In this document: positions 1 through 64,000 of the stretch, one piece after another
Layout: each line of letters opens with the position of its first letter
Numbering within the stretch: the first letter of the stretch is position 1
Source of the DNA: Candidatus Melainabacteria bacterium 17Bon1m
GTDB lineage: Bacteria; Cyanobacteriota; Vampirovibrionia; Obscuribacterales; Obscuribacteraceae
Reading direction: 5' to 3'
Assembly: GCA_032128875.1 (NCBI GenBank)
Contig: JAVLKG010000007.1
Coordinates: 160,001-224,000 of the forward strand
Length of the DNA: 64,000 nucleotides
Notes under the pieces: model-generated
The model's database searches: none
Told to the model about the DNA's origin: nothing
The model's input: only the letters and a program-made list of their open reading frames with translations
Translations under genes and position numbers: made by a program

Positions 1-828
1 CGCGAGACGGTCTGTGGCAGCCTGCATGGTCTTCGGCCACATGCGGTGGGTAGAACCGGATGCGTCGAGAACCATGATGACGCGCGCCTTGACGCCGTCG
101 AGCTTGTTCTTCTTGAGCGAAATCGCGGCAGCCTTCTGCAGGCTGAGGAGACGTGAGCCCTTCTTCTCGAGGTCGGCAGTGACTTGATCGACCTTCGAGA
201 GATTGACCTTCTTCGGTGCCGGAGCCGGCGTCGGAGTCGCAGTCGCGGCTGCCGGTGCGGCAGTCGTCGAAGTGGCAGCGGTGGACGTTGTGGTTGCGGC
301 CGGTTCGTCATCGGCAATCGGCACACCAAATGCGGTGGCGATGCCTTTCAGTCCGTTGACGAAGCCTTGAGCGACGTGACGCACTTTCCATGCGCCGTTG
401 CGCTTGTACACCTCAGCGATGATGAAGGCGTTTTCCTTGTCGCCGGACGCGCCGAAGGAGATCAGTTCGTTGGCGCCGTCGAGGATGCTGAAGGTGAGGT
501 CCTTCACTTCCGCGAACGTCTTGGGCGTTTCCGGGTCGATGGTGAGCGTGATGGCGACCTTGTCGACGTCTGCTGGCACATCGGCGAGCGAGATGGTCAG
601 CTCGTGGGTGTAGCCGTCTGCCGCGTTCTTCTTGTCTGCATACTTGACCGAGCCTTCCGGCGAGTTTGGCGCGCCGTAAAAGACGAAGTCGTGCTCGCTG
701 CGCACCTTGCCGGTGGCGTTCAGAAGCAGCGCGGAGAGGTCGGTGTCCGGACCTTTGTGTTTGGCGCGGATGGTGATTTTTGCTGTGGGCAGATTGGCGT
801 TTCCGCCCTTCGGCAATGCTTGTGCCAT
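1..828 (-). CDS. TerD-domain plus vWA-domain stress protein (3' end runs off the window)
   Basis: Absent from the ORF track; read manually from ATG at 828 (SD aaggag): MAQALPKGGNANL...DTDLSALLLNATGKVRSEHDFVFYG...IAEVYKRNGAWKVRHVAQGFVNGLKGIATAFGV (TerD), then an Ala/Thr/Pro linker, then ISLKKNKLDGVKARVIMVLDASGS (vWA MIDAS DxSxS). Confidence 0.85.
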   Translation of the reverse strand, partial: MAQALPKGGNANLPTAKITIRAKHKGPDTDLSALLLNATGKVRSEHDFVFYGAPNSPEGSVKYADKKNAADGYTHELTISLADVPADVDKVAITLTIDPETPKTFAEVKDLTFSILDGANELISFGASGDKENAFIIAEVYKRNGAWKVRHVAQGFVNGLKGIATAFGVPIADDEPAATTTSTAATSTTAAPAAATATPTPAPAPKKVNLSKVDQVTADLEKKGSRLLSLQKAAAISLKKNKLDGVKARVIMVLDASGSTHRMWPKTMQAATDRLA

Positions 829-951
829 ATTTCAATTCGCTCCTTTTTTGAAACGCGCACGAAGGTCTGAACACGAGGGCTCAAACGGTTTTACATGCGC
901 GATTCAGTTCTTGAGTGACCGCAGTTAACTACTGGACGCAGTCAGGTGTTC

Positions 952-1635
952 TTAGGATTTCGACGGCACCTGTGCGCGCACCCATTCGCTGAAAGCGGTG
1001 GGATTGCGCGTTTGCACGAAGAGAGTGCCGGGACCCTTGAAGCGGCAGACGAGCCATTCGCCGCTGGTGGCTGACGAAAACCAGCCAGCCTTCGCGGCCT
1101 TCTCGAGTTTGTACGTCATGGTGTCGGTCCAGGCGACGAGGTGTCCGTTGTCGACGACGAATTCTTCGCCGGCGGGGACATCGATTTCCTGGATCGCACC
1201 GAAGGCAGAGACTGCGATCTTGCCGGAGCCCTGCGTCTTCTGCACGAAGAAGCCGGCGCCGGAGAAGAAGCCTTTGGCGAGGTTCTGCATCGCCGTATCG
1301 ACATCGGCACCACCCATGGCGGCAAGGAAAGCGCCGCGCTGGAGCAGATATTGCTGGCCGGGTTTTACAGTCAGAACCTTGATGTCGCCAGGCAATGACG
1401 GCGCCAGGAGGACCATTCCGTCTTCCTGTTTGGCGGTCAAAACCTGCACGAAAAATTTCTCGCCGGAGAAGGCGCGCTTCAAGCCGCCGAAAAGGCCGCC
1501 ATCCATCTTGCCTTCGACAGTGACTTTGCCACTCATCGCGACCATTGCGTTCGATTCAGCCTTCACAGCTTCGTTCTGTTTCAAGCTGACTTGCAGGAGG
1601 GCACCACTGCCCTCGTGATGAATCTCATGTTCCAT
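952..1635 (-). CDS. AIM24 / TIGR00266 family protein
   Basis: Motifs VKAESNAMVAM, GEKFF, GSGKIAVSAFGAI, VVDNGHLVAW, SGEWLVCRFKGPGTLFVQTRN. Start moved to the ATG at 1635 behind SD caggagg. Confidence 0.9.
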   Translation of the reverse strand: MEHEIHHEGSGALLQVSLKQNEAVKAESNAMVAMSGKVTVEGKMDGGLFGGLKRAFSGEKFFVQVLTAKQEDGMVLLAPSLPGDIKVLTVKPGQQYLLQRGAFLAAMGGADVDTAMQNLAKGFFSGAGFFVQKTQGSGKIAVSAFGAIQEIDVPAGEEFVVDNGHLVAWTDTMTYKLEKAAKAGWFSSATSGEWLVCRFKGPGTLFVQTRNPTAFSEWVRAQVPSKS

Positions 1636-1680
1636 TAGCACCTCCTGGGTGTAGGGGAACGGTTTCGCTTTCTCCAATCC

Positions 1681-1734
1681 GTACGGGAGCCGCATGCGGC
1701 TCCCTGTCAGGGAAAGCGCATGCGCTTGCCGTAC
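1681..1734. repeat. REP-like double-hairpin element
   Basis: gtac-gggagccgcatgcggctccc-tgtcaggg-aaagcgcatgcgcttgcc-gtac; related copies at 12458 and 30456. Confidence 0.7.
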
Positions 1735-1850
1735 GGATGGAAGAGTTCCGCAAAAAGCTCGAAAAGGGGAGAGGCGCAATTGCCCCTCCCCTTGCGAGTT
1801 GCCACTAACAAGTTATCTGAGGTTCTCAGCAGAACCCCAAGCAAAGCTCG

Positions 1851-3998
1851 CTAGTGCTTTTCGCCCAACTGAATCAGCTTCGGTCCGAAGCGATCCAGAT
1901 GTTCTGTATCTTCCGGCGGCATGTCGCCAAGCACGGGTTCGCGCTTGCCGTTTGAGCCATCCGGATACGGATAGATTTCCGACACCTTCTTCGAGACGAG
2001 AGGTGCGGTCACCACGCTGATGTGGTTGCGCGTCAACTCCCAGGGAGTGCGCACGCCGATCGCCTTCAGAATGATGAGCAGGTCTCGCTGCAGCACCATG
2101 TTGTAGTTGGCGGTACGGACGTACTTGTCCTCGGGGTCGAGACCACGACGCAGGCGCGGGTCCTGCGTGGCGATACCAACCGGGCAGTGGTTGGTGTGGC
2201 AGCGCTTCGCCATGATGCAGCCCAGGCCGCCGATCAAGTTGCCGCGGGCGATGTTGACCATGTCGGCACCCATCGCGATTGCGACGGCAACATCAGAACC
2301 TTTGGCGATTTGACCGGAAGCAATCAGCGTCGTCATGTTGCGGACACCGTGCTTGCGCAAGATGTTGTCGACAACAGGAATCGAGTGCAGAATGGGCTCG
2401 CCCATGTGATCCGCCAGAGCCACTGGCGCAGCACCGGTTCCGCCCTCGCCACCATCGATGGTGATGAAGTCGGGACCTTCACCGGTCATGGCCATGAGCT
2501 CGGCAATCTCTTCGATGTGCCGGTCCTGACCAACGACGATCTTGATGCCCACCGGTTTGCCGGTGAGTTCTTGCAGCGCGGTGACGAACTTGAACATGGA
2601 CGGAACATCGCAGAACTCGTCCCAGGCGTTGGGAGAGTAGCAGTCCTTGCCCATGGGGATGTCGCGGAATGCAGCCAGCTCCGGAGTGATCTTCTCCTTC
2701 GGCAGCTTGCCACCCTGACCAGGCTTGGCGCCTTGAGCCAGTTTGATCTCGAACATGACGATCTGATCGTCTTCGGCGAGTTTTCTCACCTTATCGAAGT
2801 CCAAGCCGACGAGCTCGTCCTTGCGAGCCTGATCGAGCAGCATCTCATTGTCGAGCCCGTTCAGGTAGAACTTCTCGGCGACGCGCCGGAGGTCATCCAT
2901 GTCGAACTCGCCCGAATTGACGCCGACGACTCGCAGGCAGTCCTTGAGGGACTTGCGGAAGCCGAACTTGGCAGGACCGATCTGAAGAACGATACGACCG
3001 CCACCGACCACCACAGCCTCGGGCTTGTTCGGACGCACACCGCGGCGAAAGCCGAGGTTCCACTTCACGAGAGCCTTGTAGTAGTGGAAGATTTGGTCGA
3101 TGGTGATGCGCTTGGTGACGCCGTTCAGGTGATACGGAGTCAGACCGCCTTCGCCGGTGAGCATGTGCACGTTGGCCAGCTTCGCACCGGACGATAGAGC
3201 CGCCACAGCTTCAGCCGACAGCGCACCCCAGCTCATGCCGGAGATGTTGATCGGCCACGCGCAGTGGTAGGGCTTGCGACGGTTCTTGCCGATGACGAGC
3301 GGAGGCAAGCGATTGCCGCGGTCCTTCTTTTCCGACACCGGGAACATCTCGTTCAGCAGATGCACTGCACCGACTGCACGCTGGTCGCGGCTGGAGCCGA
3401 AGCCCAGGTTGTAGTTGACGCCTTTGCCGGCGCGGTACATAAAGCGCCGCGTCTCGCGATCGTAAGGTCTTTCCTCCGTGTCGGACATGAACCAGTACTG
3501 GCGAAGCTCATCACCGATGAGCTCGAAGCCATAACGGCACCAGCCGAGAACGGGGAAGTTGCGGCGGATTGCATGCTTGCGTTGCAGGTAGAAGTCGTCG
3601 ATGCCGACGAGCGCCAGGAACGCAATCAGACCGAAGATCAGCCCGGTCATCGGGTTGAAGTAGTGCCAGCCGCAGAACCAGGCAACGATCGTGCCGGTCA
3701 GGGCGAGCGGAAGCAGAACGCTTCGCTTCAACGTGAATTCGAATACCGCCAGTTGAACGAGGAATGCCAGAAGGGCAGTCAGAACCGCCGCGGGCAAACC
3801 GAGATAGTATCCGGCAATCAAGCCGGCGATGAGCGAGCCTGAAGCAAGCGCATGCTTGTGCTTCTTCAGGTCATGGATTGCGAACACTGATAGCGCGCCC
3901 AAAAGCGTGAACACGAGTGCCAGTGAATGACCACCCTGCGTCCAGCCAAAGAGACCTGCCAGCAGCGCCGTAACGATTGTGGCGAGAGTCCAGAACAT
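1851..3998 (-). CDS. FMN-binding glutamate synthase family protein with N-terminal transmembrane helices
   Basis: ISGMSWGALS, TGEGG, EIKLAQGAKPGQGGKLP, DFITIDGGEGGTGAAP and the Fe-S motif CIMAKRCHTNHCPVG. About 130 aa of hydrophobic N-terminus; SD aaggag. Confidence 0.9.
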   Translation of the reverse strand: MFWTLATIVTALLAGLFGWTQGGHSLALVFTLLGALSVFAIHDLKKHKHALASGSLIAGLIAGYYLGLPAAVLTALLAFLVQLAVFEFTLKRSVLLPLALTGTIVAWFCGWHYFNPMTGLIFGLIAFLALVGIDDFYLQRKHAIRRNFPVLGWCRYGFELIGDELRQYWFMSDTEERPYDRETRRFMYRAGKGVNYNLGFGSSRDQRAVGAVHLLNEMFPVSEKKDRGNRLPPLVIGKNRRKPYHCAWPINISGMSWGALSAEAVAALSSGAKLANVHMLTGEGGLTPYHLNGVTKRITIDQIFHYYKALVKWNLGFRRGVRPNKPEAVVVGGGRIVLQIGPAKFGFRKSLKDCLRVVGVNSGEFDMDDLRRVAEKFYLNGLDNEMLLDQARKDELVGLDFDKVRKLAEDDQIVMFEIKLAQGAKPGQGGKLPKEKITPELAAFRDIPMGKDCYSPNAWDEFCDVPSMFKFVTALQELTGKPVGIKIVVGQDRHIEEIAELMAMTGEGPDFITIDGGEGGTGAAPVALADHMGEPILHSIPVVDNILRKHGVRNMTTLIASGQIAKGSDVAVAIAMGADMVNIARGNLIGGLGCIMAKRCHTNHCPVGIATQDPRLRRGLDPEDKYVRTANYNMVLQRDLLIILKAIGVRTPWELTRNHISVVTAPLVSKKVSEIYPYPDGSNGKREPVLGDMPPEDTEHLDRFGPKLIQLGEKH

Positions 3999-4423
3999 GG
4001 TGATTGTCTCCTTGAATTAAAGGTCGGTGCGCTAAGAGATTTGTGGGTCGCATTGCATGCGACCTTCTCTTGCTCCAACCCGTATCCAGAATGGTGATGC
4101 TGTCTCGGTTTCGCCGCGCACACACTAGATGTGCACGAACCGCAGACCCGGCACCACCCGTAGTACCGTTCGAGACTTGCCGGCGTCGAACCTGGTGAAA
4201 AGCGCAAGCGCTTCCACACGAAAGTCGTGGCGTCAGCAAGAATGAGGAATGCACAGTGTGCAGTCCCATATGTAGAGCTGTGTGAAACGGCTTGCGGGGA
4301 GCGTTTCACTGCAGGTTTGCTAGACCTGCAAGAGGATTTGTTGAGCGTGCAACCCGAATTTGCTCACGAAACAGGGGAGCCGCGAGTGGCGGCCCCCCTG
4401 TTTTTGAGCGTGAAACGGGTTGT

Positions 4424-4852
4424 CTACGCCGCCTGAGCCGAGGTCATTTCGACCTCGATGAGGATGACGCGCTCAGGCATCGAGTCCCAGGTTTCTGGTC
4501 CGATGCCGAGATAGCCGGCCAGGCTATATGAGTCGAAAAGGCGGCACCACTCTTCTCGGGTGCAGCGCTCCTCTTCCCATTCGCGGTCTTCGATGGCGGC
4601 GTTGAGTCCGTCCCAGCCGGAGCCCTTTTCGCTTGCCGATTTGACGCGGAAGGGCGCGGTGCGGTTCATTGCTTCGACGCAACACGCTCGCGCGCAGTGC
4701 TCGTGCGAACGCGTGTGGAGGTCGCGCTCGTGGAGCACGACTTCGTCCCCGAGGTTGGGGATGGCGTTCGCTTCGGCGAGCCGGCATTCGAAAAGGCGAT
4801 CGCCCATAGCGAAAAGGAGGGCGATTTTGACTTGGGATGCGGTTTGGCTCAT
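4424..4852 (-). CDS. Hypothetical protein, possibly ASCH/PUA-like
   Basis: 142 aa, SD gagg. GDRLFECRL...NLGDEVVLHE loosely resembles the ASCH GxKxxExR...GD pattern. Flanked by GC hairpins near 4375 and 5076. Confidence 0.55.
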   Translation of the reverse strand: MSQTASQVKIALLFAMGDRLFECRLAEANAIPNLGDEVVLHERDLHTRSHEHCARACCVEAMNRTAPFRVKSASEKGSGWDGLNAAIEDREWEEERCTREEWCRLFDSYSLAGYLGIGPETWDSMPERVILIEVEMTSAQAA

Positions 4853-5152
4853 TTATGCCTCTTGGGTTTTGGTTGCTATTTGCAGAGCCTTCTTTTTTGA
4901 GAACGCGCCTGCGTGAAAACAACCGTGCACACAAAACCATGATGCACAGCTGTTTGACGCGCGAAGGTTAGAACGTTTCACGTTCTTCTGCGCGCGGTGA
5001 TACGTGAACTGCGGTATTTCCTCACATGTGCGTGGGAGAAAATACCGCAATTCACGCGCGAAAAGAAACTGCAAGGGGAGCCCGTCTCCGGGCCCCCCTT
5101 ACAGCAAACTACGATGTAGAAGCGGCGAGAACTTTCGTCCTCGCCGTTTCCG

Positions 5153-7801
5153 TTAGGCCTTTGCCGAAGCCAGAGCCTTCGCCGACGACTCGAGGTACGA
5201 GGTCAGCTTGGGCGTCTCGCTTTCGCGCAGACCGACGTTGACGCTGAGGCGCTCGATCATCTGAGCGACCGCCATGTCACCTTCCTTCACCTTGTTCTTG
5301 GTGAAGAAGTCCACGACCTCGGCCTGCAGCTCCGGAGTGTCCAGAGCCGAGCAAGCAGACACCATGCGGGGCACGGCGTTGTCGGGGTAGGTGGCGACGA
5401 TCTTGGTCCAGTTGTCGCGCATGAAGTCCCACGCGGTTTCACCCGCATGCTCCGAGCCGATGATGCCGGCCAGGATGAAGGGAGCGTCCTGCGTGCGGAT
5501 CTCGCCGGAGAGGGTCATCTCGATGGCCTTCTTGTAGAGGCCTTCCTCGCGGAAGTTGCCGAGCGCTCCGAGGAAGCGCAGCTTCTCCTGCGTGGTGGGA
5601 GCCTTCTCCGCCAGCGCCAGGAACTCGTCGAAACGAGCCTGATCGCCGATGTACGACAGCGTGCCGATCAGCGCGGGAACGACGTTGGGGTCGACCGAGT
5701 TGCGATCGGCCTTCCACTTGTCGAACTGCACAGCGGCTTCCTTGCGGATGTCCTTGTCGGAACCGACGGTGCTCAGAAGACCGATAAGCTGGCCACGCAG
5801 CTGAAGCGTGTGCACCGACTCACCTTCCTTGGGCGTCCAGCCGAGCTTGTCGAAGACCGGGCGAACGGTCTCGCGGATGGCGGCCTTGAACGCCTGGCGA
5901 TGGTCGCCGGACGTCAGACCATAGACGGTCTTGAGCGCGCCCGAGATGACCGCCCAGACGTTGGCGTCGGTCTCGGTCGAGAAGCTCTTCACGAGCTCCA
6001 GGTACTCGGTCGCCGTCATCGAGTTCTCGCTGCGCGCACGCACCGAAGCCCACGAGTCGTTGACGAGGTTGAAGCGCTCGATGATCTGCAGCGTGTTCTG
6101 CACGTCAGCCAGAAGCTTTCCGCGCAGCCCGTCGCTGTAGTCGACGCGGTAGAAGCCCGAGCCGCCGGCATTGAGCACGACGTAGTCGAGCGGCTTGTCG
6201 CTGAGGGTCAGGGTCGTCGAGCCCTCGTTGACGAGGACCTTCTGCTCGACCACTTCGCCACCCGCCGAGAAGCGGATGTGCAGCGGCAGCGGCCAGACGT
6301 CCTTGTCGCCCGCGGGCAGGAACTGGAACTTGCTCTGGCTCACCTTGATGGTGCCCGGCTTGTCGCCTTCCGAGACGGAGACGACCGGGTGACCGGCAGT
6401 CTTCCACCAGAAGTCCATGAGCATGCGGACCGGGATGTCCTTGCCGTCGACCTTGGCGCCTTCCTCCAGCGCGTCCCACAGCTGCGAAACGGTGGCATTG
6501 GCCAGGGCGTGGCGCTGGAAGTAGATGCGCATGCCGGTGCGGAAGGTGTTGAAGCCGGCGAACTGGATGTACTGGAAGAGCAGCGAGCCGCCCTTTTCGT
6601 ACGTGATGGTGTCGAAGAACTGCTGGATGTCATCCGGGTGGCTGACAGGGATTTCGACAGCGTGAGTGGACTTCAGCGAGTCGAGCGCGAAGGCGCCGGC
6701 ACGGTCGATGCCGAACTCGTTGTAGACGTGCCACTCGGGGAACATGTCGTTCATGGCCAGGTAGGCCATGATGGTGGCGAACGACTCGTTCAGGCCCAGG
6801 CCGTCCCAGTCGTCCATGGTCACCTCGTTGCCGTTCCACTGGTGAGCCAGCTCGTGCAGGATGACTTCGCAGACCCGCGCCAGTTCGGCGTAGGAAGCGG
6901 TCTTCTTGTTGACGAGCAGCGCCGTGTCACGGTACGTGATCAGGCCGGTGTTCTCCATGGCGCCCGACGCGAAGTCGGGAATCGCGATCATGTCGATCTT
7001 GTCGCCGCCGAAATACGGACGGTTGAAGAAGTCTTCGTACCACTTGACGCCGAAGGCGCCGCACTCGAGCGCGAACTCCTTGAGGTGGTTCTTGCCCGGG
7101 ATGGACCAGATACGAATTTCCTTGCCGTTCTGCCACACCGGCTCAGACGACTCGAACTCGCCGACGCAGAACGCGACGAGATAGGTCGACATGATGGGGG
7201 TGCGAGCGTAGGTGACGATCTTCTTGCCGTTGCCCAGCTTTTCGGTCTTGATGTCGCGACCGTTGGAGAGAGCCGTGAGGTTCTCGTCGACGATCAGCTG
7301 AACATCGTACGTAGCCTTCATCGCCGGCTCGTCGAAGCACGGGAATGCCTGACGCGCGTCGGTCGACTCGAACTGCGTGGTGTAGATGTTGTGAGTCTCG
7401 CCGGCCTCGTCCTTCCACTGGCTGAGGTAGAAACCCTTCAGCTTCGTGTTGTGGATGCCGGTGAAGCTCATCTCGAGCTTGCCCTTGCCCGTCGGAACGA
7501 TGCCATTGAAAGTGATGATGGCGAACTCGTTCTTGGGGTCGAGCGTGACGGTGCCCTCGAGGCGCTTGCCCTTCTTGGTGACGAAGGAGGCGCTGTGGAT
7601 CTCGAGGTTTGCAGAGTGCAGAACGATGCGGTCGGTGGAGTGAAGGACGTTGACCTTCACTTCTTCACGGCCGGTGAACTTGTAGACCACGTCCTCGTTG
7701 TCGCCGGTCTTGGTCGTAACCTTGATGCCAGGCGTGAGCGTGATCTTGTAGTTGATGGGCTTGACGTGCTTGGGCAGACGGAATTCCTTCTGCTTGGACA
7801 C
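5153..7801 (-). CDS. pepN: M1 family aminopeptidase (PepN/puromycin-sensitive type, ERAP1-like C-terminal domain)
   Basis: TQFESTDARQAFPCFDEP, GAMEN, HELAHQW-x-NESFA, ITYEKG. Likely GTG start at 7801. Confidence 0.93.
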   Translation of the reverse strand: MSKQKEFRLPKHVKPINYKITLTPGIKVTTKTGDNEDVVYKFTGREEVKVNVLHSTDRIVLHSANLEIHSASFVTKKGKRLEGTVTLDPKNEFAIITFNGIVPTGKGKLEMSFTGIHNTKLKGFYLSQWKDEAGETHNIYTTQFESTDARQAFPCFDEPAMKATYDVQLIVDENLTALSNGRDIKTEKLGNGKKIVTYARTPIMSTYLVAFCVGEFESSEPVWQNGKEIRIWSIPGKNHLKEFALECGAFGVKWYEDFFNRPYFGGDKIDMIAIPDFASGAMENTGLITYRDTALLVNKKTASYAELARVCEVILHELAHQWNGNEVTMDDWDGLGLNESFATIMAYLAMNDMFPEWHVYNEFGIDRAGAFALDSLKSTHAVEIPVSHPDDIQQFFDTITYEKGGSLLFQYIQFAGFNTFRTGMRIYFQRHALANATVSQLWDALEEGAKVDGKDIPVRMLMDFWWKTAGHPVVSVSEGDKPGTIKVSQSKFQFLPAGDKDVWPLPLHIRFSAGGEVVEQKVLVNEGSTTLTLSDKPLDYVVLNAGGSGFYRVDYSDGLRGKLLADVQNTLQIIERFNLVNDSWASVRARSENSMTATEYLELVKSFSTETDANVWAVISGALKTVYGLTSGDHRQAFKAAIRETVRPVFDKLGWTPKEGESVHTLQLRGQLIGLLSTVGSDKDIRKEAAVQFDKWKADRNSVDPNVVPALIGTLSYIGDQARFDEFLALAEKAPTTQEKLRFLGALGNFREEGLYKKAIEMTLSGEIRTQDAPFILAGIIGSEHAGETAWDFMRDNWTKIVATYPDNAVPRMVSACSALDTPELQAEVVDFFTKNKVKEGDMAVAQMIERLSVNVGLRESETPKLTSYLESSAKALASAKA

Positions 7802-8904
7802 GGAGAGCCCCTTACTGTGAAGCATGCACATATTTGACTCCGATCATGTTTTGTTGCTGCGTGTGAGGCAGCGGACCTTGGAGATGGAAGAAAACCCTTC
7901 CTTGAACGCCGTTGGCGTTCTGAACGAGACACACCATTGTGTCGTGCGTTCCCGGTTTGCACTTGCGCGCATTCCAATTCCGACCACTTCTTTAACTGGT
8001 GATCATAACTACTTTGGAATCTGATTGCCTTATATGACCGGTGACGGGCGCACGACAAAATGTCGGATGCACGCGCACGGAAACTCAGGCGGACAGATGC
8101 TTGTAGTTAAGGACCAGAAAAAAAATCGAAGGAATAAGGGATCTAGAAACTATTACTGAGAGTTCTTGATAATCAAATCAAAGCTGCTTAATAAGATCCG
8201 TTGGCGCTTTAGCGAAATCAGCAAAGCTCGCGAAACCTTGATGTCAAGCGGTTGTGTGATCTGGTTTGTGATAATTGCCAAGAGGACAAAGAAAGGGTTT
8301 GCTATCTGCGCGAGTCGCTAAAAGAACAGCATCAAAACCCGCGAAAAATCAAGTTGTCAACAATTTTCACAAAGCACGCTATATGCAACACATGTCCAGC
8401 GCTAATTGCGCAGATTACAACACTAGATACTTAGAAGCAGAAATCATGAGCTTTCTGACTTTTCACTAAAATTTTCTACTGACAACCACATATGCTGCTT
8501 TTTATTCTCTTCAGTTGAGAACTCAGTGATGTCACGGGTAGTGTCAACACCTAACTTCTTTCTTTTCGATTCAACACACAAGGCACCAAAAACCTACCCG
8601 CGCCCGGCTAACAGTTCATCTCTCTCAGGCTCTTCGCCCGAGGAGTGGTACCGCGCGCGGTGTGTTGTAAAGAGATAGAAGTTTGTCAAGCGGCTTGGTG
8701 ATAAGCAGCTAGCGCATCCAGCTAACGCAAAGGCTTCAGTCTCGGCGTTGGTTCTGCCCTGCTGTTTCGCCAACCGCTCCAACTGTCCGCCGTGCACTTC
8801 TTCTCTTCTCGAGAGGAAAAGGTGCGCGGTTTTTTTTTCGCAGCTACCCCAGCTGTCCAAACCATCGATCCAAGCACTGCTTGGAAGAGTTAGGGAGACC
8901 TTAA

Positions 8905-9930
8905 ATGAAACGTTCTCGTTCCCACCAGGGAATCATTCCCCCGTACGTCCTGCTGCACCTCTCGAATGCCTTCCCGGATGACCCGTCGTACCTCTGGACG
9001 CTCGACGAAACCCGGAAGATGCACCTCAAGGGTCTGCGCAACGTCGTGCGCTACCGCCTTTCCAACGGCAAGTCGGAAGTGCAGATCTACGACTGCAAGA
9101 ACTCCACTCGTCTGCCGGGCACCCGCGCCCGCTTCGAGCAGGACAAGGCAGTCGCCGACAACATCGTCAACATCGCCTTCGACTACCACGCCGCCGTCCG
9201 CGACTTCCTGAAGAAGGAGTTCGGCGTCGACTCGTACGACGGCAAGGGCGGCAACCTCATCGGTTCTGTCCATTACGGCTACAAGTACAACAACGCCTTC
9301 AACAACGGTCGCCAGATGGCCTACGGCGACGGCGACGGCAAGGTGTTCAAGACCTTCGTCCTGCTGGACGTTGCCGGCCACGAGTTCTTCCACGGCGTCA
9401 CCGGCCAGTTCTCGGGCCTCGAGTACTACGGTGAGAGCGGCGCGCTGAACGAGTCCATCTCGGACGTGTTCGGTGTCATGCTGCGCCAGTGGCTGAACAA
9501 CCTCACCGTCGACCAGGACTCCTGGCTCGTCGGCCCCGGCCTGTTCGTCGACCCGAAGCAGCGCGCTCTGCGTGACATGCTCAACCCGGGCACGGCCTAC
9601 AACGACGCCAACATCGGCAAGGACCCGCAGCCCGATCACTACGATCGTCGCTACAAGGGCTCGTCCGACAACGGCGGCGTCCACATCAACTCCGGCATCC
9701 CGAACAAGGCGTTCGCCACGTTCGCGCGTTCGCTGGGCGGTTACGCCTGGAAGAGCGCTGCCGGCAAGATCTGGAACGAGGCCAACACCGGCGCTCGCCA
9801 CGTGAAGTCGGACTGCGACTTCCACACCTTCGCTCAGACCACTGTCGACATCTGCCGCACCGACTACGATGCGGAGACGACCGACAAGCTGATCGCGGCG
9901 TGGAAGCTCGTCGGCATCAAGACGAAGTAA
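8905..9930 (+). CDS. M4 family metallopeptidase, protealysin-like
   Basis: Short propeptide IIPPYVL; NNAF, HEFFHG, GALNESISD, DNGGVHINSGIPN. No signal peptide. Confidence 0.93.
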   Translation: MKRSRSHQGIIPPYVLLHLSNAFPDDPSYLWTLDETRKMHLKGLRNVVRYRLSNGKSEVQIYDCKNSTRLPGTRARFEQDKAVADNIVNIAFDYHAAVRDFLKKEFGVDSYDGKGGNLIGSVHYGYKYNNAFNNGRQMAYGDGDGKVFKTFVLLDVAGHEFFHGVTGQFSGLEYYGESGALNESISDVFGVMLRQWLNNLTVDQDSWLVGPGLFVDPKQRALRDMLNPGTAYNDANIGKDPQPDHYDRRYKGSSDNGGVHINSGIPNKAFATFARSLGGYAWKSAAGKIWNEANTGARHVKSDCDFHTFAQTTVDICRTDYDAETTDKLIAAWKLVGIKTK

Positions 9931-10230
9931 TTCTTCGTCTCATCTGAATCAGCTCGGGGGCGGGGTTTCGCTCGTGGGGGCACCGTTTCTGTCGGGAGGA
10001 TGCCATGCATCACCCGCTGAAGCCCCTGCGTAGCTTCCTCGCCCCCGAGTATCTATCTTGTTCGATTGGCATCGCAGCGACGCGTTTTCGCTGTGATTTC
10101 CAGCACCGCTACGTTTGTGCGTATGCGGCTTTTTTGCAAAATCGAATCTTTCTCATAACGAGTGCTCCAACTTCTGGAGCGCTCCTCACCACGAAAGAAG
10201 AGTCCTCTGGGACTCTAAAAGGAGCTCAAC

Positions 10231-12273
10231 ATGAGCAACAAAACTGATAACAAGCCCGAGACGAAGTCGGGCGGTCTCGCTGAAGACGTTCTGCGCCAGG
10301 CTGGCAAGTCCGATGAGGAAGCCGGCAGCATGGGCAAGATCGACCGCGCGGAGGACGAGCTGGAAGCCACGCTCGATCCCAAGTTCCGCACGGAGAACAG
10401 CCCGGTGCACCAGGCCATCTGGAACCGCACCACGCCGGTCAGTCTGTTCAGCGTTCCCAACTCCGCCACCGCCGGCACTTCGCCTGCGCAGGTGGCCATC
10501 GAGAACTGCATCCGCGTCGTGAAGGGTCACATCGCGGCCGGCACTCTCTTCGACGCCAACCGCAAGGTGAGCGATCAGGTCCTCAACGACCTGGCTGCCC
10601 AGGGCTACTGGGGCATGCTCGTCGACAAGAAGTACGGCGGGCAGGGCGCGACCATCACCGACTTCATGAACCTCGTTACCCGCATGGCGGCCGAGGGCGA
10701 AGCGACGACGGCTGGCCTCAACTCCATCCACGAGTGCATCGGCGCCGTCGACCCGGTGGTCGGCTACGGCACCGACGAGCAGAAGGCCCGCTTCCTGCCG
10801 AAGCTGGCTTCCGGCGAGGCTCTCTCGGCGTTCGCTCTGACCGAGCCGGGCGCTGGCTCCGACCTCACCGCGGTGAAGACCACGGCTGACCCGGACGGCG
10901 AAGATTTCGTCGTCAACGGCGAGAAGCTGTTCATCAGCAACGTCGCCCCGGGCCGCACGATCGGCCTCGTCTGCATGATCCCCGTTCTGGACAAGGACGG
11001 CAAGCCGAAGGTCGGCAAGAACGGCGCCATCGAGCGTCGTCACGCCGTCCTCATCGTGGATCTGCCGAAGGAGGAGAACGAGAACTTCAAGCTCGTCAAC
11101 TACCCGATCCATGCGGTGAAGCACATCTACAACCGCGGCATCATCTTCACCAACTTCCGCGTGCCGGCGAAGAACTTGCTGGTGCCGCCGGTCGGTGACG
11201 GTCTGACCATCGCCTACCACGGCCTCAACCGCGGTCGCGTCGCTCTGTGCGCCAACGCCGCCGGCGTGATGCGCCAGCTGCTCGGCAGCATGGTTCCGTG
11301 GTCGCAGTACCGCAAGACCTACGGCGAGCCGATCAAGATGCGCGCGCTGGTGAAGCGCCGCGTCGCTCGCGTGGCGTCGCTCATCGTCGGCGCCGACGCG
11401 CTGCGCGACTGGGGCAGCCACCTGCTCGACGAGGGCTACCGCGGTGAGCTGGAGTGCGTGATCGCCAAGATCTACGCTTCCGAGGCTCTCATCGAGACCA
11501 CCCGTCTGGCTCTGAAGACCCACGGTGGTCGTTCCTTCCTGGGCGGTCACATCATCGGCGACAACCTGCACGACTTCTTCGCTCCCTCGATCTACGAGGG
11601 CGAGAACGAGATGCTGGCCATGGCGTTCTTCAAGTCGCTCATCAAGCAGTTCGGCACCAAGTACATGGGTCCGATGCTCGCCAAGTCGGCCGCGCTCGGC
11701 ATCAATCTCAACCAGTCGCCTGCGAAGGTGACGTTGCAGATGGCCACGCGCCCGGACAAGGCCTTCAAGATGCGGAAGGAAATCCTTTCCGTGGTCGGCC
11801 GCGCCCTCGGCATCGAGACGCGCTTCTCCGACAAGCAGAAGGTCCGCGGTCTGGACGGTCGCCTGCAGGCGCACGTCGACTTCGCTCTCTCGCAGTTCGT
11901 CAAGAACGGCAAGGATCTGTACCGCACCATGCTCACGCACGGCCTGAAGCTTCAGGACGAGCAGGAGCTCATGGTCGACGTCCTGTCGATGCCGATCCAG
12001 CAGGCGGTCACCATCCTCGTGACGGCGCTTCACGCGCACGCCAAGGGTGATGAGGGCACGAAGCTGGCTGCCGACCTGCTGTGCATGGATCTGCGTGCGC
12101 AGATCACCGGCAAGGCTGTGAAGGCCGACGGCAAGACCTACCGCAAGTACATCCGCACGGCCAACAAGCTGGCGGACCTGGTGGTGAAGGGCGAATTCAA
12201 GCAGCTCGAGGGCACGCTCGATACGCCGGTGCTGCGTCAGTACGACGGCAACGGCCGCACGATCGCGCGCTAA
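10231..12273 (+). CDS. Acyl-CoA dehydrogenase family protein with C-terminal extension
   Basis: AFALTEPGAGSD, VNGEKLFISN, LNRGR, KTHGGRSF, SIYEGENEM; SD aaggag. Confidence 0.9.
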   Translation: MSNKTDNKPETKSGGLAEDVLRQAGKSDEEAGSMGKIDRAEDELEATLDPKFRTENSPVHQAIWNRTTPVSLFSVPNSATAGTSPAQVAIENCIRVVKGHIAAGTLFDANRKVSDQVLNDLAAQGYWGMLVDKKYGGQGATITDFMNLVTRMAAEGEATTAGLNSIHECIGAVDPVVGYGTDEQKARFLPKLASGEALSAFALTEPGAGSDLTAVKTTADPDGEDFVVNGEKLFISNVAPGRTIGLVCMIPVLDKDGKPKVGKNGAIERRHAVLIVDLPKEENENFKLVNYPIHAVKHIYNRGIIFTNFRVPAKNLLVPPVGDGLTIAYHGLNRGRVALCANAAGVMRQLLGSMVPWSQYRKTYGEPIKMRALVKRRVARVASLIVGADALRDWGSHLLDEGYRGELECVIAKIYASEALIETTRLALKTHGGRSFLGGHIIGDNLHDFFAPSIYEGENEMLAMAFFKSLIKQFGTKYMGPMLAKSAALGINLNQSPAKVTLQMATRPDKAFKMRKEILSVVGRALGIETRFSDKQKVRGLDGRLQAHVDFALSQFVKNGKDLYRTMLTHGLKLQDEQELMVDVLSMPIQQAVTILVTALHAHAKGDEGTKLAADLLCMDLRAQITGKAVKADGKTYRKYIRTANKLADLVVKGEFKQLEGTLDTPVLRQYDGNGRTIAR

Positions 12274-12457
12274 GTGAAAGGGCGGTGCTCTGCATCGCCC
12301 TCATAAATCAAGGCGCCGCCGAGCGTCTTAGATAGACCTGGAACGTCAGCTCCGAGGGGAGTTCGCATCTTCTAGATGGAGATGCGAGCCCCTTGGGGTT
12401 TGGCTAATACGGATATCTAACGGTCGGGGGTTGCTCAAAGTTCTGTGGAAATTCTTC

Positions 12458-12511
12458 GTAGGGGAGCCGCACGCGGCTCCCTGTTCAGGGTTGCGCATGC
12501 GCAACCCCTAC
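12458..12511. repeat. REP-like double-hairpin element
   Basis: gtag-gggagccgcacgcggctccc-tgttcaggg-ttgcgcatgcgcaacccc-tac. Confidence 0.7.
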
Positions 12512-12848
12512 AGGCTTTTTTACAGGGTTTTGAGCAGCCCCCGGCTGACTCGGTTTTCTCCAGTCGAGAAACGCGCTTTATGTGGTGACACTACATATGG
12601 TGCGGTCTTCGATTGACGAAAGTCGCAGTTTTGCTGCGACGAAATGTTGAAGCACTGCAACTAAAGCGGTGTTTCGCATAGTCCGATACGGGTATTGCGC
12701 AGTGTTAGCTGCGCCGACCCACTTTCGTACTGCTCCGAATATGGCGCAAGTTGATGGTTCTGCATGGGGACAGGCGGCACGTTGTCGCCCTGTATGTGCG
12801 GAGCTCAGCGACTCGGGCGCCTTCGACCAACAATAGGAGCCCAACAAA

Positions 12849-14975
12849 ATGAAGTCTAAGCAAATCAGACTTGATCTCAAGCCACGTGGACACCGGCACA
12901 CGCACATGCATGTCCCATCCGGGGACTGCTGCCGCAACCACATGGTCGTTGTTCCGGGCACTGGTGACGAGAACTTCAAGTTCCCGCCCGTGCAGGAACT
13001 CGTCATTCGCGCTCTCAATCGGCTGTCCAAGCCGGTCGAGATCGAGGAAACGGATGACTCCCAAAACCCTACCGAGGGGAGCGACGGCACCGTTGATAGC
13101 GGCGAGAAAGCACGCGCGAGTGTGCATACTTCTGAGAAGAAGCTCACCGTTGTAACGCACGACGGCCGGCGCTCCCTTCCCAAAGTCCGCAAGGTGACGG
13201 TCAAGTACGAGCACACGTTCGTGCCTGGCATGCCCACCGAAGGCGCGGTTCCCGTGCCGCTTCTGCCCCGTCCCATCGACTCGGGCAAGGCGAACGGCGC
13301 CACGCTGTTCACCGCCGCGCAGGCGCTGCGCGAAATCATGGATGAGGGGCGTTTCGACGCCATCATCGCCGACCGTTTCGACCCTCTGTCCGGTGCCGTC
13401 AACTGGGCGCGCCTGCACATGGAAGAGCGGTTCCAGCCCGCCATCGAAAGCCTGAACGGTCAGCTTCTGCAGCTGCGCGTTCTCTATAAGGATGCGCTGC
13501 CGCGCGTTCTTACGGTGATCGCCGCGCAGAACCCCGACGTTGCCGAGCAGATGCTTCTGCAGGTCGCCGTCCAGGTGCTCGACGAAGAGCTGGCGCAAAT
13601 CCTCACTGTCCTGCGTATCTGGACCGATGCTTTCGCTCAGCATCGCGACCAGATGTACGAGCAGCTCGGCGCTGTTCGTCAGCTCGTCGAGGAGAGCTAC
13701 CAGCTCTTCCGCGGTGAAGCTCTGGATGGTGACGCTCACGGCAAGAAGGCGAACGTCCACACGACTGTCTTCCAGGTCGGCAACGTCTTCGTGGCGCGCT
13801 TCGGTCATCTCGGCCCGGCTACTCTGCCCGCCAAGGGTCCGATTGGCGCACATGCCATCGAAGTGCCGATGGATGAGCGCAACATCATCACGCTGATGCT
13901 GCCCCTCTACGCTCACGAGTTCCGTCACGACGTGTTCCACGACGTGGTCGGTCTCGAGGACGACGTGCGCGAAGCGGTGGCGAAAGCCATCGTGGAAGCC
14001 TACGAGAAGGGCGAGCTGAAGTTCTCTCAGGAGTTCATCAAGCTCGGGCGTCAGAAGGTGAAGACGATCGACCTTATGGTCAAGATGATCGCCGACACCA
14101 CGCCTGAAATCGACGCGGACATCTCCGGTGGCGTTCTGCTCACCGGCGTCGCGTTCCTCTATCTCGTCATTCTCAGCTTCTCGGCGTTCAACGCCAAGGG
14201 GCGCACGGTGGAAAGCACGCCGCGTCTGCTGCGCAGCGCTTCTTACTTCGAGCTGGTGCCGGATGAGAAGACGGGGGCTGTCGCGCTCGAATTCTTCCCG
14301 CACCCGCCGGATTACATCCGCGCGCACATCGTTGCTGCCGCGCTCGACGAAATCGGCTTCAAGGCCGAGGGCGACGAGTGCCGCACGCTTGCCGACATCG
14401 CCGCCGGCGATCCGCTTCCTAAGCTGATCAAGTGGTTCGATGCTTCCGGCAAGAGCAAGCTCGTCATCGAGATTCCGGTGGACGACATCAAGGCCGTCGC
14501 TCCGGTGATCGCCAAGGCGCTCATTCGCACGCCGCTGAAGTCCCTGGGTGATGTTGCCACCGGCGACATCCTCAACTGGGACCGCAAGCGTCAGGCGAAG
14601 GTGGACAAGCTGGCCGAAATCCTCATGCAGGGTCGGTCGGACATCCCCGCCGAGCTCGGCGATGTCTATGCGACGTACGTCGCCGCTGCCGCCGCCCTGG
14701 CTTACTGGGGTTCGGTCGGTGCCGGTCGGCGTGCCAAGCTGCACGCGGTGCCGATGATCGAGAAGAACGCGCTGGCCATGCTCAATACCATCCGCGAACG
14801 GCGCAATCAGGCGCCTGTCGTCGCGGACGCCGGTAGCAAGCATGTTTCCTGCGTGCACAGCTCGCACGACGATGACGGTGGCGAGGTGAACACTCTTCAC
14901 AAGCCCGCCGCCAATCCGGCTGCTGACGGTGCTGCCGACGGCAAGCCTGAGGGTGAAGAGGCTCCCGAGGCGTAA
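12849..14975 (+). CDS. Uncharacterised 708-aa protein with a zincin (HExxH) motif
   Basis: SD aggag; LYAHEFRHDVFHD, PEIDADISG, PHPPDYIRA; strong coding-type GC3 bias. Confidence 0.75.
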   Translation: MKSKQIRLDLKPRGHRHTHMHVPSGDCCRNHMVVVPGTGDENFKFPPVQELVIRALNRLSKPVEIEETDDSQNPTEGSDGTVDSGEKARASVHTSEKKLTVVTHDGRRSLPKVRKVTVKYEHTFVPGMPTEGAVPVPLLPRPIDSGKANGATLFTAAQALREIMDEGRFDAIIADRFDPLSGAVNWARLHMEERFQPAIESLNGQLLQLRVLYKDALPRVLTVIAAQNPDVAEQMLLQVAVQVLDEELAQILTVLRIWTDAFAQHRDQMYEQLGAVRQLVEESYQLFRGEALDGDAHGKKANVHTTVFQVGNVFVARFGHLGPATLPAKGPIGAHAIEVPMDERNIITLMLPLYAHEFRHDVFHDVVGLEDDVREAVAKAIVEAYEKGELKFSQEFIKLGRQKVKTIDLMVKMIADTTPEIDADISGGVLLTGVAFLYLVILSFSAFNAKGRTVESTPRLLRSASYFELVPDEKTGAVALEFFPHPPDYIRAHIVAAALDEIGFKAEGDECRTLADIAAGDPLPKLIKWFDASGKSKLVIEIPVDDIKAVAPVIAKALIRTPLKSLGDVATGDILNWDRKRQAKVDKLAEILMQGRSDIPAELGDVYATYVAAAAALAYWGSVGAGRRAKLHAVPMIEKNALAMLNTIRERRNQAPVVADAGSKHVSCVHSSHDDDGGEVNTLHKPAANPAADGAADGKPEGEEAPEA

Positions 14976-15308
14976 GGCTGAGGCGTAAGCCGTAAGCCCG
15001 AGCGGGAGCAAATCTGCATGCAGAGGCGCTGCAAGGCGCTTTTGCGAAACTCGAGAGGGGTGGCTGCGTTGTCGAAACCTTGTAAGAGGTGAAAGCTGCG
15101 CAGTCGCCCTTTCTCTTTCGAGCGCGCTCAAAAACGCTTGAGAGCGCTCAAGCAGTTAGTTACCGAGGAGCGTCAAAAACGCGACTCATCTCTTTCCAGT
15201 CCCAGCAGCAGCGAACGCCGATCAAAAGGATCTGCGAATAGCTCCTGCACTTGCTAGAAAAGGAGAATGCACTGCCGGTGGTGACAACTGCCAGCAGTGT
15301 TTACTGAC

Positions 15309-16682
15309 ATGGAACATGAAAATAAAACTGGTTGGTTCAGCCGCAAGACGGTTGTGATCGCCCTGATTCTCGTTGCCGGCGCCGTGCTTTTCGGAGTTCT
15401 GCGCAGCACGCCCGAGCCGATCACCTCGCCCTTCCCTCAGAAAGGTCAGGTGCACATCGCGCTCAAGCCTTCGAAAGCCAACGAGGATATCCGCTATACC
15501 ACGTTCTGGCCGGACGGCAAGACGAAGATGAATGAGCGCGTCGAACTCAAGAACGGCGTCACCATTTATCGCACGTTCTCTCACCAGGGCTATATGCGCG
15601 AGGTGAAGGAGTTCTTCCCCGTTCCTGCCAAGCCTGGCGACAAGCCTGCGCTCAATGAGGACGGCTCGCTCAAGTTTCCCTCCTCGCAGCCGTACGAGTT
15701 CAACACCGCAGGCCGCCAGCTCAAGTCGTTCATCACCTTCTCTGCCGACGGCAAAGAAGTAACGTCGACCGAGACGTACCGTCCCGACGGCACGCATGAA
15801 GTTGTAGGAAAGAGGCTTCCCGACGGGAGCTTCCAGAATCTCGTCTTTCACAAAGACGGGCTGACTCTTAGCTTCAGCCAACTTTTTGCGCGCAATGGGG
15901 ACTTGCTCTCAGAGCAGCAATTCGCTGAAGGCGGCGCTCGTCTGATCGCTACCTCACAGCGTGAAGCCGACGGTTTCCTGCACAGCAAGAGCTTCCGTGA
16001 AGACGGGACGCTCCTGTCGGTGGGAATCATCAAGCCGTACGAGCAAGTGATCGAGTTCTTCCAAGCCGATGGCGTGACGCGGCGCATGGTGGTCAACAAC
16101 ACCGCCAACAGCGTCACGGCAGTCTACTTCCGCGAAGACGGAGAGGCAGTCAGCAAGCGCGAATGGTCGAGCGGCAGCATGTCTGTCACCGACCTCGTGC
16201 CCGGCACCGGTCACTTTGGTCCCGGCGGTGTGGTCGAACAGGCCTACACTACCGGCAGCAAGGCTACGTACAAGGTGATTCCCGCGGACAGCGCCACCGG
16301 CAAGCCCGAGAGCTATGTGCTCAGCGGTCTTGAGGTGGTCGGTGCTGACGGCAAGGTCCATCGCAAGTTCTTCTTCGATGGCACCACGGGCACCGTCAAC
16401 CGCGTGTACATGTACAACGACGGCGTCAACACGCACGACCGCATGTACAACCCCGACGGCACGCTGAAGGAAGTGGGTTGGGTTGGCTCGGACGAGAAGT
16501 CCAAGGAGTACAACGCAGCTCATGCCAAAGATGCCGACCGTCAGCCGGGCGTGAAGATGCCTGCTGATGACGTCGCTCTCCTGAAGCGCTACGCGCAGGA
16601 CAAGCCGTTCGATGACCCGCGCCCGCTTCTCACGAAAGTGGAAGCGCAGCCGTATCAGTACAGCGGCGAAGACATGCACTGA
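15309..16682 (+). CDS. Membrane-anchored MORN-variant/YwqK-like repeat protein (paralog 1)
   Basis: N-terminal hydrophobic helix, then repeated (Y/F)xxDG units (FWPDG, YRPDG, FHKDG, FREDG, FQADG, YNPDG). Confidence 0.75.
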   Translation: MEHENKTGWFSRKTVVIALILVAGAVLFGVLRSTPEPITSPFPQKGQVHIALKPSKANEDIRYTTFWPDGKTKMNERVELKNGVTIYRTFSHQGYMREVKEFFPVPAKPGDKPALNEDGSLKFPSSQPYEFNTAGRQLKSFITFSADGKEVTSTETYRPDGTHEVVGKRLPDGSFQNLVFHKDGLTLSFSQLFARNGDLLSEQQFAEGGARLIATSQREADGFLHSKSFREDGTLLSVGIIKPYEQVIEFFQADGVTRRMVVNNTANSVTAVYFREDGEAVSKREWSSGSMSVTDLVPGTGHFGPGGVVEQAYTTGSKATYKVIPADSATGKPESYVLSGLEVVGADGKVHRKFFFDGTTGTVNRVYMYNDGVNTHDRMYNPDGTLKEVGWVGSDEKSKEYNAAHAKDADRQPGVKMPADDVALLKRYAQDKPFDDPRPLLTKVEAQPYQYSGEDMH

Positions 16683-16767
16683 TTCTTCGAGGCTCCGGCT
16701 CCAATGCAAGTTGGTTGGCGCGGACTTCGGAGAACCGGACGAAACCACAGGTGTTCTTAGCACCCAT

Positions 16768-16795
16768 GTAGGGGCGGCAATTATGCCGTCCCTAC
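16768..16795. repeat. REP-like single hairpin
   Basis: gtaggggcggcaattatgccgtccctac. Confidence 0.6.
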
Positions 16796-16903
16796 GTGGT
16801 TTTTGTCCTTTTTAGGGAGATTTGCTGCGCAGATTTCCCGTTTGCTGCCCGCGACTACCCAACACCGGACGTCCAAGGTGGACGCCCGACCTGGAGTTAT
16901 CCA

Positions 16904-18136
16904 ATGAAACGAATTCTGACGATACTGGGTGTGTTGGTCGCGGTTTTCGCGATCGGCACATTCGTGTATACCAGCCTGCCACAGGACTGGTCAGTGCCTT
17001 TCCCGGGCAAGACGGCAGTGCGCGTACATGCGCCGCCGGCGTCGACCCAGGAAGACATTCGCTACATCACGTATCCGGACAAGGACTCGAGAATTCCCAT
17101 TGAGGAACAGATCGAGTACAAGAACGGCGTGACCGGCTACATCTTCTATCGCCCCAATGGCACCATCCGTGAAACCACGGAATACTGGCCTGCCGTCGAG
17201 GGCTTCGCCCAGCGCCAGCTGAAAAGCGGCTCGCTGCGCACTGAAGATGGCGCCAACTTCTTGTCCGACCGCACCTTCCGTAAGGATGGCACGCGCGAGC
17301 GTGAAGGCAAGCGCCTGCGGGACGGCACGTATCAGATCGACATGTACTTCGCCGACGGTACCAAACTCGAGCGCCATCAGCTGGTTTCTGCAACCGGCAA
17401 ACCGCTGCTCGAGCAGGTTTATCGCGAAGATGGTTCGATGAAGAGCTTCACGCAGGTGGATTCCACCGGCAAGATGATCATCACGACCTACTTCGCCGAC
17501 GGCAAGACCGAGTCGCAAATCGTTGTTTCCCCCAACTACTGGGAGAACACCACAGCGACCTACTACTACCCGGACGGTGTCAGTATCGCCCGCAAAGTGG
17601 AATGGTCGACCTACTCCATCAATGCCGACTACTATCGGCAGGATGGCACCAAGCGTCTGTCGTATGGAGAGACCATCTACTCCTCCGGCAGCATGGTTTG
17701 GGTGCAGTACGATGCCAAAGGCAAGCCTGTTCTGAAGCAGAGCTATCGCGTCGAGACGAAGGTAGATAGCGCGACCGGCAAGTCCGTTCGCACTTATCTT
17801 CTGCGCTCGGTGGAAGAGCTCGATGGCGCAGGCAAGACCAAGCGCGAAATCACTTTCGCGGGCGACGGCACTACGCCCAACGGTGTGTGGATTCCCAAGC
17901 CACCCGGCAGTTACTGGAGCGGCACTCGCAAGACCTTCTACCCCGATGGTTCGGTTGCGAAGGTGGAAGAGAAGAACAACGACGGCGACGTCGTGAGCAC
18001 GAAGACGTACGCGCCGACGGACAATGTTCGCGAGAACTTCCCCGGCTCGTATCTCGTGCGCCCTGTCGAAGACCCGATTCCGGCTCCGCCGAAGAAGACG
18101 GCGACACCGCCTCCCTATTACTACGGCTATCCTTAA
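16904..18136 (+). CDS. Membrane-anchored MORN-variant/YwqK-like repeat protein (paralog 2)
   Basis: ATG behind SD ggag; TM helix; shares PFPxK, EDIRY, KNGVT, RQLKS and GKRLxDG with paralog 1; many YxxDG units. Confidence 0.78.
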   Translation: MKRILTILGVLVAVFAIGTFVYTSLPQDWSVPFPGKTAVRVHAPPASTQEDIRYITYPDKDSRIPIEEQIEYKNGVTGYIFYRPNGTIRETTEYWPAVEGFAQRQLKSGSLRTEDGANFLSDRTFRKDGTREREGKRLRDGTYQIDMYFADGTKLERHQLVSATGKPLLEQVYREDGSMKSFTQVDSTGKMIITTYFADGKTESQIVVSPNYWENTTATYYYPDGVSIARKVEWSTYSINADYYRQDGTKRLSYGETIYSSGSMVWVQYDAKGKPVLKQSYRVETKVDSATGKSVRTYLLRSVEELDGAGKTKREITFAGDGTTPNGVWIPKPPGSYWSGTRKTFYPDGSVAKVEEKNNDGDVVSTKTYAPTDNVRENFPGSYLVRPVEDPIPAPPKKTATPPPYYYGYP

Positions 18137-18414
18137 TCGGCAGCCGTAAGGGAGTGCTTTGTGGTTGCGCATCACAGGCGCCCGCACAAATTCTGGTCGC
18201 AGCTCGCGACCACTAAGACGAGCGTGCAGTTGCAAATTGACACGCTCTTTTGAAAGCCCGCTCGGCAGTTGGAGTGGGTTCGTGGCAGTTTTTGTGAAAC
18301 GCGTCCGCGCGTTTTGCGATGCTATCATGGGCTCACTTCGGCTGCCGGGCGGCGTCTTTCTTGGAGGCTGACTTCCGGTGCGATGCCTTTGTGGCCGCTG
18401 GGAGCAGTAAGTTG

Positions 18415-19557
18415 ATGAACAAGAAATCGTTGAAGCGCACTCTGGTTGCCACTGGCATCACTGGAACGCTTTTTCTTTTTGCCTTTAACTCGTCGGCTCT
18501 CATCACGTTAGCTATCACTGGTCTCGACTACCTGCGCGGCAAGACGAGCACAGTGGCACCGCCTAACGTCAACCAGACCGGCAGCGTCGTTCTCAATGTG
18601 TTCGACGGAAACCGCCGCCTGGTGCCGCCCGGGACCAAGCTTCTCGTGCGCATTATCGACGGCAATCAGAAGTTTGTCGTTGATCGTTATTACGATGGTC
18701 CATCGATTCGTTTTGATGGGCTGCCGTTTCACGACAATTTCGGCGACAACTACACCATCATCGTCTGGACCGATGGCTACAAGCAGGCTGGCTTCACGCC
18801 GGTCAAAATCAGCAACAAGCCGGAGGAAACTCCGACTCTCGACTTGATGCTTCTGCCTTCAAAGTACTCAGTCGATTTCAGCGAAGCGTCTTTCGCCGTG
18901 CTCAAGGCAGCCAACTCACCTATCTATTTCCTGCTCTTGTCGGGAGATACGGAAGCGTTTGCCGAGGCGCGTTGGAACGCTTTGATGAAGAACGACCCGC
19001 TCACCGCCCTCTGCATTCTCAACATCAGCACCGCTCTTTCCGAGTCCAAGCTCGCCTCAGGTAGCCCGCTGCTTCCTTTTGTGCGCCGCATCACCTTTGA
19101 TGCGAAGAGCCCGGACAAGCCAACCAAGAGTCACTTCTTCGGCTACGCCGACAAGCGTCTCAAGGAAGAGTTGGACGGTGAGGTGAAACGCGGAACATGG
19201 CACGCTGACCCGGGATCATTCGTCTTTCACCCCGGCTCGACATCGAGCTTCCGTGAGAGGCGGTACGGCGAAGCGAACATGCAGGTGACCTTTTACGAAA
19301 ACGATATCGTCACGATTGACGGCGTCGTTTGCGTCAAGGTCGAGATTGATATCGACTACTACCGTGACCCCGCAGCGCATGCCATTCTCGAGGTGCTTCC
19401 GCATCTCCTTACTGGTGGCGCGTCGGATCCCCTTACGGTATATCAGCTGCGATGGATTGCTGGAAGGCGCACGGGCAGTGACTTTGCTCCGCCGTACCGG
19501 ATACTTCCTCAGCAGCGCAAGCCTGCCAAAAAGAACACACGCGTTGTTCGTCCTTGA
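18415..19557 (+). CDS. Hypothetical exported or anchored protein with a probable N-terminal beta-sandwich domain
   Basis: Basic-then-hydrophobic N-terminus; VVLNVFDG...DNYTIIVWTDGYKQ resembles a carboxypeptidase-regulatory-like domain. Confidence 0.65.
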   Translation: MNKKSLKRTLVATGITGTLFLFAFNSSALITLAITGLDYLRGKTSTVAPPNVNQTGSVVLNVFDGNRRLVPPGTKLLVRIIDGNQKFVVDRYYDGPSIRFDGLPFHDNFGDNYTIIVWTDGYKQAGFTPVKISNKPEETPTLDLMLLPSKYSVDFSEASFAVLKAANSPIYFLLLSGDTEAFAEARWNALMKNDPLTALCILNISTALSESKLASGSPLLPFVRRITFDAKSPDKPTKSHFFGYADKRLKEELDGEVKRGTWHADPGSFVFHPGSTSSFRERRYGEANMQVTFYENDIVTIDGVVCVKVEIDIDYYRDPAAHAILEVLPHLLTGGASDPLTVYQLRWIAGRRTGSDFAPPYRILPQQRKPAKKNTRVVRP

Positions 19558-19729
19558 AGTTTCAGGCTAGTCTCTGAATCTTTGAGCTGCGTTCGAAGTG
19601 AATGTGTCCTGAACTGCGGCCGAGGCGGATCAGTCGTTGTGCATTGTGCACGACGTTTTTGGCGCTGATGGGAGTGTGCGTGTTTTCTCTTCGCGCATTC
19701 CCAGCCTATAAACTGGGGAGTTAAATCCC

Positions 19730-20038
19730 ATGGAAAAGAAGCGTTTCAACAGCTTCTCAGAGTTCTATCCTTTCTACCTCAGCGAACACCAGGACCGAGT
19801 CAATCGGCGCCTGCACTTCGTTGGCAGCACGCTGGTGATTGGTCTGGTGCTTTTCGCACTGGTCACTCAGCAGTGGCTGTGGCTTGCGGCTGTTCCTCTG
19901 GCGGGCTATGGCTTCGCCTGGTTCGGTCACTTCTTCTTCGAGAAGAACAAGCCTGCAACCTTCAATCACCCGCTGTACAGCCTCATGGGCGACTGGGTGA
20001 TGTACAAGGACATCCTCACGGGCAAGGTCAAGCTCTAG
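19730..20038 (+). CDS. DUF962 / Mpo1-like membrane protein
   Basis: FYPFYLSEH, NRRLHFVG, GYGFAWFGHFFFEKNKPATF, PLYSLMGDW; SD ggggag. Confidence 0.9.
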   Translation: MEKKRFNSFSEFYPFYLSEHQDRVNRRLHFVGSTLVIGLVLFALVTQQWLWLAAVPLAGYGFAWFGHFFFEKNKPATFNHPLYSLMGDWVMYKDILTGKVKL

Positions 20039-20220
20039 TCGAGCAGCCTATTCCCGGATAACAAGGCGCTGGTAGAAACGTCTTGTTGTCGCGCAGGCGC
20101 GTGTGCGTTTGCTTGAGGAACGTGTCAGAGGTGGGTGCCTATGGTTCGGTATCCACCTCTTGCACATCATCAGCGGAGCGCCTCACCGCGCTCCAGTCCC
20201 AACGTTTTTAAGGACACTTG

Positions 20221-20544
20221 ATGGAAACCGCAAAAAATTCCGCCGCGGCCCCCGGTCGCAAGATCTTCTATCTGCCCAAGCGCGCCAATCAGGGCGGCTG
20301 GGAGAAGCTCATCGAGCTTGGCGCCGTGCAAACCGGCGAAGGCGATTACAACTTCCACAGGCTGGAAGTGCCGCAATCCTGGGACTTGCGTCCGAGCGAC
20401 GTCAGCCCCTTCCAGAAGCGTCTGTACGACGCCGAAGGTGACGCAGGCAAAATCATCGCCAAGGTCTTCTACAAGCCCGGCAGTGCCGGCGGTGGAGGGT
20501 CGCTGCACGTCTTCCTGACGGAAGACGATCCGCAGCGCGACTGA
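20221..20544 (+). CDS. Hypothetical protein
   Basis: SD agga; coding-type codon bias; 107 aa. Confidence 0.7.
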   Translation: METAKNSAAAPGRKIFYLPKRANQGGWEKLIELGAVQTGEGDYNFHRLEVPQSWDLRPSDVSPFQKRLYDAEGDAGKIIAKVFYKPGSAGGGGSLHVFLTEDDPQRD

Positions 20545-20642
20545 ACCAAAGAGCCGCGTCTGGTCATTGGGGAGAACGGGTCCGCCCGTTCTCTTCTTTG
20601 ACTTGCGCATACTGCAAATCACCCAATAGAGGAAGTTTATCG

Positions 20643-20921
20643 ATGGGTGTTTTCACTATTCTTCTGATCATCTTCACAGCCGCAACGACCATCTTCACTG
20701 CGACGCTGTACGGCACTCTCATTGGTGCCAATCTCTGCAAGGTGCACTACCCGACTGCAGCCCGCTGGAGTTTTCTCGGCAGCACGGTCGGCATTGTTGC
20801 ACTTCTCGCGTTCTCGGGTGATTCGTACCAGCAGGTTTGCCTCTGGATGTCGGGTCTCTCGTTGCTCGGCGTCTTCGCCTTTCTCGTCACACTGCTCATG
20901 CGCAGTGTTGATTGGAAGTAA
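20643..20921 (+). CDS. Small membrane protein (about 3 TM)
   Basis: SD gagga; three hydrophobic segments. Confidence 0.65.
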   Translation: MGVFTILLIIFTAATTIFTATLYGTLIGANLCKVHYPTAARWSFLGSTVGIVALLAFSGDSYQQVCLWMSGLSLLGVFAFLVTLLMRSVDWK

Positions 20922-21077
20922 ACGACACCAGTAGACGTTGCGTCTAACGAGTTAAGGTCCATGAAGCACAACCTCTGGAGGCGCAATCTGCCTTTAGAGG
21001 TTTTGCTTTTTGCCTGTGACTATATTATCGAAAATAGTAAGATTTTGGCTTGTAAATAGATTTTTTTAGGCAGGTGG

Positions 21078-21120
21078 CAGGTGGTCTGAATTTCTTGAGA
21101 AAATCAGACCACTTGTAACT
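21078..21120. repeat. Imperfect palindrome, copy 1 of a duplicated element
   Basis: caggtggtctgaatttcttgagaaaatcagaccacttgtaact; homologous to 26332-26375. Confidence 0.75.
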
Positions 21121-21205
21121 ACATGTTTAGGGTATTGCATGGCGGTTGCGAGAAACAGAAGCGCAGCACAAAAATAAACGCAGAAGAGGCAGTTCTCCGT
21201 CGCTG
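21121..21205 (-). pseudogene. Degenerate 3' remnant of a copy of the 26376-26645 membrane ORF
   Basis: Minus strand reads RTASSAFIFVLRFCFSQPPCNTLNM*, which aligns without gaps to KTGVFAIPFILLCCCLQAPWNDLDI*. The stop lies at the same offset from the palindrome. Confidence 0.6.
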
Positions 21206-21209
21206 CTGA

Positions 21210-24200
21210 TTATGGCTGTTCGCTTATTTTTGCGCCTTTTGAGTACTTTGCCAGCCAACTGTATATGGCTGGCAACACGAGTAGAGTGAGAAGGGTGGAG
21301 GTGACGATGCCACCAATAACTACAGTTGCCAGAGGCTTTTGAACTTCCGCTCCGGAGCTGGTCGAGAGCGCCATTGGAAAGAAGCCGAGAGATGCCACCA
21401 TTGCTGTCATAAGAACCGGTCTCAATCGCACTTCGCAGGCGCGGCGAATAGCTGAATCGGGCTGCATGCCGTCTTCAATCAATCGGTTTATATAGGAGAC
21501 AAGAACAAGCCCATTCAATACCGCCACGCCAAAAAGGGCGACGAAGCCGATGCAAGCCGGCACGCTGAGATACATGCCACGCACCCACAAGGCCACCACT
21601 CCTCCGATCAAAGCGAAAGGCACATTTAGTAAGACCAAGAGAGCATGCTTGATTGAAGCAAAGGTGATTGTAAGCAAGAGAAAAATTATCAAGATTGAAA
21701 GCGGCACCACCAGAGTGAGTTTTTTCATTGCCCTCTGTTGATTCTCGAATTGACCGCTCCACTGCATGTAATATCCTGGAGGCAATTTGAGCGAAACCAG
21801 CTTGCGCTGGGCTTCTTGTACAAAAGACCCAACGTCGCGATTGCGCACATTGCATTGCACGACAATGCGCCGCTGTGCGAACTCTCGATTTATTACATTG
21901 ACACCTTCGTTGACTTCTATATTTGCTACTTGAGAAAGTGGCAAGCGCTTACCAGCAGAGTTTTGCACGATCAGATTTTGCACCGCTTTAGGATCAATGT
22001 TGCTCCCTTCCGGAAACTTCACTCTCAAATCAAACCGCTTGCGGCCTTCCAGTACCTCCGAGACAGGCATGCCCATTATTGCAGTCTGTACAACTGTCTG
22101 AATTTCGTTAACATTGACGGCGTATCGAGCCATGCGGTCACGATCGGGTGTGATTAGTAATTGGCCACTGCCAGTCAATTTTTCTACTTGTAGGTCCGTT
22201 TCTCCTTTGACAGTCTGAAGGACTTTCTCTACGGCAGTGGCTAGGTCAGCCAGGGTGTCGAGGTCATCACCAAATATTTTTACCGCTACATCCGAACGCA
22301 CTCCGGAGACGAGTTCGTCAACGCGCATGGCTATGAGTTGGGTAAAGCTGAAATTTCCACCGGGTACCTGTTTTTTTAGACGACTTCTCAGTTCATCTAC
22401 AAGCTTTTCCTTGGTCATTGCCGGACGCCATTTCTCTCGAGGTTGGAGAATTACATAAGCATCAGTTTGATTGACACTCATTGGATCTGTTGCCAGATCT
22501 GGCCTTCCTGTTCGGCAAACTACAGTTTTGATCTCAGGAACATCTTCTATAGCCTGCTCAATAATGTTGGAAACTTTTACTGCCTCTGGAAGTGAAATGC
22601 TGGGCAAGTTACGCGTTTCGATAATTATGTTTCCTTCCTCCAGTCTAGGCACGAATTCAGTGCCCAAAAGCGGAAGCGTAATCATGGTGATAACCAGCAT
22701 GGCAATTGCCACCATCATGGTGAGACGCCGATTGCGCAGGCACCAATCAAGACTGGAAAGATAGGGGCGTTTAATGGCATTGATGATAAAACTCTCCCAC
22801 TCCTTTACCTTGCCTCGCAGCAATAGCGAGCAAAGCACAGGCGTGAGCGTGAGGGCAATTATCAGTGAGCCAAGTAGAGCAAAGCAGACCGTAAAAACCA
22901 TTGGCGAAAACATTTTGTATTCCATGCCTTCCAGCGTCAGGATAGGCATATAAACAATGGTGATAATCAAGACACCAAACAAGATCGGTCTAGCCATTTC
23001 ACGCACCGATTCCTGAATGATTTGCAGATTACTGAATTCTTGATCTGGATTGTGAGCCAATCGGCGCAGACAGTTTTCAACCATGACAATTGAGCCGTCG
23101 ACGATCATTCCGAAATCGACGGCGCCCAAACTCATAATGTTCGCTGTGATGCCTAGTTCCTTCATGCCCATGAATGAAAACATCATTGAAATCGGAATCG
23201 CAGCCGCGACAATCAGGGCCGCGCGCAAATTGCCGAGCATAAGCAAGAGGACGAGAATTACCAGGGCGCCGCCTTCAATCAGGTTGGTTCCAACTGTATG
23301 AATGGTCTCTTCAACCAGGATTGATTGATCGTAAAACGGCTTGAGCGTTATACCTTCTGGCAATGTCGACTTGATTTGCTCTATGCGCTCTTTGACACGC
23401 TCAATTACTTCACGACTGTTTTCTCCTTTGAGCATCATTACGATGCCTGTTACCACTTCTCCCGCGCCGCTCATGGTTGCAGCACCCTGTCTGGGAGCAG
23501 TGCCTATATTGACACTGCCGATGGTGCGTACAAAAATAGGCACACCATTATGGGACTTGACGATAATATTCTCAATATCGGCTATTCCGCGCACCCGTCC
23601 TGTTCCGCGCACTGTGTACTGTTCGGCATCATGATTGATGATGCCGGCTCCGAAATTGTCATTGTTTTTTCTTAGCGCTTCAAAAACGTCTTGCACTGTC
23701 AGACTATATTGCTGTAGCTTGATTGGAGAGATGGTAACGATGTATTCCTGTGTTTCGCCTCCAAATGTATTTACTTCTGCAATTCCCGGCACCGATCGCA
23801 GCTGATACTTGATCTGCCAGTCTTGCAGGGTTTTCAAATCTGTCAGGCTGTATGACTTGCCTTCGACAACATAGTGATAGATTTCTCCCATCGCCGTTGC
23901 CACCGGACCGAGCTGCGGATCGATGCCCTTAGGCAGGCGTGCGCGGGCTGATTGCAGTCTTTCGAACACCAGTTGACGCGCGAAGTAAATGTTGACTTTG
24001 TCCTCAAAGACGACGGAAACGACAGATAGTCCAAACTTGGACAATGATCGTACTTGAGTGACATAAGGCAAGCCGTTCATGATTGATTCAATGGGTATAG
24101 TCACCAGTTGCTCAGCTTCAAGAGGTGCCATTCCTGGGGCATCCGTAAGGATTTGCACCTGGTTGTTGGCTAAATCTGGAAAAGCATCAATCGGCAGAGT

Positions 24201-24293
24201 GACAAGAGCTTGAATCCCTCCAGCCAATACGAACAAGAAGAAAATGCAAACAGGTAAACGATGTTTGACTAAGTTGGCGAAAAAACTCTCCAT
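21210..24293 (-). CDS. czcA: CusA/CzcA family heavy-metal efflux RND permease
   Basis: LPIDAFPD, LGPVATAMGEIY, NIMSLGAVDFGMIVDGSIVMVEN, RLRPVLMTA, GAEVQKPLATVVIGG; 1027 aa. Confidence 0.93.
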   Translation of the reverse strand: MESFFANLVKHRLPVCIFFLFVLAGGIQALVTLPIDAFPDLANNQVQILTDAPGMAPLEAEQLVTIPIESIMNGLPYVTQVRSLSKFGLSVVSVVFEDKVNIYFARQLVFERLQSARARLPKGIDPQLGPVATAMGEIYHYVVEGKSYSLTDLKTLQDWQIKYQLRSVPGIAEVNTFGGETQEYIVTISPIKLQQYSLTVQDVFEALRKNNDNFGAGIINHDAEQYTVRGTGRVRGIADIENIIVKSHNGVPIFVRTIGSVNIGTAPRQGAATMSGAGEVVTGIVMMLKGENSREVIERVKERIEQIKSTLPEGITLKPFYDQSILVEETIHTVGTNLIEGGALVILVLLLMLGNLRAALIVAAAIPISMMFSFMGMKELGITANIMSLGAVDFGMIVDGSIVMVENCLRRLAHNPDQEFSNLQIIQESVREMARPILFGVLIITIVYMPILTLEGMEYKMFSPMVFTVCFALLGSLIIALTLTPVLCSLLLRGKVKEWESFIINAIKRPYLSSLDWCLRNRRLTMMVAIAMLVITMITLPLLGTEFVPRLEEGNIIIETRNLPSISLPEAVKVSNIIEQAIEDVPEIKTVVCRTGRPDLATDPMSVNQTDAYVILQPREKWRPAMTKEKLVDELRSRLKKQVPGGNFSFTQLIAMRVDELVSGVRSDVAVKIFGDDLDTLADLATAVEKVLQTVKGETDLQVEKLTGSGQLLITPDRDRMARYAVNVNEIQTVVQTAIMGMPVSEVLEGRKRFDLRVKFPEGSNIDPKAVQNLIVQNSAGKRLPLSQVANIEVNEGVNVINREFAQRRIVVQCNVRNRDVGSFVQEAQRKLVSLKLPPGYYMQWSGQFENQQRAMKKLTLVVPLSILIIFLLLTITFASIKHALLVLLNVPFALIGGVVALWVRGMYLSVPACIGFVALFGVAVLNGLVLVSYINRLIEDGMQPDSAIRRACEVRLRPVLMTAMVASLGFFPMALSTSSGAEVQKPLATVVIGGIVTSTLLTLLVLPAIYSWLAKYSKGAKISEQP

Positions 24294-25507
24294 CAGCGTT
24301 CACCTGCCATCGTGCCTTTGAGCATTTCAGCTTTCAGTGTGAAACTGCCTTTGGCGACGATTAACTGCCCAGGCTTAATTCCATGTGCAATCAGATAGCC
24401 GTCTTCAAGCTCCTTAGCTGGTTCGACCACCTGTTTTTTGAAAGAGCCATCGGGCTCGACCAGGAAAACGAATTGTTCTTTGCCATACTTCTGAAGCGCG
24501 TCTTCAGGAATATATGCCAACTGTTCTGCCCGGTGCTGCTCTATTCTTACCTGCCCCACCATGCCTGGTTTCAAGTCCATATGTGGATTGTCGAGCACTG
24601 CTCGGGCGACGTAAGTTCCACTGCTATCTTCTGAAGACGGCTTGATGTAGCTCAACCTACTTCTGAGCACGCGCCCGGGAATTCCATCGGTTGTAAACGT
24701 GACTGAATCGCCTTCCTTGATGCTCTGAATTTGTTTGTCATAAACATTGATATCAAGCCAGACATGGCTCAAATCTCCAACCACGTACAGCGGTTCTATA
24801 TTGGAGACGACATCTCCTACCGTCACGGTCTTTTTGATGATCACTCCACCTCGCGGTGTGGTGATCGGGCTGCTGCTCTCAATGTGCGCCACGCTCGTAT
24901 CGCCGAGCTTGACTCCGTAGGCTGCCAGCATTGACCGGGCTTCTTCACGAATGTGAATTGCGTGTTCTTTCAAACCTCTGAGCGTTTCTTCTTCTAGTTT
25001 TTTGTCTGATTCAGCCTTTATGTAGTCCTTCTCGGCAGCGATTTTCTCTTCATACAACCCTCGAATACGGTCGTAGTTTTTCTTGGCAAGCGCAAGGCGA
25101 GTCTGAGACAGCTCGGTCTCGATTTGATTCTGGTGTGACTGGTGAATGAAGTCCCCGTATACCTTTGCCACATCCAAGTTTTGAACGATCGCCAGCGTCT
25201 GACCGGGATGAATGATGTCGCCGAGCATCACCTTGTCACTAATGACTCGCCCGCCAGACAAAGAATTGATGTGAAATACACGATTCTCATCAGCTTTGAT
25301 CGTGCCTGTTGTGGAGAACGTCTGAATATCAGGTCTTTGCCCGACCGTAACCACACTCAAGCCGAAATGTTCAATCGCCACTGGAGACAATGTGATTCGG
25401 TCGACCGGTTTGGCAGTCTCTGCGGGCTTCTCGAGAGTCTCTGGTCGTGAGCAGCCGGCAATACCGATGCACAAAACCAGCAATATAATTACTAGTCTAT
25501 ATTTCAT
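24293..25507 (-). CDS. czcB: RND efflux periplasmic adaptor (CzcB/CusB-like)
   Basis: Lipoprotein-like signal (IGIAGC); PRGGVI, DLSHVW, LKPGM; stop overlaps the czcA start (TGATG). Confidence 0.88.
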   Translation of the reverse strand: MKYRLVIILLVLCIGIAGCSRPETLEKPAETAKPVDRITLSPVAIEHFGLSVVTVGQRPDIQTFSTTGTIKADENRVFHINSLSGGRVISDKVMLGDIIHPGQTLAIVQNLDVAKVYGDFIHQSHQNQIETELSQTRLALAKKNYDRIRGLYEEKIAAEKDYIKAESDKKLEEETLRGLKEHAIHIREEARSMLAAYGVKLGDTSVAHIESSSPITTPRGGVIIKKTVTVGDVVSNIEPLYVVGDLSHVWLDINVYDKQIQSIKEGDSVTFTTDGIPGRVLRSRLSYIKPSSEDSSGTYVARAVLDNPHMDLKPGMVGQVRIEQHRAEQLAYIPEDALQKYGKEQFVFLVEPDGSFKKQVVEPAKELEDGYLIAHGIKPGQLIVAKGSFTLKAEMLKGTMAGER

Positions 25508-25638
25508 TTTTTAGGTTCCAGACTGACTCTTCATTGACACGCTTTAAGCCAAGCGTGCTAAATCTTTCCGCGCTAAAGCAAAAGGAACATTGCTCACTCG
25601 TGCGCGCATTCCAGCAAACGCACAAGCCGCTGGTCCTT

Positions 25639-26031
25639 TTAGATCAGCAGCGCCCGATTGATTATGTATAGTCTGGTTGCAGGTTGATCTGTCTTCTGCG
25701 CTTTTGGAGGCCCACGTTGACTGCTATTTTCAGCAAGTATTTGCCGTCGGTTAAACGTAACCCTGACGATCGAATGCCAGGCAGGCGTCTGGGGCTGTAC
25801 GCTTATGTCTTTGGGATCTAATCTTGATGCGACAACGGCGTCGTGAAGGTGCCCTTCCAGGTAGGAATCTGGGTCTGTGGGAGACAGAAGTGTGCACAGG
25901 GAATTGTCAGCCGCAGCCGCATGTGCAACTGAAGAAACAGATAGCTGGTCGGGCGCACCCATATCATGCAACAGTGTGCCTGTCCAAAGAAGGACAAATA
26001 GCATCAGTGTTAGCAATAATTTGCGGGACAT
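25639..26031 (-). CDS. Small exported protein upstream of czcBA (DUF2946/CzcI-like)
   Basis: Hydrophobic N-terminus, His residues (GHLHD) and a C-proximal RGPP motif, as in small ORFs preceding metal-transport operons. Confidence 0.5.
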   Translation of the reverse strand: MSRKLLLTLMLFVLLWTGTLLHDMGAPDQLSVSSVAHAAAADNSLCTLLSPTDPDSYLEGHLHDAVVASRLDPKDISVQPQTPAWHSIVRVTFNRRQILAENSSQRGPPKAQKTDQPATRLYIINRALLI

Positions 26032-26258
26032 GAACTCGAGCATTTGCCTCAAGATGAATGCATTATTCATAGCATAGCTCAGAAGCTGGTAGGACAGTCT
26101 CATCCTTGCGGATGACGGGTTGTTTGCTTTTAGGTAGTCAGAACGGTTAGTAAAAAATCTTCTTCGTAATAAGCATTTGTTTCGCCTAAATGTGTGACAA
26201 GCCTCACATAGGATTGTGTGAGTTTGATATGGTGAATTTGTAGCTTAAGGAACCTTGT

Positions 26259-26327
26259 ATGTCCACGAACTTGAATATTGACGAAGAGCTTTTGTCCGAA
26301 GCATTGCGTCTACCCCAAGATTTTTAG
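26259..26327 (+). pseudogene. Truncated VapB-like antitoxin
   Basis: SD aagga; MSTNLNIDEELLSEALRL resembles the RHH VapB N-terminus (MxTNIxIDDELLxEALRL); stops after 22 aa; no VapC follows. Confidence 0.65.
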
Positions 26328-26331
26328 CATT

Positions 26332-26375
26332 TTACAGGTGGTATGAATTTCTCGAGAAATTCATACCACCTGTAA
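26332..26375. repeat. Perfect 44-bp palindrome, copy 2
   Basis: ttacaggtggtatgaatttct-cg-agaaattcataccacctgtaa is its own reverse complement. Confidence 0.85.
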
Positions 26376-26645
26376 CTAGATGTCTAGGTCATTCCATGGT
26401 GCTTGCAAGCAACAACAGAGAAGTATGAAAGGAATCGCAAACACACCTGTTTTCAGAATGAAGATGCCACTAATTAGAAAACCACAGCTCCAATAATGGT
26501 CAACGGGACCACCCTTGTCTGCGAACGTCATAACTAAATAAAAGACCGAGAGAGAGACTGAAAATATAGACGGGAGTGCAAGCAGGAAAGCCAGTATTCG
26601 AAGCGGTTGTGGAACTTTGAATTTGCGTTTTGGATAGCTACTCAT
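26376..26645 (-). CDS. Small two-TM hypothetical protein
   Basis: 89 aa with two hydrophobic segments; a degenerate copy of its 3' end lies at about 21121-21205. Confidence 0.55.
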   Translation of the reverse strand: MSSYPKRKFKVPQPLRILAFLLALPSIFSVSLSVFYLVMTFADKGGPVDHYWSCGFLISGIFILKTGVFAIPFILLCCCLQAPWNDLDI

Positions 26646-26876
26646 AGTCTTTTCCGATTGGGAAACCTGAGTAGAACACAGGTGTTTCAGCGAAATCCTA
26701 TGAATTACCCTATTTTTGTTCTAGGTAAGACATTAAGTAGTAGGGTTAAAACAAAGAACGAAGAAGCAGAAGAGGTGGGAGTCTTGGAAGGTAAGATTGT
26801 GCCGAGCGAACCGATGCTCGCCCGGCACAAAATTTATTTGGTTAGCAGGCAATTCGAGTTAGCTTGGTTCGACTGC

Positions 26877-27386
26877 TTAGTCGCCTCCGCCACCTCCACA
26901 ACTGCTGCCGCCACCACCACAGCTCGAGCCGCTGGAGCAGCTGGAACCGCCGGAGCAGCTCGAACCACCATAGTAGCCACCCGAGGATGATCCGCCGGAA
27001 CGACGACCGCGACTGCCACTGCCACCACGACGCTTGCGCGGAGGCGTGCGTTTGCTGGACGTGGAAGTCGGCCAGGACGAGGACTGCATAGGTGCTGGTG
27101 CCGGCGTTGGCTTGTCCTTGCTCAGACTGATGGGAGCCGGAGTGACAGGCGTGGGGACAACACGTGCGCGCGATTCCGCCAGTCGGTCCTCAAACCTCGT
27201 GCGCGTTGCCTCTCGCGTGGCTTCACGTGCTGCTTCGCGGGCAGCGGTGGCACGGCGAGCGGCGGCCAGACGCGATTCTTCGCGGATGCGTGCTTGCTTG
27301 CGTTCCCAGCCGATGACAAATATCACCAGCGAAACAACGCTGACCAGCGCGGCTGCGATCAGAACGTAACTCTGAAACTCGGTCAT
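26877..27386 (-). CDS. Single-TM protein with a C-terminal Ser/Gly/Cys tail
   Basis: SD ggag; N-terminal TM, Arg-rich helix, tail GGYYGGSSCSGGSSCSSGSSCGGGGSSCGGGGGD. Confidence 0.8.
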   Translation of the reverse strand: MTEFQSYVLIAAALVSVVSLVIFVIGWERKQARIREESRLAAARRATAAREAAREATREATRTRFEDRLAESRARVVPTPVTPAPISLSKDKPTPAPAPMQSSSWPTSTSSKRTPPRKRRGGSGSRGRRSGGSSSGGYYGGSSCSGGSSCSSGSSCGGGGSSCGGGGGD

Positions 27387-27464
27387 GTTTGCACTCCATT
27401 TTCACTTTCGGAAAAGGTAGGAGGCGAGAAAACCACTTGTGTGGATCGCTCGCCTCCGAGTGCC

Positions 27465-27965
27465 TTAGGGCGCTTTGCGTCCTTTGGCGATCACGTTCTT
27501 TCGGTTTCCCGGACCCCAGACTGCAACGGGCGGCTCACCGAAGTGTTTCCGGTAAGACTCCAGCGTTTTCAGATACTGGTTGGCGAAAACCGCCTCATCA
27601 CCTGGCTCTCCCTGACCGGGGTCATGGTGAATGAGCTTGCCGACGACGTCGCCAAGCTCTTCCCAATACGAGCGAGTGAAGATGAGGTGCGTGTGCCACA
27701 CTTCATCAACCACGAAGGACGGAGTGACAGGGTGGTCGCAAACCGCAGCCAGGAAGATGAAGCGCTTGTACTCTTCAATCGCCTGCTGCGCGAATTCGAT
27801 GGACCAGTCCTGCTCATCCGCCAAACGCATCGAGAAAGGGTACGGAGCACCCTGTTTGTCGATGCGAAATTCTAAGATTTGCCGGCGAAGTGAGGCTATA
27901 TCAGCGACTTTACTCGGAGTTGTGCGTGCCGTCGCGGCAGCGCAATCAGGGAAGTAGGCAGCCAA
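27465..27965 (-). CDS. Stand-alone glycine-rich-domain-containing-protein (GRDP)-like domain protein
   Basis: TTG start behind SD gaggag; FSMRLADEQDWS, AIEEYKRFIFL, VTPSFVVDEVWHTHLIFTRSY, IHHDP, YLKTLESYRKHFGEPP-x3-W. Confidence 0.8.
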   Translation of the reverse strand: MAAYFPDCAAATARTTPSKVADIASLRRQILEFRIDKQGAPYPFSMRLADEQDWSIEFAQQAIEEYKRFIFLAAVCDHPVTPSFVVDEVWHTHLIFTRSYWEELGDVVGKLIHHDPGQGEPGDEAVFANQYLKTLESYRKHFGEPPVAVWGPGNRKNVIAKGRKAP

Positions 27966-28035
27966 TTCGAATTCTCCTCTTTACTGTTGCAATCAGCGAT
28001 TCAGGCGAACCGCGTGCAAATGTGTGGAAATTCGA

Positions 28036-29193
28036 TTAGCCGCCGCCGCCGCAACCGCCACCACCGCCGCCACCACAGCTGCTGCCGCCGCTGCTGCAGG
28101 ACGAGCCTGAGCTGGAGCTGCAAGAAGAGCCGGAGCTGGACGAGGAGCTGCAAGACGGCGTGCTGGGAGTGCTGCAGCTCGGAGCGACCGGAGGCACGTA
28201 GCCGCTGTCGCTGGAGCTGGAGCCGGAGTCGCGACGCGGTTCGTCGTCATTGCGACGAATGGTCTCGGAAAGCAGAACACCAGCAACGACGCCGGCGCCG
28301 GCAGCCGCAGCAGTGTTGATGCCATCGTTGTCGCCACGACGACGGTTGTCGTCATCGCCATCCGGTGCGTCGACACCACCGGCGGTGCCGCCAGTGCGGT
28401 TGCGACGGCTGTCGCTGAGGCGTCCTTCGAAGCCGCTGCCGGGCTTGCGCGTGGTCGGGCGAGCCGGAGGCGTGTAGGTCGAGGACGGACGGCGCGGCGG
28501 GAAGATGAGCCGTGCGAGGAGCGCGACGGCAATGACGCCGCCCGCAATGATCAGCAGAGTAGTGCCGATGCCCATGGAATTGTCTCCTTCGGTGGTGCCG
28601 GAAGTCGGCTGATTGCCGCCGCCGGAATTGGCAGGCGGATAAACTTTGGAGGTGACGATTGCGTTGAGGTTGTTGACGATGCGCACCGGAACGGATGCCG
28701 GATCGCTTGCGAGGTAGGAGCGAAGAACAGGCATGACGGGCCCGTTCGGATCATTCATCGTGGCGCGCATGATGCCGAGGTTATTGAGATAACCACCGGC
28801 GCGAACACCAACGGAAGTGAGCGTGTGCCTATCTCCGGTCATGAGGACGATGACGGCGCGGTCGGACTTGAACGCGACATCGGCGGTCCATCTGGTCCAG
28901 AGATTGCGCACCAGAACCGGTCCTGCCTGACGTGCATCACTGCCGGCATCGTCGCCCGAAGCCGTGATGATGACATACACGTCGAGATTGTGGACTCTTG
29001 CTGCATTTCCGATTTCGGTCTTGAACGCCTGCGTTGCGTATGTGCCCTCGAAGGACGCATCCACGCCGGGAGCGATATAGACCGTTTGTCCTGCATTGTA
29101 GGTTGGCAGCCAGCTCGTTTGAGCGGCAGCGGTTCCAACCAGTGCGAAGAACATCAGCAAGAGCAGCGGAATTGTGTTCAGCAGTCTTTTCAT
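28036..29193 (-). CDS. Signal peptide, TPM-like extracytoplasmic domain, TM helix and C-terminal Ser/Gly/Cys tail
   Basis: ATG at 29193 behind SD aggag; signal ending AAA; DVYVII...DRAVIVLM...VGVRAG resembles TPM/DUF477; tail PSCSTPSTPSCSSSSSSGSSCSSSSGSSCSSGGSSCGGGGGGGCGGGG. Confidence 0.78.
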   Translation of the reverse strand: MKRLLNTIPLLLLMFFALVGTAAAQTSWLPTYNAGQTVYIAPGVDASFEGTYATQAFKTEIGNAARVHNLDVYVIITASGDDAGSDARQAGPVLVRNLWTRWTADVAFKSDRAVIVLMTGDRHTLTSVGVRAGGYLNNLGIMRATMNDPNGPVMPVLRSYLASDPASVPVRIVNNLNAIVTSKVYPPANSGGGNQPTSGTTEGDNSMGIGTTLLIIAGGVIAVALLARLIFPPRRPSSTYTPPARPTTRKPGSGFEGRLSDSRRNRTGGTAGGVDAPDGDDDNRRRGDNDGINTAAAAGAGVVAGVLLSETIRRNDDEPRRDSGSSSSDSGYVPPVAPSCSTPSTPSCSSSSSSGSSCSSSSGSSCSSGGSSCGGGGGGGCGGGG

Positions 29194-29738
29194 GTGTGTA
29201 CTCCTGTTCAGGCGATTGCTAATCGCGCTGTTAGAGATTTCGTAACTCCGGCTTCGTTTCACCAAAACCACAAGACATGCAGACCCACCACACGAGAACA
29301 TGTGTGCGACTTCGCGCGGAAGTAGAGCTAAAGGGTTAGGAGTCTGGGAATTCGGTCTGGGTGCAGAGAAGAAGGAGTCACTTACTTTTCTGACAGAAAA
29401 TGACCCAAAGTACTTGTAAATAGAGCTGTTACAGTGATGCTTTACATCTTTCAATTAGCTTGCTCACAGGAGCGGAAGCTCTTACTGGTTGCGGCACATG
29501 AGAGATCGGTGTTCTCCAGCAACAATACTTGGAGCCAAAACAGCGAGAAAAATCAGAAAGCAAACCTCCTGTTGTCAAGAAACGCTAGGCAGCGCGAGCA
29601 TTGCTTCTTATTCAAATGTGGCTGTTAGATGCCTTTTCCAGTGCTTGATGTCAAGTGGTTGCGTGGTGCTGTTTCGCACAAAAGCAGCGCCGATGAAATG
29701 GCGCTAAAATCGCATCTACCGAGTAGGAGTTTCAAAAA

Positions 29739-30422
29739 ATGCAAGGTAGTTTGCTGCGGTCGATTTTGTTTGCTGGTGTTGCACTTTCCATCACAGCATG
29801 TAGTTCTGGTGGTGGTGGTGGAAGCACTACGGATTCAGCATCAACTGGCGGTGCCAGTGGACCAGAGCAACGCAAAGAAGGCATGAAGTTCGTCGATGCC
29901 GCATACAAACTCCGGACCGAAGGCAAGCTTCCAGAGTCGCTCGTCGAAATTGACAAAGCCATCGCACTTGATAAAAACAATTACTACGCCTGGCAATTGC
30001 GCGGTGATATCAACAGTGTTTTAAACAAAGCAGAAGACGCGATTGAAGATCTGAACAAGGCCATCGAGCTGAAACCTAGCGACCCGGCACTCTTCTACGC
30101 ACGCGGAAAGTACGAGGGGCAAGCAAGAAAGTTCGATGATGCGTTGAAAGATGCAGAGAAAGCCGTAAGTCTCGATCCGAAGAACATTGATTATTTGTAC
30201 ATGCGTGCCAGTGGTTATGCGATTGCACAGGAATACAAGAAAGCCGTTGCTGATGCGACGACTGTTCTCGGTTCTGACCCGAAAAATATGAATGCACTGC
30301 GACTGCGCTCTGTCTGCTATTTCAAATCAGGCAATAAAAAACTCTCGGCCTCTGATGACCGCGAATACCAAAGACTCGCGCGCAACAACGCCCGCGTCAT
30401 TCCAGTCAACGGAATGCAGTAA
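29739..30422 (+). CDS. TPR-repeat lipoprotein
   Basis: Lipobox SITAC; TPR units (KAIALD, AIEDLNKAIELKP, KAVSLDP); SD aggag. Confidence 0.85.
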   Translation: MQGSLLRSILFAGVALSITACSSGGGGGSTTDSASTGGASGPEQRKEGMKFVDAAYKLRTEGKLPESLVEIDKAIALDKNNYYAWQLRGDINSVLNKAEDAIEDLNKAIELKPSDPALFYARGKYEGQARKFDDALKDAEKAVSLDPKNIDYLYMRASGYAIAQEYKKAVADATTVLGSDPKNMNALRLRSVCYFKSGNKKLSASDDREYQRLARNNARVIPVNGMQ

Positions 30423-30455
30423 GCGATCGGTTCAACGGAATGCAATAACCAATCC

Positions 30456-30508
30456 GTAGTGGAACCGCATGCGGCTCCCTGGCAGGGCGGCACTTGTGCC
30501 GCCCGTAC
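30456..30508. repeat. REP-like double-hairpin element
   Basis: gtagt-ggaaccgcatgcggctccc-tggcagggcggcacttgtgccgccc-gtac. Confidence 0.7.
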
Positions 30509-31026
30509 TCATTTTGCTGTGTTGATGTCAAGCTGAACTAGTTATCGCGTTTGTTGAAGGGCGCATAGTCCGCTTGTTTTGCGGTTGTTTGTTCCTGTGT
30601 GAGTTGCGCCAATGGTTGAATGTAAACTGTCAAGTGGATAAGAGATCATGACAGAGACAGTGTTCTCGCGATCTCATTTCATCTTTCTTTGACTGTGTGA
30701 AGCAATGAAAAGATCGGGCGCGCGCGCGAATACGCGTGTTTCAGGCGAGTAAGTTATTACTCTTCCCCGTTTTATGTTTTTGCTCTCTTTCTCCTAGCTC
30801 GAATCAAGCCACTTCTCGTACTGCTTAGCAGTATCAGTAGCTACAAGCTACTGCGGAGCGGACTAGGTTTGAGTCGGTGAGCGAGACTTGGTAGATTTGG
30901 CAGTTGATGATTTGGTGTTTGCGCTCGGTTACTCCGACGTGTTTGTTCTTCACCAATCGTCTGCCACTCTAGTTTGCGCTTGTTTCTAATAGTGCAAACT
31001 GCAAGAACCCACGGGGTATCTGCAAG

Positions 31027-32655
31027 ATGAAGAAAACCTTCTTGCATTCGACAAATGTCTCCATCAATGCCTTGAAGCGTTGTTTCCTGCCATCGGGAGA
31101 TGAAGCAAACAACGTGGGGCAACCTGTCGCGAAGAAGAAAGCGCGACACAAACGAAGGATATCCCCTGCCATGTCTTCACTGATTTTCGGTGTCATGGTT
31201 ATCGGGTTGATCGTGTGGCTCATGCACAAATGCCAACCTACGCACGCACAAGTGCAAGAGTCCATCAAGCGTCAAGAGCGCGCGCAGGCGTTGCTCAAGA
31301 GCGAGATCAAGGTCCAAGTGACCAGCCCGACCAAGCGGCTTGCCGACGCAACTCCGCTCACCTGGCGTCCTTTCAAGGGCGTCGTCAATCACGATCTCAT
31401 CGAAGTGCTGCCCGCCAAGAAGTACCAGAAGATTCTCGGCTTCGGCGCTGCCTTTACCGATGCGGCTTGCTACATGTTCAAACAGCTCGAGCCGGAAGTC
31501 CGCGCCAAGCTGTTCCATGACCTGTTTCACCCGACGCAGCTCGGGCTGAACGTCAACCGCGTCTGCATGGGCGCCAGCGACTACGCGACCCATGAGTACA
31601 GCTACTGTGACAGCGACACGCCTGATCCGGAGCTGAAAAAGTTCTCCATCGCGCACGACACCAAGTGGATTCTTCCGATGGTGGAAGAGGCGCGCAAGGT
31701 GAACCCGGACATCTTCCTCTTCGCCTCGCCGTGGAGCCCTCCCGGCTGGATGAAGTCGAACAAGTCGATGCTCGGCGGCAACATGCAGCGGCAGTACATG
31801 CCGTCGTACGCCAAGTACTTCGTGCGCTTCCTCGACGCCTACAAGAAATACGGTGTGCCGATTCAGGCTGTCACTGTCAACAACGAAGTGGACACCGACC
31901 AGGACGGTCGCATGCCCGCTTGCTTGTGGCCGCAGGAATACGAAGTCGACTTCGTGAAGTGGCATCTCGGTCCCGCTCTGCGTGACGCGAAGATGGACAC
32001 TCAGGTGTGGATGATCGACCACAACTACAATCTCTGGGGCCGCGCGATTGCGACTCTGGAGGATCCGGAAGTGCGCAAGTACTGCACGGCGATCGCGTGG
32101 CACGGCTACGTGGGCGATGCTCATCGCATGTCGACTGTGCACGACGCTTTCCCGTCAGTCGACTGCTACTGGACCGAAGGCGGTCCGGACGTGACGAACA
32201 AGGACTACGGCACCGACTGGTCGAAGTGGTCTCGCACGTTCACCGGCAATCTGCGCAACTGGTGCCGCGGCATCACTGCGTGGAACTTCGCGCTCGACCA
32301 CGAAGGCAAGCCGAACATCGGTCCCTTCCCGTGCGGTGGTCTCGTGACCATTCACGGCGACACGAAGGAAATTACGCCGAGCGGTCAGTACTTCGCGATT
32401 GCGCAGTTCTCCAAGTTCGTGAAGCGCGATGCCGTTCGCATCGGGTCTGAAGGCGCTGCCAAAGACCTGGAGCACGTTGCGTTCGAAAACCCGATTGCCG
32501 TTGATATGTTCGGCAAGAAGGTCACGGACAAGAGCGAGAAAGTGCTCGTCATCACCAACAGCGGTCCGACCCGGATTGTCGAGGTGAAGATGGGCGACCG
32601 CATCACCTCGATTCCGCTGGAAGGCGACTCGGTCACTACGCTGCGCTTCGAGTAA
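31027..32655 (+). CDS. Glycoside hydrolase family 30 (glucosylceramidase/beta-1,6-glucanase type) with N-terminal anchor; start may be 31171
   Basis: YQKILGFGAAFTD, FASPWSPPGWMK, TVNNE (acid/base), AWHGY, WTEG (nucleophile), AFENP. Confidence 0.9.
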   Translation: MKKTFLHSTNVSINALKRCFLPSGDEANNVGQPVAKKKARHKRRISPAMSSLIFGVMVIGLIVWLMHKCQPTHAQVQESIKRQERAQALLKSEIKVQVTSPTKRLADATPLTWRPFKGVVNHDLIEVLPAKKYQKILGFGAAFTDAACYMFKQLEPEVRAKLFHDLFHPTQLGLNVNRVCMGASDYATHEYSYCDSDTPDPELKKFSIAHDTKWILPMVEEARKVNPDIFLFASPWSPPGWMKSNKSMLGGNMQRQYMPSYAKYFVRFLDAYKKYGVPIQAVTVNNEVDTDQDGRMPACLWPQEYEVDFVKWHLGPALRDAKMDTQVWMIDHNYNLWGRAIATLEDPEVRKYCTAIAWHGYVGDAHRMSTVHDAFPSVDCYWTEGGPDVTNKDYGTDWSKWSRTFTGNLRNWCRGITAWNFALDHEGKPNIGPFPCGGLVTIHGDTKEITPSGQYFAIAQFSKFVKRDAVRIGSEGAAKDLEHVAFENPIAVDMFGKKVTDKSEKVLVITNSGPTRIVEVKMGDRITSIPLEGDSVTTLRFE

Positions 32656-32675
32656 TCGGAGCAGGTAGCGTCGGC

Positions 32676-32699
32676 GGGCGGTATTTATGCCGCCCCTAC
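32676..32699. repeat. REP-like single hairpin (reverse orientation)
   Basis: gggcggtatttatgccgcccctac. Confidence 0.6.
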
Positions 32700-32937
32700 A
32701 CGATCACGAAACGATTTAACTGTTGACCGTGTGTCTGGCATAGTGCCACCACACGGTTTGTTTCAATACGCACGGTCGTCGTTTGACGGCTAAATTCACC
32801 CAGGGATCGAAAACGGCATCGCGAGGCAATTGGAATGCGTTCCTGTGTGAGCGCTATTGCAATTCCTCGCGTGCATCGGCGGCGCTTACCCGCCGGTGTC
32901 CGTCAGCCGTTTTCGCTCTCCAACTGGAACTAGGGTC

Positions 32938-34647
32938 ATGAAAAATGCCCTCACCTCTCTACCCTGGAAGCGGTTATACAGAATAGGAAAACCCTTTTGG
33001 GTCTCGGAGAAGCGGACCTCAGCAATCCTGCACCTCGTGGCTGTGCTTGGTCTTCTCTCTGCGAACGCGTGGGTAATGGTGTACATGAACTCGACTGCCG
33101 GTCACTTTATGACCGCCATCGAGCAGCGCAATGACGCTGATTTTCGCCATTACCTGATGATGTCAGCTTTGCTGATTCTTGCCGTGACACCGTTGCAGGT
33201 GTTCTACGGCTACTTGCGCACGCGATTGGCGTTGATGTGGCGAACCTGGCTTTCCTCAAGCCTTTTCGCCGGCTACTTCGCCAACAATGCGTACTACAAG
33301 TTGCTGCGCAACAAGGATGTGGACAATCCAGATCAACGCATGACGCAGGACGTTGACTCGTTCTGCAACTCGTCGGTAGGTTTGTTCATCTCCATTCTCG
33401 ACTCTGTCGTCAACGTGACCATGATGTTCGGCGTGCTCTGGGCTATTAGTCCGATGCTCACCGGCGGCGTGATCGCGTACTCCATAATCGGCTCGCTGAT
33501 TGTGGTTTGGATTGGTCGCGCGTTGGTGCGGCTGCAGTTTCAACAGTCTAAGACCGAAGCCGACTTGCGCTTCGGTCTTGCCGAAGTGCGTCGAGAAGCT
33601 GAGGCAATCGCCTTCTACCGTGGTGAGCAAATCGCTCGAACTCAGTCGAACGGTCGGCTGGGCAAAGTAATTGCTACGTTGCTCGAAGTTGCCGGTGTTT
33701 ACCGCAACATCCAGCTGTTCACCACGCCTTACAACATGCTCGTCGGGCTCATCCCCGCCGCCATCATGGCTCCGATTTATTTCCAGCACGAGATTTCCTT
33801 CGGCACCATCACAATGGCGACGATGGCTTTCGGTGCGATATTTAACGGAGCGACTCTGCTCATCGGGCAGTTCGGTGGCATTACCAACTACACCGCAGTA
33901 ATCAATCGCCTCGGCTCGTTCATCGAATCGCTCGATGCAGCAGGTGTAGAGCAGCTTCCGCCCGGCAAGTACATCGAGGTACACGACGGTGACACCATCA
34001 CCTTCGATAAAGCGACCGTGATGACGCCGGATCTGGCAAAGCTACTGGTCTATGAGCTCTCTGTGAGCGTTCCGCCCGGACACAGCCTGCTGGTTACGGG
34101 TCCTGACGGTGCGGGAAAAACTGCGCTCTTGCGCGTCATCGCTGGCATGTGGAATGCTGGTTCTGGGAGGCTGATTCGTCCGCCAACCGAGCATCTGATG
34201 TTCCTCACGCAAAATCCGTACTTGCCGCCGACCACTCTGCGCGAAGCGATTTGTTATCCGGGCATCGATCTTTGCCCTGATGACGAGCGCATCATGCAGG
34301 TTTTGCGCATGGTCAATCTCAACGACCTTGCTCAGCGCTCTGGTGGATTGGATACCGTGCAAAATTGGCACGACATGCTGTCTCTTAGCGAGCAGCAGCG
34401 CTTGTGCATTGCGCGGATCATCCAGCAAAACCCGAAGTATGTGGTCATAGACGAAGCAACGTCTGCGCTCGAGCCGGAAGCAGAACACTTGTTTTACACG
34501 CTTCTGCGCACGCTGGGCACGACGACCGTCAGCGCCGGGAATGGCGTTGCGCTCGCCAAGTACCACACGCAGATTCTTGAACTGGCTGGCGACGGCTCCT
34601 GGCGGACCTACCCGGCTTCGAACTACAAACCACGCGAATTCAAGTGA
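32938..34647 (+). CDS. ABC half-transporter, ABCD/YddA/BacA-like fused permease-ATPase
   Basis: DNPDQRMTQD, EADLR...REAEAIAFYRGE (EAA-like), Walker A GPDGAGKT, Walker B VVIDEATSAL. Confidence 0.9.
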   Translation: MKNALTSLPWKRLYRIGKPFWVSEKRTSAILHLVAVLGLLSANAWVMVYMNSTAGHFMTAIEQRNDADFRHYLMMSALLILAVTPLQVFYGYLRTRLALMWRTWLSSSLFAGYFANNAYYKLLRNKDVDNPDQRMTQDVDSFCNSSVGLFISILDSVVNVTMMFGVLWAISPMLTGGVIAYSIIGSLIVVWIGRALVRLQFQQSKTEADLRFGLAEVRREAEAIAFYRGEQIARTQSNGRLGKVIATLLEVAGVYRNIQLFTTPYNMLVGLIPAAIMAPIYFQHEISFGTITMATMAFGAIFNGATLLIGQFGGITNYTAVINRLGSFIESLDAAGVEQLPPGKYIEVHDGDTITFDKATVMTPDLAKLLVYELSVSVPPGHSLLVTGPDGAGKTALLRVIAGMWNAGSGRLIRPPTEHLMFLTQNPYLPPTTLREAICYPGIDLCPDDERIMQVLRMVNLNDLAQRSGGLDTVQNWHDMLSLSEQQRLCIARIIQQNPKYVVIDEATSALEPEAEHLFYTLLRTLGTTTVSAGNGVALAKYHTQILELAGDGSWRTYPASNYKPREFK

Positions 34648-34658
34648 GGAGGCAACAC

Positions 34659-36212
34659 ATGATTCGCACCATACGTGAAGTCATGAGTTATCTCCGTTCG
34701 CTGGCTTGTAAAATCTTTGACTGTGGCAGTGTGCGAAACACCGGGAGCTCGCAAGAAACTCCCGAGAGTGATTCGCAGAATACTGCCGACAATCAGGGAC
34801 AAGTGGAGCCCAGCAATCAGAGTGAGCGCGTAGTGTCAAAAGAAGCGGTGCAAACAACTGCGCCAGAACCGCAGAAAAACGATGACGATTTCGTCTTCCC
34901 GAAAGACTTTGTCTGGGGCACCGGGACTTCCTCCTATCAGGTCGAAGGCGCTTGGAACGTCGATGGAAAGGGCGAATCCATTTGGGATCGCTTCAGCCAT
35001 ACTCCCGGCAAAGTGAAAAACGGGGACACGGGCGACGTCGCCTGCGACCACTACAATCGCTTTGCGGAGGACATTCTTCTGGCGAAGCGGCTGAATCTGA
35101 ACAGCTATCGCTTCTCCATCGCCTGGCCGCGTTTGCAACCAAACGGTCGCGGTGAGTTCAATCAACACGGGTTGGATTTTTACGACCGCATTGTCGACGC
35201 CTGCTTGCAGAATGGCATCACGCCGTTCATCACCCTGTACCACTGGGATTTGCCGCAGGCGCTTGAAGATGAGGGTGGATGGGGAAATCGCGAAGTGTGC
35301 GAGCTTTTCGCCGCCTACGCTGCTAAGTGCGTGGAGCGCTACGGCGACCGCGTTAAGCACTGGACCACTTTCAACGAGCCGTGGTGCACGTCGTATCTCG
35401 GCTACGAGAACGGCTACCACGCGCCCGGCAAGAAGGACCCGAAGCTGGCTGCACAAGTCGCCCACAACCTGCTTGTCGCTCACGGATTGGCTGCTCAGGC
35501 GATGCGAGAATCTGCTAATAAGGCGAAGAAACCAATCGAGGTGGGCATCGTGCTCAACCTTTCCATCACCGAACCGTTCCATGCGGACGACCCGGAAGAT
35601 GTGAAACTGGCGGAAGCGGCTTGGCGACGAGATTGCGGAGCCTATCTCGACCCGTTGTATCGAGGCACGTATCCGGCTGATCACGCGGCGAAGATTGGTG
35701 ACCTGCGCGAAGGCGACCTGAAGATCATCAGCCAGAAGCTGGATTTCCTCGGGATCAACTTCTACTCGCGCGGCATCGCTTGCAAGAGCGAATTGCCGTA
35801 TCCGATTCCCGGCTCGACGTATACGGCGATGGGTTGGGAAGTGTCGCCCTGGGCGCTGCGCGGTCTTCTGACGCGCATCTACAACGAGTACGGGCATCCA
35901 ACACTGTACGTGACGGAGAATGGCGCGTCTTTCGACGACGTCATCGACGGCGAAACAGTCGCAGACACGAAGCGTCTCGACTACATTCGCGAGCACGTGC
36001 GGCAAGTCGCGCTTACCATCAAGTCCGGCGTGCCCATTCAGGGCTACTTCGCCTGGTCTTTGATGGACAATTTCGAATGGGCTGAGGGTTACTCTCGGCG
36101 CTTCGGCATTGTCTACGTCGACTTCGAGACCCAGAAGCGCACAATCAAAGACAGTGGTTACTGGTTTGCCAATGCGGCAAAGCAGAACCGCGTGTCATTG
36201 ACGAAGGCGTAA
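34659..36212 (+). CDS. bglA: GH1 beta-glucosidase with an N-terminal acidic extension
   Basis: FPKDFVWGTGTSSYQVEG, GDVACDHY, TLYHWDLP, TFNEP, YVTENG, WSLMDNFEW; SD gaggagg. Confidence 0.93.
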   Translation: MIRTIREVMSYLRSLACKIFDCGSVRNTGSSQETPESDSQNTADNQGQVEPSNQSERVVSKEAVQTTAPEPQKNDDDFVFPKDFVWGTGTSSYQVEGAWNVDGKGESIWDRFSHTPGKVKNGDTGDVACDHYNRFAEDILLAKRLNLNSYRFSIAWPRLQPNGRGEFNQHGLDFYDRIVDACLQNGITPFITLYHWDLPQALEDEGGWGNREVCELFAAYAAKCVERYGDRVKHWTTFNEPWCTSYLGYENGYHAPGKKDPKLAAQVAHNLLVAHGLAAQAMRESANKAKKPIEVGIVLNLSITEPFHADDPEDVKLAEAAWRRDCGAYLDPLYRGTYPADHAAKIGDLREGDLKIISQKLDFLGINFYSRGIACKSELPYPIPGSTYTAMGWEVSPWALRGLLTRIYNEYGHPTLYVTENGASFDDVIDGETVADTKRLDYIREHVRQVALTIKSGVPIQGYFAWSLMDNFEWAEGYSRRFGIVYVDFETQKRTIKDSGYWFANAAKQNRVSLTKA

Positions 36213-36246
36213 CCAGCGTGGGGGTGCGTTGCACGCGCCCTTTTCT

Positions 36247-36271
36247 GTAGGGTCGACGCCGTGCGTCGACC
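36247..36271. repeat. REP-like single hairpin
   Basis: gtagggtcgacgccgtgcgtcgacc. Confidence 0.45.
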
Positions 36272-36508
36272 GGCCTGGGAGCGCCGGCTTTCTCAACCCC
36301 CTGGGAGCACGGGCGGTTCGCCCGCTTTTCCAAACCAAACTGCGATGCGTTCGCTGCGCATTACTATTGGAGTTGGCGGCAGCAGTGTATCGGTTTCGAC
36401 CGGTAGCTGCGGCCGCTTCTCCAATTTCTTATCCCTGTACTTCATCGCCTCGTTGCGGTGAATTGAAAAACGCGCAAGATGTGTCAAACGTTATGAAAGG
36501 CACACACC

Positions 36509-36646
36509 ATGAGACAATACATCATCATCGCTGTGAAACTTCTGGCAATCTTTGTCGCCATCGTAGGTACCTTTTGGTTGGTCAATCCGCCAAAGAATGG
36601 ACCCATTATCAGCGGCATTGAAAGCCAATCTCCTACCGAAAAGTGA
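36509..36646 (+). CDS. 45-aa single-TM small protein (below the ORF track cut-off)
   Basis: SD gaaagg; MRQYIIIAVKLLAIFVAIVGTFWLVNPPKNGPIISGIESQSPTEK*. Confidence 0.55.
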   Translation: MRQYIIIAVKLLAIFVAIVGTFWLVNPPKNGPIISGIESQSPTEK

Positions 36647-36781
36647 CCGACCCAATTCCGATCGACTTCACATCAAACATCCGACGATCTGAGCGCGAAT
36701 GCTCAGAACGCCGATTTCTTTCGTTTTTGAAACCAATATACTATAAGATGCCGTAACGCTAGGGCATGGCGCTAATGTGGT

Positions 36782-38563
36782 ATGTCTAATCCGAATCAGT
36801 TTTGCGTTCTGCGGTCTATTTCGAGAAACTCTGTGAAAAAAAGAACTAGGAAAATTGCGAATCTTGTTCGTTGCGGTGCAGAGTTTGTGGCTTGTTTTTT
36901 GACCGTTTACTTTGCGGGTGGACCATGCGCCGCGCGTGACATGATGGGAGTTTTTGATTTCCAAAATAAGGCTGTAATTTCATGCACGTATAAGAACATT
37001 CAGTACATTGGTTGTGGTATTTACCTCTGTGAAGGATTTGAAAACGGTCCGGGCGCCAAGCGAGATAAACTGAATTTCGTCCCCTTTTCTGCGTTACCGG
37101 AGTCAGTGCGGACTGAAGCAGAACGTTTCGGTTCAAAAGCTCCGAAGACTGTTCGAGACAAGTACGGAAACTTAGTTAAGGTCAACTTGCCACGAGAGAC
37201 AGCTTTGATCGACGTCTTTATTCCCGAGAGAACTAGATTTGCTTATCTCCGCGACCAGAATAAGGCGATACAAGCGGGTTTGCCTCAAGATGCATTCTTT
37301 GCTATTGCAGGTGTCTCCGGAATAGGAGTGTGTGACGTTCAAGGAAATCTTCTAGTTGAACCGAAGTATCCTTCTCTCGTTATCGGTGGCGCTGATTCTG
37401 GCAAGGTATCTGGGATGGAGTGGGATGAAGCGAAGAAAAAACTTGTACAAGTTCAAGTTTCTTTTCCTTTGAATAAGGTCATTGGTGTCAGTAATGCCGC
37501 GAAGAAACCACCACAGCAACCAGAATCTGCGAAGAAGCTTTATGAGGGCCTGACCGCGTTCCGAAGTCCCGATGGACTGTATGGCTATGAGAATGAGAAA
37601 GGAGACATTGTCATTCCAGCTAAGTATTTTTCGGCAGGACATTTTTCGGGCGGCGTCGCTGCTGTCAGGCTAAATCCGTGGCAAGGGCCTGAGAAAGGGC
37701 AGCACTGTTTCATCGACAAGACAGGCAAGATTGCGTCACCTATTTTTTGGAGAATATGGGGCTTTTATGGGGACTATGCGCTTGTTTGCGAAAGAGGTGG
37801 AGAGCCTTCATTAAGGGGGCAATATCGTCGGGATAATTACGGAATTATTGATAGAAACTACGAGTATGTCGTGCCATTGGCACCGCAAACAATCAAATAC
37901 CTTCCAGATGGATATTGGGCAATTGGCAACGGCGGTGGTCCAACAGTTATTTTGGATCGGCATCTCAAAGAGATTTTTCGCACTCCTGAACGCGCAAGTT
38001 TGTGCAATGAATCTGGAGACACTCATATATTCATGACCACTGGTGCTGGCAAGAGAAAGCTGCTTTATTACGACAAGGACTGGAAACTGGTAAATGAAGT
38101 TGAAGGTGACCCAGGCCAACGTAGTTCGCAACCATCAATAATCACTAAGGGTCTTACTTTCGGATATGAAGTGCAAAGTGCTGTTGTAGACGAGAAGGGC
38201 AACTTTTCAATTCCCTACGAAAACGCAAAGTTTTTGTACGCAGAGTCAGATCGTTTCATCAAAACAGAATTCGGCACTACCTTTGTGAAGGAAGACTGGG
38301 ATATTCCAAATCGCGGTCGCTCGCGCGAATTTCAGTTGTTCGTCAAACAGTACAAACTTGTAGGAATGAAGCGTCGTGAGGTTGAAAGTCTGCTGGGTCC
38401 AGGCAATTCCCGTAACGGTAATTCGAATGCGTATTACACGATTTCTGGGTTCGGTGCATCTTGCGGAAATGCAGTGACAAGCGTCGAAATTGAATACGAT
38501 AACGACGTTGTGTCACGCTGGCGATATAGAAATATTGGTAGTCGCAATGAGTGGAACCAGTGA
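36782..38563 (+). CDS. WG-repeat protein with a C-terminal BamE/SmpA-like motif (true start uncertain)
   Basis: LYGYENEKGDIVIPAKY, FSGGVAAV, FIDKTG, YGIID; C-terminal VGMKRREVESLLG. Confidence 0.75.
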   Translation: MSNPNQFCVLRSISRNSVKKRTRKIANLVRCGAEFVACFLTVYFAGGPCAARDMMGVFDFQNKAVISCTYKNIQYIGCGIYLCEGFENGPGAKRDKLNFVPFSALPESVRTEAERFGSKAPKTVRDKYGNLVKVNLPRETALIDVFIPERTRFAYLRDQNKAIQAGLPQDAFFAIAGVSGIGVCDVQGNLLVEPKYPSLVIGGADSGKVSGMEWDEAKKKLVQVQVSFPLNKVIGVSNAAKKPPQQPESAKKLYEGLTAFRSPDGLYGYENEKGDIVIPAKYFSAGHFSGGVAAVRLNPWQGPEKGQHCFIDKTGKIASPIFWRIWGFYGDYALVCERGGEPSLRGQYRRDNYGIIDRNYEYVVPLAPQTIKYLPDGYWAIGNGGGPTVILDRHLKEIFRTPERASLCNESGDTHIFMTTGAGKRKLLYYDKDWKLVNEVEGDPGQRSSQPSIITKGLTFGYEVQSAVVDEKGNFSIPYENAKFLYAESDRFIKTEFGTTFVKEDWDIPNRGRSREFQLFVKQYKLVGMKRREVESLLGPGNSRNGNSNAYYTISGFGASCGNAVTSVEIEYDNDVVSRWRYRNIGSRNEWNQ

Positions 38564-40302
38564 TTTCGAAAATCCTTGCCTTGCTAACTTTGTTTTATTC
38601 GTTGTCTACACCAAGTGCAAAGGCGTTAGATAGAGTAGGTTTGATTGACTTTCGAGGCGACGAAGTCATTCCTTGTAGGTACAAAAGCGTCAAATATTTG
38701 AAACAAGGCTTCTATCTTGCCGAGGAATGGCCGGATGGCGCGTCCAATGCTATTTTGTCCGCGCTGAAAAGTGATTCTCTGTCGGACGCTTTCAACAGCA
38801 TTGAGAATCATGAGCTATTCGCTCCAAAAATTCTTCTTACTCGTAATGGAAAACGCGTACACGTACAGCTTCCCAAAGATGCATACTTAACGGATGTGAT
38901 GCTGCCTCCAACGGAATCGGACTATTTTCAAGGGACGGAATTACGAGCAGCCTATTCGAAAAATGCGCTCAGCTTGCCGAGCGACGCAGTTCTATTTTTT
39001 GTTTGCAGAAGTGGATTTGGCATCTGCGACGTAAGAGGACGTGTCTTTGAAGTCAAAAAGCCTTCTAATAAATGCGTCCTTTCGCTAGATGTTTATCCGG
39101 ATGCGCGTAGGTATGTTGATGATTACGTTGCCAGATTTGAATCGAAACGAGCGGAATGGCAGGTTCGCTATCAGAAGGAACTTGAGATAATTACTCGACA
39201 AAGAAAACTGCCTTACAGATCCGAAAGTGACACGGTTGTGCTCAATCTACGGAGGTTCTCGCGTGAGAAAGAGAGTTTCTCGCGCTTTGGCAAATTTGTT
39301 ATTACTAACGACTTAGGTCAAAAGATATCCCCTTCTCTGGAGTATGTTTCTGGGTTTTCCGATGGAATCAGTCTCGTTGCAACCAGAGAAAAATACTTTC
39401 CGGCGGGAACATCTCGATATCCTGGCGATGCTTATTTCATCGGAAAAGACGGTAAGCAGATTTCTTCAACATATGAAATGGCTGCACCTTTTCATGGAAA
39501 TTACGCTCTAGTCACACTGAAAGGGGCTGACAAAAAAGAGATAGGATTTGTAGATAGGCATTTCAACTACACTTTCTTGTGTTTCGGCGATAGACCCTAT
39601 TTTTATCGAAATGGTTGTTGGGTAATTATGGGAAGGAGCACACCAACAATAGTTCTAGACTCAAACTGCAAAAAACTATTCGAAACTCCAGAACCTGTGA
39701 CGTCTTTCGGGGATGTTCCGTTTTCGTTTCAGTCTACGAAGCTCGACAAATTGTATTTTTACAGTCGTTACGGTGAGCATTTTGCTGAAAAGTCAGGAGT
39801 ATCTGACTTTTGGACTGCACGTGAATTACCAGTTGTTTTGAGAACTGGAGGAGCTGAATGGGATGGGCTTCACGGCGTTCTTGGAAGAGATATGAGTTGG
39901 ATTGTGACGCCACAAAAGGCTAATTTTCAAATTACTGAAAGCGATCGAGCGGTAAAAATTGAATATGGAAAATTCAACAGAGAATGTTGGTTAAATCAGG
40001 ACGACTCGCGCTTGAGAGAGTTTTACGCATTCTTGCGTGAACATAAGCCGATCGGAATGACTAAAGTGCAGGTTGAAGCTTTACTAGGCTCTGGAAAAGC
40101 ACAGGAAGGCGATTCGCTTACTAGGCGCAATTTGGATATTCCACCTGATCCCCACGTTGTTTCCTATCAGCTGAACTGGTTTGGTGCTTGGTGCGCTAGT
40201 TCAACTTGGTTTGCAGAGTTTCGCTATGAGAATGAGACAGTCAAAGAATGGCGCATCTATAAACGAACTGACAGGGATGCCAGTTTTTGGATTCGCTCCT
40301 AG
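38560..40302 (+). CDS. WG-repeat protein, paralog of the upstream gene
   Basis: GTGA overlap with the upstream stop; signal peptide (AKA); GLIDFRGDEVIP, FSDGISLV, FIGKDG, IGMTKVQVEALLG. Confidence 0.75.
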   Translation: MISKILALLTLFYSLSTPSAKALDRVGLIDFRGDEVIPCRYKSVKYLKQGFYLAEEWPDGASNAILSALKSDSLSDAFNSIENHELFAPKILLTRNGKRVHVQLPKDAYLTDVMLPPTESDYFQGTELRAAYSKNALSLPSDAVLFFVCRSGFGICDVRGRVFEVKKPSNKCVLSLDVYPDARRYVDDYVARFESKRAEWQVRYQKELEIITRQRKLPYRSESDTVVLNLRRFSREKESFSRFGKFVITNDLGQKISPSLEYVSGFSDGISLVATREKYFPAGTSRYPGDAYFIGKDGKQISSTYEMAAPFHGNYALVTLKGADKKEIGFVDRHFNYTFLCFGDRPYFYRNGCWVIMGRSTPTIVLDSNCKKLFETPEPVTSFGDVPFSFQSTKLDKLYFYSRYGEHFAEKSGVSDFWTARELPVVLRTGGAEWDGLHGVLGRDMSWIVTPQKANFQITESDRAVKIEYGKFNRECWLNQDDSRLREFYAFLREHKPIGMTKVQVEALLGSGKAQEGDSLTRRNLDIPPDPHVVSYQLNWFGAWCASSTWFAEFRYENETVKEWRIYKRTDRDASFWIRS

Positions 40303-40313
40303 TAAGCTCGATT

Positions 40314-40616
40314 CTATCGATCTGCAACGCGATGTGCTGGTGCTGTGTAGTAATGCGATTCAATGTTGCTTGCATCAATTGGCATCAACATTAGCATTGT
40401 GTCTTTCCCAATACGTGCTGGTTGAGCGGTTGATGCAAGCGGAGCAGTCAGGAATATACGCGTTTCCTGGCTTTCCACGTACTGAGGAAACAGCATGTGC
40501 CAAACGCCATTCATGCCGCGTGCGGCAGGAATGCAAGCCATTCCTCCGAGGATTGAGCAAACGATGCAAACCGCTGCGACTATTGTGAGACTGCCTTTTG
40601 TTTTCAGTTCTTTCAT
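40314..40616 (-). CDS. Small membrane or lipoprotein-like hypothetical protein
   Basis: SD ggag about 20 nt after the 945-aa gene's stop; basic-then-hydrophobic N-terminus ending GMAC. Confidence 0.45.
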   Translation of the reverse strand: MKELKTKGSLTIVAAVCIVCSILGGMACIPAARGMNGVWHMLFPQYVESQETRIFLTAPLASTAQPARIGKDTMLMLMPIDASNIESHYYTAPAHRVADR

Positions 40617-40637
40617 CGTGCGCACTCCGAATGCCGC

Positions 40638-43475
40638 CTATCGGTCTGTCAAAAGGCGGTGAACAATCCTGATGGCTTCCGGTTCTCCCTTTTCATAGCC
40701 TTCTACAAGTTTGTTGACTGTAGGATTCGTCTCAGCGAATATCGACAGTGATAGTGCTACTCTTTCGTCCATTACACCAGGCTTCAGCTCAATCACGCCC
40801 CACTCAGAGCTGATTGCAGCGTTCAATTCTTTTGCTGTTCCGGCAGACACGCCTGCTTCTTCAAACGGCTTGAGAGGGCGCTCTCCGTTGAGAATGCTGC
40901 GGAATAGAAAATCCTCTGGCTTGTGCGTTAGGTTGTTGCGCAATAATGTCTCTAATGGACCAGGCTTGCTCGCGTCCACTAGACCGACTCTTCCACCGTT
41001 GCGTATCGCAGCTTGATCGCGCATTAAGAAGCCCTCGAATTCGCTGATGGTCTTGCCGTTTTTCTTGATGCGCTGGATAATCGAATTTTCCGGCGCCCAC
41101 TGCTTGAGCTTCGCGACTGAGCCCGCATGGTCTTCTCGCGCGATTTGAAGTTCGGCATTCAGCGAGGTCAGCTCGTCCCAAGACTGCGCGCGCTGCCGTT
41201 TTTCCTGAATGGATTCGATTACCGCTTCTTTCATTTTAACTTCAGCGCGCAGCCCTTCCATTGCTGTTTCAACTTGTTTTGCGCGAGCTGAACTGAGCGG
41301 AAGCAACTCTTTGCGTGCTTGTTCGAATATCGATTCGACTTTTCCGATAACAACCCGATCTCCGTGCGTTGATCGGAAGCGCAACTCATTCTTTTCCGGC
41401 GACACGTTATTGTGCTTGACGTAAACGTCCGTTTCTCCGTAGTTCGTATGGACGTGCTGCTTACCGTTGAGGAAGTACTCAACGATAGAATCCTTCGCGA
41501 CATCGACCGCTGACCGGGTTACTTCCCTGTTGGAAGACCCATGCACCGCCCATTCCAGGTGATCCAGCGTCGTCTCTTTCAAGTTCTTCGCGTAATCTTG
41601 CACCATAGATTTGTTACCGCGGAAATTTAAGTCGCTGGGTAAACGCTCTAGTTCATGCACGAATTGGCGCAACTCGGTGAGTTTTTCAACGTCCGCTCCT
41701 GCTTTTATGCTGGGCAATTGAACGTCGCGCAAATTCAGTGTAGGTTTGAAACCACCAACTTCGCCCGTTGCTCTGAGCAGGATTTGTCCAACTTCGGAAG
41801 GGAAGGAATCTGGCATGTCCGGACCGTGGCTGTTTGCGCGGAACCAACTCTTCTGAATTTCTATGATGCCCATAGACCTGATGGCAGGCGGGTTTTTGGT
41901 TTGTTCTGTGCAATCGAGCATGTACATTTGCCCGGTTTTTTCGTTGAAGATAACAATGTCGGCGCCGATCATATCCATAGCTGAGCCTTGCTCGGTGACG
42001 GTTGATTTCCAGCCTTTCGCCTCTAATCCGGTCTGTTTCAGCTGTTGACGAACGATATCATTTACACTGGATTCTTCAGCAGTGTTGTGCGCAATGCGGC
42101 GAAGATTTTGCATGTTGTTGCCGAAATTTTGCGCCTGATCGCCAAGCGGAATCGGCTTGGAATAACCTTCTTTGACTTCCTGCGGTTCGGACGAAACGCG
42201 AATTCTGTCTTTGCCTACCACCATTGAAACGTCTTTTCCGACGACCGCAGATTTGCCTTGCATTGCCGCATCTAGATTACAGATTGCGAGTACATCAGCC
42301 ATGCGTGCGGCATCGTAATTGATGCCCTTCGTGGCGTCGTTATGCTGGATGAACAAGTCTTTTTGCGGACCGTACTCTTGCAAGCCAAGCACACGCTTCC
42401 ACCCTCCGCCGGCGCCCAGATGCTCGCGCACTTTGACCATTGCGCCTTCGCCGTCGCGGAGTTTTGCAACGGCTTCTGTGAGCGCTTTCTCGCCTCCCAC
42501 AAGCTTGAATTCTGCTGTGGTTGGACCATTCTCAGTCTGTTCTTTTGAAGACCATTCGAAGTTCTGCCTGCCACTCTCGTGGCGTCCTCGGAACTGTTGA
42601 TGCGCGCCCAAACCCATACCAATCACGCCCATTGTGGTGATTGCCTCGAAGTTTTCGCGTCCTGTAGCCAGCCTGCGCTCTGCGAGATATGTGTGCATGT
42701 TTGTACTTACAAGACCAGCCGGAATTGCAGATATTCCCCCGGCGGCAATTTCACTTTTCAGCAGTGGCGCTGCAACGTTGAGCCGGAGTTTGTCCGCGGT
42801 CGACGAGAACATTCTGCTTGCCGCACTCTCTCCCACAGGCAGAAGGGCAGAGCGCTCAACACTAGCCATTCCCCCGAGGTGTTTCAATCCAACACCTGTT
42901 CCTGCGAGTGTAAGCATGGTGGCGCCGCCGGTGGCACCTTGTGCTAGGCGTGCCATGAAATAATTTCGCTTGTCGCCTTCTTCCACAGGGCGCAAGGCGA
43001 AATCGTGTGCAAAACCGGTTATGGTCGCTTCTTTCAATGTCAGACCAATCTGGCTCTGTTTTGAAAGGGTATTGGCCAGTGCAACTTCAGTCTGTCCGGC
43101 GCGCATTACTCCCTTCACGCCTTTGCCGACAGCCCAAAACGTACCCAGCATTCCAATCGCGCTGCCGCTCTGTTGCGCCCAATAGTTGGCTGTGCCAAAT
43201 TCGGCGTGGTTGGGAGCATCAATTACTTGAACGCTCGGCAAGTAGTTGGTGCCGAAAGTTTTGTCGATTGGCTGTACTAGAGCGTTGACAGGATTCTGCG
43301 CTACGGTGTGCAGAAGCGACCGTCCAAAGTCCTCCAGCAGGCTCGCGTCTTTGTGCGGCTCTTTCTTGTTTTCCCCGCTGTCCGCACCGTTCTGATTTTG
43401 CGCGTCAGCCGCCTCCGCTTGCGAGAAGCGCGAGAGATACGGACGATACGAGAGTGACTCGGAATTTTCGGTCAT
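40638..43475 (-). CDS. Large hypothetical protein, polymorphic-toxin-like, with a possible PD-(D/E)XK-type region
   Basis: 945 aa; N-terminal Gly/Ala-rich hydrophobic helices; central SAMDMIGADIVIFNEKTGQMYMLDCT; coiled coil. Confidence 0.6.
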   Translation of the reverse strand: MTENSESLSYRPYLSRFSQAEAADAQNQNGADSGENKKEPHKDASLLEDFGRSLLHTVAQNPVNALVQPIDKTFGTNYLPSVQVIDAPNHAEFGTANYWAQQSGSAIGMLGTFWAVGKGVKGVMRAGQTEVALANTLSKQSQIGLTLKEATITGFAHDFALRPVEEGDKRNYFMARLAQGATGGATMLTLAGTGVGLKHLGGMASVERSALLPVGESAASRMFSSTADKLRLNVAAPLLKSEIAAGGISAIPAGLVSTNMHTYLAERRLATGRENFEAITTMGVIGMGLGAHQQFRGRHESGRQNFEWSSKEQTENGPTTAEFKLVGGEKALTEAVAKLRDGEGAMVKVREHLGAGGGWKRVLGLQEYGPQKDLFIQHNDATKGINYDAARMADVLAICNLDAAMQGKSAVVGKDVSMVVGKDRIRVSSEPQEVKEGYSKPIPLGDQAQNFGNNMQNLRRIAHNTAEESSVNDIVRQQLKQTGLEAKGWKSTVTEQGSAMDMIGADIVIFNEKTGQMYMLDCTEQTKNPPAIRSMGIIEIQKSWFRANSHGPDMPDSFPSEVGQILLRATGEVGGFKPTLNLRDVQLPSIKAGADVEKLTELRQFVHELERLPSDLNFRGNKSMVQDYAKNLKETTLDHLEWAVHGSSNREVTRSAVDVAKDSIVEYFLNGKQHVHTNYGETDVYVKHNNVSPEKNELRFRSTHGDRVVIGKVESIFEQARKELLPLSSARAKQVETAMEGLRAEVKMKEAVIESIQEKRQRAQSWDELTSLNAELQIAREDHAGSVAKLKQWAPENSIIQRIKKNGKTISEFEGFLMRDQAAIRNGGRVGLVDASKPGPLETLLRNNLTHKPEDFLFRSILNGERPLKPFEEAGVSAGTAKELNAAISSEWGVIELKPGVMDERVALSLSIFAETNPTVNKLVEGYEKGEPEAIRIVHRLLTDR

Positions 43476-43722
43476 ATTGTGAGTTAGGGGCCTTTGGCTT
43501 GCCTAAATTGAAGACAAGCTATTAGTTTTTACCCGTATTTCCTGGTTCTTGGACACTTTAAGCTCGTTTCTAATGTTCTTATGAGCAGTGGAATGTTCTC
43601 AAACGTACACGGGCGCGCATTTGACGCTTTACAGTCATCAGCGTCCGCATCTGTCACACGAATGTCAGATGGTTCGGTTAGGCTCTACTCGTCGCTTACT
43701 ACGCCCCCCCCCGAGTATCCCC

Positions 43723-45543
43723 ATGTTCCGATCTGAAGAGATTGGCGATAGCGCGATTGCATCGCCGCGAGTAAACAACGCTTTGTCCCTGGAATCTGCA
43801 CAACTGCTGGCTGAGTTCAAGCCGCCGGTTCTTCCCGCGCACACCGGTGACTTCCTCGACCTGACCAATCCGTATGGTGACAGCGAGTCAATGGACTGGA
43901 ACTCTGACACTGGTTCAATAGGCTTGGTTTCTGAGAACCAGGCACCGGAAAAGAAGTCTCTGGCTTTTCAGCCAGACGCGCCGAGGACCGTGAGCGTTGA
44001 TGAAACGGACGCACCCGACTCCCCTCGAAATTGGACTATGGCGATCGATCTGACCTCTGGCGGGGACGTCGAATACAACGGCGAAAGAATTCCGACCGGC
44101 GCTGCCGGAAAGTTGTCTGAAATTTTGGAATTGGCGGAGAAAACTCGCGATCAGCCGGTCACTCTCTACGTGCAAGCGACGCTGCCGCTGCCGCAGATTG
44201 TTAGAGAGGACGGCTCGATACGCACCAACAGAAACGATCAGGAGGTCGCGACCTACAGGTTGGAAGACGGGCAAATCACCCTGGTCGATCGAGGTCCGTC
44301 TAGAGGTTTTGAACATGATCTTGTCGAGCTGCTGAAGCGAGCTTCTGAACGTGCGGGCGACGGCAATCTCGGATTGATCATTCAATCTCACGGATATGCC
44401 GCAAAAGGACTTGGTGGGGACAGCGGCGAAGTGAGCCTAGCAGAGCTGGAGCAGGCGATCACCAGCGGTTTGGACGGTAGTGGGAAAACTTCGCTCGACC
44501 TTTTGAATTTTGATTCTTGCTTGATGGGAAATCTCAACGTAATCCAGGCTATGCAAGGGAATGCCGAGCACATCGTGGCTTCAGCAGAAGTCGAGTCGGC
44601 TGTTGCTGACGCAGATGGACAAAACATGCGTACCACACTCGGTGCATTGCTGGACAATCCAGATTTGACTCCGGAAGAGTATGCAGCCGTTTCGATTGAA
44701 CTGGCAAGCGCAGGACACAACGATGAGACAGGAAACACCGATCTCAATTCGACGGGGACCTATACCCTCGCGCATGTTGATGTGGATCAATATCCACAAC
44801 TGGAAGCAGGCATTAACGAGCTTGGCGAGGAGTTGTCCGAACTAATTGCCGATCCGGCGCAACGTCACACTCTCGTTGAACTGATGAATGAAATTCAACC
44901 GTTTTCTGAAGGAGGAGCTATGTTGAGTGGCTCTTTCGCGCCGGCTAATCGAGACTTGGGGCTCTTTTTGGCCGAACTCGAGCAGGCTGTAAGCAATGGC
45001 GATTTGAAAGATTCCGACGGTTCGCTTTCAGCAACAGTAGGAGAAGTGCGCGATGCATTGAGTGATGTTGTTCCTCAATACCACGGCGAAAACTTCGGGC
45101 AATACGAGGAAATGTCCGGGCTTTCTTTGTTTCTTCCAAATTACGAGCACATTGATGTAACTTCGCTTTTGCAGGATGCTTCACCGCTACGGCACATGAT
45201 TTCATCAGTGAATAATGCCAAGTTGGCTGACTTTAACAGTCGCGAAAATTTGGTAAGGTCGTTGACGTTCAATTTGGAATCGCTGAGTAGCTATGGTGAT
45301 GCTTCCTCTCTTGCCTCAGCAATTGAAAACTTACGCGCTGCTGAGGATCAAGCGCAAACGGATATTGCGATGGCAAACCTTCAATCAATGTTGGTTGACG
45401 CGAACTCAGGAGATTTAGGCGCTGCGTGGATGAACGCAAATCGATCGGAGTACGACGAAAGGCGCGATCAGATTTTTGCTCAAGAACTCGAACAGCTGCC
45501 GCCGGCCTGGAGTGACTTCATAAATTCCCTACGAGTACAATAG
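43723..45543 (+). CDS. Clostripain-related (C11) cysteine peptidase (start uncertain; ORF open from 43588)
   Basis: LGLIIQSHG (catalytic His), LDLLNFDSCLMGN (catalytic Cys), IVASAEVE, DLGLF, GLSLFLP. Confidence 0.85.
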   Translation: MFRSEEIGDSAIASPRVNNALSLESAQLLAEFKPPVLPAHTGDFLDLTNPYGDSESMDWNSDTGSIGLVSENQAPEKKSLAFQPDAPRTVSVDETDAPDSPRNWTMAIDLTSGGDVEYNGERIPTGAAGKLSEILELAEKTRDQPVTLYVQATLPLPQIVREDGSIRTNRNDQEVATYRLEDGQITLVDRGPSRGFEHDLVELLKRASERAGDGNLGLIIQSHGYAAKGLGGDSGEVSLAELEQAITSGLDGSGKTSLDLLNFDSCLMGNLNVIQAMQGNAEHIVASAEVESAVADADGQNMRTTLGALLDNPDLTPEEYAAVSIELASAGHNDETGNTDLNSTGTYTLAHVDVDQYPQLEAGINELGEELSELIADPAQRHTLVELMNEIQPFSEGGAMLSGSFAPANRDLGLFLAELEQAVSNGDLKDSDGSLSATVGEVRDALSDVVPQYHGENFGQYEEMSGLSLFLPNYEHIDVTSLLQDASPLRHMISSVNNAKLADFNSRENLVRSLTFNLESLSSYGDASSLASAIENLRAAEDQAQTDIAMANLQSMLVDANSGDLGAAWMNANRSEYDERRDQIFAQELEQLPPAWSDFINSLRVQ

Positions 45544-45600
45544 CTCTATCTCGGTAGCTGAACGCTGTAGCTCAGTACCAAGCGTTCTGTAGTTTCTACC

Positions 45601-45623
45601 GTAGGGCGACATACCTGCCGCCC
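45601..45623. repeat. REP-like single hairpin
   Basis: gtagggcgacatacctgccgccc. Confidence 0.5.
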
Positions 45624-45702
45624 GAGCCTCTCTCCATGTGAAAAGAGCGCCCTTAGTAGGACGCTCTTCTCGGACACCAGGCTTCCGGTTAAAACTTGTC
45701 GC

Positions 45703-46113
45703 TTATCTCATTTCGATTGGGAGGACCTTACGCGGTGTGGCTTCGGATTCGGCATGAGGTGTGAATCCTTTGCGGCCAGAGTGGTCTTCATTGATTACGA
45801 GCGATGGAGCCAAGTAGCGCGAACCGCCGATTTCAAAACCTTTGCTGCTGTCCACGAGTGTGAGGGATGGCAGACCGTCGCTGTTTGATTTCACTTGAAC
45901 GTCCCAGCCAGTGCCTTTCTTATCGCTGTAGTTCATGTTAGCTACGATTTGTTTCCAGCGCTCGACCCCGTCGGTGCCTTGGCTCATGCAGTCTACGAAG
46001 TCGGCTCTCAATCTATCGGCAACTTGTTCGGCTTGTTGTTGAGTCTTTGCATTGTCGAGGCTGTTTGCCATTTGGTCAGCGCCGGTTCTTACGTTTGCTT
46101 CGTTGATAGACAT
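45703..46113 (-). CDS. Hypothetical protein
   Basis: ATG behind SD gagga; 136 aa; downstream hairpin aagagcgccc...ggacgctctt. Confidence 0.65.
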   Translation of the reverse strand: MSINEANVRTGADQMANSLDNAKTQQQAEQVADRLRADFVDCMSQGTDGVERWKQIVANMNYSDKKGTGWDVQVKSNSDGLPSLTLVDSSKGFEIGGSRYLAPSLVINEDHSGRKGFTPHAESEATPRKVLPIEMR

Positions 46114-46394
46114 GATGGTGGTCCTCGTATTGTTTAGCCTTGGTGTGGGGGAGGTGCGTTGCCCTCGATGCACTCACAATACGGACGGCTTGGGAGCATT
46201 CCGGGTCATATACCGGGCGTTTTTGGGTCATGGGATTAAACGTGCCGGGTAGGGGCTGAAACGCCCACAGGCGCGTGAAATCACTCTGGGCGACTGCAAT
46301 TGGCGCCGAAACCTTACACCCACGCTATGCTTGGGCGCGGTATGGAGTGCGTGATCACGGAACTCTGTGCGAAAGGTCCGCCGGCACCTAGTCT

Positions 46395-46688
46395 TTAGGC
46401 TATACCGGCAAGTCTCTTTACGGCTTTGTGTTTTTGTTGAGCGCGCCAAATATCAACCGACATCTGAAGATTGAGCCAGAATTCTGGTGATGTGTTTAAT
46501 GCGTCTGCTAAAACCATTGCCGTTTCTGGTGTGACACCGCGTTTTCCCGTGATGATTTCGTTTACTTTGGGCTGAGTCCAACCAATATGTCGAGCGAAGG
46601 CGCTCTGACTAACCCCCAGCGGCACCAGGAATTCTTCGAGGAGAATTTCCCCGGGTGATGTTGGTTGTCGTTTCATTTTCTTGTACAT
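46395..46688 (-). CDS. higA: HigA family antitoxin (XRE HTH)
   Basis: PTSPGEILLEEFLVPLGVSQ, NEIITGKRGVTPETA, TSPEFWLNLQ. Confidence 0.93.
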   Translation of the reverse strand: MYKKMKRQPTSPGEILLEEFLVPLGVSQSAFARHIGWTQPKVNEIITGKRGVTPETAMVLADALNTSPEFWLNLQMSVDIWRAQQKHKAVKRLAGIA

Positions 46689-46735
46689 TGATGCCTCAAT
46701 TAAACGAGATATCGAGTTATTGGCCGGTCTCGAAC

Positions 46736-47029
46736 TCAGTGATAGTCGGTGATCTTAACTTCATGTGGTCCGTTGGAAAGCCATTTGAAGATGATTCTCC
46801 ATTGGTCGTTTACGCGGATGCTCCAGTAGCCTCTCATGTTACCCTTCAGTTTTTCCAGTCGGTTGGCAGGCGGGGATGCCAAATCCTGAAGTTCTGCTGC
46901 TGCTTCGAGCATATCGAGTTTGCGCTCTACGACTCGTAAAATGTTTGGTGGAAGTTTAGAAGTTTGTTTGTCGTTGACTCCCCAAAAGATCTTCTCTGTT
47001 CGAAAGTCGCCAAACGATTGAATTGTCAC
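46736..47029 (-). CDS. higB: HigB family toxin (RelE/ParE superfamily)
   Basis: IQSF, RKLDML, DLASPPANRLEKLKG, WSIRVNDQWRIIF, ITDYH; toxin-first gene order. Confidence 0.93.
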   Translation of the reverse strand: MTIQSFGDFRTEKIFWGVNDKQTSKLPPNILRVVERKLDMLEAAAELQDLASPPANRLEKLKGNMRGYWSIRVNDQWRIIFKWLSNGPHEVKITDYH

Positions 47030-47086
47030 TTGGTTATACCGTTATACCATATACCAGTATGAATCAGAATAGAAACACCTAAAAGG

Positions 47087-47650
47087 TCAAGTAGAACGAA
47101 TCGCTTTGCTCTTTTCGTAGAGTGCGAGCGCTTGATCTGTGTCTCCGAATTCGGAGAAAACCGACGCGAGCTTCAGCAGGATTTTTGCACGTTTGTCTTT
47201 TTGCTCAGGTGTGTGGATTTCCCTCAGGCTCAACGCGCGTGTCAGATGCCGTTTGGCAAGACGCAATTGCCCCTGTTCTAGCCTGATATCTGCGAGTGTT
47301 TCCAAAAGCATGATCTCGAATTCTTTAGGCGTGTTTTTCACGTTTCTCGTAATTGCGAGCGCGCGCAAGTAGCTGTTGGCGGCTTGTGGAAATTCTCCTT
47401 GTGAGAATTGAGTGTGACCAACGTGTGCGAAACTCACTGCTAGTCGATAGTCGAGAAGCTCTTCTTTTCTGGCTTCCGCAAGTGCTTCGGTAAACATCAG
47501 TTTTGCTAGTGTGATGTCGCCGCAGTTCATCGCGCGGGTTCCGACGTCAGTGTAGTTTTGCCATACGGAGTGGCGGAAATGTCTGTATCTTTGGGGCAAG
47601 ATACGAATTCTGGCGGATATTACTTCCCATTCTGTAGAAACGACTGGCAT
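47087..47650 (-). CDS. TPR-repeat protein
   Basis: YLRALAI, LTRALSLRE, ALALYEKSKAI; SD aaggag. Confidence 0.75.
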   Translation of the reverse strand: MPVVSTEWEVISARIRILPQRYRHFRHSVWQNYTDVGTRAMNCGDITLAKLMFTEALAEARKEELLDYRLAVSFAHVGHTQFSQGEFPQAANSYLRALAITRNVKNTPKEFEIMLLETLADIRLEQGQLRLAKRHLTRALSLREIHTPEQKDKRAKILLKLASVFSEFGDTDQALALYEKSKAIRST

Positions 47651-48289
47651 GGAAAACTCCTTTGGTTAAAGCCGTTCAACCTGTGGAGAGAATATTCGTT
47701 TTGAAAAACCCAGTTAATGTGGAATTGAACAGGTGTGCGGGAAACCGCCACAATATCTATTTGCGCTCTGTGAAACTGTGCAAGCTGGAAGACACTGTCA
47801 GCAATCGCATGTGTTGCGGGAATTGCGCATTGAGATTTGCAAAGCGAAGATCTTCTTGCAAGAACTCTGATAGCCTCTCATTTTGCTCGTCGGCGAGGTT
47901 TTTACGTATCGATTTGCTAGCGTCGCTACGTTGTACACAATCATTTAGTTTCGTAGGCGCACCACAGCGCAAACGTTTGACTAGGTTTCGCATCCGTTCC
48001 TGAAAACAGTGAAAGACCGTCACCGGCCTGCTTCGCGGCGTGTTTTGGAAAGTTTTCACCGCATCCAGTAAATAGGTCGCAAATCAGCGGCTGCGAATGT
48101 AGGGTCGAAATATATTCGTCGAACAGATTTCCACCGGAGTTGCACGCAAACCCTGAAGCCATTGCCAATGCACTAAACAAGCGGACTTTCAAAACCCACT
48201 GCGTGTGAGGCGTGGAAGCTTCTTTTCGAATACACACATAAGCAGCTGTCGCGATTCGCGATGGTTGCTTTCATATTTTAGGAGCTTAT

Positions 48290-48547
48290 ATGACAGATAG
48301 AAATACACAGCTTGTTGTTATGAACGACAACCTCAACGAATACGAATTCGCGCGAGCGTTGGACCTTCTCGTTCTAACTGATGAAGAAAGAAAAGGCTTT
48401 GACATGATGGGCGAGTTCGACGCGATGGACAAAATTGATGCCGAGATAAATGCGCATGAACAAGAAGGATTCTATGTTCCTACGCGCGAAGAGTTGATCG
48501 AAACAACAGGCGAATTCTTTGTTCATCTCATGTTGGAACGCGAATAG
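48290..48547 (+). CDS. Small acidic hypothetical protein
   Basis: SD aggag; 85 aa; followed by hairpin agagctggc-gaga-gccggctct. Confidence 0.6.
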   Translation: MTDRNTQLVVMNDNLNEYEFARALDLLVLTDEERKGFDMMGEFDAMDKIDAEINAHEQEGFYVPTREELIETTGEFFVHLMLERE

Positions 48548-48634
48548 ACCATTTCGCGAATTGAACTGACTCGCATAGATAGACACACACGAACAAGAGA
48601 GCTGGCGAGAGCCGGCTCTTGTTCTTTTATAGAG

Positions 48635-49237
48635 GTGATTATGGCTGATACTTATAGAGGCTTAGCTAAAACCATTGAATGTCCGAAGACGAAAAAGGAT
48701 CTGCAACGGATCGTCGACGCGGATCACGAGATTATCAATAAAGATGTTTGTCGGACTCTTCGCACGGCAATCAATCAGTGGCGCTCCAACAATCTCAATG
48801 CTTACAAGCCCAGGTATTTTGGGGAGTGCAACATCAATGCACTTTTTCACCAACGCAAAATGCCATGCTTGAAGCAGGTGGTTAAAATCGCACGTAAGCT
48901 CAACTTGAGGTTAGTCCTGAAGACTTATCCATATGCTGAATCTTTCGTTGAGCCATGGCGGCAATACGCATTCGATGACGAATTCGAGCATGCCGAGTTT
49001 GTAGCATTTCTTTGGGGGCTTTCAGCCTACCGCTCGAAGCGCGGAGACACAGAAGAGATGAAATTAGAGCGCGAGCAGATCCTGTCTGAAATAGGTAATC
49101 CGAATTTTGCCCTGTATTGGACGAAATTGATTCGCTACTTTGCCGCATGTGGCTACCAACTCTCTGTTCGATTCGTTGAGAGAGACAACAAAGAGGATGA
49201 AGCAGCACTGCTCCGAAGGCTGAATTACCCGGCTTAG
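48635..49237 (+). CDS. Hypothetical protein with two degenerate XRE-HTH-like C-terminal motifs
   Basis: SD gagg; PCLKQVVKIARKLNLRLVL and TKLIRYFAACGYQLSVRF. Confidence 0.55.
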   Translation: MIMADTYRGLAKTIECPKTKKDLQRIVDADHEIINKDVCRTLRTAINQWRSNNLNAYKPRYFGECNINALFHQRKMPCLKQVVKIARKLNLRLVLKTYPYAESFVEPWRQYAFDDEFEHAEFVAFLWGLSAYRSKRGDTEEMKLEREQILSEIGNPNFALYWTKLIRYFAACGYQLSVRFVERDNKEDEAALLRRLNYPA

Positions 49238-49250
49238 CCTAGCTCTAATT

Positions 49251-49306
49251 CATCAATAAAAGTAAAAGCCGTCGGATTGTTCCACGGCTTTTTGCTTTTA
49301 TTGATG
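49251..49306. terminator. Long, likely bidirectional hairpin between convergent genes
   Basis: catcaataaaagtaaaagccgt...acggctttttgcttttattgatg. Confidence 0.6.
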
Positions 49307-49442
49307 TAATACTAAAACATATAAAAGAAAGCCGGAAAAGAAGAACTGGGGCGGAAATCGCTTTCTCGCCCCAGTTCAAGAAGTTGCAGTTATGGCACTG
49401 CGCGAAGGTCCATAATGCGCGACGCTTGAGTAGGAAAACTCG

Positions 49443-52400
49443 TTATAGTTTGGAGCTTTTCAGCACCATAAGTTTTTCCTGACTCATTTCGTGCGCACTG
49501 TATGCGATACCACCCATGCCAACACCGGAATCGGCGCGTCCACCGAACGGCATCCAGTCCACGCGGAAAGCAGTGTGGTCGTTGACCATTACTGCGGTTG
49601 CGTTGAGCTGTTTGACAGCGTGCATGGCGACATCAATGTCTTTGGCGAACACCGCTGCCTGAAAGGCGAACGGCAAGCTGTTGGCGATTTTGATCGCATC
49701 GTCGATGTTGTCGTACGAATACAAGCAAACGACCGGTCCGAAGATCTCGTCGCTGCTCACTTTCGTGTCAAGCGGCGGATTAACCAGAACAGTCGGCTCG
49801 TAGTACGTGGGTGCAATCACGTTGCCGCCGCACATGAGCTTCGCTCCGGCTGCAACCGCGTCTTTAACCCACTGGTCGATACGTGTCACTTCGCCTGCGC
49901 GAATGAGCGGACCGACTTCCGTGTCTTGCGACTTCGGATCGCCGACCTTCAACGCCTTTGCCTTTTCGGTGATGAGCTTTGCGAACTCGTCCAGGCGAGA
50001 CGCTGGGACGAAGATGCGCTTGCTGCTGACGCAGACCTGTCCGGCGTGATAGAACGCCCCTTTGACCAGAGGGGCAATCACATCTTTGATGTCAGCTGAG
50101 GCGTCGATGATGACCGGTGCGCTGCCGCCGTGTTCGAGGGCGACGCGGGTTCCGGATGCGAGCTTCGAGCGCAGGTACCAGCCAACTTTGGCAGAACCGA
50201 TGAAGGAAAGGTAGCCGACTCGTTTGTCGGTAGCCAGTCTCTCGGAATGCTTGTTGTTGACGAGCAGCACCTGGCACCACTCCTTCGGCAGACCCGCCTC
50301 GTGAAGCAGCTTCACGAAAGCGACGCAGGAGCGTGGTGTGTTGAGCGCAGGTTTTACAATCACCGGGCAGCCCGCGGCAATAGCCGGAATCACCTGGTGG
50401 ACGATGAGGTTGATCGGGTGATTGAACGCCGAGAGCGACACGACGACGCCAATGGGTTCACGGAAAGTGAACGCCTTGCGATTGGTCGAAGCCGCTGTCA
50501 ACCCCATCGGAATTTCGGTGCCATGCAAGTGGTTGATGGCGTCGATGCCGAGTTTTACACCCTGCACCGCCCGGTCGATTTCAACAACAGTGTCGTTATA
50601 GGGTTTCCCACCTTCCTCGACGGCCGTATCGATGAGGCTCTGGCGGTCGCGCTTGAGCAGCTCGGCGAGCCGCTCGAAGATGGCGATACGCTGATGCGGC
50701 GGCAGCCACTTGCTCTGGTCTTTGTAGAGCGCATGGGCAGTCGCTAACGCCTTTTCCACGTTATCGGCTCCATCGAGTTCGATACCTTCAATCAGGCTCC
50801 CATCATGCGGAGAGCGCACCTCCAGCCGCTCGCGGGCCGGTTGCTTGTCCTTAGGCGCTTTCAGATACGCGACGTCCAGGTCGACAAGTTTGAGCTTCTC
50901 GCCAGACGTGTAGTCGATCGGCACATCGATGATGTGCACGCCCTTCGCGTTGAGGCATTCCTTTAGCTTGGGCAAAAGCTCTTCAGTGCGCTCGATGCGA
51001 TGACCGTGCGCGCCGTAAGACGAAGCGAGCGTAACGAAGTCCGGGTTGTTGAAGTCCAGCCCGAAATTCTCCTGCTTGTTCTCCGTCTGTTTCCACTTGA
51101 TCATGCCATAGGCATTGTCGTTGAGGATGACGACGACGAGGTCGAGCTTGAGGCGAATTGCGGTCTCCAGCTCTTGCGAATTCATCATGAATCCGCCGTC
51201 GCCGCAGACAGTGATCACCTTCTGGTTGGGTGCGATGAGCTTCGCCGCAATTGCCGATGGCAAGCCGGCGCCCATCGTGGCGAGCGCATTGTCGAGCAGC
51301 AGTGTGTTCGGACCGTGAGCCCGATAGTTGCGAGCGAACCACAGCTTGTAGAGCCCGTTGTCGAGCGTGACGATGCCATCGGAAGGCATCGCGGCACGGA
51401 CATCGGAGACGAGACGCGAGGGAACGACAGGGAAGCTCTTCGCCGACGACTGCAGCTCTATGAGCTTGTCGCCGTAGGCTTTCACTTCCATGAAGGGCTC
51501 GAAATCCCAGCTCTTCGAGGGCTCGCAATTCTTCGTCAGTTCGTAGAAGGTGTTGGCGATGTCGCCGATCACCTCATGCTGCGGGAAGTATACGTCGTCT
51601 ACTCGCGCCGAGAAGAAGTTGACGTGCAAAACTTTTGCACCGCCGCGTTCCATGAAGAAGGGCGGCTTCTCCACCACGTCGTGACCTACGTTGATGATCA
51701 GGTCAGCTTTGGCAATCGCGTGGTGAACGAGGTCATCGTTCGAAAGCGCTGCAGTGCCGATGTACAGCGGATTACGCTCGTCGACGACACCGACGCCCAT
51801 TTGCGTGTTGACGAAAGGAATGCCGAGCTTGGTGACGAAATCGAGCAGGGCTTTGCGGGTGCGCTTGCGATTGGCGCCGGCTCCGATGAGCACGAGCGGA
51901 TGCTTTGCGGCAGACATCATCGCGCAGGCGGTGGCGATTGAGGTGGGATCTGGATAGGGGCGCATTGCCTGGTGGATAGCGAACGGCTGGTCGCAGTCAC
52001 TGATTTCCTCGGCGGCAATGTCCTCCGGAAACTCGATGTGCACTGCGCCTGGACGCTCCTCGGCGGCGAGGCGGAACGCTTCGCGGACGATGGAGGGAAT
52101 GCGCGAGCCATCGACAATCTGATGCGTAAACTTCGTCAGCGGGCGCATCATGCCGACCACGTCGACGATCTGGAATTGCCCTTGCTTGCTCTTCTTGATC
52201 GGCTTCTGCCCGGTGATCATCACCAGAGGCATGCCGCCGAGATTCGCATAAGCAGCGGCAGTGACGAGATTGGTAGCGCCGGGTCCGAGTGTGGAGAGGC
52301 AGACTCCGGGCTTGCCGGTGAGGCGTCCGTAAGTGGCGGCCATGAAGCCTGCCGCTTGCTCGTGCCTCGTCAGGATCAGTTTGATCTTCGATGTTCTCAG

Positions 52401-52499
52401 TGCTTCCAGGAAGTCGAGATTCTCTTCTCCCGGAATGCCGAAGATGTACTCAACGCCCTCGTTTTCGAGAGCTTTGACTAGGAGTGTTGACGATTTCAT
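49443..52499 (-). CDS. Fusion of an acetolactate-synthase-like ThDP enzyme (N-terminal) and an aldehyde dehydrogenase (C-terminal)
   Basis: FGIPGEENL, RHEQ, GPGATN, GDGGFMMN...LNDN (ThDP); then AFNHP, VKP, FIGS, LEHGG, AGQVCVS, EIFGP (ALDH). One uninterrupted frame; SD aggag before the ATG at 52499. Confidence 0.9.
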   Translation of the reverse strand: MKSSTLLVKALENEGVEYIFGIPGEENLDFLEALRTSKIKLILTRHEQAAGFMAATYGRLTGKPGVCLSTLGPGATNLVTAAAYANLGGMPLVMITGQKPIKKSKQGQFQIVDVVGMMRPLTKFTHQIVDGSRIPSIVREAFRLAAEERPGAVHIEFPEDIAAEEISDCDQPFAIHQAMRPYPDPTSIATACAMMSAAKHPLVLIGAGANRKRTRKALLDFVTKLGIPFVNTQMGVGVVDERNPLYIGTAALSNDDLVHHAIAKADLIINVGHDVVEKPPFFMERGGAKVLHVNFFSARVDDVYFPQHEVIGDIANTFYELTKNCEPSKSWDFEPFMEVKAYGDKLIELQSSAKSFPVVPSRLVSDVRAAMPSDGIVTLDNGLYKLWFARNYRAHGPNTLLLDNALATMGAGLPSAIAAKLIAPNQKVITVCGDGGFMMNSQELETAIRLKLDLVVVILNDNAYGMIKWKQTENKQENFGLDFNNPDFVTLASSYGAHGHRIERTEELLPKLKECLNAKGVHIIDVPIDYTSGEKLKLVDLDVAYLKAPKDKQPARERLEVRSPHDGSLIEGIELDGADNVEKALATAHALYKDQSKWLPPHQRIAIFERLAELLKRDRQSLIDTAVEEGGKPYNDTVVEIDRAVQGVKLGIDAINHLHGTEIPMGLTAASTNRKAFTFREPIGVVVSLSAFNHPINLIVHQVIPAIAAGCPVIVKPALNTPRSCVAFVKLLHEAGLPKEWCQVLLVNNKHSERLATDKRVGYLSFIGSAKVGWYLRSKLASGTRVALEHGGSAPVIIDASADIKDVIAPLVKGAFYHAGQVCVSSKRIFVPASRLDEFAKLITEKAKALKVGDPKSQDTEVGPLIRAGEVTRIDQWVKDAVAAGAKLMCGGNVIAPTYYEPTVLVNPPLDTKVSSDEIFGPVVCLYSYDNIDDAIKIANSLPFAFQAAVFAKDIDVAMHAVKQLNATAVMVNDHTAFRVDWMPFGGRADSGVGMGGIAYSAHEMSQEKLMVLKSSKL

Positions 52500-52964
52500 G
52501 CGGTCTCCTTGCGATTTCGAAAGAGCGCTCGGTGAAACTGACTCGCAGTTTTTGTGTATCTCGGTCATGGTTTCGCTGAGTTCTCCTTCGTGAAACGGCT
52601 TGAGAGTCGTTCCTTGGTTGGACTTAGTAAGCTGCAGTTCTACTGCGCGGGATTGTGCGGGTCGTTGGGTTGCGAAAAAAGACTGGTTCTTCGATGAGGT
52701 TTGTTCTTGTTGTTGAACTGCAATCTTTCAAAGCCTGTGGGCTTATATCAAGCTGCAAGCCGTAATTGTATTTCACCGTAAAGCTCTATGACCTGTTTCA
52801 CATATTCCCTAAATTTCTGCGCAAGCACGCGTATAAAAGGCGCACGTGCAAAGCGGTTGTCAAACGTGTGAGCGGTTCGCATCGTTTGTGCGGTTGGCGC
52901 GAGCGCTTGGCATGTGGGGCTCAGTGTGTTGGGTAAAGTGCAGGCGAACTGCAACATTCCTTTC

Positions 52965-53609
52965 CTATCTGGCGGTCAGTTCAAAGCCCGCATCCGTCTT
53001 TGTCAGCGGCAGAAATTCTTCGGCAATCGGATCGTAGATGTAGACCTGTCCCGTTTCAATTTCGTAGGTCCATGCGTGCAATTCGAGTTCTCGCTGCATT
53101 ATTCGTTTAGAAATGCAGGGCAAGGTGCGCAGATGCTCGATTTGAACAAGAACGTTTTCTTGAATGGCAATGTTCAAAACTCTTTCGAAATCTTGCTCAT
53201 GATAGTTGTCATCCAAAATTCTTTTAGTGTCTTCAGCATGTCTCAGCCAATGTGCCACCGCGGGCAGTTCCCCTAATGAATCTGGCTTCAAAAGGCCCTT
53301 AATTGCACCGCATTGAGAATGTCCGCAAATTATGATGTCTTTTACTTGTAACTCTCGCAATGCGTATTCAATCGAAGCCTCTTCGCCGCTCCATTCTCCA
53401 TAAGGCGGGACGATATTTCCCGCGTTGCGGATGACAAAAAGTTGTCCGGGCTCGCTTGTAGTAATGAGATTTGGCACGACGCGGGAGTCTGAACATGTGA
53501 TGAAGATGGCATCCGGGCTTTGACCCTTTGCCAGATGTTCGAAAAACTCTTGATTGATAGAGTGAATCTCTGACTGAAATTGATGCAAGCCGTGTAGAAG
53601 TTTTTCCAC
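52965..53609 (-). CDS. can: Beta-class carbonic anhydrase
   Basis: GQSP, ITCSDSR, PGQLFVIRNAGN, CGHSQCGA. Confidence 0.93.
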   Translation of the reverse strand: MEKLLHGLHQFQSEIHSINQEFFEHLAKGQSPDAIFITCSDSRVVPNLITTSEPGQLFVIRNAGNIVPPYGEWSGEEASIEYALRELQVKDIIICGHSQCGAIKGLLKPDSLGELPAVAHWLRHAEDTKRILDDNYHEQDFERVLNIAIQENVLVQIEHLRTLPCISKRIMQRELELHAWTYEIETGQVYIYDPIAEEFLPLTKTDAGFELTAR

Positions 53610-53931
53610 TGGAAACCTTTGTCTTTCGTAGATGCTGGACCGACATAATCATACAGGTGAAGCAAGAAACTTACTGTTTGTTTGACTGTGTTTGGCTGGC
53701 GGCCTTTGTGAAAAACGTACGGGTTTGCATTAAACGGGAGCGGAACGAGGCAGCATCAGGGTTTGCTGTAAGCGTACTGAATCGCTTTGTGACACTACAT
53801 CGGCTAGTAATGATGGTTCCAAGTGAAAACCTGATGGAGTGGGCATTTCACCCCATCAGGCTGAGTTTCGTCGCCATTTGCAGCGAAGTAAATTTTTAAC
53901 TTAGAGCTTCAATCGCTTACTTCTTCGCCAT

Positions 53932-54744
53932 TTACTTCAGCGCTTCAGTCGAGTGAAGCACCCCTGGCTCTTGTCCAACGGTCCACTTCAAGATTCGGAA
54001 GGTACCGTCGTATTCTTCGACCAGGGCGGTGCAGTTTTCCACCCAGTCGCCATCGTTCAGATAGAAGATGCCGCCTTTGTCTTTCATCGCCGGATAGTGA
54101 ATGTGGCCGCAAACAACTGCATCGGCGGCTTCGTTGCGTCCGTGTTTGACCACTGCATCTTCAAAGTTGGTGATGAACTGCATGGCGCCCTTGACCTGAC
54201 GCTTCATATAAGAGGCGAGCGACCAGTAAGGCAGACCGAGCTTTCTGCGCGCCATGTTCAGCCAACGGTTGAGGATGACTGTCATGTCGTAAGCCCAGCT
54301 GCCGAAGTGAGCCAGCCATTTCCCGTAGCGAACGACACCGTCGAATTCGTCACCATGAATGATTAGAATCCGTTTGCCGCCCGCGGTGATGTGCCGTTCG
54401 TGATTGCGTACCGGAATTTGGCCAACGATGATGCCGTTGTAGTCGCGCGCAAATTCGTCGTGGTTGCCGGGTATGAAAACCACGTTCGTTCCCTTTCGCG
54501 CCTTGCGCAAGAGCTTCTGCACAACATCGTTGTGAGCTTGCGGCCAATACCAGCGTTGTTTCAAGCGCCAGCCATCGATGATGTCGCCAACAAGATAGAG
54601 ATTATCGCTTTCCGTTCGCTTTAAGAAATCGAGAAGAGTGTCCGCCTGGCAGCCGTAGGTGCCAAGGTGAACGTCGGAGATGAAGATGCTGCGAAAACGC
54701 AGACGCATATCTTCATTGATCGGTGATATCTGCGGAGCATTCAT
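53932..54744 (-). CDS. UDP-2,3-diacylglucosamine diphosphatase-like (LpxH2-type) metallophosphoesterase
   Basis: ISDVHLG, GDIIDGW, PGNHD, IHGDEFD, CGHIH, NDGDWVENCTAL. Confidence 0.88.
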   Translation of the reverse strand: MNAPQISPINEDMRLRFRSIFISDVHLGTYGCQADTLLDFLKRTESDNLYLVGDIIDGWRLKQRWYWPQAHNDVVQKLLRKARKGTNVVFIPGNHDEFARDYNGIIVGQIPVRNHERHITAGGKRILIIHGDEFDGVVRYGKWLAHFGSWAYDMTVILNRWLNMARRKLGLPYWSLASYMKRQVKGAMQFITNFEDAVVKHGRNEAADAVVCGHIHYPAMKDKGGIFYLNDGDWVENCTALVEEYDGTFRILKWTVGQEPGVLHSTEALK

Positions 54745-55312
54745 AAGACTTCTCCTGTTTTGAGAACTGCGCTAGCCGCTCTGGTCAACACCTGGAGGCA
54801 CCCAGTCCCGGGGGGAGACTTGAGTGAATGAAGCAGTAGAAGGAAGAAATGCTGGTTTGGTAAGAGATTCCAGATGAATGAAAATGAGCGGATGATTAAA
54901 CCTAACAATCAGCCAATTTAGAGTCGCGTTTTTGTATCGGAGTTTGTTTGATGTGTGTGTGCCAAAAGTGCTACCAAAAGCCACTCTGCTAGTGATCGAA
55001 CTTTGCAGTTGATCAAATCTTTCTATTTATTTTTGATTGATTGGGGTGGCCCAGTTTGCGCATGCCACCGTATATAGAGGCATCATGTTTTGGTTATGGT
55101 TGGGTTAAGAGGCGCGTAACGATTGCCTTTACGCTGTTTCTTCACATTCGCAATCATTGAATGCATAGTCAGCGCAGACAATGCTTGTATGGTGCGCGAT
55201 GTAGCGCGACCACCTTGCAGCCATGGAAAGAGAAAAAGTAGCAAGGGCATTGTTAGCGGACAATGCCCTTGCTAGACCGTGATCGGGTTGGAGTTTCAGG
55301 GTGTAGAGCAGA

Positions 55313-55675
55313 TCACTGGTCAGATGAAACTTCCTGGTTGGAATCTAATTCTGCGAGTATTTCTTCTTTGACTGAAAGGATCTCGTCAGGAGACAAACCG
55401 GCCGTGTAATGGACGGCTGCAGAAAGTCTGTCTTTGTCATCTTTTGATAATTCGGTCCGTGCGGCTTGTTGAAGGTCTGAAGTCTCGTAAAGGTCGACCA
55501 ATTCAAAGCCGTTTCCTTCATCAATCAAGATTGCTAGAAGACCTTCTTCCGGAGCAATTTCAGCCACGTCTGAAATTGGGCCGACAAACTCATAGTTGCC
55601 GACCAGTATGGATAGGAGTTCGGCGCTGTCCAGTGTGGATTCAGCCGATTCAAATTCTTCCGCAGTTAGATTCAT
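55313..55675 (-). CDS. Acidic hypothetical protein
   Basis: 120 aa; followed by hairpin agcaagggcattgt...acaatgcccttgct. Confidence 0.55.
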   Translation of the reverse strand: MNLTAEEFESAESTLDSAELLSILVGNYEFVGPISDVAEIAPEEGLLAILIDEGNGFELVDLYETSDLQQAARTELSKDDKDRLSAAVHYTAGLSPDEILSVKEEILAELDSNQEVSSDQ

Positions 55676-56076
55676 GTCGATTGAACAAAGCTACTTTCTA
55701 GGTAAGTTGTTGCGGGTATTTTCCGCTGTGCTTACTAAGGTGAGGTTAAGAGCTTTGAACGCGTAACAAAAACTGTAAAGTGCCGACGAATACTTGCTTC
55801 ACACCGAGCCGTGTAAAGCGTTAAATACTCTTGCTTCGTACTTGCCGTTTTTCGTTTGGTTATGCTCGACGGCAACTCTGGCGGCGTGCGGGTTGTTTTT
55901 CATAACTGGAAATCGAGTGCTTTAATTTGGTGAGAAACTCAATTGAGCGCCGGTGGTTTTGCTCGCAATTGTCCGTGATAGTAAAAGATATTAGCTGTGA
56001 TAGTAGAATGGTGCCCGAAAGGAAAAGGGCTAGCGCGATTGGACGCGATAGCCCTCTCCAGTAAAGGTGTCACCGC

Positions 56077-56244
56077 TTAGCGGTGAGGACGTCCGTTGAT
56101 GCGGTTGTCAAATGCACGGCGCTGCTCTTCTTCGGTGAGCTCTGTCCGTCGCTTCACTGCCAAACTGGCAATGTGTTTCACGCCCAAGATGAGCGAAATT
56201 GCGAGGAAAAGGAAGAGTAGGATAACGGGGATCGCCGGGTTCAT
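56077..56244 (-). CDS. 55-aa single-TM small protein (below the ORF track cut-off)
   Basis: SD ggag; MNPAIPVILLFLFLAISLILGVKHIASLAVKRRTELTEEEQRRAFDNRINGRPHR*. Confidence 0.6.
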   Translation of the reverse strand: MNPAIPVILLFLFLAISLILGVKHIASLAVKRRTELTEEEQRRAFDNRINGRPHR

Positions 56245-56443
56245 TGGACGATCTCCACGTTTGCAGTTGTACGAACTGCCAGTGACATTCTTTTATTCCT
56301 TCGATGACACGGGGCGTTTTCCTTTTTGCCCCGCGTGCTTCTGTTCTGTGCGGGCTAAAAGTCGAGAACGGCTGCCTCAATCAGGTGCGAGGTGTTTGAC
56401 TCCCTCGAACCTGTTGAGACAACCGTTTCAACTTCTTCCGCCG

Positions 56444-57115
56444 TTAGATCTGAACGATAGTTGCCGTGCGGGTCTCGGTGTCGATATCGACAACGATTAC
56501 CGTGGGCACGCGCTTGTAGCCTTCGTCAGTGCTGGCCGCGTTGATGCAGAGAGTGTCATTGACCATCTCTTCACCACGCATGCCGTGCACGTGACCGAAT
56601 ACATGGAGGATCGGTGAGATCTCTTCCATGCGCCAACGCAGCTGCGCGCAACCGACCTGCTCGCCACGCGGCAAGACCATGTCGCGCACCGTGTTTGGTG
56701 GCGTGTGGGTGATCAGCACGTCGACGTCATTCGGAATGGCAGACCACTTTGCCTTCAGCTCGAGAGAGCCGCGAGGCAGGTTGAATGCCCAATTTCGGTA
56801 TTCCGGCTGCCAGGGGCTGCCGTAGAATTTCACGCCTTCGATGACGATTTCCCTGTCTTCCAGGTACGTCGCTGCTGTCAGTTCAGCGATTGCCTCCTCG
56901 CGCTGGCGCTCGAAAGGCCAGTCGTGATTGCCGGGGACAACCAGTTTGTGCTTGTGCGGCAACTTCTGCAGTTCGGCATTGAAAGCGGTGATCGCCTTCA
57001 GTTTTTTGCCGCGCATCATGTCCCCGCTGTGGATGAAGACGTCTCCGTCCGGAATCACCCACTTTGAGAGCGGGTGATGATGTGTATCGCTCATCAGCAC
57101 GAGTCTCAGTTTCAT
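56444..57115 (-). CDS. Metallophosphoesterase, MPPED/239FB-like
   Basis: SDTH, DVFIHSGD, PGNHD, YGSPWQP, DVLITHTPP, VGC, HVFGHVH. Confidence 0.9.
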   Translation of the reverse strand: MKLRLVLMSDTHHHPLSKWVIPDGDVFIHSGDMMRGKKLKAITAFNAELQKLPHKHKLVVPGNHDWPFERQREEAIAELTAATYLEDREIVIEGVKFYGSPWQPEYRNWAFNLPRGSLELKAKWSAIPNDVDVLITHTPPNTVRDMVLPRGEQVGCAQLRWRMEEISPILHVFGHVHGMRGEEMVNDTLCINAASTDEGYKRVPTVIVVDIDTETRTATIVQI

Positions 57116-57170
57116 AGGTGGTACCTCAGTCTAATTTCTTACTCCGACAGCAAGAGCGCTGTCGGAGGGA

Positions 57171-57195
57171 GAGGGCGGCACGAATGTCGCCCCTC
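57171..57195. repeat. REP-like single hairpin
   Basis: gagggcggcacgaatgtcgcccctc. Confidence 0.45.
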
Positions 57196-57311
57196 GTTTT
57201 GTTCGAACGAGTAACAACGCTCGTCGTTTTGCGACAGCGCTCTTGTTCGAATGAAGTCTGATGCGGCGCGGATGTAATCCGGTGGAACCGAACCCAGCCG
57301 CTTACATCAGA

Positions 57312-57890
57312 TTACTTGCTGCCGGTCGTCCACTGGAAGCCGAAGCCGTAATGGGCATCGCAGTCCTGGTGACCGCGGAAGTATTGCTCTTCCTTGGTCA
57401 GCGAGATCTGCCCGTCCTTGACGGAGACCTGCGCCAGAGCGCAGAAGGTCTTGCCGCTGGTGGAGTTGTTCAGGTCGATCGTCACGGTGTCGGCGCCGGT
57501 CACTGCCATGGTCACGCGCGTCTTCAGCTTGGCGAAGTCGGACGAGCCCTCGTAGAAGTAGGCGAAGAGGACCAGGCGCTTGATGCGGTCGGGGCGCAGG
57601 ATCTCGAGATTCTCGCCGTCGGCGGAAGCGCCGCTGCGGTCGTCCTTGTCCAGCGCGATGAAGGGGTCGGCGGTGCGGGAGCCGAAGAGGTTGCCCAGCG
57701 CCTGGATGACGCCCTTGCTGCCGTCGACCAGCTCGTACATGCAGCCCAGGTCGAGGTCCTGATTGCCGCCGCCGCCGAACCAGCCCTTCTTCGCGGCCTC
57801 CCACTTGAGGTTGACCTTGATGTTTTGCGGGGCTTCCTTCTTGAGGCTGACCTTGTGTGAGTCACCGGATTTTGCGAGGCTGATAGCCAT
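57312..57890 (-). CDS. TerD/TerA-like stress-response protein
   Basis: VNLKW, DLDLGCMYELVDGSKGVIQALGNLFG, PFIALDKDDRSG, GENL, YGFGFQWTTGSK; SD aaggag. Confidence 0.88.
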   Translation of the reverse strand: MAISLAKSGDSHKVSLKKEAPQNIKVNLKWEAAKKGWFGGGGNQDLDLGCMYELVDGSKGVIQALGNLFGSRTADPFIALDKDDRSGASADGENLEILRPDRIKRLVLFAYFYEGSSDFAKLKTRVTMAVTGADTVTIDLNNSTSGKTFCALAQVSVKDGQISLTKEEQYFRGHQDCDAHYGFGFQWTTGSK

Positions 57891-58100
57891 GTGAATTCTC
57901 CTTGGTTTTGGAAACGAGAACTGTGCGTGGGAATGTCGGTGTGACATCATCGGCAAGGCGCAAGAAAACTCACGCCTCGCCGGTGAACGAGTGATGATTC
58001 GATTGACTGGAGCGCTGCCATCTTCGCGGCTCGAAATGCCGGCGAAGCCGGCGCTGCGGCCGATCAGAAGCCCATGCTCTCGCTTGCTAGAGTCCGCGAC

Positions 58101-59327
58101 TTAGTAGTGCGGCTCCGGGTCGGGCACCTTGGTGATCGGCGCCGGGTCCGGAATTTCTTTCATCAGGTCGAGCGGCAGCGCCAGCGTGGAGCAGCCGCGG
58201 TCCTGCGGGAATTCCGTCTTCTCGATGGCGTCGCCGAATTGTGCGTTCTGCAGGACTTTCACCTTGAGGCAGCCGGCTTCGGTGTAAGTGTTGACTTCGA
58301 CGAGCTTCGAGTCTTCAGTGGGCAAGCCGTCCTTTGACTCGTAGCTGAAGTTGGGAACCGTCTTGCCGGCGTGCTTTGCGTCGGTGTAGAACCACAGCTT
58401 CCAGTACGGCTTTTCATTGGCGTCGATACGCGCGACGCTGTAGAGCTGCCAGACGCTCTCGGCGCCCTTCTTGGCGTCGTAAGGATTCATGCGCTGCCAG
58501 AACTGCTGGTACTTCGGCACGCCGTTCTCGTAGACGAAAACGTCCATGCCGCCGAAGCCGATGACGCGCTTCTGAGTCGGCTTGCCGTCGGGTCCGAAGT
58601 AGACGACTGTGAACTTGGTGGATTCCATGGTCACATCCATCTTCGGCTTGCCGGTGTCGCCGTAGTACTCGACCTTCTTCGTTCGGAAAATCGAGCGAAG
58701 CACGTACTTCACCGGATTTCCGTTCTCGGCGAAAGTCTTTTCCTCGATGCCGTCTTTGGTCTTCTCCCCGATGTAGAGAAGGAGCCCATTTTCCGTTGTG
58801 ACACGGTGATACAGCGCAGAACCATCTGTCGCGAGCAGTGTGCGCTCGTTTTCCGTCGTGCCGTCCTTGAAATACGTCACGATGGAATAAGTGCCATCCG
58901 CCAGCCGTTCGCCGACGCGCTTGCGCGTGCCGTCGCCCCAGAAGGCAGAGTCGCTGGTGTACGTGACTCCATCGAGTCCTATGGTGGCGCGCCACTTGAG
59001 CTGCATTGGCATGTAGGGCATCGATTTGTAGAAAACTTCGATGCGCTCGATGGTACCGTCGTCGCGATGATATTCACGTCCGGTGTCGCCGTTCTTGAAG
59101 TCGACGCTGGCGTCCTTCGGGAACAGGCGATCGGGCGAAAGTTCCGTGACGCGGAGCTCAACACCCACCTTGCTGTCAGGCAAGTCGATGGAGTGAGGCA
59201 GACGGCCAGGGAACGCGCCCGCGGTCAAATCAGCAGTGCTTGTGCTCTGCCCGTTCAACCCAACTGCTGCAATGCCTGCAATGAGCAGTGCCGCGGCAGC
59301 AGCAGTGATTAGTGATTTGGTATTCAT
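58101..59327 (-). CDS. Membrane-anchored MORN-variant/YwqK-like repeat protein (paralog 3)
   Basis: SD aggag; TM helix; FPG, FKNGDTG, QLK, DGTRKRVGERLADGTYSIVTYFKDG; Pro-rich C-terminus. Confidence 0.75.
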   Translation of the reverse strand: MNTKSLITAAAAALLIAGIAAVGLNGQSTSTADLTAGAFPGRLPHSIDLPDSKVGVELRVTELSPDRLFPKDASVDFKNGDTGREYHRDDGTIERIEVFYKSMPYMPMQLKWRATIGLDGVTYTSDSAFWGDGTRKRVGERLADGTYSIVTYFKDGTTENERTLLATDGSALYHRVTTENGLLLYIGEKTKDGIEEKTFAENGNPVKYVLRSIFRTKKVEYYGDTGKPKMDVTMESTKFTVVYFGPDGKPTQKRVIGFGGMDVFVYENGVPKYQQFWQRMNPYDAKKGAESVWQLYSVARIDANEKPYWKLWFYTDAKHAGKTVPNFSYESKDGLPTEDSKLVEVNTYTEAGCLKVKVLQNAQFGDAIEKTEFPQDRGCSTLALPLDLMKEIPDPAPITKVPDPEPHY

Positions 59328-59906
59328 GCGAGACTCCTGTGAGTCCGGTTGCATTTAGCGGGCACCTAGCTCTCGCCTAGCGTCCGCTGGTTTACTTGAA
59401 ACAGGTGGCAAGATGGCGCCCCCTCGTGGATTCGGCTATGCGCGAAAGTACCCATTCCCGACAAAAACTTGATTCGCGCGTTTCAATCCGACGCCGTCTG
59501 ACTCGCGTGTGCGAGCTTTCATGCGTGACGTGCGTGCGGAGTGTTCCTGGTTTTGGGCTTATGAGAAGAATTGGGGATGGGGCATAGGATCTAGAACCTA
59601 CTCTTCGAAATACCTGATAAAAAGCATGTGTTCGTTGATGTAAAGATATAAATTAACGAGTTGAATTAAAAACTGATGGGCAAAAGCAGTGATTACTAAC
59701 TACTACTTATTTTGCTAGCAAAAGCTTTTACAAGAACTAATTACATAGTCGCTCGTACAGCTTGCGCTGGACTGAGCGATCGGTATTTGAGTGGGTGCGT
59801 TGCCGATTTGTTGCTGCGAATGTTTTCTGCAGCAACCTTTGCGCAACTTCGCAGGCATAAAGTTAAGCAGCGTTATAAAACGCAGCGATTGAGGAAAAAA
59901 GCAGTG

Positions 59907-60482
59907 ATGAAAACCCCTAACCATCAGCAATTTGGTGAGCCCAATCTCACAATCACTCCGGCTCAATATGTTTGTGCAGAACCAGACGACAGAGGTCCAC
60001 TGGCAATAAAACCGTCATACAAGCGAACGAACAAACAAAGGGTTCGCGCACTGACAGAATTGATAGTCCAACTTCCTGAGGGCGGAACCCGCGAAATTGT
60101 CAGCGAAGCATCCACTGCCATCATCAATGGAGAAGGCGATATAAAGCACTTGCGCGCGCTCACCATGTCCGCTGCCAGGCAATTGCGCACTATGTATTTG
60201 TCCGGTGGAGAAAGAGCTTCGCTTGCTGATATGAGATGGAAAATACGCGATTTTGTCTGGACGAGTTTTGGACTGCAACTGTCGATCGGTCCTCGCGGCC
60301 TGCATTTAGGCGAAGGGAAGGGACCGGATGAGCTGAATGCTTTTCTTCGCATTGAATCAAACGGTCAAATTTGGGCCGGTGAAACATATGAAGATGCGCC
60401 TGTCCAGTCGAATACGTATCCGCTAACGACGGAAGAAGTCTTTCAACGTTTGAGCGAAAAGCTGCTCACGTTTCTCTATTGA
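59907..60482 (+). CDS. Hypothetical protein
   Basis: SD gagg upstream of GTG/ATG at 59904/59907; open to 60482. Confidence 0.55.
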   Translation: MKTPNHQQFGEPNLTITPAQYVCAEPDDRGPLAIKPSYKRTNKQRVRALTELIVQLPEGGTREIVSEASTAIINGEGDIKHLRALTMSAARQLRTMYLSGGERASLADMRWKIRDFVWTSFGLQLSIGPRGLHLGEGKGPDELNAFLRIESNGQIWAGETYEDAPVQSNTYPLTTEEVFQRLSEKLLTFLY

Positions 60483-60557
60483 ACTATAACAATCGAGCTT
60501 ATACTCGATCGCAGCGCATCGGATTCCGTTGTCGCATGCTATCAGCTTTTCGGCGAT

Positions 60558-61475
60558 TTAGTCGCAATCGAAATCTTCCGGAGAATAGTTGAGAATTGCC
60601 ACTTCGGCTACTCTTCCGCGCTTGTCGGCTTTACTGTTGATTGCTCGATTTGCATAAACGGTCTCAATGTTGAACGCGTCATAGAGTTCGCGAATGAAAG
60701 GCGTATCCGAATTGCTGAGCATTGCGTAACAGCCTTTATCCGTAAGCTTCTTGAACACGTCTCTGAGTCGTTCTTGATCTGACTCACCAAACGAATTTCG
60801 AGTGTATCCGGTGAAGCTCGACGTTGTGCTCAGCGGCTGGTAGGGCGGATCTAAGTAAATAAAGTCGCCGCGTTTTGCTTGTGATAATACAGCCTCAAAA
60901 TTGGCTGTATTGATCTTGGCATTGCACAATGCTCTCTCGGCTGCGCGTAAGTTTACTTCATCGCAGATCTTGGGATTTTCGTATCTGCCGAAAGGTACAT
61001 TGAATTGCCCTTTGCGGTTGACTCTGTACAAGCCGTTGAAACAAGTTTTGTTCAAAAATATCAGACGCGCGGCGCGCTCTGCGGGTGATAGATCCGCAAC
61101 ATCCATCGCCCGTACCTTGTAGAAATGCTCGCTGTCATTCTTATGCTTTTTGAGATAGCGGATGACGGAAGGCAGTTCGTTTTTCACCATGTTGTAGCAA
61201 TTGATTAGCTCAACATTTTGGTCAGATAAAGTTGCGCGCAAGTTCGGGTTTTTTGCCACCATGTGGAAAAACACCGCACCACCGCCTAAGAATGGCTCGA
61301 AATATCGATTGAATTCAGCCGGGAAAAGTCTTGTGTAATGCTTGAGCAACTGGGTTTTGCCGCCCGCCCATTTAACGATTGGAGACGCGACCGGATAAAT
61401 GCCACGCTGCCCTGCCATAAAGCCGGCACGCTGGCGTGCCGTAGCAGCGCTAGCAGCAGGAATAGGTTTTGCCAA
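60558..61475 (-). CDS. dam: DNA adenine methyltransferase, Dam/D12 class (start may be 61418)
   Basis: KWAGGK, YFEPFLGGGAV, LNKTCFNGLYRVNRKGQFNVPFG, YLDPPY, LSNS. Confidence 0.93.
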   Translation of the reverse strand: MAKPIPAASAATARQRAGFMAGQRGIYPVASPIVKWAGGKTQLLKHYTRLFPAEFNRYFEPFLGGGAVFFHMVAKNPNLRATLSDQNVELINCYNMVKNELPSVIRYLKKHKNDSEHFYKVRAMDVADLSPAERAARLIFLNKTCFNGLYRVNRKGQFNVPFGRYENPKICDEVNLRAAERALCNAKINTANFEAVLSQAKRGDFIYLDPPYQPLSTTSSFTGYTRNSFGESDQERLRDVFKKLTDKGCYAMLSNSDTPFIRELYDAFNIETVYANRAINSKADKRGRVAEVAILNYSPEDFDCD

Positions 61476-62412
61476 AACTAAAACCGCTTCTTTCTAGTAA
61501 TCTTCGTGTTGATAAATAGTGTACCTCCCAAACGTCTGGGCCGTAACCACCAGCGAACACTGAAGCGAAAGAAATTCCCAAATCTGCAAAGGTGTCAATC
61601 ACCAATTCATCGCGTGCTTTCATCACCGATAGAGGCAGCCGAAAGTAGCTTGTGCCGGGCAATACGTCTTTTTCATATGGGTCGCTTCCGCCGACATAAA
61701 TCACCATATCCGGTGCAAATTTTGAAAGGGAAAGTTTCAAACCGGCTTCGGTTTTTTGCAGATATTTCTCTTTCTCGATTTCTTTTATCGGTATGTCGAG
61801 GTCGCTTTTCTGCTTGATTTCCGGCCATCCTTCCTCTGAATGAACCGAAAATGTAAAAACGCTATCGTCGTTTTGAAAGGTGACCGCGTTGCCATCTCCC
61901 TGATGAAAATCGAGATCGACGATCATCGCTTTTTTGATCTTTCCGATTTTTTGCAGGTGCCTAATAGCGATTGCAATGTCGTTGATCGCGCAGTAGCCTC
62001 GCCCTTGATCCGGAAATGCGTGGTGGTATCCACCGCCAAGATTGGCTGCCAGTCCGGTTTCTAAACTAATCTCGCAGGCTGCAAGTGTGCCACCGCTTTT
62101 CAGTTTGAAATCATCGATTATTGTTGGAAGCGGACGGATCGCTTTTTCCGGGAAGTATTCGCTTTCGCGAAACTCGAAAAGATCGATCCATGTTTTCGGG
62201 ATTTTGAGCGTTTCTAGATACTCGGGAGTGTGCACAAGACGAAGCTGTTCGTCGGTGATTGGTTGAGGTTCTAGATATGGCACGGGTGCGCCAATGTCCT
62301 CACCCAGCTTCTTGAGAACCATCTCTCCGCGATCTAGCGCGAATGGCTTATCAAAGCCGAAGTCGGACAGAGGAGTCTTATACCTGGGAGAGAATACTAG
62401 ATTGGTTTTCAT
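61450..62412 (-). CDS. Histone deacetylase family protein
   Basis: LVHTPEY, NLGGGYHHA, GYCAINDIA, DLDFHQGDG, GSDPYEKD, GGY. Confidence 0.9.
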   Translation of the reverse strand: MKTNLVFSPRYKTPLSDFGFDKPFALDRGEMVLKKLGEDIGAPVPYLEPQPITDEQLRLVHTPEYLETLKIPKTWIDLFEFRESEYFPEKAIRPLPTIIDDFKLKSGGTLAACEISLETGLAANLGGGYHHAFPDQGRGYCAINDIAIAIRHLQKIGKIKKAMIVDLDFHQGDGNAVTFQNDDSVFTFSVHSEEGWPEIKQKSDLDIPIKEIEKEKYLQKTEAGLKLSLSKFAPDMVIYVGGSDPYEKDVLPGTSYFRLPLSVMKARDELVIDTFADLGISFASVFAGGYGPDVWEVHYLSTRRLLERSGFSFGKTYSCC

Positions 62413-62847
62413 GACTTCGGAAGTATAACAAGAGTCTCTATATTAAATGTCAAGATAAGCTAACTGAATGAGCTTTGAAGAGTATTTCCTCATGATCTTA
62501 GTCAGGTATTAGAGCAGGACAAGAGGAGCAGATTGAACCTGACTAGTGTTCTCTTCTAGATTCGATCGCACTTATTTCTTCTACAACTGACGCTTGGTAC
62601 GAAAACCAAACGAATCCCAAAGTCTCTACACGACCCCCTGCACACCCTACTTGAAGGTCACACTCTCCCTGAGTCTGCCTTTCGTGGATGGACGCGCTGC
62701 TGAAGAAGTCGCTTTGATTTCTTGCAGGTTTCGGTGAACTGTCGAGCATCCTGAAAAATGTGTCTCCGTCTGTAGAAGCCCTGTGCGTCCCGATTATGGC
62801 GACGATCTCACAACATGCTTCCAGCGGTAATCTGTGGAGGTAACACA

Positions 62848-64000
62848 ATGTCATTCGGCCCACTTTTGCTTGGGCTTGCGCTTCTCTTTGCCTTCCTCAT
62901 CCTCAACGGTCTCTTCGTGGCGTTCGAATTCGCCATCATCGCGCTCCGCAAGAGCCGACTCGAAGAGCTGGTGAAGAATGGCAAATCGGGAGCGGAACGT
63001 GTGCAGAAGCTGCATAAGCAATTGGATAGAACCATTGCTGGCGCGCAGCTCGGCATCACGTTGGCTAGTCTTGCCCTGGGCTGGTTGGGTGACCACTCAA
63101 TCTTGCCCCTGATCCAGTCTGCGATGTCTTCCATTCCGGGAATTGCTGAATTGCAGCTTCCGGCTGGTCTGGGCGTCGCTATCTCGTTTATCATCCTCAG
63201 CCTCTTGCACGTAGTCGTCGGCGAACAGGTGCCGAAGACGATGGGTCTCAGGGCTCCGGAGAAGATGTCCTTCTTGCTGTCCGGCCCGTTCCGCATCTTC
63301 TGCTTCGTCACTGCGCCTCTGGTGTGGTTGATGAACGCGTTCACGTGGATTTTGCTCAAGCCTTTCGGCATGACGAAAGCGCACCACGAGGAAGGACACC
63401 TGCCTTCGCCGGCGGAGTTCCAGATTTTGTTTGAAGAGAGTGTCAAAGCTGGTACGCTCGGAAAGCAGGAGTCTGATTTCCTCAAGCGCGCTCTCGAGCT
63501 AAAGGCCGTTACCTTGAAAGAGGTGATGATCCCGCGTACGCGAGTGGACTACGTTGAAGACGGTGCCAGTCTTGTCGACATGATGGCCGTGGCTTCGCGC
63601 ACAAAGCACTCGAAGTTGCCTGTGTTCCGAAATTCGCGCGACAACGTGATCGGCATTCTCAACACCCGCGACCTGCATGACCTGTTCTACGCGCACCTGA
63701 AGGCGCGCGCCCAGACTGGCTCCGGCGCGGCTACCGGCTCGGCTCAGACCGGCTCCGCGCAGATCACGCCCAAGCCCTTCCGTCTCTCGGACTACGTGCG
63801 CAAGGCTTACTTCGTGCCCGACACGATGCTTGCCAGCACGCTGCTCGAGCAGATGAAGGAGCGCAAGCTGCAGATGGCTGTCGTCATCGACGAGTTCGGT
63901 GCGACGGTCGGTATCGTCACCCTGGAAGACTTGCTTGAACAGCTGGTCGGCGAAATCTGGGATGAGTACGATTCGCCGGGCGCGGGTATCGAGCAGGTGA
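62848..64000 (+). CDS. Hemolysin/CorC-HlyC family protein (DUF21/CNNM plus CBS pair; runs off the window)
   Basis: Absent from the ORF track; ATG at 62848 behind SD ggagg. LNGLFVAFEFAII...RKSRL, AQLGITLASLALGWLG, HVVVGEQVPK, VMIPR, HSKLPV, MAVVIDEFGATVGIVTLEDLLEQLVGEI. Confidence 0.92.
   Translation, partial: MSFGPLLLGLALLFAFLILNGLFVAFEFAIIALRKSRLEELVKNGKSGAERVQKLHKQLDRTIAGAQLGITLASLALGWLGDHSILPLIQSAMSSIPGIAELQLPAGLGVAISFIILSLLHVVVGEQVPKTMGLRAPEKMSFLLSGPFRIFCFVTAPLVWLMNAFTWILLKPFGMTKAHHEEGHLPSPAEFQILFEESVKAGTLGKQESDFLKRALELKAVTLKEVMIPRTRVDYVEDGASLVDMMAVASRTKHSKLPVFRNSRDNVIGILNTRDLHDLFYAHLKARAQTGSGAATGSAQTGSAQITPKPFRLSDYVRKAYFVPDTMLASTLLEQMKERKLQMAVVIDEFGATVGIVTLEDLLEQLVGEIWDEYDSPGAGIEQV

Follow-up and report, generated by a model that had tools for sequence, protein, structure and literature searches.

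Closest described systems

In microcin B17-type (TOMM) precursors, cysteines lying in Gly/Ser/Cys-rich segments are enzymatically modified. Bufferin and oxazolin precursors also carry Gly/Ser/Cys-rich segments with enzymatically modified Cys. The membrane proteins of family TIGR04222 that are associated with MNIO enzymes possess an unstructured C-terminal region of Ser and Gly with Cys, and are candidate modification substrates with predicted periplasmic tails according to the section of Leprevost et al. 2025 that deals with them, in which no N-terminal domain is mentioned (PMC12452194). In plants, GRDP2 has an N-terminal DUF1399 and a C-terminal glycine-rich domain with the consensus [CG]GGGCGG[GC], and, by the description in the text concerned, GRDP1 and GRDP2 show the same pairing of this domain with a Gly/Cys tail, in proteins of about 790 aa that have an RNP-1 motif and are not described there as membrane proteins (PMC4299439). 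YgcG/Psb32-like TPM proteins, finally, have four elements: signal peptide, TPM fold, TM helix and a C-terminal extension rich in Gly.

The locus considered here belongs to the genome (7.55 Mb) of Candidatus Melainabacteria bacterium 17Bon1m (GCA_032128875.1) and occupies positions 26877-29193 of the window, which is the whole stretch of 64,000 nt that was analysed (contig JAVLKG010000007.1, 160,001-224,000, forward strand). ORF calls and translations confirmed the original prediction of three co-oriented genes, all on the minus strand, with A upstream, B in the middle and C downstream:

28036-29193, minus strand: gene A, 385 aa, with signal peptide, TPM-fold ectodomain, one TM helix, long disordered region and Gly/Ser/Cys tail (from the ORF and its translation)
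27465-27965, minus strand: gene B, 166 aa, a soluble stand-alone UCP032817-like (PF27765) domain, remote relative of GRDP-like/DUF1399
26877-27386, minus strand: gene C, 169 aa, with N-terminal TM anchor, charged helix, Pro/Ser-rich linker and a tail of Gly and Ser that contains 4 Cys and has Asp as its last residue

The tails of A and C resemble the segments of bufferin/oxazolin precursors, and the genome has an oxazolin-like precursor of its own elsewhere. However, the locus differs from these and from microcin B17-type RiPPs in having no leader peptide, no adjacent YcaO or MNIO gene and no export signal on the tail, and what would be the "core" of a RiPP precursor is here the tail of a membrane protein. 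It differs as well from the MNIO-associated TIGR04222 systems, since no MNIO (PF05114) gene is present in the locus cluster and the tails have a predicted cytoplasmic instead of periplasmic layout. The TIGR04222 model (cut-off 43 bits) gave no match at E <= 1 for A, B or C, and its best score in the genome, 12.5 bits, lies elsewhere. Protein A shares all four of the elements listed above with YgcG/Psb32-like proteins, and a protein 95% identical to it is named "uncharacterized membrane protein YgcG" by one source, but A lacks a PF04536 match, has conserved Cys in its tail and is linked to gene B. One-chain PF27765/TIGR04222 proteins are like the locus in their D..WH.H and HH.P residues, tail type and membrane anchoring, whereas at the locus the domain is the separate soluble protein B and the tails are on A and C. 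The locus is a new split variant of a family that is itself catalogued but unstudied: a full-text literature search found no paper naming UCP032817, PF27765 or PIRSF032817, and TIGR04222 is named in only 3 papers.

The tail-bearing membrane proteins A and C

The features of the two membrane proteins are as follows:

28636-29115, minus strand: A residues 27-186, TPM-fold extracytoplasmic domain (predicted model and fold comparison)
28501-28557, minus strand: A residues 213-231, TM helix (hydropathy 2.64) with an Arg/Lys-rich stretch behind it
28405-28431, minus strand: A residues 255-263, juxtamembrane F-x-x-R-L-x-x-S-R motif, also present in C (alignment)
28267-28323, minus strand: A residues 291-309, Ala/Gly-rich, glycine-zipper-like, borderline hydrophobic segment, conserved in orthologues
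28039-28176, minus strand: A residues 340-385, Ser/Gly tail with 6 Cys (translation)
27309-27365, minus strand: C residues 8-26, TM helix followed by basic residues (hydropathy 2.96)
27168-27194, minus strand: C residues 65-73, F-x-x-R-L-x-x-S-R motif (motif comparison)
26880-26957, minus strand: C residues 144-169, Cys tail ending in ...CGGGGGD (translation)

A MKRLL-like start occurs in 14 of 15 aligned orthologues of A. The TPM-like extracytoplasmic domain that had been proposed for one of the partners was recovered in A at the level of fold: the AF2 model has a pLDDT of about 80 over residues 27-186, all of Foldseek ranks 1-16 are TPM-domain chains, and VIA-align gave Z 8.2-11.9 to 14 TPM entries for the same residues, with the next row at 5.4. 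Sequence searches gave no such relation, as PF04536 (TPM_phosphatase) had no match to A at E <= 1 and none genome-wide at E <= 0.01, and a search of PDB sequences with the ectodomain returned nothing meaningful (best E 0.44).

In both proteins the TM helix is followed by basic residues, as predicted, and this reading of the sequence suggests that the two tails are on the cytoplasmic side, the side of B. In the juxtamembrane motif, F255 and R258 are invariant across the 15 orthologues of A. The segment at A 291-309 has a Kyte-Doolittle hydropathy of 1.5-1.8 and could be a second TM helix, in which case A would have its tail outside the cell.

The cysteines of A (340, 348, 358, 366, 373 and 381) and of C (144, 150, 156 and 163) are all located in the tails, again in line with the original prediction. 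Their spacing, which had been called regular, is so only roughly (7-10 residues in A and 6-7 in C) and is not strictly periodic. C366, C373 and C381 are invariant in the 15 orthologues, at identities down to 46%. The tail DNA contains only short imperfect repeats of 9-24 bp and is low-complexity coding sequence with no long tandem array. Across the genome, 3 of 19,588 ORFs (at least 80 aa, with a terminal 25-residue window of at least 70% G/S/C and at least 2 Cys) have a tail of this kind, namely A, C and an unrelated zinc-ribbon-like protein of 83 aa on another contig. Because so few ORFs carry such tails and two of the three flank the single B gene of the genome, the pattern is beyond chance, and the coupling of domain and tail is well supported.

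The stand-alone domain B

Gene B starts with TTG, preceded by a GAGGAG ribosome-binding site, and its product has neither a signal peptide nor a TM helix. Its AF2 model is mostly helical (pLDDT 84). Both of the motifs anticipated in the soluble middle protein are present:

27687-27707, minus strand: B residues 87-93, DEVWHTH, of which D87, W90, H91 and H93 are conserved family-wide
27618-27629, minus strand: B residues 113-116, HHDP, of which H113, H114 and P116 are conserved family-wide

The family set comprises 10,425 representatives at 50% identity (E <= 0.001), and in the best 150 of these D87 is conserved in 149, W90 in 150, H91 in 149 and H93 in 149 of 150, while H113 is found in 146/150, H114 in 150/150 and P116 in 149/149; Y100 is also conserved in at least 146 of the 150. 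The proposed conservation of the Asp and His residues therefore held for D87, H91, H93, H113 and H114, which are near-invariant and look enzyme-like in this respect, but not for E88 and D115, which are not conserved in the wider family. In addition, a Cys at the YWxxFC position of the domain occurs in 143 of the best 150 representatives and is replaced by Gly in B, and because of this the clade of B may lack part of the usual site.

The assignment of B as GRDP-like had to be revised. The PF07173 GRDP-like (DUF1399) model, to which the plant GRDP1 and GRDP2 proteins belong, matches B remotely over the motif region (profile positions 90-141 only; E 0.022) at 15.9 bits, which is below the gathering cut-off of 22.7, and this was also the single, sub-threshold match in the genome. 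Among 26 relatives scanned with the same model, a match at E <= 0.01 was obtained for 4, and 1 exceeds the cut-off. By contrast, the precomputed label PF27765 is attached to 21 of 23 homologues of B, one of them 98% identical to it, and each of the four best Atlas cluster sets is PF27765 to 78-90%, with clusters named UCP032817-like. Judged indirectly, from these labels and clusters, B belongs to PF27765 UCP032817-like, a sister family of GRDP-like. The UCP032817-like domain is without a detectable relative of solved structure: Foldseek of B against the PDB gave nothing at E <= 0.001, the best Z of VIA-align over 48,161 chains was 3.2, and the profile search against PDB sequences reached E 0.12 at best. 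The Atlas search with PF27765 and PF07173 left out yielded no usable match.

One-chain relatives

The domain had been said to be commonly fused to tailed TIGR04222-type membrane proteins, and the representative search bears this out. Among the best 150 representatives, 98 are long membrane proteins with the domain at the N-terminus and a Gly/Ser/Cys tail at the C-terminus, and none of the 98 has its domain start beyond residue 40; TIGR04222 scores above its cut-off in 22 of 60 fused forms scanned. A word-index search for longer relatives of B returned 4 proteins, and the architecture counts come from the representative search instead. With the domain, a membrane part and a tail in one chain, these relatives identify the locus as the split form of a one-chain module, as was proposed. 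Fused forms are present in Cyanobacteria, Verrucomicrobiaceae and Chitinophagaceae. Their tails contain 2 to 9 Cys (median 5) with variable spacing, and 45 of the 98 end in Asp, as C does. According to a crude hydropathy scan of the 98 proteins, the number of TM helices is even (2 or 4) in 58, odd in 35, eight in 1 and none in 4, and in 30 two-TM forms Lys and Arg together number 3.6 ahead of TM1, 1.4 within the loop and 3.8 behind TM2, a pattern that would place domain and tail on one side of the membrane.

Across 28 loci, no conserved neighbours of fused forms were found beyond lineage-local synteny, nor was any recurrent metal gene. A cluster of TPR proteins recurs in 7 of the 28 loci; TPR repeats cluster easily. 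PF05114 is absent from 17 of 20 near-complete genomes with the fused form and lies far away in the other 3, and because 17 of the 20 have none, MNIO enzymes are, by gene content, not needed for the fused form.

Conservation of the split arrangement

In Obscuribacteraceae-like genomes the domain stands alone. The window has the order A-B-C, and all 6 related loci that include both flanks have A-B-C or A-B-C' (L035-L037 and L064-L066, partly from the same organisms). Downstream of B, L035-L038 and L064-L066 have either C orthologues or non-homologous equivalents with the same layout. In the relatives, it is a tail gene upstream of B that forms the conserved core, and the downstream gene varies. 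The association with tail partners, which a neighbourhood survey was expected to reveal, also extends to a class-wide sample, where a tail-bearing membrane gene adjoins the domain gene in 13 of 20 loci and 7 have no tail neighbour.

The N-terminal parts of these partners differ, being TPM-like, a bare anchor, an 876-aa protein or TIGR04222. Three loci of cyanobacteria have a membrane Ser/Thr kinase that ends in CGCGC or CGGGC, with the stand-alone copy directly at its stop or overlapping it. Of 22 distinct tail-bearing neighbour proteins, 15 contain the FxxRLxxSR motif and 13 a glycine-zipper-like motif akin to A 291-309.

Downstream of the locus, the following context genes lie on the same strand:

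24293-25507, minus strand: CzcB-like adaptor
21210-24293, minus strand: CusA/CzcA heavy-metal efflux RND pump (TIGR00914, 1215.8 bits against a cut-off of 701)

A promoter/terminator scan found no promoter-like sites, and 6 terminator-like sites where 4.6 are expected. Three RNA-labelled runs contain the stretch as contigs of 5-29 kb, with longest records of 125-182 kb, and because of these lengths they look like DNA in the library.

Possible functions of the module

Taken together, B is very probably coupled to the tails in function. In the explanation that we tentatively prefer, the locus is the divided form of a one-chain membrane protein that is widespread and consists of a cytoplasmic N-terminal UCP032817-like domain, a membrane part of 2 or about 4 TM helices and, at the C-terminus, a Gly/Ser/Cys tail; its longer forms include the TIGR04222 domain. 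In the split version, B is free in the cytoplasm, and the tails are carried by the single-pass A, with its TPM ectodomain, and by C as a bare anchor. The near-invariant D87, H91, H93, H113 and H114 would form a putative metal site, and B may dock on A and C, either through the tail or through the FxxRLxxSR motif that both have next to the membrane. B would then chemically process the tail cysteines, which would amount to a RiPP-like maturation in place, on a membrane-tethered peptide, with a metal-binding or redox-active tail as the product. This explanation as a whole, with split module, cytoplasmic tails and tail-processing B, falls somewhat short of being probable, and a catalytic, tail-modifying mechanism for B is likewise a possibility that we hold with reserve. 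The periplasmic tails predicted for modelled TIGR04222 proteins in the relevant section of Leprevost et al. speak against cytoplasmic tails (PMC12452194). A co-fold of B with C residues 110-169, a piece that does not include the FxxRLxxSR motif, scored 0.00 in a run with no controls, an outcome that counts neither way on binding.

For a turnover enzyme, a 1:1 tether of domain and tail in cis, as found in the fused forms, is less typical than for binding partners or co-ligands. The tether fits a stoichiometric metal site or buffer, which we consider somewhat unlikely. The tails, with no covalent modification, would supply thiolates to Cu(I), Zn, Cd or an Fe-S cluster, and the His-rich domain would complete, load or sense the site. 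The module would act at the membrane as a buffer or sensor of cytoplasmic metal and perhaps feed the neighbouring CzcBA-type efflux pump. The variable number and spacing of tail Cys suit such a capacity function, the conserved His/Asp together with the domain Cys are typical soft-metal ligands, and the genes of pump and adaptor follow the module on its own strand; however, the Czc synteny is kept only in the close relatives L035 and L036 and is lost in L037 and L038, and the fused forms have no recurrent metal gene beside them. It is quite improbable that B is a signalling or scaffold protein which reads the juxtamembrane motif or the tail in A and C and passes on a state that the TPM ectodomain has sensed, with its counterpart acting together with the kinase in the cyanobacterial loci. 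In this view the Cys tail would be a redox or lipid-contact switch. The partners do include a TPM ectodomain protein and a membrane Ser/Thr kinase, and the FxxRLxxSR motif is common to most of them, but a sensing domain is entirely lacking in C and in many fused forms, and the near-invariant Asp/His set would be unusual for a plain adaptor.

The genome encodes two MNIO enzymes (on contigs C6 and C11) and two YcaO enzymes (both on C3), and the tails might be RiPP-like substrates of one of these, with B only as a recognition or chaperone element. Gly/Ser/Cys cores of this kind resemble microcin B17. Subsets of TIGR04222 proteins were proposed as MNIO substrates in the corresponding part of Leprevost et al. 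(PMC12452194). Nevertheless, a remote enzyme is very unlikely here: both MNIO genes are on other contigs than the window (C7), one of them in a classical cluster with a partner gene and its own signal-peptide precursor with EGSCKGK-type repeats (the oxazolin-like precursor mentioned above), the YcaO genes are not adjacent to the tails either, and most genomes with the fused form have no MNIO. The absence of any functional link, with A as an ordinary YgcG/Psb32-like TPM protein bearing the usual Gly-rich C-terminal extension, C as a low-complexity membrane protein and B as a mere neighbour, is already disfavoured and extremely improbable, given the cis fusions in 98 of the best 150 representatives, the adjacency conserved with partners of unrelated architecture, and the position of two of the three tails in the genome on either side of B.

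Implications

The UCP032817-like family is large (10,425 representatives), and its near-constant pairing with Gly/Cys tails among the best 150 representatives, echoed in plant GRDP proteins with growth and stress phenotypes, points to uncharted protein chemistry or metal handling. The natural split at this locus provides a separate candidate enzyme or reader and separate candidate substrates, which the fused protein does not. It also bears on a question raised in the section of Leprevost et al. on these proteins, namely the fate of TIGR04222-type tails in genomes that have no MNIO (PMC12452194). Beyond the locus, it is conceivable, though unlikely, that the UCP032817/GRDP-type domain founds a new enzyme class, small and metal-dependent, that acts at the cytoplasmic face of the membrane to mature Gly/Cys tails in cis or in trans, with the same logic from bacteria to the plant GRDP stress proteins. 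If this is true, a domain of a new class would do for membrane tails what MNIO and YcaO enzymes do for secreted RiPPs, and the Obscuribacteraceae locus would be its natural two-component form, in which enzyme and substrate are separable.

The cysteine-tail locus

The cysteine-tail locus is a real feature of a 7.55-Mb genome that is 93% complete, and the nearest public relatives of the window are MAGs that carry the label Candidatus Melainabacteria or Obscuribacterales. It comprises three genes, A, B and C, which are listed here with the genes that follow them.

Genes of the locus and downstream of it (window coordinates)
28036-29193, minus strand: gene A, 385 aa; signal peptide, ectodomain, strong TM helix, disordered region, Ser/Gly tail
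27465-27965, minus strand: gene B, 166 aa; soluble; TTG start behind GAGGAG; DEVWHTH at 87-93, HHDP at 113-116
26877-27386, minus strand: gene C, 169 aa; N-terminal TM helix 8-26, charged helix, Pro/Ser linker, tail
26376-26645 and 25639-26103, minus strand: two small conserved genes between C and the pump/adaptor genes
21210-25507, minus strand: CusA/CzcA heavy-metal RND pump and CzcB-like adaptor, directly downstream, same strand

The original prediction described three co-oriented genes with the Cys of the outer two limited to their tails, and this is accurate: all six Cys of A (340-381) lie inside its Ser/Gly tail, while the four of C (144-163) are confined to a tail ending in CGGGGGD. The regular Cys spacing, which was also claimed, holds as a rough regularity and is not strict (7-10 residues in A, 6-7 in C). 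Hydropathy places a single strong TM helix of A at 213-231, with Arg and Lys abundant just after it; the long stretch beyond is disordered in the AF2 model and leads to the Ser/Gly tail, where C366, C373 and C381 are invariant in 15 orthologues, down to 46% identity. A conserved, weakly hydrophobic Ala/Gly segment of A (291-309) could affect its topology.

Among six-frame ORFs of at least 80 aa across the whole genome, only 3 of 19,588 had a G/S/C share of 70% or more, together with two or more Cys, in their last 25 residues: A, C and a zinc-ribbon-like protein of 83 aa encoded on contig C4. The latter (G000:C4:74525-74776, in the window's own genome), with a CxxC...CxxC zinc-ribbon-like N-terminal start and a tail ending in CGSCSSSSCGTCH, looks FmdB-like. 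B is the sole match in the genome to its own family profile.

The ectodomain of A was proposed to be TPM-like. Pfam TPM_phosphatase gave no match in A and none genome-wide; on the AF2 model, residues 27-186 (pLDDT about 80) retrieved exclusively TPM-domain chains at Foldseek ranks 1-16, including BA41, AtTLP18.3, Psb32, PG_0361 and Rhom172_1776, and VIA-align gave Z 8.2-11.9 for 14 TPM entries, the next entry scoring 5.4, which bears the proposal out. The general layout of A is therefore of an already known type, and it stands out by the Cys it contains and by its link to B.

Identity and conservation of B

B had been called GRDP-like, a label that survives as a sub-threshold match to PF07173 (E 0.022; 15.9 bits, below the 22.7-bit cut-off; profile positions 90-141 only), its family being PF27765. 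The PF27765 label is precomputed on 21 of 23 B homologues of similar length, one of them 98% identical, and the family is named 'UCP032817-like' in the Atlas, where GRDP-like is also attached to about one-tenth of the members of one cluster. An NCBIfam scan of B gave no match, and a full-text literature search gave no paper naming PF27765 or UCP032817-like. No solved-structure relative was detected by Foldseek against the PDB, a profile search of PDB sequences or VIA-align; the AF2 model of B is confident (pLDDT 84) and mainly helical.

A profile from 22 sequences recovered 10,425 family representatives at E <= 0.001 and 1,860 at E <= 1e-30. Among the best 150, D87, W90, H91, H93, Y100, H113, H114 and P116 are each kept in at least 146, and E88 and D115 are unconserved. 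Residue 105 (window 27651-27653; YWxxFC context) is Gly in B and Cys in 143 of these 150; the Gly also occurs in the closest stand-alone relatives of B, and another stand-alone clade retains the Cys.

Split and one-chain forms

The UCP032817-like family is already catalogued, and the split domain-tail version is new. The order A-B-C is retained in six loci of relatives (L035, L036, L037, L064, L065 and L066), of which L066 and L065 seem to share their source organisms with L037 and L038; in L038, B is followed by a tail gene and the upstream side is missing at a contig end. The gene downstream of B in L036, L038 and L065 is non-homologous to C, but keeps the N-terminal TM helix and terminates in SSCGGGGCG(G)D.

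Sampling across the class found the domain in 16 of 201 genomes, and in 14 of 47 of the window's own family. Reading the locus as a split module proved well supported. A tail-bearing membrane gene adjoins the domain gene in 13 of 20 loci outside the window. Twelve of these neighbours are upstream on the same strand, most being homologous to A at the ectodomain start, one a bare anchor alone and one an 876-aa protein; the remaining one is TIGR04222-like with a tail and divergently transcribed. At two loci, an A-like gene is accompanied by a C-like one, both upstream of the domain gene. The seven loci lacking a tail neighbour hold the most divergent copies, one of which has its own Cys-rich C-terminus. 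The conserved core is thus one or more tail genes upstream of B, and the two-sided flanking of the window is the version of one lineage. An F-x-x-R-L-x-x-S-R juxtamembrane motif is found in A, in C and in 15 of 22 distinct tail-bearing partners of relatives, and an Ala/Gly-rich motif resembling A 291-309 in 13 of these 22.

Three cyanobacterial loci (L055, L061 and L062, in genomes G158, G095 and G086) show the split in another, independent way. There, a stand-alone domain gene comes after the gene of a membrane Ser/Thr kinase (479-487 aa, last residues CGCGC or CGGGC), its start either adjoining or overlapping the kinase stop codon. Some stand-alone homologues (L085, L086, P0017-P0022) carry long Ala/Val-rich N-terminal 'extensions', which appear to be miscalled starts where upstream Gly/Cys-tail DNA is read in another frame; in L085 and L086 the upstream tail gene overlaps the 'extension'.

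In the phylum sample, the domain was matched in 33 of 401 genomes. Fifteen of the 29 loci besides the window's are single open frames in which the domain is joined to TM helices and a long Gly/Cys tail, four more have a short Cys-Gly end, and the remainder are stand-alone or fragments. The best 150 of the 10,425 representatives include 98 long proteins that end in a Cys/Gly/Ser tail, 40 long ones without a tail (many resembling fragments), two with a Gly/Ser tail holding fewer than two Cys, and 10 short stand-alone ones. In 148 of the 150, and in all 98 tail-bearers, the start of the domain lies at or before residue 40, and Asp is the last tail residue in 45 of the 98, as in C. An NCBIfam scan of 60 of the 140 long representatives, taken in list order (P0025-P0112) with most tail-less ones left out, placed 22 above the TIGR04222 cut-off, all of at least 446 aa, and three more below it; the earlier statement that the domain is known to be commonly fused to TIGR04222-type membrane proteins with Gly/Ser/Cys tails is therefore upheld. 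Fused forms of 250-340 aa contain two TM helices and lack TIGR04222. Fused forms additionally occur in one Verrucomicrobiaceae MAG and one Chitinophagaceae MAG. Two tandem domain copies without a tail were seen in L096 (genome G451) and in 11 of the best 150 representatives, and in P0116 the domain is joined to DUF2207 (PF09972, E 8e-14), also a predicted membrane-protein family.

By its published description, plant AtGRDP2 combines an N-terminal DUF1399 with a C-terminal glycine-rich domain of consensus [CG]GGGCGG[GC] (PMC4299439), a likeness by which the domain and Gly/Cys tail pairing seems to reach plants.

Topology

Hydropathy gave neither a signal peptide nor a TM helix in B. The tails of A and C are predicted to be cytoplasmic because a basic stretch follows their TM helices. 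A crude hydropathy scan of the 98 tail-bearing fused proteins counted two TM helices in 30, four in 28, eight in 1 and an odd number in 35; in 4 it detected no helix. For the 30 forms with two TM helices, the mean Lys+Arg count is 3.6 across the 15 residues that precede TM1, falls to 1.4 within the loop and rises to 3.8 past TM2, a pattern which fits domain and tail both lying on the cytoplasmic side. In contrast, the tails of the TIGR04222 proteins modelled by Leprevost et al. are described there as predicted periplasmic (PMC12452194).

Genomic context

Synteny with the pump genes is limited to close relatives and therefore hints only weakly at a link to metals. At 26332-26375, contigs of all four sequencing runs break and a 44-base record has about 2x depth, which suggests a short repeat present elsewhere in the genome. 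A divergently transcribed TPR lipoprotein-like gene lies at 29739-30422; TPR genes also adjoin the domain gene in cyanobacterial loci L050, L054 and L062, an adjacency that may be mere repeat similarity.

The window's genome has two MNIO genes, both on contigs other than the window's. One belongs to a classical MNIO cluster, L002 (G000:C6:181774-185556), which looks like an oxazolin/bufferin-type RiPP locus. It comprises the MNIO gene (321 aa), a partner gene (268 aa) and, upstream of these, two signal-peptide proteins bearing Lys-rich Cys repeats of the EGSCKGK type.

Possible function

B is very probably functionally coupled with the tails, and the absence of any link between them is scarcely credible. 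It is quite improbable that the tails are modified by unlinked MNIO or YcaO enzymes. According to the account of Leprevost et al., subsets of TIGR04222 proteins are proposed MNIO substrates, and MNIO is absent from a third of TIGR04222-bearing genomes (PMC12452194). Among 20 cyanobacterial genomes (99-100% complete) encoding a fused domain-tail protein, 17 gave no PF05114 match, and the other three have theirs on a different contig or at a distance above 1 Mb. The tails of the domain-fused subfamily are thus independent of MNIO. Two YcaO genes lie on contig C3 of the window's genome, and their action on the tails in trans is possible.

We tentatively favor B as a candidate cytoplasmic, metal-dependent domain, which would dock on its tail-bearing partners and modify the tail cysteines chemically; the F-x-x-R-L-x-x-S-R or the Ala/Gly-rich motif could serve as the docking site. 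The main rival, a stoichiometric metal site or buffer formed by His plus Cys with no covalent modification, seems to us rather unlikely; the 1:1 cis tether and the variable Cys number fit it rather well. A role for B as a signalling adaptor is unlikelier again. The locus is of moderate to high interest: its split form allows a direct test of a domain-tail pairing that is very widespread and unstudied.
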